The translations under genes and the position numbers were made by a program. DNA of 64,000 bases. Origin: Pseudovirgaria hyperparasitica. Its lineage: Eukaryota. The stretch is from NCBI GenBank assembly GCA_010093815.1, contig ML996580.1. One strand, 5' to 3'. Shown here piece by piece: positions 1 through 64,000 of this stretch. Position 1 is the stretch's first letter. Each line of letters opens with the position of its first letter. Under the pieces are notes generated by a model. That model was not told the DNA's origin. It saw nothing but the letters and a program-made list of their open reading frames with translations, and searched no databases.

Positions 1-872
1 CTCTGCGCTCATGTCAAACAGCCTTTAGCGAATTCATCGGGGCAGATCATCGCGCTTTACCTCTGCAGCCTCAACCAACGCCTCTCTTGAATCCTGTTCA
101 AGATCTTCCCAGGAAAAGACCGATACATCCAGACCTAGCTCCATCCAGTGCGCGACCCCTGCAGCCTCGTCCTCCGATCGCCTATTCTAATGATCCGTAT
201 GGTTCACCCTATGCTGCCTCGTCGATGGGGGAACCAGCCCACAAGAAGAAGAGAGGTCGTCCAACCAAGGCAGAAGCCCAACAGAGAGCCCACGATGCGA
301 TGCTACGTGGAGAGGTGTATCCACCCCCTAACAAGAAGAAGCCTGCGAGACCATCTGTGACCGGCAGTGATGGCGGAACCACTCCTGTTGCGGGAGCCTC
401 GTCCGCTAATCCTTTTGAGAGGGCCAGCACCCCACCACAACCACCAATGGAAGTTGAAGAGACGTCTTCAGGCAAGAGGCGTCGTACACGACCGACGAGA
501 TCAGAATTGTCAGAGAGGCATAGTGAGCATGGTATGCAGCCACTCGCATCGCCACGGCAATCGCACTCAAGCCGTCCAGACACTGGGCGCGCACCCTATC
601 ATCAATCAGCGCCACCCGAAGAACAAGGTTCTATCACAGAACGTCGTGATATACGCATGGAGGGAGCGGAGGAATTTTCAACACCGCAGGCACAAATAGA
701 GACACTCTACCCACTACACCACACCTCACAACAGCAACCGCAACAGCAACAACAACAGCAACAAGCCTCATCAGCGCCCTCACTACCCCCACCCCCGCCA
801 CCACGACCACAATCCCAATCATCACAGCAAACACCTACATCACGTTCATTCAAGGAGACAGTCGGGATGTGA
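1..872 (+). CDS. 3' part of a fungal AT-hook-containing, low-complexity (P/Q/S-rich) nuclear protein; 5' end lies outside the window
   Basis: Frame is open from position 3 to TGA at 870-872. AT-hook-like KKKRGRPTK, basic NLS-like patches and a polyQ/polyP tail. Confidence 0.7.
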   Translation, partial: LRSCQTAFSEFIGADHRALPLQPQPTPLLNPVQDLPRKRPIHPDLAPSSARPLQPRPPIAYSNDPYGSPYAASSMGEPAHKKKRGRPTKAEAQQRAHDAMLRGEVYPPPNKKKPARPSVTGSDGGTTPVAGASSANPFERASTPPQPPMEVEETSSGKRRRTRPTRSELSERHSEHGMQPLASPRQSHSSRPDTGRAPYHQSAPPEEQGSITERRDIRMEGAEEFSTPQAQIETLYPLHHTSQQQPQQQQQQQQASSAPSLPPPPPPRPQSQSSQQTPTSRSFKETVGM

Positions 873-2407
873 GGAGGAGCATCTTCTTGCGTAATATACA
901 CGAAAAGCACACTTAACATGGGCGGCATTCTGTCGATTTATCAATTTAAAAGCGGTCTGACGACAAGTCACGCATTTATGACGACATTTAAAAACGATAC
1001 CATTCGATCATGGGAAGACGTCGAGGTCTAATGCAATGCACGAAAAGAGCGAAATGGTGTTATACAACCACCTACACAACGCGTTCGTCCTAGTCTTTAC
1101 CCTTTCTGTCCCTCCACCTTTTTTCTTTGACTCGGCGACGCCGTATAGAACGATTTCGCACATGTCATGCGACCAACGACTCAACCACTTTTACAGCCAA
1201 TTTTTCAGGCGCCTACGCTGGATACGCGACACTGTCCTATCATACTTTAATGTCTATGTTTCATCATGAGCAGAGTCATATGTTATTAACTATACCGATC
1301 CGGCCTTTTCCTTTTATCTTCTGCGATTTGATGTACTATAGTCGCGCATAATCTCTTTCTCATATGCAATGAGTCTGATGACCTACAAAAGAAGGGCAAT
1401 GATTGGCATCTGAGAGAGCAGGTGTAGGAGGACGCTCGAGTGCTCGAAGCCATCATGGATGGGCGGTCTCCCTTAGTTTTGATTTTTTTAAAGGCCTGCT
1501 CGTGGCTTGTAATCTCTACGGCTGTTTCTGCGGCGTCTCAGAAGCAGAGAGCGACGGTGTCTTCTCTAGCACACACCTTCAACAGCTTCCCGACCTGTCC
1601 AGCTGAGTCATTCCCGAGAATAGTTCGCTTACACTGTACTATATTTCCTCTTCAAGCCGGGCCGAAGGTTCATCGCACCTCGTACAACCCGAATACAATT
1701 CAACGCCCTCCTGACAACCTGTATGCATGTTCGGCTGGTGCTCTTAGTCTATGTGATAATTGAACGCAGTACCTTACGATCAGGATCAGAGTAGCACATG
1801 ATCTCCTAGCCGTGCATGCTCTTGATGGGTGCCAATAATGATTCGCTCGACCAGTCTGACTATGCATACAAACTGTCAGACTTCTCGGGCTTGCAAATCA
1901 GAGTGGATCGTTGTGACTAACCTCGCTCTACGTAACGCTGTTCTTATTCCTAAGCGATTCACCTTCTACAGCTGATCAAAATCAATTGTTGCACGTCTAT
2001 TGCCTATTTAAAACAGCCTTTTCTTACGTATACCGTGAACGAGCTGTATACTTGGACTTTGTAATTTACTACTAGATTACTGGCATACTATGAGGAGTCA
2101 TGAGAGAGCTTTTTATGTAGACTCTATGCAGTTTCGGGCCGTCAATCAATCACTTGTTATTAATTGATGAAAATCCTCATCATGTGACTGCGTGTACTAG
2201 CGCGGTCATAGTAGCTCCCTGCCCAGGTGATTCAACTTTGACGTGTTGTTATAATAGCTACTTCACATTGACTGCACATACTTCATTTGTATATCAAGAT
2301 ACAGAACATTCATTCGACACTTGAATATCATTAAGCTTTGAATCCGGCTCTAATAGCGCTGCTTTTGTATTGCTCGGGAGCATCAGCAATATCTAGCCGT
2401 CGTAGAC

Positions 2408-4875
2408 ATGTCTGATGACGAATTCGGTATGTCGTCGGGAGACGAAGCGGACCTACTCAATATAGATTACTCGGGCGCGAAACGCAAGTTCGAGCCGGAG
2501 AGTCCCATAGAATCTAAGAGATCTTGCAAGGACTTCGATGACACGTCCACAGAATCACTCGCTCGTACTGTTGCTAGGGATGTTCTGAGACAACGCTTTG
2601 GCATGGAGGCGTTCAGGCTTCAGCAAGAGAGAGCAATCACGAGATTACTTGAAGGCGATAGCTGCGTTATCATCTTCCCTACAGGTGAACATGCCTGGTG
2701 ATTACTAGAAGGAAGCTCTAATTCGTGACCAGGCGGGGGTAAATCACTTTGTTATCAGATTCCAGCCCTCTGCTTCAAGATTCTAGACACAAAGAAGGGG
2801 GAGCGACAAGGTCCTGCCGAGCAAGGCATAACCCTGGTGGTCTCTCCACTCATCGCCCTCATGAAAGATCAAGTTGATGCACTTCGCCGTAGAGGTATCA
2901 GTGCCGCTGTTCTGGATTCCACTAAGTCTCGAGAGGAATACTTAGCAACTGTTGATTCTATGCGCAACGGGACTCTGGACATACTTTACTGTGCTCCCGA
3001 GAGATTGAACAATGAGGGTTTTGTGGCTAGTATGGCGAACGTCCGGGGTGGCGTACGACTGCTTGCAGTCGACGAAGCTCACTGCATATCCGAATGGGGT
3101 AAAGTTTTGAAGATGTTGAGATCCTTTCAAGCATACTCACTACGTATAGGCCACTCTTTTCGCCCCGATTACTTGAAGATAGCAAGATTCTATCGAGAAA
3201 TTCACGCCGAGAGGGTAGTCTGCTTGACTGCAACTGCCACACCGGCTGTTGCCGATGATGTCCGCCGAGCTTTCGATATTCCTGAAGCCGGTCTCTTTCG
3301 TACATCTACCTATAGGTCTAACTTACACCTATACGCACAGTCGTACATGACCAAGAAAGAATCTTACCCTCAACTTCGAGCTTTCTTGAAGGCTCACCCA
3401 GGGTCGACCATCATTTATGTAACTCTACAGAAACAAGCAGAAGAGCTGGCAGACCAATTGCGCTCGCACAAGTTCAAGACCAGACACTTCCATGCGGGGC
3501 TGAGACCAGACGAGAAGACTACTTGTCAAGAGGCCTTTATGGCTTCAAAAGATATGGTCGTCGTTGCTACCATCGCGTTTGGTATGGGGATCGACAAGGC
3601 CGACATTCGCAATGTGATCCACTACGCAGCACCGTCCAGCTTGGAGTCTTACAGCCAAGAAATTGGCAGAGCAGGCAGGGACGGAAAGGTGAGTCATTGT
3701 CTGTTGTTCTTGTGTGCCGATGATCTGCATCTGCGGGAGTCATTTGCGCGAGGGGATCTCCCAAGCAAAAGCAGCGTGGCCCGACTTTTACGTGAGGTCT
3801 TATCATTGAAACCTTCCGCGCCACCTGAAAATCATATCGAGGCCAATCTCTATCAGCAAGGGAGGGAATTCGACATCAAGGTATGCTGCCATTTTGCGCA
3901 GTTGGGACTATTGCGCATCGGACTATTGATGTCAGAGTCCAATACATCACATATAGATTCTGACTACTGTTCAGGCAAATGCGCTTGGAAACATTTATGC
4001 TCAGTTAGAACTTCGCTTCGATCTTCTGCGAGCTACTACGCCAAAATACACCAAATACAGCTATAAGCAACTGAAGAATACAGACTGGGACAAGTCGCCA
4101 GCGGCCACTGCCCTACGCAAGATTACGAAGAAGGCAATCTCAAATCACAATGTGGACATGGAATCTGCATACCCGAAAACTGGAATGCCACGAGCCGAGC
4201 TTATATCAAAACTCAACGCCTGGAACGATGAAAATTTCATACAGCTGACGGCCGGTGGTGTGGTGAATGTATTTCGCGTCAGCCAACCCAGTGAATGGCC
4301 CCCAAATACGAATGCGAGCCAGGAAATCATCGATGCACTCTACAAGGACATGGAGATGCGTGAAGTGCAGGAGCTCAAGCGTATGGATCAAGTCGTGAGG
4401 TTGATCTCAGACAAGGCCTGTTTCTCAAGGAAGCTTGCCGAACACTTCGGCGACTCTCTGCCCGGGAACGCTCAGGAGTGTGGTCACTGTCAGTTCATCA
4501 TATTGAATGTAGACTTATATAGCCCGGACTATGGCTGACTTATGTTATCCCCGACAGGTACATGGTGTGAAACCCACAAAGCTGTCGAGCAGTTTACTCC
4601 ACCCGGTGCGTCGTGGGACGGCCCAGCGTTTCTGAAAGTCCTCGAGGCTTGCCCAGAACGAGACGATCCGCGATACCTTGCCCGGGTTGCATTTGGGATT
4701 GGCAGTCCGCGCGTCACGATGGCGAAGCTGAGCAAAAGTTCCGTTTTTGGCTCGGTAAGTGGAATCTGAATCCCCAAGTCTCCAATAGGATTTTTACTTA
4801 AAGAAATCGGCGTGTCAGATGGAGAATATCAGTTTCACCCAGATTCTTGCCGCAGCGGAGAAAGCTTGCGCGTGA
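2408..4875 (+). CDS. RecQ-family ATP-dependent DNA helicase, RECQ4-like architecture, no HRDC; 6 exons
   Basis: Exons 2408-2684, 2733-3098, 3150-3880, 3975-4488, 4558-4754, 4819-4875, all introns GT-AG. Splicing rebuilds FPTGGGKSLCYQIPAL, VSPLIALMKDQV, AVDEAHCISEWGHSFRPDY, LTATA, ATIAFGMGIDK, QEIGRAGRDG and the Zn motif C...HFG...ECGHCTWC. Confidence 0.93.
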
Positions 4876-5097
4876 GGAGTACGTACTACTACCGACCGAC
4901 AACCAGACGACCACCCCAGTATTACTACTCCATACGTGGGATGATTCAATACAGGGGCCAATAACACCCATCTATCCCTCGAAGAAACCACACGTCCGCC
5001 CAAGTAAGGCAAAAGGAACGTTTCGTCCGCGTCCATCAATCATCTCGGCGATCGAAATGCTACTCGTAGGCAGGGGTACGAAACGTTCGGCACGCCC

Positions 5098-5098
<1 letters not shown>

Positions 5099-5140
<42 letters not shown>

Positions 5141-5156
5141 ATATATATATATATAT
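5099..5156. repeat. Compound microsatellite, (GAT)~14 followed by (AT)n
   Basis: Directly visible downstream of the RecQ stop. Confidence 0.95.
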
Positions 5157-6022
5157 TACTGCTCCCTATACTGACTGGCCTGAGAAGTCATTATGAATCC
5201 CCCATTCCGAATCGGGCTGCGCTGGTGCCATGGATGACCCCCTCGACCGAGCGAGCGAGTTTATTACGCTCTCCAAATCCATATTAGTAGAGTGTTGGTA
5301 GTGATTAATTAGCCCCAGCAAAGCACAAAGCGCAAAAAGGACCAAAAAAAAAGAAAAAAAAAGGAAGGTCCCAACAGAAACACAACGGCTCATGCCGCTG
5401 CATATAGGCAGACTGCATGCAAGGCTCGCGACTCAAGGGGTATCCCATCCCAACCTCGGAAACAACACTATTGTAACGATGGATAATTGAATAAGCCAAA
5501 CCCTGGTATCTTGAAATGCACTCTGCAAAAAAAATGCATTTACCCCGTTTCGCAAGGCGCGCGCGCGCGGGGGTGTGCGGGCAGCGCCATCGGGGAAATA
5601 GCGGCCGAAGCGGAACGGGGAACGAAAAAGTCGTAATTAATAATTAAATGCCTGGAAGGAAGGCAGCAAGGAAGGAAGGAAGGAAGGAACATTACACCAG
5701 ATGTAATTGGAAGGTGGCGCTGGCGGGGATCCTTGGTAGTGTAGGTAGGGTAGGGTAGGGTAGGGTAGGACCAGGGTATGTATGTTATTGTATCATGCCT
5801 TGATCCCTGGGGCGTCGTCCAGTTCTGGTGCAGCGAAACAAAGCCAATGGGACTAAGTAGCCCCTGAGCCAGGTACCGGGCGCAGCGACTGCTAATTACT
5901 GCTCTTTTGGTCCTTCCGAAACAGTAACAGTAACAGTAACAGTGGATGTACGTATCATGTGACTTGAATGAATAGAGGTATCAACAACGAGACTGCTATA
6001 CGGACCGTGGTCTCTCGCACAG

Positions 6023-9000
6023 TCACCATCCCTCCAACTGTCCCTCCCACTGCCCATCACTGCCTACCTGTCCCTCACCCCCTTCACCATTGCCAAGCCC
6101 ATCTCCAAACTGCATCTTCTCGAGCTCCCTCTTGAAGAAATCTCGCTCTTCCTCCAACACCCCTTCGTTTGCGCCCATCGCCTCTGGGTAGTGTCTCAGA
6201 TTCCACCAATGCGTCAGTGCTCGAAGTGCTTGCTCCAACGGCACACTCTCATCGACTTCAGCGTCCACGTCCCCCCCGCTCAGCCACTCGTCGCGCAGCT
6301 CCGGACGACAGTGTAGATACACGGCAGTAATGACGCGCATGTTTGATTGGCGCCATTTACGGCCACAGTAGGGTACCTGATTCTTGAACAGCTTAAGCGT
6401 GTACAGCCGCAGTGCAGGCTGCGGCACGCGCAGACACTTGCGCAGCACCTGGCTGGACTTGTAGCTGACAAGCATGAGATTGCGATGCGCTTTTGATTTG
6501 CAGATCTTCTGCATGATACGCAGGTAGTTGATGGAAGTGTAGAAGGCGCGCCACGAGAAGGTCGTGATGGGCTCCGAGGGGAGTTCGGAGGTGGGGAAGC
6601 CGAGTTCGTCGACTTCGGGCAGAGCCATGGGCTGTTTCGCGATCATAGGCTCGGGAGAATCGTTGATGACGGAAGCGTCGGGGTCGCGTTGGCGCTTGAT
6701 AGGAGGTGGTGCTGCGTCGTCTTCTGAAGAGTCGTCGATTTCTGTGGGCTCGATTGGACCAGGAGGTGCTTCGTCTTCGGCATGACGGGAGCGGGAGTAG
6801 CAGAATGTGAAGAAACTGAGAAGGATTAGGACTGAGCTACAGACAGGTTCGGAGGTCTCACTTGAGTTCGTCGCGGTCAGAATTATAGTTGACCACCCTC
6901 TCGATTTCTTGGAGCTGTAATAATTTGAGGACAAGGGGTATATAACTAGAATCGACAAGCAATTGAGTAAGGTACTCGTACTTGAGAATATCTAACGGTC
7001 TTGGGTCAATCCTGAAGGCTTGCATCAATGAAGAGGAGTAACTTACGAGATACCTTGAACCATTTCAGTAGCAAGACAAGAGTCCCAGTGAGTGCTTTGT
7101 CCAGGATCTCCTGCGACCGGAGAGCATCAATCTCGTCTACAGATGCTGAATCGCTTGATGTGCCGTTGAGGGCGCCATTCATCTCAGGTTTGGGAATTGC
7201 ACTCCCGTTCTGATTTTCCTGGAACTGGAACCCACTTTGCAACCCGTTGGCACCATTGGCTTGGGTGACGAGCGTCGTAACATGGTTCAATATGACCCTA
7301 ATCAAAACAATGATGAGCGATTGTAGTTGCGGTAATGCATCTCTGTAAAAGTTCTCTACAGCCTCCAATCGCTCTTCAGGACTTCCACAGTTTGCGCGCG
7401 TTCTCCTAACGGTCGCCTTGGGTTTCACGGGCTTGGTTTGCTCTTTGGACAAGTCCAATGGAACGACGTCGCCGTCAAAGTCGTCGCCAGGACTGAGCCA
7501 ACCGCGTTCATATTTCATGAACTGCACTCTGACTTGCCACAATTGCTTCATTGATCTCGAAGCACGCATCCTTGTCGAGAAAAGCTGGGCGGCCTCTAAG
7601 ATTGATGCAGGGATATCAGATCCATCCCAGCGTCGGCCAACAAGAAGATCCTGTAAGTCCGTAGTACCCTTCCCACCGAGATTATTGCTACTCTCATCCA
7701 AAGGTGGATATAAGAAAGGGAAAAGCTGATTAGTCTGATAGTTCTGCTTTTTTCCGCCCTTGCCACCAGGCCCGGCTGGAGAGGGCGGGGGCGACGGCGC
7801 AGGAGTTGCAATATGTACTGGCTGATGGAGAATTGATGTCCCATTTGCGTTCACATTCACTGCAGACCCGAAAACGTTCGATCCAGCTGCCTTGCTAGGA
7901 TGGTTCTTCAGTGGTGGAAGTATGGAGTTGTTTTCCGGTTCAAGTGGAAAGAGCGGTGGTGGAGGGTTGTATGCAGGATACTTGGAGCTGATTTCCTGAC
8001 GGAAGAGGTGGTAGTCCAGTGGTGATGCAGTGATAAGAGGACGTCCATGTTGATCTTCTTGGTCTACCGAGGGATCTTGAAAGGAGCTTTTGGCCTTATC
8101 AACCTCGGACAGCCCTCCAAAACAGACCAGGATGGCTTTCCAGGTGATCAGGAGCATTTTCGGCAACGGCAAAGGAACGGTGTCGTCCCAACGAATGCGC
8201 GAAATATACTCCATAAGACACACCAGTAAGTCAGGTTCTAGGTCTCGAATACGCGATCGAGTGCTAGTTTCATGCTGCTTGGTCGCTTCAATCCTCGCAA
8301 AGTCGAGAATAATGTACATCAATGTGAGACAACACCATAGTTCACGTCGATCGGATTCTTGCCGATCTCGAGAAGGTTCAGAAGCTGTCACATCTCTACA
8401 ACTGGAAGGAAATTAGCCAAAACCGAATTGAATGACTAAGCTGCCATACCTTGCTAGTTGACACGAGGATCGCATGGCATCGTAAATAAGAGGAATGCAA
8501 CCACAGTCGATGATAGTTCGGACGTTCGACTTGATTAATTGTATCTGAAGGGCGGACTTAACAAAGCTGGAGCCGGGATCGCCTTTTCCATCAACCTGGT
8601 CCTGGTCTGTACCTTCTTCTGGTATGTCCGGGGAAGCTGACAAACCCGCTGTCTCATACCAACATCCAAGGGCGATGTTTGTCAAGACTTCCAGTGAACT
8701 GAGCCGCACAATATGATCGTCGGTACGTAGGCCATCCTTAGCCTTCAGCACGAACCGAACCCGGTGTGTTTTCCACGTGTTCAACCAGTTCGAAGAGCCT
8801 TGATCGATATCAACAGCAGGTCGATGTTCTTCGCCCAAGAATGCTTCCCACTGTTTCGCGAATTCCGCTTGACATTTGAGTATCATAGCATGCTCCTCTA
8901 CATTATACGAAAACCATTCTTCCAATTCTGCGGCAAACGTGGAAGCATCTTTGTATTCGAATGCGTACGGTGTCGGCTCAACGGTCGGCATGTCGCCCAC

Positions 9001-9372
9001 AAGCCGTCGGAGTTGCATCACAGACAGCGAGTCTGTAGATTGTGACATGTCTGTAGAGGACGCAGGCGGGGCAGGTGGAGGTAAAGATTGCGGCGCCGCC
9101 GGAGGAGGAGCAGACTTCTCACGCCGAAGACCAGGCCTTGTTGGTAAAGCAACGCCATCCTGTGGTAGATGAGGCTTCTCGCCCTCCAGTGTAAGGCCTT
9201 CTTGGTCCACCGTGTCAAGGCCAGGCTTGTTGGGATTTCCGGCTGTGGAGAACTCGTTCTGATCTGTCAATGGGATGGCAAGCATTTCGGCTTCGTCCAC
9301 AGCCATTGGAACAGGACCTGAGCGGTTGCTCAGCCTGCGAGATGACAGGTCTTCATTCAGGGTAGCGTCCAT
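6023..9372 (-). CDS. FAR11: STRIPAK subunit Far11/HAM-2/PRO22 (STRIP1 family), multi-exon
   Basis: ORFs 8413-9372, 7006-8391 and 6023-6958 carry YAFEYKD..ELEEWFSY, LITASPLDYHLFRQEISSKYPAY, KKQNYQTNQLFPFLYPP and LKLFKNQVPYCGRKWRQSNMRVITAVYLHCRPELRDEWL. Confidence 0.92.
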
Positions 9373-10764
9373 GCTGGAGCACGCTCCAACTGTACAGCCA
9401 GATATTCTTGGCGGTTGATGTCGAGAGGTATGGAAGGTCGACCATGATCGATGCGGGACCTAGCGAGACAACATTGTATGCAGATTAGGGCGGGTAGTCG
9501 TGAACGTCTTTCTGTCTTTGGTATAGTTGTACGTGGGGACGTGGAGAGATGTATAGGGAAGAGTGAGTGTACTGTATCGTAGGTATGCGGGCGCTGGAGC
9601 TGGAGCTGGAGCTTGGATGCTGCATCGCACGCGGAGTGTGTTGTTGCGGTCGAGGATTAAGGTTATTACTAAGACATATTTATGCCTGAGGCATAAAGAC
9701 TGCCCCACTCTCTGTCTCTTCCGGCACACAACCGCGAACCACTCCTCCAACCTCCGTTCATCCACATATCGCCATGGTTTTCTTTATTTTCGCTGAGAAC
9801 ACTCCCCTAAACGTTATCAAAAGACTCAGATACCGCGTGGGAACCATAGAATAAAAAGTGGGCATGACCCTCAGATCGTCCTTCAAAACGAGTCAACGCT
9901 ACCATAGTGATACCAAGCTCGTTCATGCGAGATTTCAGGTCCTTATACTGCTATACAATGCCAGCCTCTCAATATTTACTTTGAACAGCTAATACGACTC
10001 TTGGTCTCGATCATCAAGGAGAGCTCATGGTGACGCTTTCTCCGAAATGATGTGGTGTATCAAGAAACTTTCCGATGCGCCCCTTTGAAGCTGCGTGTAC
10101 GCGCCACACGGCACTCTAAGATATCTTTATCCCAACTGATTACCGGATCAAGCGACTTAGATACACGGGCGATAACGTGTTGTCTCGCATCATAGGTGCT
10201 AACACATAGGGCTTGCCATTGTAAAATGAAGATGGCTCTATCATAGCCTTGATATGTTCACAAATTGGCAGAGGAAGCAAAAGTGATGCCATGGCATTTC
10301 TTGCTTGGATATCGCTCCCAAGGATCAGCTTTCCGCTCAATCGACTACTCCGCGCTTCGCCACAAGATGCCTGCTATCCACATACCCGACTTCGCACGAG
10401 AAGACATGTCTTACTTGCGAGGTGGCTATTCGCCATTCATCATTGCCTGAAAACCACTATGGTTTCTCTCGGGTGTCACTACTGTACGCGCCCGAAGATA
10501 TTGGTATCGGCGGACCATTGTGGATGCAGGCTCTCGGCGATATGTGGGTAGACTTACGTACCTGCGGTGATGAGTACCACGGATGTATTCTCCCCTTCCA
10601 CGGGCACATAAAAGTGTGAGCTGGCCCTCGTCGTGTATGTCAATCGTTCTGATCGCTCACGTCTCTCTTTACCCAGCCCCCCGCAAATCCGGCTGTCGTT
10701 CATTACTTCATAATCTGCTCCAACTGCTATTCTTTCGTTCTATTAAGCCTATCGGACCGTTCCG

Positions 10765-11840
10765 ATGTCTTCATTTCGCATAATCGCATTCTTTGCCTGT
10801 CTTGTTTCATTAGTAATATCTTCACCCGTCCAAAGGAGAGAAAATGCAGCTCCAACAGGCCCAATCCTTTCGGCAGACTTCCCAGACCCGTCTATCATCA
10901 AGATCAGAGACACATGGTATTCCTTCAGTACCAGCTCAGGAGACCGCAACGTGCAAGTGGCATCGTCTCGAGATTTCCGAACCTGGACTCTCATCACCGA
11001 AAACGGACAAATAAAAGACGCCCTCCCAAGACTCGGTGACTGGGTCACTACAGACGCATCTGGCAACCCCATGGTCTGGGCGCCAGACGTCATAAAACGT
11101 GTAAGTATCTCGCTCTCCGCCCCCCCCCTATCCTCCTGAATCTCTCCCTCACCCTCTCCCAGGACGACGGCATGTATGTCCTCTACTACTCCGCCCTCAA
11201 CACCCCTCGCCTCCACTGCATCGGCCACGCAACCTCCTACCAAATCACGGGGCCCTACACCCCCGCCCCAACCGCCCTCATCTGCGGCGACACCACGCTC
11301 TCCCAAGGCGGCGCCATCGACGCCTCGGGGCTCCGCGAACCCGACGGCTCACGCTACATCGCCTACAAAATCGACGGCAACGCCATCGGATCCGGCGGCA
11401 ACTGCGGCAACGGCGACGGCGCGCGGTCCACGCCCATAATGCTACAGCCCGTCGCCGAAGACGGCGTCACCTTTGTCGGCCCCGCGATCAAGATTCTGGA
11501 CCGTGATGTCGCGGACGGTCCGCTTGTCGAGGCGCCTAGTATTATCCGTCTTGACGATGGTCGGCACGCGTTGTTCTTTAGTAGTAATTGCTACACGAGT
11601 CCTATGTATGATGTCAGCTATGCCATCTCGGAGAGCGGGGTGGCTGGTCCGTATGCGAAGAGTGATGCGCCGCTGCTGATAACGGGCATGTATGGACTGA
11701 CGGCGCCAGGAGGCGCGAGTGTGTGGAATGTGCAGGGCCAGAGTGGGTACAAGATGGTGTTTCATGCAAACTCGAATACGGGGAGGAGTATGTGGTCGGC
11801 GGATCTGGACGTGAGTGGGAGGAAAATTAGTTTAATTTAA
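10765..11840 (+). CDS. Secreted glycoside hydrolase family 43 (arabinanase/arabinofuranosidase-like five-bladed propeller); intron 11101-11162
   Basis: Signal peptide MSSFRIIAFFACLVSLVISS; GH43 motifs DFPDPSI, WAPDV, GGAIDAS and LVEAPSI; GTAAGT...CCAG intron joins the two ORFs. Confidence 0.88.
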
Positions 11841-12546
11841 TGTTTTATGGGAAGACGGAATGAATTTGTGGTGGGACGTGTCAGTGTTGGCCAGATCAAG
11901 GGGAGGGGTGTTTTGGTTAGGGTTGTGTGCTGCACGAGCGTCTGATTCCTTTACGGAATCTTCTTGTGCTTGCGGTATGATACCATAGCAGCTAGTATAC
12001 AAAATACAGCGCATTATCAAGTGGAAGTGTGCTGAGGCTCGTCAACGCAAGATCCCTGCCAGGGCTGGAACCTTTCCCCCCTAGGGATCGCTAAAATTAG
12101 AACATTACGTAGTGGATTGGCTGCTGTGTTTGGTGTGTGTGACTCCAAGTTATCGCTATTCGGACAATGGGATCGACATACAAGGGCAAGGTAGACACTG
12201 GGTGTAATATAAGATATTATATTTTCTTCTTTTGTAATTCACCATCTCACCCGAAGTTATGTGATACGAAGCTATCCACGCGCAATACGTCTTTCATTTG
12301 GCTTCACATATCACATATTCCTAGGTCCTCTTGTTACGCTGAGGAAGGCGTAAGATGGTTAGGGAGCCACGTAACGACACCGCTCGCTCTTGTTCGCAGA
12401 ATAGCAAAGAACGCCTTCGCAGTATGGTAAACACGTCAAAAAGCTGTCATTGATATTTGAGAGGATGCTGAGACGCCATTGCGTAGAACAAGTTATGTGC
12501 TGATGGCGTCGAGAGTATACTTTAGAGGGATATTGGCAGGTGGAAA

Positions 12547-13931
12547 TTACTGGTCATCTTGATCGTCAGGTTGATCGAAGAGAAAGTTCGCCGCAAGCTC
12601 CTCGTTCTTGTCGCACGCAAAGTAAGCCTGGATGACGAGATCACGTTCAAAGCCAAGTCGGCAAAGCTAGTCGTCGGTTAGACATCGTTACACAAAAAGT
12701 TTACATATGACTTACGCGTTCGATGGCCTCGCGTTCTTCCTCGGTCACACTGATTGCTTGAGCACCTGGCGGAAGTGCAGCATCTTCGTCCCCATCTTCA
12801 GCGAGAAGCTGGAGGAACTGGTCGGGGTGCTGGCCGATCAGGCGGGCCAGTTCGGGATTGCCAGAACCAACTTGCTGTAGGATTGGCTCAAGCATTTGCG
12901 GTTGCTGTTGAACAACTTGACGTAGCTGCTGGAACTGTGGGTTGTTGCGTAAGAAATCGAGACTACCAGGAGTACCTGCAGAGCCGGCAAGCGCAGCAGC
13001 GGCGGCACCAGCTTGACCACCTGCAGCAGCACCTCTGGCCCCAGCCCCACGGCCTCCTTGACCAGCTTGAGCTGCAGCTTCGAATAGGTTGACAGGCTCG
13101 TCACTGCCGGCCGAAGTGGCAGCGCCAGTGTTTGCTGCTGCCGGCGGTGCTGCAGCTCCAGCGGTGGGTTGTGTAGGAGCTGCTCGGGCCTGTTCCTCCC
13201 TCAAAGCACTCTCGGGGATACCTGTTAGGAGGTACTCGACAGCTCTATCGGGATTGAAAAACGCTGCTCGCATGGCCCTGTCGATATCTGCACGCTCGAA
13301 ACCCATGCTCTCCATGTTTGCAATAGCCGCATCTCTTTGATTCCCCATAGTCAAAGCAGATGGGTCATTGAAATTTTGCTCAGAAGTCTGCGGGGCAGCT
13401 GGAGCAGGCGATGGCGTGGCTGGAGCATTGGACGTCGTCGATGACGCAGCTGGGGCGGGTGCAGCAGGTGTTCGGATAGTTGCCGGGGCAGGAGTTGAGG
13501 GAACAGCTTTGCTAGCGGACGCGGCGCCAGCAGCTACCTTGGGCTGTAGGATGTGAGAATACTATCAGACCAGTCGCTGAGATTTTACATACCTTGGACA
13601 CCATGCAGACGATGAAACCCTTCTCTTCGATGTTGTACGATTCAACGGTTTTGTCATCCTGTAAGATCTTGCCCGAGTATATGAGCTTTTGCAGTGAGGG
13701 CTCCCATCCTTTCTCAGCCGAGATCCTAGCCTTGACGGCTGAGATCTATGTAGTTCGTCAGCGAGAATGTAGACTGTCGCGTCGCGACGCAGAAGATAGC
13801 TAACCGTTTCAGAGGGCTCGGCCTCGATAACGAACTTTTGTTGTTTTAGATCCTATCGTCGAGTCAGATTTATCGAGTCTTGTAGAGTATACAGTGATAA
13901 GCAGGAGGCATACCTTGAAAGTGAGCTTCAT
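12547..13931 (-). CDS. RAD23: UV excision repair / proteasome shuttle protein Rad23 (UBL-UBA1-XPC-binding-UBA2), multi-exon
   Basis: MKLTFK start; [30 protein letters not shown] (UBL); [31 protein letters not shown] (UBA1); [30 protein letters not shown]; last exon [20 protein letters not shown] then TAA. Confidence 0.96.
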
Positions 13932-14314
13932 GTTTGCGAATTTTTTGTGGAGGTAGTGGTTGAAGGTGTGTTCGGAACAAGTGGGGAAGACGAAGGGATA
14001 GCGGGCAGGTTGACTACGCAACTATGCTGGGGCCTAGGACCAGATGGTGTTCAAGGTCGACGGCTGACAGCGTGGTAGCAACGAGGCCAAAAGAATGTTT
14101 TGACTGCAGTGTTCTGTGATGTGGATATGTGTTTAGAGTGAGTGGCCAACGAAGAGGTGGAGGTGAAAGTGATGCATGGATACCAGATGATAGACTGAGA
14201 GGACCATCACTGCCACTAATTTACTGGGCACTGCCACTGCCGCCACCTTCGCCATGCCACACGTACCTGCCAAAAGTGCCCGCAGCTCCCCCACCACAAC
14301 ACACTAGAAATGAC

Positions 14315-14380
14315 GAGGTGTTGCTGCCTGAGGTATTACTGCCTGAGGTATTACTGCCTGAGGTATTACTGCCTGAGGTG
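14315..14380. repeat. 15-bp minisatellite GAGGTATTACTGCCT, about 4.4 copies
   Basis: gaggtgttgctgcct + 3x gaggtattactgcct + gaggtg, about 0.4 kb upstream of the RAD23 ATG. Confidence 0.9.
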
Positions 14381-16480
14381 CCAACTGCACATCAAGGTTC
14401 ACCCGGCGTTCGCCCAGCCGCCAGCTGCCACGGGCTGATGCGCACATCACGCAACGAAACTCTATATACGATAATAACGCAGCCATCTATTCTTGCATCA
14501 CCGAGCAACGGCCTGCCGCGACTCATGAACAGCTCTGGCGCCTTTGTATAGGCTCGATCCGCACCGCTATCCTTCAGTCGAATTTATCGTCGTTGCTGTT
14601 TCGAATAATGACCCACCTGCAACGCTTCTGTGTGTTTTGAGACCCAGTGAGGATAACATACTCAAAGTCAAGTCGTTTGAGCAAAGGCTATGTGACGAAG
14701 CCACAACATTCCTCTACCATGCTGTAGCCAGTGCTCAGCTTGTATTCAAAGGCGGAATCGAATCCTGCTGCCAGGAACGTTAATAGCAAATGGAGACCAC
14801 AAGGCGGCCCTTTCTGTTCCTTCACCAGCGTCAAGAGATTGACAAAGGGCCACACGGCCATAAGGCAGATCGTCGCTTCGTCTCTTGATCATCGCGGCCC
14901 GTACTGCAGCGAGCACGGATCTAGCCAGATCTGGAATCTGAGCCTGTCATCAAGGGCTCGTCATGAACGCACCATGCTGTTACTGACTCACTCCCGACAG
15001 GCTGGCTTCGCTGTCAAGTCGTAGCCTCGTGATACGTACAAAGTTATTCGTGTTACAGCCGCCCTCTGTGCTACGATTCAACCTCACTATGCTGATACGC
15101 TGTCGAGGAAGGAGTAAGAAGACTAGATGGAGAGACATACGAGAATGAATATATCGACTTTAGCGATTGAGAGCTGACAGCCCTGCTAGTTCCATGGCAC
15201 AAACCAGCATTGCGCGACGCGTTCGTGCGGAGATTACATTTCTTGGGGTCGGAATAGTGAAAGATGCTAGCTAGCCACCTAGGCCGCAGACGAGAACGCT
15301 GGCGACCACGGGGATCTGACACGAACCTGTTGCTATGTGCGCCCCGATCATACATGCTTGCACGTCGCTGGAATGTCTTGGGACTGCAAAGTTCGGAATT
15401 GTGTCTCTGAGGGCACGGAAACAGGCTCCCTTTGGACACTCCGAACCTTGCCTCGCGTCCCCTTCGGCAATTACTCCCGTCTGTTACACCTTGAGCCGAA
15501 GCAGTAACTTATGAACAAGCTGCTGGTAAAGCCGCGCCAGAGCCCAACTCTGGCCCCTCCAAAGTCGAAACCTGGTGGGAATTTGACTTTGACATGAAGG
15601 TTCCAGCGCGAAGATAGAAAACTACAAAGGGGCATGACACGATCCAGACATAAGATTAGCAAGCCATCTGACTAGGGGCAATTGCGCAAACCTCAAGTGG
15701 TAGGCTTCAGCCCTGTGTGAAGTGTGGACCGGCATGCAGGCCAAGTCGCAGCGGCAGACCACAACACCACCAGTGCCACGCCGCACACTATGGCGGCATG
15801 GCTTGCCGTTGGGTTCATCCTGGTAGAATAAACACCACGCTTTGACGCGTTTCCTTAGATTTGCGATCGCGACCATAACATCACTTCTCTCCCGCATCCC
15901 CACCCCCAAATGCCTTAAATCCTCCGATCCGATTTCACCGTGCTGCGTGTCACACTCTGACGCTGCTTACTCCGTTATATTTGTACTATACCCACCACCG
16001 TCCAACCGAACGGTTTCCCTTTTTTCTACAATCTATTCCGAGCCTTGTCACGTTACAAGCATCCTGGACTACTGGAAACAACCACTTCTGCAAACTGGTC
16101 TTCAGCTACATCCGAGACTGTGAAACGCAAACACAGGTCAGCGCCATTCCTCTGCCAAATACTTCATTCAAAAGATCCCATCGCAAAATAACATCTTGTT
16201 TTCATTCTTTCGACGCGTGGACCCGCCTTCATCCCTAGCTACCTCGCGTGCTTAGCCTGGTCTACTTCGCAGTCGTAAAACCGCACCACAGACGACGTTC
16301 ACTTTCTTTTTTTTGACATATCAGACCTTTGCTTGCTATGGCTTTTTCATCATTCGGCCATTAGTAGAACGGGTAACGAGTATTTTCGACCACCGATTGG
16401 ACCGACAACACCACGGTCCAGGCCTATACCAGACTTATTTATCTTCATTCGCTTCTTTGCATCATCTACAGGTAGAAAAC

Positions 16481-17731
16481 ATGGAGGCACCATTAGATGC
16501 GGATCGCATAAGCCGAACGGCTTTGCGTATTATAGCAGCTTTGGCGTGGATCTTTGCTGCGACCACTGCGGCTTTGACCTTGGTCGATACCGTAGCTTTG
16601 GCAGAAACATCATATCGCTTCTTGGCGGTAACAGCGACAGCAGCTGTCTTTGACCTGCTTAGTCTCGGTGCAATCATTTTGTTTGCTGCAATCTCGCTCT
16701 TGGGTAAGGAGTGGACATGGGCTTCTGCGAATCGCAAGACGTATCTCGTCCCAGGCTGCATCATCATGTCGATTCTGTCAGTTGGATCGACTGTAGCAAG
16801 CTATGTCTTGGTAGACATCAACCTTGCCAAAGTCATTGATCATCTTCCGGCGTGGTGGCTCAGTCCAAGCTACATAAAATACATTGTTTGGGGCTTTGCG
16901 ACGTTCAGCCAGGGCGTCATGTACATTTCCGTCTCCTGGGGCAGATGGAGAATGACGGGACCAACCAACATGACACTCAACGCAGGTCCTCGGGATTCCG
17001 TCATCTCAAGCACCCGGACCCGGAAGCCGAATCCGGCAACGTCACTTCAAGAGATGGCTCGGCCATTCGCTCGTGACGCTCGGCCAGTCTCAGCTTCAGC
17101 ATCTCGCAAATCTTCACAGTCATTTGACTCATTACGTTCGTCTATTCAGCAAGTCGTACGACCAGTCACGTCAAGAAGTCGACTTGTGAGCAAGCCGTCA
17201 ACTCCTGTCGGAAGCTCGAGCTTCACGTCCGAGAAATCAGCCGGTGAGAGACCACATCAATCGGATGGATTCGATACGTGGGACACGTCTGCAGTGGAGC
17301 AACATTACAGAGACGCGTTGATGCCGTCTGCGACGTCGCCCAATTCGATTTCTGGCCCCTCTCGAGGCACAGCTCTTGAACCGATACCAGGAAGTCGACC
17401 AGCCTCACCAGCAAAGCCACTGGACGGTCCATTTCCGAGCCCGGCCGGCAGCTCACATGAAGATGTGGTCATGTCTCCGAAGCCACCTCCAGCAATAGCG
17501 CAGCTTGAGAGCCCTACGATGAGCCAGATGCACATCCATCCTCTTTTCCGGAGGGACTCACCAACGCCGCCACCAGCAGCAACGCCAGGTACCGTGATCA
17601 CGGCAGCACCGTACAGCAGCCAGCCGATATCGAGACCGCTCAGTCGCCGACCTACAAAAGAGAGCCTGCATGAGGACCGATTGAGGTCGAACAGTGGTGG
17701 CGTGAGTGTGAGTCCGCTTGGCATTTCATGA
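16481..17731 (+). CDS. Uncharacterised fungal membrane protein: about 4 N-terminal TM helices plus a long S/P-rich disordered tail
   Basis: Start at ATG 16481 (MEAPLDA). Four hydrophobic segments, then motifs DGFDTWDTS, LEPIPGSRP and HIHPLFR.DSPTPPP.ATPGT; long uninterrupted ORF. Confidence 0.75.
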   Translation: MEAPLDADRISRTALRIIAALAWIFAATTAALTLVDTVALAETSYRFLAVTATAAVFDLLSLGAIILFAAISLLGKEWTWASANRKTYLVPGCIIMSILSVGSTVASYVLVDINLAKVIDHLPAWWLSPSYIKYIVWGFATFSQGVMYISVSWGRWRMTGPTNMTLNAGPRDSVISSTRTRKPNPATSLQEMARPFARDARPVSASASRKSSQSFDSLRSSIQQVVRPVTSRSRLVSKPSTPVGSSSFTSEKSAGERPHQSDGFDTWDTSAVEQHYRDALMPSATSPNSISGPSRGTALEPIPGSRPASPAKPLDGPFPSPAGSSHEDVVMSPKPPPAIAQLESPTMSQMHIHPLFRRDSPTPPPAATPGTVITAAPYSSQPISRPLSRRPTKESLHEDRLRSNSGGVSVSPLGIS

Positions 17732-20230
17732 TTATGGTTTAGAGGTGGGTGACATGACTGTTGTGGGAATATGTATGCGGAGCTGTAGAGATATGAGGTG
17801 GCTGTGCCGCCATGTATGAGATATGAGGGATGTGGTTCTTTTCTTCTTTTGTTTATCCACCCCTCTTGGAGCATTGCAGGCGGGAGTAATTATTGGAGGC
17901 AGTCATTCGTCGCAGGTAATTGTGGTTTGCCGTTATCAAGATATCGGAGAGGAACCAAGTAGGTCAATGCTCGTTAGCGAGGCGCTTCTTTTTTAGGGTA
18001 CAGGGATCACTGAGGGGACTATAACGAGAGGTGTTTTTTGGGGAATGATAGGCGGAGTTATGGTGCATGCGATTGTCTGGCTCAAGCCATTGAGGGCATG
18101 GCATGTACAGCGCCCATGAGTGGCTTTTTATCTTGTAACAAAGTAGCAGGAACCGAACTATCAATAAACAATAGTGATACGCAGTGTGTTTCTCTCTCTC
18201 TCGCTGTCGAAGCGAGGTCTGAGATTTGAACACGGAGACATGGTTTGTAGTTATCAGTGAGTGGTAGATATCACTATGTATGTATGGTGAAAGTTAATAT
18301 CTTTAAACTGCTGATCCCCTGCCCTGGTCCAACGATGACGAATTAGGTGGCGTGTCTAAGTAAACACACGGCGCATCAATTCGCGAGGCATCGAGTTGGT
18401 CTGGTAGCTTGCGCAGGACAGACAAAGTAGGTACTTCCATGTATGCATGTATGCATGTATGTGTACTGTTCCAAGATCTCAATCAGGCGGAAGGTCGTGC
18501 ACATAGGTTGGCTGTAACTTTGTCGTCGTGTGATGGTCACAGGCTTCTGTTTCGTTAGGAGTACAGGTACAGGTGATGGGCCTTGGCAGCGACAGAAAAG
18601 TGGGTCCGGTCCGGTCCCTGGTAGGTAAGGTAAGGTCCACAGTAGTAGTAGTAGTAGTATAGTGGTTAGTCAGGATATGCAAATAAACCAGCTCAAACTC
18701 GACTAAGTGACGTCAAGGCATGTTCAAGGTATTATGAAATGACATGGGCATTGCGAGTTGACGATTAGGGAAGTAGAATGGGCATAGGTGGCTTGTGAAT
18801 AGAGACTTGGGGTTTTGTTGGATGGAGGATGGGATGGTGAATAGATGACAGCGTGTCACCGGAGGATCAGTCAGTCAGTCAGTCAGTCTCGAGGTCCTGG
18901 GGCTGCAGCAGAGCAGAGCAGCGTCGAGTGGTGCCTGCATGAGATAAGTGCACTTCTCACAGACTGCTTGAGTGTAAGACTGTGGAAGGACGGACGAGCA
19001 AAGTGAATAATATATATATATATATATATCGAGACGACCGCTTGTTATCACTTTTCTGCAACAGCGGGCGAATCGTCTGAGCTTTAGGCCTTCTGGTTGG
19101 CTGAAAGGTTGTTTAGCGCATTCCGAAAGCGGAAAGGCCGTGGACAAGGAAGGAACTACTGTGCCAACCACTGAGCCGAGAGAGAGACTGAGAGACAGAG
19201 AGAGACAGAAGAGAATCGCAGCATCAGATTCAGAAGAACCAATTTTCCGAATCTTCTACTACAACTCACTCTATCTCTATCTCTCTGCTCTTCTTCTCTA
19301 TTGACTACTACTACTCTTGCTGCTAAATCCCCCCGCTCTGTCTTGCTCTTGTCGTCGTCGAGCTCAACTCCGCCAAAAAAATACGCCTGTGAAGCCCGCC
19401 GGGGTCAGCGCAACGCGAGCGAGCATTTTAGTTCGCCTCCGCAAGGGTTTGTTGCTCTCTATTCCTGCTAATTACTCCTCTCACGTTTACACCCACTCCA
19501 ACCCTTTCCAAAAAAAGTTCTCTGCTCATTCATCTTCACTCGAACCGTCAGGAGTCTCTTCTGCCTCTGACTGGTCTTTTTCATCAAATCTTCCGTCGTC
19601 CTGCAAATCCGCCGACCGTCTTGGTTCGCGTGTCCGTTAGTTAGTGATAACCTGGAGCAAATTTCCTTCGCGCGGCAAAGCAAAGCGGGCGACATACCAA
19701 CAAAGCAAGAGAGATATGTAAGTCTTTTTTCACCCATTCCTGGGCATCTTTGCAATTTGTTGGAGACGATGGTATTGCGAGGCATGGTAATCACATTACT
19801 GCCTTGTCTTGTATATTCTATCATTGTTTTTTTTTCTTCTTCCCTTGAGCTTGCACTGCGCTCTGAAACCATTCCTGGCATCTTTGAGCTCACTCACGGT
19901 AAAGGGCGGACGCAATGCTGACCTTATTTGCAGACAAACGCTTCTACCGTCACGGTTAAATAACTATTAAACCGTCACACTGCAGCTGATTCATCTTGTT
20001 TTTACTGTACAGCTTGGCTCATCTGCCGATGCAATTCGAATATCGGTGAGTCGTCCTCGAGGCGGCACTGACATCCATCCGAAACAAGAAGTGCTTCTAA
20101 CGGCCGCGTGCTAGCTACTACTACTACTACTAACAACAACTACTACAACTACTACTACTATTACGACACACACATTCACACACACACACACACACACTCA
20201 CTCACTCACACACGAGTCCTGAAGTGCACG

Positions 20231-23200
20231 ATGAAACGACGTCGGACTACCAATGTACGGGCTGCTGCAAAGACAGACGGCGCCGTTGTTGCGAATCCTA
20301 CAGGTATGTCATGTCGCTCTTCGCCATTCTCTTTTTCCATTCCCTCATCATCATCAACATCATCATCAACTCACTTGCATAATTATTATCCTCACTCTTT
20401 TACTCCATTTTTCTCTTCTGTCTCTCTCTTCCTCTCTCTCTCTCTCTTTCGCTCCCTCTCTCGCCCTCCCTCGATGATCATGCAATCCTCCGAAAGCACC
20501 GTAAGCTAATTATGGCGGCGTCTTCAGCCACAGCCCCAGAAGGGACTAAGCGAGGGACTAGTAGGGCGAGTAAAAGCGCAACTTCGGGCTCAGGCCCAGC
20601 GCGCTCTTCCCGTCTGTTACCTTCAGAACCTCTGCACATGACAACTCGTTCCAGAGCGGCCACAGCATCTGCTACAAACTCGGCCACGAGCGGAGATAGT
20701 CGCAGAAGCTCGCTGAACACTCTTCATCACTCTCCAACTTCTCCCTCTGATCATGGCGACCCTTCGAGGCCGCGCAAACGTGCAAAAGCGGCATCAACAA
20801 ACCCTTCCAACGCCGCCGCTCCAACTCTTGATTCTGTAGAGTTTGCGGATGCCCACATGGAGGACTCTCTTCCAAGTGATGCGACTGACATGTCGCGAAC
20901 AAATTCACAGATGTCGCAACTGTCTTCGTCTTCTTCTTCTAAATCCTCAAAGAGGAAGCGTACTTCCGAGCCCTTGGAAGACCCTGCTGCCAAGACCAAT
21001 GGTAATCTGAGTGAGACTGCAGCAGCCGCCGCCGATCACGAGATAGCCATTGACACTGTCGAGGACGTCCAGCCAGCTGTGCAACGACCAAATCGTCGAA
21101 GTACCCGTGCGCGGCGCTCTGTAGAAGTCGCAAATGCGGACTCGGCAGCCTCAAGCACCCAGACTACACCACCCTTGCATCCACCAGACGAAGAGCTGGC
21201 TCTCGAAAGTCCTGGTGTAGTCGCAACTTCTGCTGTCGCTCATGGTGTCCCAGAGGTGAAGAAGAAACTTCCTGGACGACGCCGTGCGCCACATCAAAAC
21301 AACTACGTCGAGGCCGGATTACGGCAGCAACTCGGCCTCAAAGTAGGCTACCGTCAAGTGGCCAAGTTTGAGAAACTCGTCAATCTCGAGCTCGTGAACA
21401 GATCGATTCGAGAGCTTGAAGAAGACCCGGAGGCCCATGAGAAGCTACCAGACTACAAAAATGTGACTGATCAGCTCGATAAGATCCTCGAAGATAAACT
21501 CGCGGATCTGGAGAAGCAGCGCATCCACACGAGGGCCATGCTGGCACGCGAACATGATGCACACCAAGCCATACTCGAGGAGCAAGCTGCGATCAAAATT
21601 CGCGATACGCAGGACGAATTTGTCACGAGAATCCAATACCGACTACTCGAATTGGAGCGTGGAATCAGGGCTGATGATGACGAAGCCACTCAGCCCGACT
21701 TCGATCTCATACCTCCACCGGAGAAGATTCTTCTAAACGGAAAGAAGAACAGAGTCAAGTCACATGCTCCCATGCCATCAAAGCACACTTCACGAGCCAA
21801 GCTGTTCTGCGACACCAAAAACTTTGCCAAACAGGCGGCCAAGAGGCACGAACTCGACCAGATGCGACGATCCTTTATGCAAGCGAACCCGGATGTCTAC
21901 GATGATGAAGTAGTTTCTGGACGAGAGGGCTTTGCTACCTTTAATCTACCAGACCGCGAGCTTGCTGTTTCGGTTTTCAACGCGCAGCAGTTGGTCGATG
22001 CCGCAGATGCAATCGAGAAGGGAGCGTTACTCCCACCGGTGACCAAGATTATTCCAAACGAAAAGGCAACTGCTTTGCAAGCCTTGGCAGATGTGTTTGC
22101 AAGCGCCGGTCCAGTGGCTGCTACGCCTGCAAAGAAGCTGTTTGTTACATCGACGAATATGCCAACGACTCCAGCGACGCACACACAGAAATCGCCTGAA
22201 GCTCCGCCGTCAGTAGTGTCCGCCTCAATGTCGCTTGCAACAACTTCGGAAGCCCTTCCTGAAGTCGAGAAAGATCGGATAGTTCCATCTGACCAGGGTG
22301 CCGAGCGGGTGCCTTCCCAGACCGAAAGCCCTCAACTCGGGCATCACCCACCCGTGGATGCAACCCCCAAACCGTCGAGTTCAAAGATTGGCGATATCTT
22401 GAACCGAGATGAGCCCAACCCATCGCCATTCCGGCCGTCCAAGTACGAACGACAGCTTGCGAATGGCCAGCCTGTCCAACACGACTTTCCCGCAAAGCCT
22501 CCGGTTCTACAGCAGTCTGCAACCGACGCGACAAGATCTTCGTCGATGACTCAAAGCATTCATTCGTTCCAGGTTAAGCCTCTCTCTCCGGCACGTGAGA
22601 TTACTGCTCCGTCTCTGGGCAAGTCTGCTCAAGTCGGAACTCAACCGCCTGCATTGCTACCACCGATTCGAACGTTGGATGAAGCTGAACACGCTGGTCA
22701 ACCGGCTGCAGGACCAAGTTCGGAATTCTGGTCTACCATCGCCAAGGCTCCCGAGTCGCCTAGCCACCTCCACACAAGACAGCACAGTCTCGAGAGAGGC
22801 GGTCCAGCCGCCCGGTCGCCATATGAGACCAGGAGCAAGGCCCCCGAAAAGGAGGGTCCAGACGACTCCAAACCCGTACTTGAAAGTGCTTCTATGGGGC
22901 CACCTCAGCGCTCTGCATCCACACAGGCGCCGACAAAGTCTGTTCCGTCTCCTATCAACCCGCCGCCTCGTCTGTCTATGCCTCTGATTGAGCAACATCA
23001 CACACGAAACAGAAGTGAGGATCACAGTCAGAATTCGCTGCACGGCTATACCGATAGGCGTGGCTCGTTCAGCTCCACGCGAGAAAGCTCACATGGCTCC
23101 CAAGGACCTGTCCAACCCCATGCAACTCAGCTTTCTCGCTCGCAAAGCCACGACCGGCCTCCTGTGTACCATGAGGATCCCAATCGTCGACCCCCAAGTC

Positions 23201-24150
23201 GGACTCAACAAGGCCCAACCGGCCCATCAACTACACATGACCCACGCTCAGCTGGTCCTTATTCGCCGGCTCCGTATGGTCAACATGGACCGTACCCTCC
23301 ACCACCTCCACCACCTCATGCTCCTCATGCTCCTCATCCTCCTCATCATCACCATACACAGTACGGGTATCAGGGGCCACCTCAAAACCAGCCTTATTCG
23401 GGCCCACACTATCCACAGTACGCTCCTCAGCAATCCCCCTACCCACCACCGCCGCCGCCGCCACACTACCCATACCATACTCACGGCTCTCCACCACCTG
23501 GCACTTCATATCCACCTGTCGACTCTGCTCACGTGAATCCACAACATGGACCACCATCTGGTCAGTATGGTCCCTCTACAGACCAGCGCGGCCCCCCTCC
23601 AACACAGCAGCACCATGGTAGAGGGAACTATGGACCACCGCCGACTCCCATTGCACCTCAATACCCTGGCTATGGCTACCCTCATCAGCAACACTATCCG
23701 TACCAGCACGACCATCGGTCGCAAGGCCCTCCTCCAGGTCCTCCAGGTCCTCCAGGTCCTCCAGGTCCTCCAGACCACCGAACACCACAGCAGATACATG
23801 GTGGTCCTGGTCGCGGCAAGCGAGGAAGTCGTGGAAGCCGTGGAAGTGCCAACAACACGCCCGCGCCGCCACCCCCGCCACAAACACACATGCAGGGATC
23901 GTTCAGCGCGCATCCTCAAGTCCCGGGCAAGCAGCCCTTGCTTCCTGCTCCGGACGCGCGAAGCCCAACGACAATGCCTCATTCGGCAGCTTACGCGAAC
24001 CCGAATCAATCTGCATTCCAGATCCATCCCCCAAAGGCAGCCGGTCCGACGAGCGGTGATCAGATTCTTCCAAAGAAGAGACACCGCCAGTACAGCACTG
24101 TGCCGGGCACCATCTTCCGGGACTACCAGCCACCGAAGAAGTCTGCCTGA
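20231..24150 (+). CDS. Large uncharacterised nuclear-type protein (coiled-coil segment, long P/Q/H/Y-rich tail); probable first exon 20231-20303, intron 20304-20527
   Basis: 1212-codon ORF 20512-24150. Upstream ATG exon MKRRRTT...NPT ends at GTATGT; branch GCTAAT at 20505 and CAG at 20525-20527 splice it in frame. KKLPGRRRAP motif precedes an E/K/L-rich helical region. Confidence 0.8.
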
Positions 24151-24356
24151 ACGACCGTCCACGGGTACGGCTTGCAGAGCTACAGGACCGCATGTGCCTG
24201 GCACTATCGTCCGGGACTAGCAACCACCGAAAAAGTCTGCATGAACGACCGTCCACGGGTACGGCTTGCAGAGCTACAGGACCGCATGTGCCTGGCACTA
24301 TCTTCCGGGACCAACAACCAACAAAGAAGTCTGCATACAGGACAGCATGTGCCTGG
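24099..24356 (+). repeat. 94-bp tandem duplication (about 2.7 copies) spanning the stop codon of the preceding gene
   Basis: Units start tgtgcc at 24099, 24193 and 24287, plus a short fourth start at 24348. Shared core gaacgaccgtccacgggtacggcttgcagagctacaggaccgca in copies 1-2. Confidence 0.93.
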
Positions 24357-25104
24357 GTCGCTCTATATACTCGCGTCGGTGAACAAGTCCGACGATTCTG
24401 TATGAAAACCACCTCATCACACTACTGTGATTGCTCGCATTGTTTCCTGTACCACCAACTTTCCTTTCTGTTTACCTGCAACCATCTTGCATCACCAGCA
24501 CAGCACAATCGGCGTTCTTCAAGGCACACTCATGGTCGTCTCCCTATCTGCGCTAGGGGATACTACCACCTTTTGCTATGTTGGTTTTAGGATGCGAATG
24601 CTTATATACCACACCGGGTCTTGCTGCATTGTACTTGACTGCGTTAAACTTTTATATTCCCTGCGCTAATACTCCTCCTCATGGCTGCTGTTGTTTGGTT
24701 GCTGGGCTCAAAGTCCCTTTGATTTTGGCTACATGCCGCCGGTTGGACAGGGGCGTACTCGTCTGGGTCACTTGGGCAGCTGCATATGCGGTGCGGTTAC
24801 TGCTGCTGCTGCAATTATATACATGTCGACATGACGACATATGATCAATGTACTACTTATTTGTTCACTCTTCACTGACTGGTGTGTTTTATTGTGCATG
24901 TGTGGTGGTATGCGTGCGTGCGGTACGGTACATTGGATGCGCTGCGTGCATGCATACTTACATACTGCTCGTGCTCGTGTCGTGCTCAACATGCCTGATA
25001 ATGATCGGCGGGTATCTCATCCATTCATCCATCCCTCTGTCCATCCATCCATCCATCCACCCCTCCACTCTCCGCTCAAAACCAACCCTCAAAAACCACG
25101 CACC

Positions 25105-25776
25105 TCACTCCCCCTCCCCCTCAAATAACCCCACCCCGCCCTCAACCCCACCAAACACCACCGCCCCAGCCCACTCGCCCCATGCGCGCACCCTCCAGCT
25201 CACTCCTCCTCCTCCTCCTCCTCCTCCCGCACCTCCGCTATTAGATCCAGGTCCAGATCCAGATCCAGATCCGGAACCGCTGGAACCGCTGGAGCCGGAG
25301 CCAGATCCAACCCACCCCCCAACAGCAGCGACAACCGCGTTCCCGTCCTCGCGCGGCACGCGGATGTACATGTCTTGTTCTCTGTCTTGTTCTCCGTGTT
25401 GTTCTCCGTGTTGTTCTCCCCGTTTTCCCTGTCCGTCATGCTTCTGCCGTCCCTGCCCGTCATTCTGTTGCTGGTCGTAGTCATGCTGCTTCTGCTGGTC
25501 GTAATCGTAGGCCTCGTAAGCAGACGTCCCAACAGCGAGGATATCAACCGGTATTGCGCCGCCCGTGTGCCCGAGGAATTGCGAGAGGGCGGCGGCGAGG
25601 TAGGTGCGTGCTGTTAGGGCGTCGAGGGGGGGTTGGTGGTGTTGGCCGGATGTGGACGTGAGGACGAGGTGGATATATGTCCAGTTTGAGCGGGGGAGGG
25701 GGGTGGAGGGTGTGGATTTGGGTTGGTTTTGGGTTTTTCGGGGGGGCTTCTTGGGGGAGGGGGAGAGTGAGGGCAT
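25105..25776 (-). CDS. POP8: RNase P/MRP subunit Pop8-like protein with low-complexity insertions
   Basis: TYIHLVL...LDALTARTYLAAALSQFLGHTGGAIPVDIL and YIRVPREDGNAVVAAVGGW match the Pezizomycotina Pop8 pattern; ATG at 25776. Confidence 0.75.
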   Translation of the reverse strand: MPSLSPSPKKPPRKTQNQPKSTPSTPLPRSNWTYIHLVLTSTSGQHHQPPLDALTARTYLAAALSQFLGHTGGAIPVDILAVGTSAYEAYDYDQQKQHDYDQQQNDGQGRQKHDGQGKRGEQHGEQHGEQDREQDMYIRVPREDGNAVVAAVGGWVGSGSGSSGSSGSGSGSGSGPGSNSGGAGGGGGGGGVSWRVRAWGEWAGAVVFGGVEGGVGLFEGEGE

Positions 25777-26075
25777 TGTTGTTGTTTTTGGTGGTGGTGA
25801 GGGTTTGAGGGTGGTGGGCGTGGAAGATTGTTGTGTGTAGGAATTTCTGGAAGAAGGTTGAGCTCGGACCTGATTATTACCTGGCTGGGCTAGCGGGGAC
25901 TTGCATAGTCTGTAGGGCTGACGGCCCGCGTCATATTGCCTAGTCTGTCTTTCTTCTTCCTCCACCTTTGTCTCCGTCAGCACTGTTGTGTGACATCTCA
26001 CGCAGCGCATTATCATACACATTCACGCTTCATCCTCACCCTGTCCCTCCGCTCGAGGAGTCGCAGCAGCACAAC

Positions 26076-27572
26076 ATGGCCTCCGACTCCTGCAGAGCAC
26101 TCACGAAGCGCTCATCATCCACCACGCTCATGGGCCCGCCGCCTCCACCCCCGAAACGAATAAAACGACCGGCAAAGGTCCTCGACGAAGACACCTACAC
26201 CAACGCACTCGACCACATCATCAAACGCGACTTCTTCCCCGGCCTGCTAGAGACGGAAACACAGCACGAATACCTCGACGCGATCAGCTCCCGAGACAGC
26301 CAATGGATCGCAGAGGCAGAGAGGAAATTGACAGAGGTCATGACGCCCCGGCCCGACGGACGACGCGGGCGCAGAGGCGTCAGCATGACGCCTGCCAGGG
26401 CGATGGAATCTGCTGGTGAGACGCCGCGAGGCTGGACGGGTGATACGCCGCGGACGCAGGTAGATGAAGGAGGGAAGACGGGCGAAGCTGCAGAGAAGGA
26501 CAAGAAGCCGCATCTCAACATGTCGCTCGGCGAGTTCCAGGCGACATACACGTCCGAAGACAACGAGTCGTTCAACGCCGTGCTCGACAGGGAGAACGAG
26601 AAGAAGCGGAAGCAGAACGGCTATCTGTGGGCGGGAAACAGGATCCCGTCGAAGCGACAGCTCGCATGGCACGCTGCTCGCTCATCACAAGAAGAAGATG
26701 AAAATGCAATCGAAGCGCAGCACAACAACCTCATCAAACCCTCCTCCTCCACCACCACAACCCTCATCCGCACAACCCACGCCCCGGACCCCCGCCCCGC
26801 ATCCCTCACCCACCGCCCCTCCTCCACCCCCACAAACGCAATCCTCTTCCCCCCCTCCAGCATCGAACACACCCACCCCACAACCCTCGACGCCGCCCTC
26901 TCCCGCTCCCTCATGCCCCCCAAACGCACAATCTACACAAACACCCGCCTTGCCCCCGACCCTCTCCACCCTTCCTCAATCCCCCCCGCATCCCCCTCCC
27001 TCTCCGCCATCGACGCCGCCATCGCCCGCCGTCCCCGTCCCTCGCTCTCACTCCCTGGCTCCTCCGGCGCGGAAACCCCGCGTGTGAATGGCTATGCTTT
27101 TGTCGATGCTGAGCCTGAGTCTGAGCTTACCCCTGAACCCGACTCGCGATCGGCGTCTGCGCTGCTCGCCCGTCTTGGCCCTGCTGACTCAACCCCGAAC
27201 CCGTTCTCGATTCAAAGGGTCAGCAGGCGCGAGGATCTGCATCATAGGCTTGTTGATCGACGGGCTGCGTTGCATAAGAGGGGGGTGTTGGGCGTGGTTG
27301 GGGGTGGGGGTGGTGGTGGTGGTGGTGGTATGAGTAGTGGTGGTAGGGACGATGGAAATACACCGCGTTTCGCGAGCAGTCCGGTTCAGCATGGGAGTTT
27401 GACGCCCGCGGCGAGGCGGTTGTTGGAGAGGGTGGGGACGCCGAAAAGGGGGGTTGGGTTTGGTGGTGGTGCTGGTGGAGGGGAGGAGAAAGGGGAGAGG
27501 GCGTGGGTGAGGACGAGGACGCCGGTTGGGGGGACGCCGAGGGGTGTGCTGAGGGGGAGGGGAAAGGGGTGA
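26076..27572 (+). CDS. ESS2: Spliceosome-associated protein ESS2/DGCR14 (Es2 family)
   Basis: KVLDEDTYTNALDHIIKRDFFPGL, MSLGEFQATYTSEDNESFNAVL, ETPRVNGYAFV and LTPAARRLL; ATG at 26076. Confidence 0.9.
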   Translation: MASDSCRALTKRSSSTTLMGPPPPPPKRIKRPAKVLDEDTYTNALDHIIKRDFFPGLLETETQHEYLDAISSRDSQWIAEAERKLTEVMTPRPDGRRGRRGVSMTPARAMESAGETPRGWTGDTPRTQVDEGGKTGEAAEKDKKPHLNMSLGEFQATYTSEDNESFNAVLDRENEKKRKQNGYLWAGNRIPSKRQLAWHAARSSQEEDENAIEAQHNNLIKPSSSTTTTLIRTTHAPDPRPASLTHRPSSTPTNAILFPPSSIEHTHPTTLDAALSRSLMPPKRTIYTNTRLAPDPLHPSSIPPASPSLSAIDAAIARRPRPSLSLPGSSGAETPRVNGYAFVDAEPESELTPEPDSRSASALLARLGPADSTPNPFSIQRVSRREDLHHRLVDRRAALHKRGVLGVVGGGGGGGGGGMSSGGRDDGNTPRFASSPVQHGSLTPAARRLLERVGTPKRGVGFGGGAGGGEEKGERAWVRTRTPVGGTPRGVLRGRGKG

Positions 27573-27792
27573 AGGAGGGGTGGGAGGGGGAGGGAGACGA
27601 AGTAGGGTGTGGGAGGTGTGTGATGGGTTGGACTATCATGCTGGTTTTACAGAGGATGAGAGGATGGGAGGAAGGGGGATGGAGGGAAAGGGGATTTGAT
27701 ATTCGGAGTCTGGGGGGAAGGGGGAATGGGGAAGGAGAAGGGGAAAGGGACGAGCAGAGTATTGTATACGGAGTCAAGAATACCAGTTGAAG

Positions 27793-27888
27793 ATGGGATA
27801 GATGGATAGATGGATAGATGGGTGGATAGACGGATAGATGGATGGATGGGTAGATGGATAGATAGACGGATGGATAGATAGACAGATA
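27793..27888. repeat. Degenerate (GATG/GATA) tetranucleotide microsatellite
   Basis: Directly visible. Confidence 0.85.
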
Positions 27889-28142
27889 CCCCCGGCATAA
27901 TGATGCAAGCATTTTATATTCACATGTCATATCGCCATGCCATGACATAACATATCACATCATATACGCTATGCACGCCATGCCATATAGCTAGCACACA
28001 TATTTCGTAGCTAGTACATAGGCAGTACATTGTCCTTAATAATCAGTATTTCGTACTTCATAGTAGTCACCAGTATCATCAGCATAATCAGCATATCTAT
28101 CAGCACACAGCCACGCACGCACCACCCACAACCTACACGTTT

Positions 28143-28288
28143 TCAACACAACACTCAACACACTACACAAAACACACGAAACACACAAAACACACAAAAC
28201 ACAAAACTCAAAACACACAACACACAACACAAAACATAAAACACAAAACACAAAACACAACACACAACACACAAAGCACAAAATCAAA
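28143..28288. repeat. A/C-only degenerate (ACACAAA-like) tandem repeat between the convergent ESS2 and eIF6 3' ends
   Basis: About 145 nt made almost only of A and C. Confidence 0.85.
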
Positions 28289-28392
28289 CGCCTAAGCGCC
28301 GCAAACCCAATCTTATGTTTTTCGAAACATCCCAGCTCCCCTAGCTAGGCATATGTACACAAACACACATCCCACAACCGAGAAACCCAACC

Positions 28393-28783
28393 TCAATAAA
28401 AACTCTCCACCATCGCATCCTTATGCGTCGTATTAATCGCCCCCGCGCCCTGCCCACCCCCCTCACCCAGCCGAAACACACTCTCGACAACACTCAGCTC
28501 CGTGGCGGTAGTGTCCAGCCCCGTGACGGCCATCCAGTCGTTGACCACCATGCCGGCGCCCACGACGGACGAGCCGCGGTTGACGCTGCCGGCGACGAGG
28601 GGCACCTGGAGGAGCGAGGAGAGCTCGTCTTGGTCTTGGATGGAGGTCTTGGGGTGGACGATGCCTCCTGCGTTGGAGAGGGCCATGTAGGAGCCTGTGA
28701 GGACGTTGTCGGCGATGGTTTGGCGGAAGACTTCGACGCCGAGGACGTCGGCGATGCTAGGGGGTTGTTAGTGTGTGTGTGGG

Positions 28784-28830
<47 letters not shown>

Positions 28831-29497
28831 GCGGTTCTGGGCGCATGGGGTTCGGGAGGAGGGAAAGGGGGGTGGAGACGCACATTTCCTCAGTCTCGCG
28901 CTCGATATCCGGGTGCACGAGCGCGACCGTGTCGTTTGCGCATATCACGTTTCCCAGCGCGGACAGGCGCTCTTCGATCCGCTGGATCTTGACTGCGTCG
29001 GGGATGCTGTCGCGCAGGTGTTGCAGTTCTTGGTCTGTGGTGGAGGTTGGGACGAGCAGGCCTTTGCGGTTTCTGTAAGATACGCATGTTCGGTCAGCAT
29101 ATCTGTTCCTTGCCGAGTGATGTAGCTTTGGAAAGGGGGGGGGTGCCTTTACCCGGCGGTCAGACGTCCGACGATGCGCGTGCCGGCAATCGTGGCGTGG
29201 CAGATGGGGATGATGTCTTGGAGTTCGGCTTCGAAGACGCTGCGGCGAGAACGTTCAGTGAGTCATGTTGAGGAGGAATCGGGAGCTTTCTTTACCTGTA
29301 GAAGTTCTCGGACGCACCCACGGCGACGAGGGCGTATGAGTTTGTGAGTGTCGCGAAGACGCCGACTCTAGGAGTTGTATCAGCACGATATGCTCTTCAT
29401 ATTCGCGACTTGACGTAGACAAGAGCGCGTTCGGGGGTCTTTGTGTATGTGTCTCTACTCACTCGTTGGAGTTCTCGAATTGAGCTCTGACGGCCAT
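28393..29497 (-). CDS. TIF6: Eukaryotic translation initiation factor 6 (60S anti-association factor), about 5 exons
   Basis: [12 protein letters not shown] start; [70 protein letters not shown]-terminus MVESFY. A (TG)n tract lies in the last intron (about 28770-28828). Confidence 0.97.
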
Positions 29498-30038
29498 GAC
29501 TGTGTCGTGTGGGGTGTCGTGGGCTTGTAGTGGTAGAATGGTGGAGGAAGATGGAAGTTCTCGAAGGGATGAAGTGACTAGATGGTCCTCGAATAGCGAA
29601 TGTAAGGTGGTGAAGGGGTGTGAGAGTGTATACAGGAGCTGGCTGAGGGAACGAAATATATAAGAAGCGGCCGAATGAAATTTGTAGAGCGCGCGGGCTC
29701 AGCGACGTCAAGGTGGGGGACTGGAAGTTTAGCGCTAGTGAGTTCTGCCCAGCCACAGGTGGCGCTCGCTTGGCCGACAGGATGGATGAGTCGTCGTCGC
29801 TTGTCTACTGCTTTCGGCGATGACTCAGTCGATCTCACACTATGTCAAATGCCAAACAGTATGAATTACTCATCTCCACATTATCCAACACTCTGGAATC
29901 ACAGACAAACAGTCATTGCCATATGGTCCGTGTCATGATCGTGTAATTCTCCTCATTATGAGCCATCCTTGGCGTTTTCAGCCTCAGGCCATGTATCTAC
30001 TCCCCATTCATTCTAAACTCTAATGTATAATGCCCCAT

Positions 30039-32868
30039 TCAGTACTCTGCCAACTTCAGACTTCGTCCGATAGTCTTTCTGCTCTGCGTCTGTTCCTCGG
30101 GCGCCTTCTCTTTCGCCTTCAGTGCGTTCATGAGCATGCCGGCGTCGAAGAAGCCATCTACGGGGAAACTGGTTAGTCAAAGGAAAGATTAAAGGGAGAC
30201 ATCGCTGGGAGGAAGGGTAACAGGACGTGTGAATAGGAAAGTAGAATAGCAAGACCGACACAGCTCCCACTCGCAGTCAGCGCGCACGCCACCCAGAAGA
30301 CTCAGCAGAACGAATGCGGATGCACCATGATACTTCGTCTCCGAGGCAGCGGCGGCGTAATGACACGAGGACTGCTGCATATACTAGCCCTCAACGGCAT
30401 CAACGGCATCAACGGCGAGCTCGGAGGTGTCGGGAGTCCTGCTTCTACGCGGAAATAGGTGTTGCGGGTATGCTCACATCCACTTAGGCCCTCGTCATCC
30501 GACTCTTCCGTGCTTTCGACCGCCGGTGTCGCCGGCGCTTTACCTGTCGCGTCGGCGCCAATCGCACGCCCGCGGTTCTTTGGTCGCTGGCTCTTGGAGC
30601 GCTGATCGAGCTCGCGGGCCCGGGACGCGGTCTTGTCGGTCGATGTGCCGCGCCGCTTGGTCTGGCGGAGGAGTTTGCGCATCTCGAGGAAGTAGGCTTC
30701 GAGGGCGTCGATGAAGCGTGCTGTCTGGCGGTGCTTGGACGATGCGCAGATGGAGATGCTGCCTTCTTTGATGATGTATCCGATGCCGAAGCCGTCGCCG
30801 GATGTTGGGCCGAAGCCGAATTGGCGGAGTGAGGGATTGCCGCAGTTCGATGTCGATAGAACGGTGGTGTTGATCTTGTCCCAGCCTGGGTCGGCAAACA
30901 GTGCTGGGAGGGAGTGGCTGTGTCCGGATGGAGATGTCTCCCTGGCCGATCCTTCGGTTGAGGCTACTGAGTTTTGCGTTGGCGAGCTGATCTGGTCTGA
31001 GACTGGACTCACGGAGCCAGAGTTCAAGTCGACGCTGCTGGTGAGATCGAGGCCCTCGTCGATAGTCCGCTGCCAGATGCAGTACAGTGCGTAAAGATGA
31101 CGGTCTGGTCCCTGAGCCTTTGCACACTCTTTGGTGTTTGCCGTATGTTTCTCGCAGGCTTTCCGTAGGGCTTCAACTTTCTTGTGGGCTGGGTTTTCTC
31201 CCCAGAATGTTCGGATGAACTCGGTAGATGCAGAGGTCACCGATCGAATAGCCTCGGTGCGGCCATGGTAGAAGGTCTTGGTCATGGCAGGCTCGTAAGT
31301 ACATTCAATCCGGCCATAGAGACCATAGTACGCTGCTTGAAACGCCATCTGCACGAATGCATCTGGCGAGAAGCCCATCGAGGTCATAAAGTTCTTACCG
31401 TATTGCGAGAATTCGAGAGTCGCAAACTCATTCTGCTGGATCAGATCGGCCAGTCTTGTCTCCGCGAAACGCAGCGCCGTGCTCAACTCAGGCACCATGT
31501 CCCACTCGAGCTTGTGCGGCGTTGTGCTGACGTCGCCAAAGCTATCCGGATCTCGCTTGGACGGATCTGGGCTCTGTGACGCCCATAGACTTGGTGCCTG
31601 TCCGTTGATTGTTCGGGCGAAGCGTAAGATTGTGTCTGTGTAGACGTCACTTGCGAAGCGCAGGACTGTGTGGCCGTCGACGCCGGTGTGTTCAAAGTTG
31701 ATGCCAGCACTGCCGTTCTTGCAGACGATGATCTGAAGTTTGTCGTACCATCTATTAGTACATGTACCGACCTGGATGCCCTTCTCGACCTTGCTAGAAC
31801 CACAGAGCATGTTCATGCAGAGCTCTGCGCCCGTCTGGGGTTCGGTGTAGTCGAGGCATAGGATAAACAGCGCCGAGTCGACAATGTTGAGACAGTCAGA
31901 GTTATTCGATCCCTCCTCGCGATGCAGCACATCTCGTAGGCCAGACCACGTCTTCCGATTCTCCGTGCTCAGGACACCCACGGCACTCTTGGCAGCCTCT
32001 TGAATAGGCACCTGCGAAGCATCATCGACAATGACCTGAAGGTTGAGCGCAAGATCCTTCTCGGTCATGATCAGGTCAGAGTTTGCGTCCAGGGCATCGA
32101 ACCAGTAGAACTGGCCGTGGGAGAGCACGACAATGTGCTTGGCGTCGGGGTCCTGACCTATCTGACATCCGTTTTCGGTCGGTATCCTGGCCGTGCCAAA
32201 CAGTCTGGAGAACTGGTACATGCACAATGGCTGGCCTTTGATCGTGTCCGGGGGAAGCTCTTCCTTTCTGACGGCGCGGACGAAAGATAGAGCTGATATC
32301 ACGAGAGAGGCTGCACGGGTGACTTGGTTGTTCCTTGCCGGAGTAGGGTCGTCCTCGAGCAGGAAGAACGGGTTCAGATTTAAGACAACCGGGTTGTCAA
32401 AGTTGAGATACGAGTCGTACCCTGGATCTATCAGCACTTTCACAATTAATGGCCTGTAGAAGACTTACAGAATTGTTCAATGTAATTTGACCTTCCAGAA
32501 GCATACTTCTTCAGCTTTTCCTGCAGGTCCGGTCCATCTTGTTTCAAGAACTCTTCGACGGCTCGCTCCGTGTCGCGATGCTCTTTTGAGCTATGGAGAG
32601 GCTCTAATGAGGCCAGGTATTTCTTGAGAGAAGGCTCCAGGTCAGGGATAGGAAGCTTCGGCAGACTGTCCTGGTGAGCAAAGGTCACGCCCGGCTTTGA
32701 GTTTGGGTTCGTGTGTGATGCAAGAGGTTTCCGATCCGCTTCTGTGAATTCTTGCTTGTCCTGTGACGTACCATCCTTCCTCGCGTCGTTGGTCTGAGAC
32801 ATGTCGGTCTGCTTGACGACAGACCGATCCAACGAAGGGGCGGGAGAGAGAAATGTTCGGACTGCCAT
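30039..32868 (-). CDS. facC: Carnitine O-acetyltransferase, FacC/YAT1 type; 3 exons, last intron 30158-30477
   Basis: QDSLPKLPIPDL, PVVLNLNPFFLLEDDP, TCTNRWYDKLQ, catalytic-His region FEHTGVDGH, SPDAFVQMAFQAAY, YEPAMTKTFYHGRTE and LSTSNCGNP. Spliced last exon GYGFFDAGML...GRSLKLAEY*. Confidence 0.93.
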
Positions 32869-34305
32869 GGTAGGGGAGATGCGTTAGCTAAGCGTGTAGC
32901 AGCGATATAAATTTAGAAATAGAGAGCAACCGCAATGCCGTGCGGTAGAAGTAGGGATGACAGTCTTGGAGGAAGTAAGAGGGCATTTGGGTATCAGACC
33001 ATGAGCAGGGCACGAGACAACAGAATGTCGAGAGAGGAAAGAAAGTGAGAAGAATGAGAAGTACAAGATGAACTTATATGAATGAAAAGTGTTTCTCCGT
33101 GCAGAGGACAAGAGGCAAACAGGGGGGTCCGCCCGACCGGAACAGCCCGTCATCAGCCGTGAACATGTGAATGGGGAGCTGTGTGCACTTGCATTTGAAA
33201 TATGCTTGAGACACGACACGGTATGATAACCAGCGGACCATAGAAGCGGAAGAATGGCCGCTAAACTCGGGTGTATAGATAGAAGTCGAAGGGATAACAG
33301 ATATGGAAGCTTAGCATGGCACGTAATGCATGCTTCCGGCTTACCTTGGTAACCTTGTCAGACTGGGGCCCTGAAGGATGGGTTGTGAATGGTCGAGTCG
33401 ACGGATGCTGTAGAGTTAGACTGAATGTGAAGCTCACCACTACCTAGTAACGAGTCTTGACCCCTCGATGCGAGCTGTTGATGGGCACTCAGATAGACGT
33501 AATCACAAGGGGAGGCTTCCCGGGGGACAGCGGGTGACGCCGGTCAAGAGGATGAAGCTGCGGAGGTTTAGTTTCAGAAGGCAGAGACAAGGATAGAGAG
33601 CATGGAGGAGGGGTGCTCGCGATGGACAGATGGACAGATGGATAGATGGAAGTACGGACGGACGAGAGGAAGTGAATGTATTACAGTGCGTTGCGGGCAG
33701 GGTCTCTGTCTGGACGTGGTGGGTCTGGACTGGCTCCACTTCCACTATATGTGATGTATGAAGCGGAGGCTCACAAGGTACGGGCTTGGAGAATCTGCTG
33801 GGTATATGAAGTGTGTAGATGTGTTGACAGAGCAGTGGTGGATGAGATGTGGGAGCGGATGTCAGCGTTGATAGAAGGAGAGGCGTGATCTGGGGCGCGA
33901 GGGACGTCTCAGCCAAGAGGTATGTAGTGTGTAGTGTGGATGATATATGACATGGTAGTAGTACCTTGACTACTTCTGATGTAGTGTGTATTATGTCTTA
34001 AGTGTGATGTCGTTCAGTATAAAGGCTAGTATAGCAGAGCGGACCAGAGGAAGTGAACGCCGAGGTTGATGCAAACTGCCCCGGACTGCCCCAGTTTTAG
34101 GCACCCAGACCCCCCAGATTCCCCAAAACTCCCCTAGAAACGGGCACCAAACGCACCAGACGCAGCTAAAATTAGGCACCAAGTCCCCCCCGGCCGGCGT
34201 CTGACGTCGTTTGCTTGGCCTGGCCGGTCCGTGTTGTGTTTACCCCACCGCTTGTCCTTCACACTTCGCATACACTTCGCACTTCGCACACATAATCACC
34301 ATGCC

Positions 34306-35771
34306 ATGACCGACCTCTTCCACGTCGTGCCACACTTCAACACAAAGCCATTCTCGCACATACTGCCATCGCTCGACAAGAACCTCGTCACCTCCTGCGA
34401 TCTCCTTACCCTCGAGGCTCTCGACGTAGCCAAGCGCGCTCAGGTGCCGGTCGCGGAAGTCTGCAAGCTACAAGACGCCTTGCTCGTCGAACTCCATGCT
34501 CAACTCTGCTTCAAACATGGCGATGATGCTCAGCCGGAGGTGGACACGGCGGAAGAGACGCGTCGGGTGAAGCATGAATGGAGCAGCATCAGTACTTTGG
34601 ACGACGGTTTGGATACCTTACTTGGAGGAGGCATACCTGCTGGCTACCTGACAGAGATCACCGGCGAGAGGTGCGCGTTCGCATTCATACGTACATATAC
34701 TCTCCGTTTACATTCTGACACTCCTACAGCGGCGCAGGCAAAACACAGACCCTCCTCACTCTGCTCCTGAGCGCCCAACTCCCTCCGCCTCACGGCCTCT
34801 CACGCTCCAGCATCTACATCTCCACCGAAGCCTCGCTCTCCACCAGTCGCCTCTCCCAACTGCTCAACTCCCATCCGTACTTCAACTCTCTGCCGCCCTC
34901 AGAACGACCGACTCTCTCTCGAATCCTCAGCATCAAGACGCCCGACCTCGAATCTCAAGACCACATCTTGCGCTACCAGCTCCCCGTTGCCATTCAGCGC
35001 CACAACATTGGTCTTGTCGTCCTCGATTCCGTCGCCGCAAACTATCGCGCCGAGTTTGACAAGCCCAGCAATGGGGCTGGTGGTAGTGGTGGCTCGTCCG
35101 CTGCCCACGCAATGGCAACTCGCAGTGCTCAACTGATCCAACTCGGCGCTTTGTTACGCGGCATTGCGCGGCGCGAGAATGTTGCTGTCGTTGTTGCGAA
35201 TCAGGTCGCTGATCGCTTCGACCGCCAGGACCGCGCACCGTCGGGTAATGCGAGCAGGAACACTTCGTACAACAGCCAGGCCAGCATGACCAAGTCTACT
35301 GGAGGTCGTGCAGATGTTGCAGGCCATAATACGCCGCGTGCAGGAACACCGAGAGTAGGAACACCACGGACAGGGACACCAACGCCCATATCCCTCGCAA
35401 CTGCGGATCCCATGTCGCTCGACCACCAGCAGCGCTGGCTGACTGGCTGGGGGGACACTCGCCCGGAGCACCCGGATCATCACCAAGAGGGCCTCAAAAC
35501 GCCCGCCCTAGGTCTCGTGTGGACAAACCAGCTCGCGTGCCGGATCGCGCTGATCAAAGAGCCCGAATTCGCTGCCCCGCCAGACATATTCGCCATGTTG
35601 GCACGGGGGGACCATCTGAATGCGGAAGAGGACGGCGAGAGCGCAGCGACGCGCGAGAGGGAGATTGTGCGCTGGCGGCGGTGGATGAAGGTTGTGTTTG
35701 CGCCGTGGACCGCGCCGACGAGCGGTCGCGGGCTGGAGTTTCGGATTACTGCAGAGGGACTCAAGACTTGA
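34306..35771 (+). CDS. RAD57: Rad51 paralogue Rad57 (XRCC3-like); intron 34671-34729
   Basis: N-terminus MTDLFHVVPHF..FSHILPSL; ISTLDDGLDTLLGGGIPAGYLTEITGE|SGAGKTQ (Walker A across the intron); LVVLDSVAANYRAEF; VVVANQVADRF; KTPALGLVWTNQLACRIAL; RWMKVVFAPW. Confidence 0.92.
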
Positions 35772-36091
35772 TGGCGGACTTTTGTGGCTGCTATCCGTTG
35801 GACTATCTTGGTTGTGAGAAGTAGCAGTAAATACAACGTTGGAAATACCCCTTTCTTGCGCTCAGTCTTTGCTTAAAAGGCAGTCTCCTGGGAATTAGAG
35901 CTATGCGAGGTGTTCGTAATTTGGTCACTTCAGTTACAATCAGCCAACGTGACAGACTCGTACTCATCAGCATCAACTCCATACTTTCAATCGACCAGAA
36001 CAGTTGAACGAGCACCACACGCACACAAAGTTAAAAACAAGCAATAAATACCAATACCAACTATCCACACCCCACAACATCCCCCAAAGCC

Positions 36092-38613
36092 CTACAAATA
36101 CAACCTCCCCCTCCGCACCCTCTCCACCCGCTCCTCATCCGCAAACGCAATCTTCCCGACCGCCCTCTCCGGCGCCACATCCCCAATCCGCACCCTCTTC
36201 CGCCCCAGCACCTCCACCATCTGCATCCCATCCAACATCCCGCCCCCCGGCGCCGTGCTCACATACGGCGACTCACGCGCCAACATCGACATGCTATTCA
36301 GCATATCCGGGATCCGGATCCGCGACCGCAAGTACACCATCGCCAGCACGGCCAGCACCAGCACCCCAATCGAGAGCGTGTACAGCGCCAGCCAGCCCCT
36401 ATGCAGGTCGTATATCGGCGGCGAGAAGGTCGTCCACGTGCCTGTTGTGTTGGCGTAGGTAGGCTGGTAGTCGGCGGCGGTAGTGTCTTCAGACGCAGCA
36501 GTAGTATTAATCCCCGACGTCCCCAGCACAATCGCCGTCCCATACGTCAACCGCAGCACCGAATTCACCACCACCGCAAGCCGCGCCTCAAACACCCCCG
36601 CCGGAAGATCCTTGTATTCATCCTTAATCGCCACGCCGCCCACACTCGCATCGATCCCGCCGTTCAGCGGATTCGCTAGATACGACTCCAGCGGCGTCTG
36701 CGTGCCGGCGTGATACGTCGTCAGGATGCGCGGGATGCTGGCGAAGAACTGGATTGCGGCGGTGCCGCTGTTCGCGGGGTCGAATTGGGCGGTGGCGTTG
36801 GAGACGGGGTACTCGGGCGAGTGGCGGGCGCGCTGGGCGCGGCAGGAGAGGTCGCCGGAGGGGGTGCCGCGGGCGCAGGAGACGAGGGCGTCGATGTGCG
36901 TGGTGGTGATGGTGCAGAGGGTGGTGTCGGTGCGGGTGCCGAAGCTGATTGTCGGGAGGGGGTAGAGGCGGGTGGAGAGCAGGGTGAGTTTGATGTTTGA
37001 GGAGCCCGGGTCGGAGGCGGAGCCGAAGGCCTCGGAGGCGTTGTAGGGTTGGCCGTCGAGCCGGTTGCTGTAGTCCGTTTCCCAGGTCGTGGTGTTTTGC
37101 CAGTCCGAGCACTGCGGTTGGTTGTGTCAGTCGTTTACCTACCCCCTATATCCATCCGAGAAAGAGACTCACCGTCAGCCGCGTATACGCCGCCGCGATA
37201 CCAAACGTCAGATTCCCCACCTCGCCCATCGGCACCCCGCGCACTGGGACTCCTACCAGTGACTCATAAACCGGCACCTGATCCGTGGGCACATCCACCC
37301 ACTCGCCCGGCTTCCCGGCATCATACCCAGGCAGCATCTCCAGCAACGGCATCCGGACATTCCCCCAGATATCCGTCCGCGCCGCAGCAAGCACCTTTTC
37401 CACCCCGCCCAGCCTCTCCACCGCCTCGTCAAAGCTCCCGGCTGTTGTCGTGCCATTAACTAACAACGCCGCCGCATTCGGCGCAGAGATCACCGCCCCA
37501 AACGCCATGCGTACCACGCCCCCGGCCGCCCCGTAGAAGCCGCTCGATGCGCTGCCCCAGGTGAGCGTGTCAAGGGGGATGCCGATGGCGCTGGACGGGT
37601 GGTAGGTAAGGGGGTATGAGGCAGTGAGGACGGGGGTGTGCAGGGTGAGGGCACGCAGCACGGCCTGGCCGCCGGCCGGGCTGAGCAGCCAGATTGCGAT
37701 GAGGGCGAGCGGCCAGATGCTGATGTATTGCAGGTCGAAGCAGGTCTTGAGCGTGCTGACGACCGTGTCGCTGGAGGAGAGGAGCTCGAGCATCTGTGGC
37801 GTTGGGTGTTGTTAGTATTGCTTCGGGGTTCATGACAAGCTCCTGGTTGGAGATGATAGGGGTGAGAATGAGGAATGAGGAACGAGGGGAAATAGGATGA
37901 ATAGAGACGGCATCGTACCCGCAGCGTCACACCCCTCTCCGCCGCCCACAGCGCTACACTCTTCAGCATCGGGCCCATCACCGCCGCGAATCCAATCGGC
38001 CACAGCGTCGACGCTACACCCATCGCGAGCACCACTCTGTCTCCGCCCTCGGACCGCTCGCGCCCGCCGAGCCGCCATATAAACCCTGCCAGGACTGCCC
38101 ATCATCATCATTCAGTCAGCGAAAGCCATAGATAGCAAGGTCAAAGTCAAAGCAAAAAAGTGGAGGAAAAAAGGATGATAGGGGGGGTAAGAAGGACAAC
38201 AGGCACGACAGAAACATACCAAGAAACCCAACAGGCACAAGCAGAAGCGCCGCATACGGCGCGCAATCCACGAGACGCGCACGCGCTGTCTTTTCCACGG
38301 TTTGCGGGCGGTCTGGCCATGTTGTTGCGCGGCGGCGGAGCATGTTGGCTACGGTTTGGCGGCGGCGGGGTTTGTCTTTTTTCGTTGTTAGTTGAATACT
38401 TCGTTTCTGTCCTTGTATATCATGGAGGATTCTAGGGTGGGGAAAGAGGAATGCAGTAAACTCACCGGCATATCCATCCGCTGCAGCGTCGGCGTGAGGA
38501 TTATGACTACTACTGTCGCTATGACTGCTGCTGCTGTGCTCTGCGTCTGCTTCTTCCTCCGAGACGGTGGGTTGGGGGGTATCTTTCGTTGGGAGGGGGG
38601 CGAAGGAGGGCAT
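36092..38613 (-). CDS. Uncharacterised multi-exon fungal membrane protein (several N-terminal TMs, large luminal domain, C-terminal TM)
   Basis: Exons joinable by GT-AG introns: MPSFAP...; ...STLWPIGFAAVMGPMLKSVALWAAERG; LELLSSSDTV...IWLLSPAGGQAVLR...DIWGNVRMP...YESLVGVPV. Final exon 37111-36092 is in frame with ...RIPDMLNSMSMLARESPYV...RVRIGDV...GRLYL*. The 5' exon boundaries were not fully verified. Confidence 0.7.
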
Positions 38614-40590
38614 TTTGGGGAGTGGTGAGGGTTCGTTCGTGTTGAGTCGAGTGTGTGTGGGTGTGAGTGTTGGTCGACTGAGTGTTTTGGTCCTCCTTGT
38701 CGTCGTCGTTGTTGTCGGCCAGTGAGTCGTTTTACTCGCTAGTTGTTGTCTTATTTGTCTTCCTCGTCTTCCGTCGGGTCGTTCGTCGTGGTTCTTCTCC
38801 TTCGTCAAACAGCGTCAAAACAGTCAATCAGTCCTCAGTGACTCGACGACCAAATCCCAGCACCGCCGTCGTCGTACTGTAAAGCGCGTATACGATGATA
38901 TCTCCTCTCGCACACCAACGATCCAAGTCGTCCTCTTCGTAAACCAACAATCCAGCGTGTCCAGCGCGTCCTTCTACCCAACCAGTCAAGCAGCCCAGTA
39001 TTCCTCCAAAACCAGTTCGCGCCAACTCAGCAGGCAGTCAGGACAACTCTAATCGCGTTCTCCGCAGTTTCCAGCCTTTCCCGTCGTTTCTGGCGTATCT
39101 ATGGTTCAAAAAGGGCGGAAAAGAGCAAATTGAGAAAGGGGTGGGGGCCCGCGTCCTTATTATCACCACGTCCACCACACACATACACGTACCAGTCAAG
39201 TCAATTAGTTAGGTCCGTCAGTCAGTCAGTCAGTCAGTCAGTCAGTCAATAAGGAAGTAAAAGCAACTGCCGAGCCGCAGATATTAGCACCAGAGCCCGG
39301 CCGCCATCCCATTCCGCGCAACGGACTACATGTCCTTCTTCTCAGCCCCCAAAACTACAAGTCACAGACAGCGCAACACACAAAAAAACGCAGCCCCCAA
39401 AACCAAATATCGGAGTTGTACCCCCGAAGCAGCGCTAGACTCGGCCGAAGGGCGCGTCCATCGGACTGAGGCACGGACGGCTGAGAACCGAACATAGCAT
39501 AGCGGGCATATATCATACACAACGCATGGTCAGAAAGGAAAGAAGCAGGTGCATGCATGCATGCATAAGCGCCCCGTGCCTCACACCAGAACCTCCAGCG
39601 AGGACATAGTTTGATGAAACAGCGGGCGGCGCCGCTGAAATAGATACAGTATCAGGCGTGGAATTTTGGGGGCGGAAAAGCATATGCCGGCGACCACTAC
39701 TAGGCTAGGCCAGGACTATAGAATGCCAAGCCCAAGGTTCTAATGTATACAAGGAAGGGCACGTATATAAGTCTACTACTGTACGCATTGTTACGTGTTT
39801 TCTCACGTACGCCACGCGTGAAGTAACATTTATTGCGCGCCGTGCTACGTGTGTATTTTGTGTATTGCGTGTAGAATATGTTAACACAAACCTAGTCTAA
39901 TCGCGCCCCGTTCAAAAAAGAAAAAGGAAAAGCGCGCGTGTATCGAATCAAGAGTTTTCTCAAAGAAAGTATATAAAAGCTTAAGCCTACGCCGTGGAAA
40001 ACAGACGAGAGTAGTCTAGATCAGATAGAAAGCACAGGGATAGAATCGAGTGAATAATATTAAATAAAGACATCAAGTCATCAAGAAACCAAAGAAGAAA
40101 ACAAGACTTATATATATACATTAATTAGTACACTCCAAAAAAAAAATCATGACTAGAAACAAAAATAGAACGGGATAGAAATTAAGAACCAGGATAGAAC
40201 CAGAACAGATATAGAACGAAAACAAAAGTATAAGAGTCTTGTTTACCAGATATAAAGCTTACTATTACTATACCATCTACTATATTCTCCTCCCTCAGCT
40301 ACAAATCAATTTACTACCCACCTTACCTTACCCACATACCCCCAATACCCCCAATACCCAACAACGCAATGACAATACACCTGAGAAATTCCACCCCTCT
40401 AACCCCCCGTTTGTCCTGTTATGCACTGGTATAGCATGGCACGGTATACATCAAAACACACTCTAACACACGTGGACGGACGGACGGAGAGTGAGGGTTT
40501 CTACATCACGTCGTGTCTGCTTGTTTACTCACCTACTCCCTTCCTTACTTCCCTACAGAATAGCAGCGGCAGCACAGATAGACTAGACAG

Positions 40591-40593
<3 letters not shown>

Positions 40594-40632
<39 letters not shown>

Positions 40633-40700
40633 ACAACACCTTATATAGAGGACACAGACAACACAGACAACACAGACAACACAGACAACACAGACAACAC
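40594..40700. repeat. (CT)n microsatellite followed by (ACACAGACA)~5
   Basis: Directly visible. Confidence 0.9.
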
Positions 40701-41107
40701 AAAAGTTTTAACAAATCATCTTCCTTTCTATTTCTAGATCCTTTTTTTTCTTCTTCTTCTTTCGAAGAAAAAAAAAAAGAGCTTAACCTATGTAGTAGGT
40801 ACTAGGTAGTAAGGGTGTTGGGGGAGCAGGTGAAGTCAGAGCTTGTGCATGTCCCTGAAGAAACGGGACACTCTGAACTTCCTATATATATAAACCAAAA
40901 AACCTTGTGTGTGGTAAAGACACTGTATAACCTGCTTATTTTCTTTTTCGGGTTGATTTTTTTTGGTTTGCCTTTTTTTCCTTTCCATCCCTCCTTCTCT
41001 TCCCTTCCTTTCCCTGCTTCCATGCCGCTCTCTTCCATGTCGCTCTCTTCCCTTCCTTTCCCTGCTTCCATGCCGCCGTCCTCAAGTACCACCATCCCCC
41101 ATCATCC

Positions 41108-45625
<4,518 letters not shown>

Positions 45626-47921
45626 ACTGAACAATCTGCCAGCTTCTGCGCGCAGCTGACGTGCGTTATCGCGAATTTATCCCGTCGTGCTGGGAGGGTG
45701 GGAAGTGGGAGGCTGAGGGGACGACTCCCCGGAGGAACAGGCGGAAGGGTTGCGCCAGTATCGGGCAGACGGGGGGCCCAAATGAGTGTGGTCAGTGGGA
45801 ATCAAGGAGGAGGGATAGCTATCGCATGAGTGCTCAGAGACCATACGAGCGTCGTTGAGGGCGGAATGGGTAGATGTTGAAGACAAGAAGAGTGGTGCAA
45901 GTCGTTGGGAGGAAACACTGAGTGAATGCGAGTGTGAAGTCCCCTAACGAACCGTTGGCGTTTGAGCCTGAAGAGTCGCAGCCTGAGGTGTGAGCCAGAG
46001 AATAGTCGTGCTAGGCCTAATCGAGACTGTCTAATCATATCAGCCTATCAGAGACGAGCACTAGTCTGGAAAATGACGAGCCGACGTGGAGTAAGTACCT
46101 TAGTAGTGCTTCTCTGCGGCAATTGATGCTTGATTATCGTACAATGGATGGATGAATGAATGAATGAATGAATGAATAACGGATGATAACAGCATGTGAA
46201 TGAAAACCGGATGAACAGCTTCATTATCCCGCGTCATGAACAAGCATCGATGCATCCGTGAAGGCCAGTCAGGGCATATAGCCCTTCACCGGCCGAGCTC
46301 GCTTTCACCAGTATACGATGTATCATGTATCCATCTAATGAATGAATGCCCATTGTTATCCTATCCCTTGTACTGTACCTAGGTACCTACCTACACTCGC
46401 ACAAAGCCGCTACAAAGCGAGCCCTATACATACATACCCCTTTCCTTTCCTTATACACGCACACAATGCAGCATTCAGTCAACCTAGCACCACCATACAC
46501 ACATCGCTCAACCCACGAGCACACCCAGCCCAACCAATCCCACAATCTCACTAATCCATCCTAACCGCCCGCGCATATCTTACCTCCAAAAACCCTCCGC
46601 CGCCCCTCATCCATTTCCCCCTCTTCTCCACACACACACTCACATACACTCTCGCATCGTCACAGTAGCGGTGTGTACAAATCACACCATTCCCGCACCA
46701 TCATCGTCCCCCCTCGAATCTTCATGACATGCAGCTACTCCATCTCCCTTCCATCCTTCCATCAGCCTAGACCCTTCTTTTCCACCCTTCCAATCAATCC
46801 CCCTTTCCCTTTCCCTGTTCTAAATAATTAGTCCGGCGTACCGCGTACCTGCGAACTCGTGGGAGAGCGTGCAGCTGCTTAGGTAAGCGAGCAAGTTAGG
46901 TAGCCTCAGAGGTAGGTAGGTAGGTAGTAGTTAGGTGGAGTAATAGCGAATAGACCGCGCCCATCCATCCATTCATCCATCCATCCAATCATCAGAAGCA
47001 CTCACTATGTGAGCCCAAAAAATGGAGCGCGGCCGCAATCTGTCTACACGGCATGCCCCGCTCCAAAAAATGCCGCCGCAACGATACAAATCCTATCTGT
47101 TGGCATGTTGAGACATTAGTTCGTAGACTTCTAGAGGAGGCTCAGCAGTGCTTTCAGCCTTACCCGCCGCTCAGGGACTTTCCCGCTCGTCGCGTCACCT
47201 AGACGAGGCATGGCATGACATACTTGTGTGAGACATGGCTGCTGGGCAGGGCAATGGGAGAACGGAGATCGAGTTAATTACTGCCGAGATGATAAATGTA
47301 GGCGTAGGTGCAGATAAAATGCCTAGATCGAGGGGCTGCCATCCATCAGGATTCCTCCAATTACCCCACGATGACCTACCTGCACACGCAAAGGCAAGAC
47401 ACAGTTCGGCGGCGGACCCTGTGGCAGATCAGCGATCTACAATCTATTGTACACAACCCGCAGCCTGGCTCCTGAGTCAGTCAGGCAACTCATGTTACTT
47501 CTTCACGTTCGGCTACACAGACGACATGGCCTGCTTGGCCTTCATTGCTTAATTCCCGTCCAGCTCCCCCATCTTGACATCGTACATACATGCTTCTCTA
47601 CCCACTACTATTCATTTGCTTTTTTGAGAACCAAACATTCATCTCCCGATCCGGACCAGATCCAGTCGTATTACTAATCAGCTCAGACACCAGTGCTCCG
47701 AACGCGTGCTATGCAACCTTGCAAATTCTTCTTTTTATTGGTCAAAGGACCGACCGTAGAAGCCTTTCGCCGAAATGCCCAAGACATGATTGTATTTAAC
47801 AGAGAGCCCTAGAGCTCCATCACTTTTGTCTCGTCTACCAACATCTGGCAAACAAGGAGTTTAGATAATCGAGAATGCGATGCGCCCAGGAAATTTCTGT
47901 GTGAAGTCGTTGTTGATCAAC

Positions 47922-49468
47922 TTAGGATGAAGGTGGTGGCGGTCCATCTCCACGAGGACGACCCCGGAATCCGCGTCCACGACCTCGCCCGTCTCCACGA
48001 TGGCCTCTTCCACGCTCACCGCCACGACCACCGCGGCCACGGAATGGTCCACGGCCATCACCTCTTGCACGGCCTCCTCGCTGGTGGGTAACCTCATGGA
48101 ACCCGTCACCACTGGCGGCGGCAGCTGGCGCAGGCGTGCTTATTTCAGTGGGAGTATCATCGGCCCAGCTCTGGGTGCTGGTAGCTGGGGCTGGAGTGGA
48201 GCCGGTATCAGTCTCTGCGAGGTCGCGCGGAACCATTTCAAAAGACTCAGTCAGAGGGTCCTCGGTGGACTTGACAGTCTGATCCCATTGCTCTTGTCCT
48301 GCGGCATTCGCGGCTTCTGAGCCAATTCCGCTGGCCGCAGGAACCTGGACAGTCTCTGCTGCTTCAGAGGAACCAATCATGGCAGACGGGTTGGATTGAA
48401 GCTCAGTCAAGCTAGCGTTGGCAATAGTCGGGTCGGTCGAGGTAGCTGGAGTGGTAGTGCCATCGTCAACAAGAGAACCCTGAGCGGATCCCTGGAGAAG
48501 CTCTTCAGCAGGACCGCCGGCTAGAGAGGCTTCGCGGACTTGCGAGACTAAACCGCGAGTTAACATCAATTCATTCAGATCAATCGGGATGACTTACAGG
48601 TTACACCGGTTGGCGCGCCTTCGATGTTGTTGACGATATCTTCAGAACCCTCAACGAGCTTCTCGATAGCTTCAACCGCCTGAGCATCACCACCGTAAAC
48701 TAGAAGAAGCACACCCTCAAAGGCCTGTCTCTCCTCAGTGTCTGCCTCTTCGATCTGACGCTTCGCAGCAGCAGTGTGCAGAAATTTCGACAGTGTGAGA
48801 TACTGAAGCTTGTGCTGCTTTTGCTCTTTCGCCGCGGCCTCGGCATTGATAGTGTCTCGAAGGGTCTCTAGCTCCTGCTTGTGCGCGGATTGCAAGAGCT
48901 CTCGCTCTGCACTAAGCTTGCTCTGTAAGTCTTGCTCAACCTTCTTGTACTGGATCAATTGCTCCTCCAGCTGTACCAGCTGTGCCTGAAGGCCTGGTTT
49001 CTTCAAAGCCTGAGCCTTCTGGTCTGGGTTGATCTTCTTTGCGAGTACAAGGTCATCGAGTGATAAGTCAGGATTCTCCGAGATGATGGTGTCGACCTTT
49101 TGCATAAGGTTCTAGATGGTTGTTAGCTAAAATGGTCTCTACCCCGAGACATCATTACTGACCAGCTTCTTGTTAATGTTGCGAATGTTCCTGTCATGAA
49201 GGTGAGTAGCTGTTCGATGGTAGAAAGTAGCAAGAGTGTAGCAAAGCTACGTCACAACATACTTCTGAATCTCTCTAGTATAGGCATTCTCGCCGCTCGT
49301 CTCGATGCCATTGACCTTGGCTTCCTCAGTTGGCACCTCGGACGTAGGCGTACCTGGAGCCTTGGACGCAGAACCTTGAGCAGCAGCCAACTCAGCCTTG
49401 GCCTTCTTTTTGCGAGCGCTCTTCGACTCGGTGGGTGGAGGAGGGTTAGCTACGACGTCGGACGACAT
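47922..49468 (-). CDS. Conserved fungal coiled-coil protein with RGG tail, Caprin-like; 4 exons
   Basis: ESKSARKKKAK; micro-exon NIRNINKKL; SLDDLVLAKKINPDQKAQALKKP; AFEGVLLLVYGGD; SWADD; DGFHEV; C-terminal RGRGGRGG repeats. Confidence 0.75.
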
Positions 49469-50439
49469 GGTGTTGAGCTGTAGTGTGAATGTTTGAGATG
49501 ATGTATGCTTGACAAGTAGATATCTAGATGGAATGTGGAAGTTTGCGGGGAAGGTTGTTGTGGGCGCAGTGTGTAACAGCTAAAATGTTCTTTGAGCTTT
49601 GGATGGCCACTGAAGCCCGTAGAACACGCGAGCTCGGAGCCTTGCAGCCTAATTTCCGCTCGACTATGCCAAGTCCTCACGCGCCATGTCACGCACTAGG
49701 CCTGATTTGGTGCTGTGAACTTGCGCTGGCCGCTCTTGATTGGCCCGTTCCTGTGTAAACACGAGAGCACAAGTGTACCACAATCGCCAAACCTAATTCG
49801 GGCATGTCTGGTCAGTATACGGAGGTGGTCTGATGAGGATTTTCTTTCAGCTTCAATCTTATACATAACAGGCATGGATCCACGGCCCAACCTTGGAACA
49901 ATTCTAAATGGCATGCCAGGTACTAGTGTTGAGTCCCGACAAAGTCCAGCTGGCATCCCTTGGTTTTAAGCTTCCAAACGTTCGATCATTTATATGGTAT
50001 CATGTACATCTCAAAGAAGAAGTATCCAGCGACATTACACGTGCGCTAAGTGCTTACACTTAATCAAGACGGGCTAATGAGACCTCTCAAGAGTGCGGAC
50101 GAATGTTGGCGCACGAAATTTTCCGACTCGTGATAGACAGCTAAAGTCTCCTGTCAAAGATACACTCGGATCGACCATGCGTCGCAATTAGACCGAATTC
50201 TTTGTCCATAGAATGAGAACCAAACATAACTGCATCATATAACGCCTTTTCCAACAAGAGTGCTGCTCTAAAGATCACTCGCGTAGCTTAGGCGTACTCA
50301 TGGTATATAAAGAAGCCATATCCAAGTCTCCCCAAGACAGACTCTCAAAACACCTGAGCCCATCCATAAATCACCCCAGCCTCATCTCGAGTCCCAAGAG
50401 CCCAACGTGTCCTCCTCACAAAACAAACTCCCCAGCACA

Positions 50440-51553
50440 ATGCAAGCCTGGCAATTCACTCGCACCGGCCCAGCACGCGCCATTCTCTCGCTCCAATCCA
50501 TCCCCGTTCCACCACGCCCCATAGACAACGAGGTCCTCATCCGTATCACCCACAGCTCGCTCAACGGTGGCAGCAACCTCCTCTTGACCCTGATTCCAAT
50601 GTTATTCCGCAGCCCGCCCTGCACGCCTGGCATCGAGTTCTCGGGCGTCGTTGAATCTGTTGGCCCGTCGTACTCGAAGACGAATCTGCTGCCTGGCACG
50701 CGTGTCTTTGGCACGCTCGATAAGCGTGCTCATGTTAGGGGTAAGGGCGCGTTGGCGGAGTGGCTGCTGGTGAAGGAGGGTGAGGTTGTGATGGTTGCGG
50801 TTCCAGAGGGCGTGGAGCTTTCGCAGGCTGCTGCTATGTCTGCGAGTGGGTCCACGGCTGTGTCGATGTGTTTGAGGGCTGGGTTGAAGGGAGGCGAGCG
50901 AGTGCTGGTGAATGGAGCGAGCGGTGGGGTGGGCAGTTTGCTGGTGCAGATTTTGAGGAACTTGGGTGTGCGGGAGATTGTGGCTGTTTGCTCGGGAAAG
51001 AATGCAGACTTTGTGAAGAGGCTTGGTGCTGATGAGGTACGTGACGAGGAGGTTAATTTCAGTATTTGCTCTGATCAGCACAGGTCTTGGACTACAACGT
51101 CGCGCCTGTTGAGCAGCAACTGATCGACAAGTTCTCTGCGAGACCGTTCGACGTCATTATGGACACTGTAGGCATACAGTCGATCTTCACAGACAGCCCA
51201 CACTATCTCAAGAATACCGGCGTCTTCGTCAATGTCGGGGCGATGGCCAACGGTCCGTGGCTGGGGTTCTGGTATTGGTTTCTCAATTCCAACCTTCCTC
51301 TTCTGTTGGGCGGCATACCCAGGAAGTACATCATGTTCAGCAACAACATTGACGAAGAGCAGCTAGGCATGCTCGCACACTGGGCTGGCGAAGGTAAGCT
51401 TGTTGTACCAGTTGACCAGACGTTCGAGTTGGACAGGGCACTTGATGTAAGAAGCTCCATATACTATGAGGCGGTGATATCTGACTCTTCGAACAGGCGT
51501 ATGATTTAGTAGAGAGCGGCAGAGTACGAGGGAAAATCGTCATCAACGTCTAG
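50440..51553 (+). CDS. MDR-superfamily NAD(P)H oxidoreductase (quinone reductase / RTN4IP1-Yim1-like); introns about 51037-51082 and 51447-51496
   Basis: PGIEFSGVV, GALAEW, Rossmann VLVNGASGGVGS, VKRLGADEV|LDY, FDVIMDTVG; spliced C-terminus AYDLVESGRVRGKIVINV*. Confidence 0.88.
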
Positions 51554-52118
51554 AAGCTTCAATAATGATGAAGGATCCTCATAGTGTGGTGTGGCAAAAG
51601 AAGAGAGAGCGAAATAGTAGACTGGCTATACATACTGACTAGGCTTCGAATATACCCAAGACTCAATACATTTCAAAGCACACCACCGTAAATAATCTCT
51701 GTCTACATTCAATTATAACTGCACGAATATATGTGTCAAAACCACGTCCCCTCACAACACATCCCAATCACCCAAACCCACCACCTAACCCATGACCATA
51801 CCCTAAGAAACAAAAGCAACCCCAGCAATCCCATGTAACAAAACCCAGGGCTCCAGTAGTAGTAGATACACAAACAGAAACCCAGAACCAAGTCCTCTCC
51901 AAATCCCCACATATACTCCCTTGAAATGGATCCCCTAATGACCTCCTCGGTAAAGTGCTAGAAGCAGAATGCAAACACGCAGCAAACCACAACAAGCGCA
52001 ACATGAAAAGAAAACACCAGAGCTCTTCTCACCCTCCTCATTGCTCCACAAACATCCAATCCACTCCATTCCACTACCCCCATCACAGCCCTTCCACAAA
52101 ATCCATACAAACCAAGAT

Positions 52119-52297
52119 CTCAAAACCTCAAAACCTCAAAACCTCAAAACCTCAAAANNNNNNNNNNNNNNNNNNNNNNNNNNNNNNNNNNNNNNNNNNN
52201 NNNNNNNNNNNNNNNNNNNNNNNNNNNNNNNNNNNNNNNNNNCTCAAAACCTCAAAATCTCAAAACCTCAAAATCTCAAAACCTCAAAATCTCAAAA
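52119..52297. repeat. 8-bp tandem repeat (CTCAAAAY)n flanking an 85-N assembly gap (52158-52242)
   Basis: The same unit occurs on both sides of the Ns, so the gap probably represents the unresolved array. Confidence 0.92.
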
Positions 52298-53046
52298 CTT
52301 TAAACTTTAAAACCCCCATACTCCCCATTCTCCATCCTATCCTATCCTATCCAACCCACCAATATCATAGATACCTCACTTGTTCCTTCCCTCTTTCCCT
52401 CCTTCCCTCCTTCCTTCCCTCCTCCCTTCTACGCGCATGCAAGCCAAGAACAACCCACTCATCTCATCTGTACCTATATATATATATCTCCCCAAACACG
52501 ACCCCAAAACCGAAAGTGAACAAAACCTTTGTATACACTACGCTCTCTGTCCTTCTACAATGAACATGTAGGGCGGCGGGGGCCTTTGGAGATGCAGTAG
52601 GAAATCCGAGACTTGCACTTTCTGGCTACGCGGGAAGTAGTGTGCTGACTGTAGTGTAATGTTTGTGAGATCTTGATAGGCTTACTCATTGTGGTGTCGT
52701 CGCTGTAGTAGTGGCTGTGATCTACTCTCCTTGCCTCTTGATACACGTTGGACGGAAGGACAGACTCACGGCGATGGCACACACCCACTTTGCATCACAG
52801 AGCACGTCACAGCACAGGCAGGAGAAGACACCAATTGTGATGGTGATGGTACAATATGATCATTAAAACGCAACTCGCCGGTCGCGGTGGTAGTTTATGG
52901 CCATTCCGGGCCCTCGGGTATCTATGTAACCGTTCCGCCTGCCCCATCCCGGGGCAGGCCCCAACACCACGCTATGCAATACATAAAAATACAACAGGCC
53001 AGCAGCTGCCACAACCTTGAAGGTGAGTCCATACAAACGGACTGAA

Positions 53047-56000
53047 TCACCACGCCAGGACTCCACTGAAGGAGCCCACCAACAAGGTTGCGGCGAGCTG
53101 CTGCCTGGCAGCCCCCATCCTCGAGCCTACCACCACCTCCCGGGGAACGTCCCCCCTGGCAATGGCCAGCGCGTTCATGCAGGTGAACACGCCGCAGTCA
53201 CTGGAGTTGTGCTGCTGACCACTGCGAAGGGTGACGTCCGCCCAGTCGGCGGCGGCGTACTCCTCCCCCAACTCCCCCTCCAACCACTTCCTCGCCATCC
53301 CCAAGACGGCTCCACCGGTACCCCCCAACGAGTCCAAGAACTCAATGGTCCTTTCGGACACGTTGATGACTAGGAGGGTCCAGTGGGAACCGCCTTGGTT
53401 GATGGGGAAGAACACCATCTTTGCCTTTAAAAGGCGCTTTTCGGACACCTTTGCCCGACGAGACCAGCGCTGCACACCAGTGTAGCCCTTTGCCTTGATA
53501 ACCTCGTGCCACTTGGACGAGAAGGCGACGAGGGGTGGCACACTGGTGGCAGCGCGGTCGTCGGGGTTGAAGCCCTGCTTTTCGTTCGAGTGCTTGACGA
53601 GTAGGGCGAGGAAGTCGTCAATGCTGTCGTCATTTAGCCAGGCTGACGACCCACCTGCTGCTCCTCTGGCAGGAAACAGGTTCGGCACAATGCGAGCAAG
53701 AGCTGCATCCGTGAAGTTGGCGGTGCGGGTTGTCACAGAGCTTACACCATTGGAGACTGCGGCGTCTATGACTGCGGTAAGACTTGGAGGAATGTCAATG
53801 ATGACTTGGTCTGATGGTGGCTCAAGACCGTCTGATGCTGTATCTGATTCTTGGTCGGAGTATTGAGCACTCTCTTCACTTCCTTCTTCCGATTCGCCTT
53901 CTGACTGGGACTCGGCCTCTGAACCAGCTCCATTGACTGAACTGGAGTCGTCAGAGTCTGAAATGATTGTAACCTGGTTCTTCTCATCATGATGATGATC
54001 ATCATCGTTCTCATCGGAGTCGTCATTGGAGTCGGGGTCGTCTGATATCTGAGGTAAAGTGTGACGAAAGGTGCGGGGAAGATGTTCAAAGGAGCTGACG
54101 TTCGTCTGATCAATGTCGTCGGAGTTGACATTTTCAGGCTCGGGGCCATGTACGAAGGAAGACTCATTTGCAAGGAAGTCGTCTGACGGACCAAACGTGC
54201 TATCTTCGGCAGTGCTGTCATGCTCATATGCATCGAAATCGGAGGCCGGCATCATGGAGGATTCATTCACAAAAGTGGATGTATCACGCGCCGTAGCTTC
54301 CTCGATGAGTTCAGAGAGGTGGTCGGAATGTTCTTCGACAGCGGGGGCCGACAGCTTTGAAACACCACCAATAATGGTAGATTCTTCATGCGTTGTAGCT
54401 TGGTCGAATGCTGAAGGGCCGTCGACAGTATCTTCGAGGAATGAGGCCGGCATCATGGAAGATCCTTCAATGATGGTGGAATTTCCAAACGCCGTAGACT
54501 CATTACCTTCAAACATGGTCGAGTCGTTGAAGAGTCTAGAGTCCTGCAACATTGTTGACTCTTGGAAATGGATGTCTTCATCGTTGATCGCAGCATACTT
54601 GTGCATAGCCATGGTGATAGCCTCCATAGCGATTCTGTGATGCATTTGATCAGCAGCTTCAGTGGCTGTAAGCGAGCTGCGCTCAGGCTCCATGGCCTTC
54701 TGTGCCCTTTGTCGGGCAAGAGGAAGTTTCTCGACAGCGTATCGAATGAGCTCAGCCTGGCGTTCCTTGATCATGCGACTTTCTTGTGCTGGCGTGGTGA
54801 GGAATTGACTGTCTTTGACGTGTCGCTTGATGTCGTTGCACGCGTACTCGAGACAGAGATCTTCAATGATCTCACGAACGGCTTCATCGGAAGCTTTTGC
54901 AGCCCTTGCGTCGATGACCGAGCGACAGAAAGATTCAGACGGCTCGAGGGCGTCAATGTCTTCCTTTGAAGGTGGATCTGCCGGATTGGATATGAAGCCG
55001 GAAAGGTCGAGGTCGGAGGGCCGAGAGGGCCTATTGGTGGTTGTTGTGCTGGTGCCAAGGCCCCATCCGCCAAGCGAGGCACGAGCCACTTCAACGACCG
55101 AGTCATCTTGAGCAGCGGTTCGTGGGGATCTGTCGCGCAGGATGGAAGCTTGGTAGGGGCTTGACTGCAGATCAGAGCCGAGCATGGAGAGGAGGGATGT
55201 ATCCACAGGCTTGGGCTCTCGAGGGTGTCGGAGATGTGGAGGGAGATGCATTCCGTCTGCTTTCTTTCCCTTCCTGGGATCGCGATTGATGGCGAAATCT
55301 TTGTAAAAATGCTTGGGTTGAGCTTGGACACCGCCGTGAAGCGCACTCTGTTTCCATACAAGCGACTTCTTGACAAGTGGGGTCTGCTTTTTGAGGATAC
55401 CTCGAGGACGAGAACTAGCGGAGGTTCTTCGAACTTGTACTGGTGTGACTTCGGGGGCATCATCGAGTGTCGACAGATCTTGGGATTGTGATTCAACGAT
55501 GACAGTGTTCTTGGGAATTTGGGAAATAGCAGACACGTCGGGAGTGATGGGTGCTGGATTTCTGTGAGTAGCTGCATTGCCGCGGGTCGACATATGAAAT
55601 GGTGAGCTGGATCTGAAATCTTCTGGGACATATGCCCTGCGGAGCAAATCCGGGATATCCATTCGATGTTGACGTAAAGAAAAGTCGCACCAACCTGTAG
55701 TCGTGTTTTTCGGCTTCCAAGCTATTTTCTGGTCATCGCAGCTCTCGATGAACTCTTTGAAATGTTCATAACAATGGTAGCCGAGGACCTTCTTTTCCTC
55801 TGCAAGAAGCTCGTCGGATCGGATCTTTTCATTTGCAATTAGTTTGTCAACAAACTCACGGCGGTGAGCTACAGAGTGCTTGATGCGCATCTCGGTCGCG
55901 TTGCCAAATGATGCAATGATTCTTGCGTTGCGCTCCAGGCGTTTCTGTTCAATGTGCCGCAGCTTTGCTGGATTGTCTTCATCAGGCAAGAGCAATCTCC

Positions 56001-57515
56001 TACGAGTAATCAATTGAAAGATGCGATCCTTGAGCCGGCTTTCGATTGCGTGCTCAGTAGGTCTGCCCATTGGCCAACGCCGGCTTTGGAGGGACTTCAC
56101 AACATCGCGCCTGGCCGCCTTGTAGATGGCAGCGACTGGGAGAACGTGAGGAATTACTTGACCTTGACGTCCGAATGAAGGCCTGATGGAAGCTTCATCA
56201 TCACTCGTCTCCTCGTTGACAGCAGCGCGCCACCAGGTTTGCGTGCCTGCAGTGTCGTCGAGATAATCATTGCGATCATCGAGCTCAATGTCATGTTGCA
56301 ACTGGTCGTTTGATGGAGCCGCTTGAGAGCTGTCAATATCATGTTGCAACTGGCCGTTTGACGGTCCTGGTTGAGCGCTGTCAATATCATGTTGCAACTG
56401 GCCGTTTGACGGTCCTGGTTGAGTGTTGTCAGCATCATGTTGTAGCTGGCCGTTTGACGAAGCCGCTTGAGCGCTGTCAGCATCATGTTGCAGCTGGCCG
56501 TTTGACGAAGCCGCTTGAGCGCTGTCAGCATCATGTTGCAGCTGGCCGTTTGACGAAGCCGCTTGAGTGTTGTCAACATCATGTTGTAGCTGGGCATTTG
56601 GCGAACCCGCTTGAGTACTGTCATTAACATGTTGAAGCTGGGCATTTGGCGAACCCGCTTGAGTACTGTCAACATCATGTTGCAGCTGGGCGTTGGACGG
56701 TCTGGCTTGAGCGATGTCGAACTCATGTTGCAGCTGAGCGTTTGACAGAGCTACTTCATTCATGTCAACGTCATTTTGCAGCTGGGCATTTGATGGACCC
56801 GCTTCATTCATGTCAACATCATGTTGCAGCTGGGCATTTGACGGACCCGCTTCATTCATGACAACATCATGTTGCAGCTGGGCATTGGATGGACCCGCTT
56901 GGATGCTTTGCCGTGGTCTCTCAGGGAGTGAATTAGGTACAAATGGATGAGCTGAAGGGCGAGAAACATCAAGAGCGACCCTTTTCGTAGATTTGATCAA
57001 AGATCCCACGAGAATGACCTGTGTCTGAGGACGAGGCCTTTGAACTGGTCTCTGGCGGCGAAACCAAGGAGGGAGAAGACCTCTGACCCTGCCGAGCACA
57101 TTTGCAGGACGAAGAGAAGCTGGCACAGCAAAATAGCTGGCCCGGTTGACTGGGCGGGCGCGAGTAGCGGGTACGGTCCGGGTAGGAGAGCGGACACCTT
57201 GTGTTATCTGCGGAAAGTGTGAGCTCAGACACTAGCTAGGAACAGATCTTTGAAGTTTCATTGGCTTACTGGAAGGTAATTGCGAGGTGACTGGCCCTCG
57301 TCAGGCTCGGGCTCATATTCATATTCAGACTCAGACTCAGATTCAGACTCAGACCCAGACTTGGACTTGGACTCGGATTCAGTGATGGTGGTGGGATCAG
57401 TAGCTACGACACTTGAAGCTTGTGCATTGGCGTTTGCGGTGCTAGACTCGGCCAGGCGTTCGTCAAACTTGCGCTTTTTGGAAGTAGACATTGGAGAAGA
57501 GGTTGGTGAAGACAT
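53047..57515 (-). CDS. ULP1: Ulp1-like SUMO protease (peptidase C48), about 1468 aa; exon 1 57270-57515, exon 2 53047-57207
   Basis: C-terminal WLNDDSIDDFL, FFPINQGGSHWTLLVI (His), FLDSLGG (Asp) and QQHNSSDCGVFTC (Gln/Cys). GTAAGC...CGCAG intron joins the exons in phase 0; N-terminal KKRKF NLS-like motif. Confidence 0.85.
56275..56898 (-). repeat. Coding minisatellite, 13 x 48 bp (16-aa unit AGPSNAQLQHDVDxxQ) in the Ulp1-like N-terminus
   Basis: 13 QLQ(H/N) units counted in the translation; DNA core catgttgcagctgg recurs every 48 nt. Confidence 0.95.
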
Positions 57516-58694
57516 GTTGCGTGCGAGAGGCACGAACAGTCACGAAAGAAAGATGAGAGATGCTTTTCCAGTTTCACGAGAAGAGTAGTTGAAGAAGAAA
57601 AAGTGTTGATGTTTTATCCTTGAAGAAAGATGGGATGGAAGAGAAAGTTGGTGATGTTGCTGAAGGTGAAGATGTTAAAGCGCGCGAAGCTGAAGCTGGG
57701 AGCTGCTGGAGCTTTGACCAATCTGCAATCTGGGGGGCATTTATTCCGCGCTAGTCCACATCCGAACTCGCCTATCCGCATCGGGCCTGTCAAACTCCTT
57801 CGGCGAACCGTTTCAGCCCTATAGACAGAGTTTTCGTGATCAATACCCCTCCATCCCTGCCATTTGCCCCACTATTGTGCTACTCTATACGTTGTAGCTG
57901 TTTGTTTACCACTTCACTCTCTGCTTTTGCGCCTGTTCACTTCCAAGTTCGGTTTGGCGCGGCCTCGTCTCCATCGCATTGAACTTTGTATACAGCAGAT
58001 GATGACGTAGCCTGCACACTTCTCGTGAGCTAAGAACGTACGAATACGAATTCATGTACGAAGCAAGACAGAGTATGCGAGAAGGTACACTAGCCTAAAT
58101 TCCACTTTTCCATGGATGTGGCCTAACGTTGGCTAATAGTCGGGTATCTTGCACGTACCGATCTGCAGTAGGGATGAGAGTCGCGGGGCTCGGAGGATAC
58201 GATATACGAGAGAGAGGACCATATCAATAGAAATGCGTACTCGCGACGATGCCTTGAACCCTTTTTATGCGCACTATATTGGCTTAATAATTGTCTGTCT
58301 GAACCAGCTGTAATTACCGCCCAAAATCGCACCAACAATGAATCCCTTGCATTTATAGAAGAGCCTGCCGGGATGCTGGATGTAGAATAGCCACCACCTT
58401 GTTCATACAATAGACATACAACAGATGATATATCAAGATTATATTGTCCCAATTCCATTGTCGAGAGCGACAGACCGACTACATTACGCCAAGATACCCC
58501 AGATAAATAGCATAATCCATTATTCGAGATGTTCGCCAATTTGTGCGTGAACAACTTCAGCCTGTTTTCGCTTCCGCTCCAACAACGGGGCAAGCACTCG
58601 CGGGTGCAGATATCGTAACGCCATTTAAGTCATAAACCATCACATCCTCTTATTTCTACTACCAGCCGGTTGGCGTTCGACTGTGGCAATGTCT

Positions 58695-59005
58695 TCAGAT
58701 GCCTCCGCCTGCACGAGCGTCAGCCAGCACTTTGTCTGCGGAGTCTGTGCCGCCTGTGCTTCGCCACTCACCCGATCTTGTCGTCGATACGCTGTAGTCG
58801 CCTACCTGCCTCTGCTCCCTCTGCGCAGTGATTGCCCGTGTCTTCATAAGCATGTATGACCCGCCGAGAGAGACGACTCCGAAAAATGCAAGGGCGCGAC
58901 GACTGTTGGATCGTTTGTCAGTGCTTGGCAGACATATTGGGGGTCATTAAGAAGAGTGGGGTAGCGGAGCAAGGATACGAACTTGACAAGCGTACTGAAC
59001 GGCAT
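58695..59005 (-). CDS. 55-aa single-TM microprotein with 3 exons (59005-58983, 58902-58772, 58708-58695)
   Basis: Introns GTTCGT...CACTGAC...AACAG and GTGAGT...GCTGAC...TGCAG give MPFSTLVNRRALAFFGVVSLGGSYMLMKTRAITAQREQRQVGDYSVSTTRSGGGI*. Confidence 0.78.
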
Positions 59006-59411
59006 TTTGGGTATGTCTGGTGAGAATTCGTGCTGATGGAGTTGAGGGAAGGATTGGTGATGGGTATTTGGCAGAGGACAAGGAAGCGGTGTGATGTTGG
59101 GACCAAATGATGGGGCACGCGAGCAGTTGGCCCGTTTATGAAGCTTCCCCAGACCTAGACCCCAGACCGAGACCAGACTGGTGCTGCCGCCAATCGGTAG
59201 CGTCATCCATACATCCATACATACATCATTAGGACATGTCTCGATGCGGGAATAAAATAGGGTTTATGTCAGGGGTCCCTGCAAGCATTCATTCGTCCAT
59301 TCATGCGTCTCGCTAACTGTGCCGAGGCCGATCCTTTATGTACGTTGCCGTACCCTCATCTTTCTATCTTCATCGACATCCTTTCTTCCGACCCTGTACG
59401 CCCCCTTTGGC

Positions 59412-60041
59412 TCAAGCTTTGTTCCAAGAACCAAGGAGCTCGTCCGCCCTCACCACATGTGCGCGCGATGGCAGGATTTGCTCCATCAGGAAGGCATGTA
59501 CGCCGTCCCTTGGATCCCAGCACGCATCCTCGATGACAGTCGTCACGAAACCCTCGTCAGAAGCAGCAATAGCCGTCCGCAGAACAGCACCAGACGTCGC
59601 CAGCCCAAGCACAACTAGACTCTTGATTCCTTTGTCTCGCAATATGTCCATTGCGCCCTCGGACTTCAGGCCAGACACGACGCCTGCAGTCTTGAGGACT
59701 ACGTACTCAACAGGCCCTGCCTTCTGCGATGAGACTAGCTCAGGAGGCTCTGAGAGTGCGACAGCGTCATTTCTGATACTGTCGAGTCTGCCCATGATCA
59801 GCACTGTGTTCTTGCATTGAGGAGGAGGTTTGCTGTTGATATCGATAAGCGAGTGCAAGACTGTGATGCCACGCTCAAGAGCCCATTCCCGAATCATCTG
59901 CGCCTTGGACACTGTCTTGATACCCTTCTGGCCGCATAGTTGGATCGTGTAGCCGTGATAGTCGAGTAGTATAACAGCTGTTTCTGCAGGAGGATACGCG
60001 AGAGGAGATTCGCAGCTGTTCCTGTCAAGTATAGCTGCCAT
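59412..60041 (-). CDS. Isochorismatase-like (cysteine hydrolase fold) protein, intronless
   Basis: TAVILLDYH, VVLK..VVSGL, LRDKGIKSLVVLGLATSGAVLRTA..ASDEGF..TVIEDACWD. Confidence 0.85.
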   Translation of the reverse strand: MAAILDRNSCESPLAYPPAETAVILLDYHGYTIQLCGQKGIKTVSKAQMIREWALERGITVLHSLIDINSKPPPQCKNTVLIMGRLDSIRNDAVALSEPPELVSSQKAGPVEYVVLKTAGVVSGLKSEGAMDILRDKGIKSLVVLGLATSGAVLRTAIAASDEGFVTTVIEDACWDPRDGVHAFLMEQILPSRAHVVRADELLGSWNKA

Positions 60042-60351
60042 GGTTTGACTTCATATGCTGTTAAATGTGAAAACAAGGTTCTGAACAGATGCTGCTCGCT
60101 GCTGATGTCGTATGTACCATTTTGAACATCATGAATGAAGTCTTATACTTGTTGTCCATATACAGGCGTGCCGGTTCCGGCGATATCTTTAGGGCGGTAC
60201 CGGCTGCAGTTACGGGTAGGACTTTAGATTAGATGTCCGGAGATAACGCACGGACTCGAATTTTTTCGAAATCTTGGCATTCTACTTCGTCTCTCGCGTT
60301 GGCGAATACTGCACGCTTCCAGGCTTCATTCTGAGCTGCCATTGCAGAACC

Positions 60352-62732
60352 ATGGCGCCATCCATTAAGCAAAAAGCTCCCAAGGGCAAAGCCGCGAGGC
60401 CAGTGTCAAACATCAGTAAGCCCACTCCCCCGATATGTACTGCATTCGCTCACATATGTTCGCAGCCGACCCACGTTTTGCCAACATCCAAACCGACCCG
60501 CGCTTTCGCCTGCCCTCGAAGAAGAACAAGCGTGTACAGCTCGACTCTAGATTCGCGCGCGTGCTCGAAGATGACGACTTCTCACGCAAATCTAGCGTCG
60601 ATCGGTATGGACGGAAAATCGACAAGGGCGCAGGGAAGAAGGAGCTGGAGCGGCTGTACACCCTAGAAAAGGATGAGGATACAAGTGGCGAAGATAGTGA
60701 CGAAGCAGACGACGATAAAGCTGTGCAGAAAGAACTGTCCAAGGCGAATGAGAAGTACGATCCTGCCCGAGGAGGAGGTTTCTCATCGTCCGAGTCTGAG
60801 AGCGATGATGACGACGAGGACGTGGATGTTGAGGAGGCTCAGCTGCCAGATACTCCGTCGCAAGAAGCAGTGCCTATGGGTGAGGTATCGTCACGGCTCG
60901 CGGCTGTCAATCTCGACTGGGATAATATCCGTGCCGTCGATATCATGGCCGTTGCAGAGAGTTTCGCGCCAGCTGAAGGCCGCATAATATCAGTCATAGT
61001 GTATCCCAGCGAGTTTGGCCGAGAACAGCTGGAGCGCGAAGAGCTCGAGGGTCCGCCGAAGGAGATCTTTGCCGCATCAAAAGCAGACGCTGCGGACTCA
61101 GACTCGGACTCGGACGCTGAGAATGAAGAAATTAAGAAAGACCTGCTCGCTGAGGATACCGGCGAAGAATTTAATTCCTCTGCCCTCCGCGAATACCAGA
61201 TGCGTCGCCTCAAATACTACTATGCCGTCATAACCACCTCCTCCCCTGCTGTCGGCGAAGCCCTCTACACCGCCATGGACGGCCGCGAGTACCTATCCTC
61301 CGCAAACTTCTTCGACCTGCGCTTCATTCCCGACGAGGTCTCCTTTGAGACAGACAAGCCGCACGACACATGCACTGCCGTCCCGGACGGCTACAAGCCC
61401 AACGAATTCGTCACCGACGCCCTCACCCACAGCAAAGTCAAGCTGACCTGGGACGCCGATGACACGTCCCGCAAGGAAGCCCAAAAGCGCGCCTTCAGCC
61501 GCGCCGAGATTGACGAAAACGACCTCCAGGCATACATCGGCAGCGGCTCCTCGTCCGAAGAATCCGACGATGACGCAGAAGAAGCAGCAGCAGCAGCAGC
61601 CATCGACCCCGGCTCGCTCGCCCAAATGCCCACGAAAAAGCCACCCGGCAAGAAAGATCGCGCGTCCGCTCTACGCGCAAAACTCGGCCTCAACGAGTCT
61701 TCCTACAAGGCGAAGAAGCGCGCCGCAGATGCGCCCGTGGGCGACATGGAAATCACATTCACACCAGGTCTATCCGCATCCTCATCGTCTGCTGCATCCA
61801 AGCCCAAATCCATCTTCGCCAACGAGCCTCCTCCCAAAGACGAGACGACAATCGAGAAATACAAGCGCAAAGAGCGCGAGCGCAAACAACGCCGCAAGGA
61901 AGAACGCGCAGCCCGCACCCCTGCTGCTGCCGATGACAATGACGACGCAGCCAACATCGACTCCAACAGCGACTCCGACTCCTCCGACGGCGGCGTACAA
62001 ATCACCTTCCCCGACCAAGCCCCCAAGTCAACATCAACATCCACCAAAAAACAAACCTCAAACCCCAAAGACCTCTCGTCCACCGACCAAACCCCAACAG
62101 CAGACCTAGGCTTCAACGACCCCTTCTTCACAAACCCCCTCCAAACAACCACCAAACCCAAACCCCGCAAACCCACCCCTAAACCCACTCCCTCAACGTC
62201 CCAAACAACAACAACCCCCGCCGAACTCTCCCTCCTCCTCACCCCCGACGACCCATCCACCCAGCCCCTAAACCACTTCAACATGACCGCCATCGAACGC
62301 GCCGAAAAGCGCGCCGCCCGCAAATCCCACAAAACCCCCCACAACAAACACAACAAACACAAAAAATCCCACCAAGACGAAAACGAACACGAACACGAAC
62401 ACGAAACGAACAGCGCCCTCCAACCAGGCTTCAAAATGGACGTCGCAGACGCACGCTTCGCGCCGCTGTTTGAGAGCCATGAGTTTGCGATCGATCCGAC
62501 GAATCCGCGGTTCAGGAGCACGGCGGGGATGAAGGCTGTGCTGGAGGAGGGGAGGAGGAGGAGGAAGGAGGGGGGGAGGGATAAGAGGGATGGTGAGGAT
62601 GAGGGCGTTGGTATGGGTAAGAGGAAGAGAGATGGAGGGAAGCAAGAGGGCGAGGGAAACGGAAAGGCAGACGAGGATATCGGGAAATTGGTGGAACGGG
62701 TCAAGAAGCGTTCGAAAGGCGCGATGGCGTAG
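60352..62732 (+). CDS. ESF1: Pre-rRNA-processing protein Esf1; intron 60416-60465
   Basis: T|DPRFANIQTDPRF, VDRYGRK, RLAAVNLDWDNIRAVD, VYPSEFGR, LREYQMRRLKYYYAV, DGREYLSSANFFDLRFIPD and NUC153-like DARFAPLFESHEFAIDPTNPRF. Confidence 0.95.
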
Positions 62733-62941
62733 TGTCCATAGACATACACACATACACACATACATAGACAGATAATGGTCCTGTAGTCTGGTCTGGGTGT
62801 GAAAACGTCGAAAGCTCAGAACTTAAATGTACTGCCTTGTTTTTGTATTGTGATGACCATCTCTCTATGCGCACCAGAGTACGAAGTGACACCATCCCAT
62901 ATCACCCCATCCCAAGCATACCACACCACACCACCACTAAA

Positions 62942-64000
62942 CTAAAAATTCATCAAATCGCGCCCAAACATCGCCCGCTTACTCCAATCCATCGCCAGCA
63001 GCATCCTCGTCCGCAAGCTCACGCTCTGCGCAAAATACACACTCCGCCAGAGATACACGGCCAACAGCCCGCCCGAGAAGCTGATGCCGCCAAAGTCAAA
63101 CACCGCCGCATTCCCGACATACGCCAGACTGCCCATGTGCTTGTACTCAAACGCCTTGTAGACGGCCTCGTCGAGATCGCCGTAGCTGACCTCGTTCAGC
63201 TTCATGCCGGGCGCCATCTGGGCCATGCGGGTGAGTTTGCGGGCGAGGTACTGGCCCTGCTGGTGGGCGCGCTGGGCGGTGGCGGGGAGGCTGGTGAGTT
63301 TGCTGTCGATCTGGGCGAGGAGTTCGCGGAGCTCGCCAAAGTCGAGGGTGCCGGATTGGTCCTTGTCGTACTGCTGGAAGAGCTTGTCGAGGCGGCGGAG
63401 GTGGTCGCTGGCTTGGGGGAAGCGTGCCTTGACGCGCTGGGCGACCTTGCGCCAGTCGGAGAAGCTGATCTGCATGCGCTCCGGGTCCTGGCCCTTTTCC
63501 CAGGCGAGCGTGCGTAGGAAGGTGACTATATGGTCGGATATGTTGTTCTGTACGGTGGAACAGTCGCCGACGGCGTAGACGTCACCGAGTGGTGCACCGA
63601 TCAGGCGGAGGTGGGTATCGGTTTCAAGAGCGTGCCGGTTGTTTTGCCCGTCAAGCTTCTTAGCGAGCTTCTGGCAAAACTCGGTTTGTGCTAGGAAGAG
63701 TTAGCATTGTCTGGGACGAGACGGCATGATACATACAAACTCCAGTCGACCAAAGGCAGAATCCCATTGGAATCTCCTTGGTGATGACTTGGTTGTTCTC
63801 GTCCTTTTGAGTGAACAGGATCTTATCGGCCTGAACTTCCGCTACTCGTGAATTGGTGAGCACATCGACTTGGTCGTGTGCAAATCGGTCCTGTTGATGC
63901 CTATAAGCCACAAATCCATAGTTATATGGTCCAAATACTTACTTCTGCATATTTCGATAGCGCTTCATCATAGGTGTTCAGGATATGCCCTCGACTTTGT
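62942..64000 (-). CDS. 3' part of a mitochondrial type II (external) NAD(P)H dehydrogenase with Ca2+-binding EF-hand (64-kDa NDE1 type)
   Basis: ILNTYDEALS.YAE, GFCLWSTGV, DVYAVGDC, EF-hand DKDQSGTLDFGE, LPATAQRAHQQGQYL, FEYKHMGSLAYVG and YLWRSVY..QSVSLRTR; runs off the window end. Confidence 0.92.

Follow-up and report, generated by a model that had tools for sequence, protein, structure and literature searches.

A spliced 55-residue microprotein of Pseudovirgaria hyperparasitica with a nearly fixed C-terminal tail and a putative membrane anchor

Introduction

Which role could be played by a protein of 55 residues whose gene is split into three exons, the last of them with only 14 coding nucleotides? 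This question is raised by a locus on contig ML996580.1 of the fungus Pseudovirgaria hyperparasitica (GCA_010093815.1), which was analysed within a stretch of 64,000 nt, designated the window. An earlier note, made from the DNA letters alone, had proposed a hidden gene for a conserved, probably mitochondrial membrane microprotein with a functional glycine-rich C-terminus. The family to which this protein belongs is old, has no consistent Pfam match and is single-copy in the window genome, and its member in Neurospora crassa makes it testable in a model fungus. It is rated here as an undescribed family of a known kind, the small membrane regulators, from which its invariant tail distinguishes it.

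A transcribed and spliced gene with three exons

The gene comprises the following elements:

58983..59005, minus strand: exon 1 (23 nt), encoding residues 1-7 and two bases of codon 8; CCCAAA precedes the start codon
58903..58982, minus strand: intron 1 (80 nt, phase 2), donor GTTCGT, CTGAC at 58921-58917, acceptor CAG; skipped in X1 and X2
58772..58902, minus strand: exon 2 (131 nt), encoding the basic flank, the hydrophobic helix, a helical polar spacer and the larger part of the tail motif
58845..58895, minus strand: hydrophobic segment, residues 11-27, the putative single membrane anchor (mean Kyte-Doolittle hydropathy 1.69 over 17 residues)
58772..58796, minus strand: start of the conserved tail, covering residues 44-51 plus base 1 of the Gly52 codon
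58709..58771, minus strand: intron 2 (63 nt, phase 1), within the first Gly codon of the tail, donor GTGAGT, CTGAC at 58723-58719, acceptor CAG; stop-free
58695..58708, minus strand: coding part of exon 3 (14 nt), GGGI and stop
58448..59114, minus strand: spliced contig of run X2, with about 110 nt before the start and about 250 nt past the stop; the contig ends are not transcript ends

The CDS of 168 nt encodes 55 residues identical to the protein predicted in the earlier note. In one contig from each of the runs X1 and X2, both skips (80 and 63 nt) are found exactly at the predicted junctions 58983/58902 and 58772/58708. An identical 55-aa protein is public as hypothetical protein EJ05DRAFT_479470 (P0002) of a Dothideomycete. 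This confirms the proposed splicing of three exons into one frame: The gene is transcribed and spliced. The RNA nature of the contigs is inferred from the clean skips; X1 and X2 derive from one sample of one study, and their library type is unrecorded. They are possibly the data that underlie the public annotation and would then not be independent of it. A retrocopy is unlikely because the search of the fungus' own genome returned only a single match, the microprotein gene itself. The attribute 'hidden' applies to the open reading frame track, from which the gene is indeed missing, but not to NCBI, where it is already annotated as an uncharacterised gene.

Both introns contain the predicted CTGAC branch sites and CAG acceptors, and the branch A lies 16 nt (intron 1) and 12 nt (intron 2) from the 3' end of the intron. 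The donors had been regarded as canonical. This holds for GTGAGT of intron 2, whereas GTTCGT of intron 1 is weaker than the GTA-type donors of relatives. Use of another potential donor, GTACGC at 58995, would cause a frameshift and is not observed in the X1 and X2 contigs. Retention of intron 2 would result in a 76-aa form with 21 additional residues in the tail, a broken motif and a preserved GGGI end. Such a form is not present in the X1 and X2 contigs. Twelve database entries display this read-through shape. A conserved retention was rejected, as the length of intron 2 is a multiple of three in only five of 13 relatives.

Gene structure and selection in relatives

A metagenome scan yielded 14 loci, of which 13 were used after exclusion of L015, a partial match of 20 residues. 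In all 13 loci, which include the identical or nearly identical pairs L010/L011 and L006/L008, an intron interrupts the first Gly codon of the tail and is followed by a 14-nt exon encoding GGGI and the stop; exon 3 lies outside the search pattern by which the loci had been recovered. A first exon of 23 nt with a phase-2 intron is present in 12 of the 13. This means, the tiny last exon pointed out in the earlier note and the intron phase are kept in relatives. As a control for chance, the sequence of an acceptor, GGG[IV] and a stop was counted; it occurs 14 times in 336,376 nt (both strands), once in the window and once in each of the 13 loci.

The two introns of the window gene are typical of Dothideomycete-like loci. 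Gene calls of the Sordariomycete type on long contigs are unbroken up to the tail; the point at which they diverge from annotated relatives lies immediately ahead of the helix's basic flank. This is indirect evidence that Sordariomycete genes would possess a similar intron 1 and lack intron 2.

Comparison of 12 exon 2 sequences, after two sequences with indels had been dropped, revealed pN values below pS in all 65 non-identical pairs (medians 0.27 vs 0.79). For the last ten codons of exon 2, the medians are 0.04 (pN) and 0.80 (pS), the low pN being partly built in by the search pattern. Silent variation is found in the Arg, Ser and Gly codons, which shows that the peptide and not the RNA is under selection.

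Range of the family

A search with P0002 without filter gave 24 matches comprising 23 relatives; the top match, the 2240-aa repeat protein P0003, is spurious. A profile search returned 89 matches among 1448 candidates and a larger one 309 among 7999 scored sequences, and details on members are based on the best 120 of these 309. P0001, P0003, P0114 and P0194 were excluded before counting, P0114 and P0194 being unrelated cluster members. Later searches used tail words, so that relatives without a tail would be missed. The named members comprise many Dothideomycetes, Xylona (Xylonomycetes) and Sordariomycetes including N. crassa NCU08282 and Sordaria SMAC_00932. Judged by sequence similarity, the family extends over three or more classes of filamentous fungi, in agreement with the conservation assumed in the earlier note. 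Among the best 120 of the 309 matches, names of Eurotiomycetes, Leotiomycetes or yeasts are absent. Neither the 55 pattern stretches in prokaryote genomes nor the sets of 5 and 32 in viral contigs contained a confirmed relative. A quick tree from 72 columns only resolves the split between two clades.

NCU08282 (Q7S8B1), SMAC_00932, Pyrenophora PTRG_09122 and Xylona L228DRAFT_245837 have the anatomy and the RSGGG[IV] end of the window protein. Sordariomycete members differ by a longer leader and an N-E-x-A-Q helix. The records of the unnamed 'hypothetical' orthologues contain no named function. With 102 members, Pfam searches gave 19 weak scattered families, none of them in more than four members, and NCBIfam likewise provided no consistent family. 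A search of the window genome for other intronless genes that end in RSGGG[IV] and a stop gave 10 matches vs 18 in the control; six of the 10 were checked and are short chance frames. Full-text and topic searches of the literature (openly licensed PMC articles and bioRxiv, main texts) yielded a single relevant mention, that of NCU08282 as a hypothetical protein among the NUC-3 targets. No such family is named in the parts covered of a review on fungal microproteins (PMC11413187), and an RSGGG match in PMC9801653 is an unrelated ORF. Within this literature no function is assigned to the family, which had been described in the earlier note as uncharacterised.

A near-invariant C-terminal tail

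RSGGG is found in 132 of the 191 family sequences, and every one of these 132 terminates after a single further residue, Ile or Val. Of the remaining 59, 57 reach RSG and from there on differ, in most cases by continuing with Thr, Met or Arg. These 57 look like gene calls with intron read-through, as the GT of the donor would give. The 14-nt last exon is often missed in gene calls, so that databases conceal the motif. In the 102 full-length members of alignment A4, which were chosen for an intact tail, column entropy amounts to 0.59 bits at residues 44-55 and to 2.07-2.29 bits in other segments. The consensus reads [DN]-[YF]-x-V-[ST]-V-D-R-S-G-G-G-[IV]-COOH and lies 12-24 residues past the hydrophobic helix. 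The end given in the earlier note, [YF]-x-V-x-x-x-RSGGG[IV] (with Tyr alone at the first position there), is found in 89 of the 102 selected full-length members. The strongest constraint is indeed at the Gly-rich C-terminus, but the motif extends beyond the glycines, as it spans about 12 residues and includes the fixed final Ile or Val.

The tail also carries much of the similarity between the two clades. Their full profiles align over 54 columns with a probability of 97.8. Upon removal of the last 12 residues, cross-clade profile scores have medians of 1.3-1.4 bits, compared to a 95th percentile of 1.4-1.7 for shuffled sequences. The layout of a basic leader, a hydrophobic helix and a polar spacer of 12-24 residues is thus kept, although the sequence of these parts drifts; the tail, in contrast, hardly varies. 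Its 12 residues probably serve as a signal by which a partner docks. A near-invariant free C-terminus on a fast-changing anchor implies that the partner has an equally conserved binding pocket.

A different use of the tail is suggested by its wording. RSGGGV equals, over six residues, the start of the selectivity filter of IP3R1, given as 2544-RSGGGVGD-2551 in PMC9663519. According to PMC4150065, fungi display IP3-linked Ca2+ release without a recognised IP3 receptor. In an oligomer, the membrane-tethered tails might build or block a cation filter similar to that of IP3 and ryanodine receptors, in which the free carboxylate would replace the filter Asp. If this were true, the family would be a candidate part of the channel for IP3-linked Ca2+ release reported in filamentous fungi, whose gene is unrecognised. 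However, such a word is expected by chance 0.6-3 times per fungal-sized and 2-8 times per human-sized proteome. Pore helix, filter Gly-Asp and inner helix are all lacking, and the word is here the free C-terminus of a 55-residue protein with GGG[IV] as the end in each of the 132 sequences. Furthermore, the leader looks mitochondrial. A role as ion filter is therefore hardly credible.

Leader and hydrophobic helix

Family members comprise 51-82 residues. The best 17-residue hydropathy has a median of 1.69 and a range of 1.0-2.4 in 102 members (Kyte-Doolittle scale). This is borderline, with 58 of the 102 reaching at least 1.6. The segment is rich in Leu, Gly and Ser or in Ala, Leu and Gly. Predicted structures consist of a single long helix (residues 9-42 in P0002, 21-54 in P0156) and a tail that is unstructured or of low confidence. 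Traits of single-pass microproteins are thus present: fewer than 100 residues, one hydrophobic helix and, judged by composition, an Arg-rich, acid-poor N-terminal segment. Fold searches with the single-helix model yielded no Foldseek match, and the best VIA hit (Z 4.6) concerned generic helices. Profile searches against solved structures only gave noise resembling signal peptides or generic helices. The homodimer prediction, made without an alignment, scored 0.01.

The segment before the helix contains about 19-20% Arg and forms a leader of about 21 residues in Sordariomycetes. Acidic residues are found in the leader of one of 37 Dothideomycete members and, beyond residue 2, of three of 61 Sordariomycete members; in two neighbouring proteins they amount to 11%. 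A -3R presequence pattern is described in PMC8847149. Widened to Thr and scored as R-x-[FYL]-[AST], it occurs in 19 of 37 Dothideomycetes (shuffles: mean 4.9, maximum 12) and in 14 of 61 Sordariomycetes (mean 5.4, maximum 14), counts that are non-independent because the sequences are related by descent. This excess is no more than a hint at a mitochondrial presequence. In the window protein, the R-x-L-A match overlaps the helix and is unconvincing as a cleavage site.

In Sordariomycetes such as P0172 and P0156, the hydrophobic helix is followed by [LMI]-x-x-N-E-x-A-Q, with N in 61 of 61 and Q in 60 of 61 members. This stretch is a second conserved surface in Sordariomycetes and is absent from Dothideomycete members.

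The confinement of conservation to the C-terminus is also seen in peptide precursors. Hence, leader and helix might be removed by signal peptidase or by the mitochondrial inner membrane peptidase to release a soluble ligand of about 22 residues. Possible cleavage regions exist, since the helix is succeeded by a small-x-small-like stretch in 28 of 37 Dothideomycetes and by N-[ED] in 61 of 61 Sordariomycetes. However, the Imp1 motif [IV][HDFM]N|[DE], taken from PMC8835746, was found in none of the 102 members. A hydrophobic -3 residue is present in only seven of 61 Sordariomycetes and N[DE] in only one of 37 Dothideomycetes. The L/M/I-x-x-N-E-x-A-Q spacing would be better explained as one face of the predicted helix, and the basic residues come after the hydrophobic core. 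Release of a soluble peptide is regarded as rather improbable.

Proposed mode of action

The reading preferred here is that of a single-copy gene for a membrane-tethered peptide ligand, which would act as a regulated accessory factor, probably in mitochondria. In a first step, the hydrophobic helix would very probably span the membrane once. Second, the leader, rich in Arg and free of acids, would together with the weakly hydrophobic helix and its many Ala and Gly residues direct the protein to mitochondria; the odds are slightly in favour of this location. In the simplest case it would sit in the inner membrane, and its tail would face the intermembrane space. Third, it is expected with good confidence that the polar helix would keep the tail off the bilayer, that Y-x-V-x-V would bind a conserved partner as an added strand, and that the three glycines would allow the terminal Ile or Val and its carboxylate to enter a narrow pocket. 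Fourth, the protein would likely be an accessory factor under regulation, which serves to tune, assemble or recruit its partner, rather than a constant structural subunit. Because these steps are linked, the reading as a whole is tentative and is given somewhat less than an even chance. Identification of the partner would reveal a novel interaction of filamentous fungi that relies on a short motif.

Expression of the Neurospora orthologue

NCU08282 encodes a hypothetical protein; its promoter is bound by NUC-3 and it is repressed by NUC-3 (PMC12506109). In the data of the same study, its mRNA drops under phosphate starvation from about 59 to 15 TPM (log2 -2.42; about 5-fold). In a second experiment it amounts to 1-6 TPM without an effect of nuc-1. 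In the absence of nuc-3 it rises from 25-50 to about 210 TPM (log2 2.43; about 5-fold). Across conditions, the values range from 1 to 222 TPM, compared to 229-1953 TPM for Tom7, ATP synthase f and CoxVIb in the same expression file. NCU08282 is unlisted in the covered part of the supplement to a mitochondria-enriched proteome of N. crassa that lists Tom7 and ATP synthase subunits (PMC8877502). Its low expression or small size could explain this absence. It is likewise not contained in the AOD2/AOD5 ChIP supplements of PMC5295593 (12 of 15 files) nor in the Podospora re-annotation supplements. The low, strongly variable expression and the absence from one mitochondrial proteome point to a regulated accessory protein and not to a core respiratory subunit.

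These data bear on the compartment. Sarcolipin and yeast Pmp1 provide models for a tethered tail in the secretory pathway, where the protein would be a signal-anchored regulator of a pump, a channel or a phosphate-related enzyme of the ER, Golgi, vacuolar or plasma membrane. In support of this, NUC-3 directly represses NCU08282 as well as pho-7, pho-2, the ion ATPase trm-1 and a homologue of the vacuolar polyphosphate polymerase (PMC12506109). The gap in the mitochondrial proteome points in the same direction. Most genes targeted by NUC-3 concern phosphate, the vacuole or transport and not mitochondria, which speaks against the mitochondrial reading. However, the moderately hydrophobic, Ala/Gly-rich helix and the Arg-rich, acid-free leader of about 21 residues in Sordariomycetes argue against a secretory location. 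Furthermore, the motif CACGTG is absent upstream of the gene in the window and in all 13 loci, and the phosphate link may hence be confined to Neurospora rather than conserved. Conserved PAC or RRPE elements were not found upstream in the window and the 13 loci either. A secretory location is unlikely. The composition of the leader fits a mitochondrial one, which we infer although NCU08282 is missing from one proteome supplement.

Relation to HIG1 and other small membrane proteins

Three members (P0055, P0141 and P0142) are labelled 'HIG1 domain-containing protein' in UniRef. With HIG1/Rcf1/Rcf2 proteins (PF04588), the family shares small size and membrane type besides the name on these three members. 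HIG1/Rcf proteins form a two-helix hairpin, whereas the microproteins have one hydrophobic segment. Nearest named neighbours by ESM Atlas features are DUF4748 (PF15932), SMIM20/MITRAC7 (PF15061), COX6C (PF02937) and DUF4500 (PF14937) at 0.82-0.86, which is below the threshold of 0.9 for a lead in language-model feature similarity; those neighbours that do reach 0.9 are clusters from Ascomycota to which no family is assigned. The four named families resemble the microprotein in size, basic leader, single helix and short tail. They differ in that none of their profiles matches in the 102 members, and the invariant 12-residue tail was not traced to any of them by the searches run.

It is conceivable that the microprotein is a HIG1/Rcf member or a diverged constant subunit of a respiratory complex, the ATP synthase or a translocase, as the UniRef label and these feature neighbours would suggest. 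However, HIG_1_N (PF04588) matches in 0 of 102 members at E<=1, so that the automatic label is unsupported. The two HIG_1_N genes of the genome lie elsewhere and score as noise on the family profile. In addition, expression of NCU08282 is much lower and more variable than that of the three structural mitochondrial subunits. This assignment is considered improbable. By analogy, the tethered ligand probably works like the small single-pass proteins of the mitochondrial inner membrane, i.e. as an accessory membrane microprotein.

Genomic neighbourhood

The following neighbours of the microprotein gene were located:

59412-60050 of the window, minus strand: isochorismatase-family gene (PF00857), between ESF1 and the microprotein gene
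62942-64000 of the window, minus strand, and L002:12803-15082 and L008:113-1012: gene of an EF-hand type II NADH dehydrogenase, on differing sides in the three genomes
53047-57231 of the window, minus strand: frame of 1394 codons with a C-terminal Ulp1/C48 protease domain, downstream of the microprotein gene

ESF1 lies upstream on the opposite strand in eight of nine loci with at least 1 kb of upstream sequence, in seven of them within about 0.8 kb. The isochorismatase gene is absent from all related loci examined; apparently it was inserted, in this lineage, between two genes that otherwise form a head-to-head pair. In X1, one contig of 1545 nt (58449-60136, minus strand) joins this upstream gene to the spliced microprotein gene; in X2, the two genes are found in two contigs separated by a gap at 59115-59234. 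Read-through or overlapping transcripts with the isochorismatase gene are possible, and the two-gene contig does not prove one transcript.

The Ulp1-family gene just downstream draws attention to a further reading of the tail. In their spacing, the hydrophobic residues and Gly-Gly would resemble the ends of SUMO and ubiquitin. The tail might be trimmed after Gly-Gly for activation, conjugation or sulfur transfer, or it might serve as a decoy of a SUMO/ubiquitin protease. However, precursors of ubiquitin-like proteins carry variable extensions, in contrast to the one fixed Ile or Val at the end of 132 of 132 sequences. Furthermore, the models predict one long helix without strands and thus no beta-grasp, no such Pfam match was found, and the Ulp1-family ORF is without a match in any of the 14 related loci. 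A ubiquitin-like tail is accordingly very improbable.

Downstream of the gene in L002 (9153-12121), a neighbour absent from the window comprises two frames of about 120 and 700-800 codons without a Pfam match. It is matched in L003, L005, L007 and L010-L014 and partly in L004. In Neurospora, the adjacent gene numbers correspond to a hypothetical protein, a channel protein and squalene epoxidase. The neighbours are read as ordinary local gene-order conservation without a functional clue. Two repeats were observed on the downstream side. Near its N-terminus, the Ulp1/C48 frame contains units of about 17 residues (...AQLQHD...) repeated in tandem, and a short tandem repeat at about 52100-52300 of the window lies beside a run of N (85 N in the window), which probably represents an assembly gap within the repeat.
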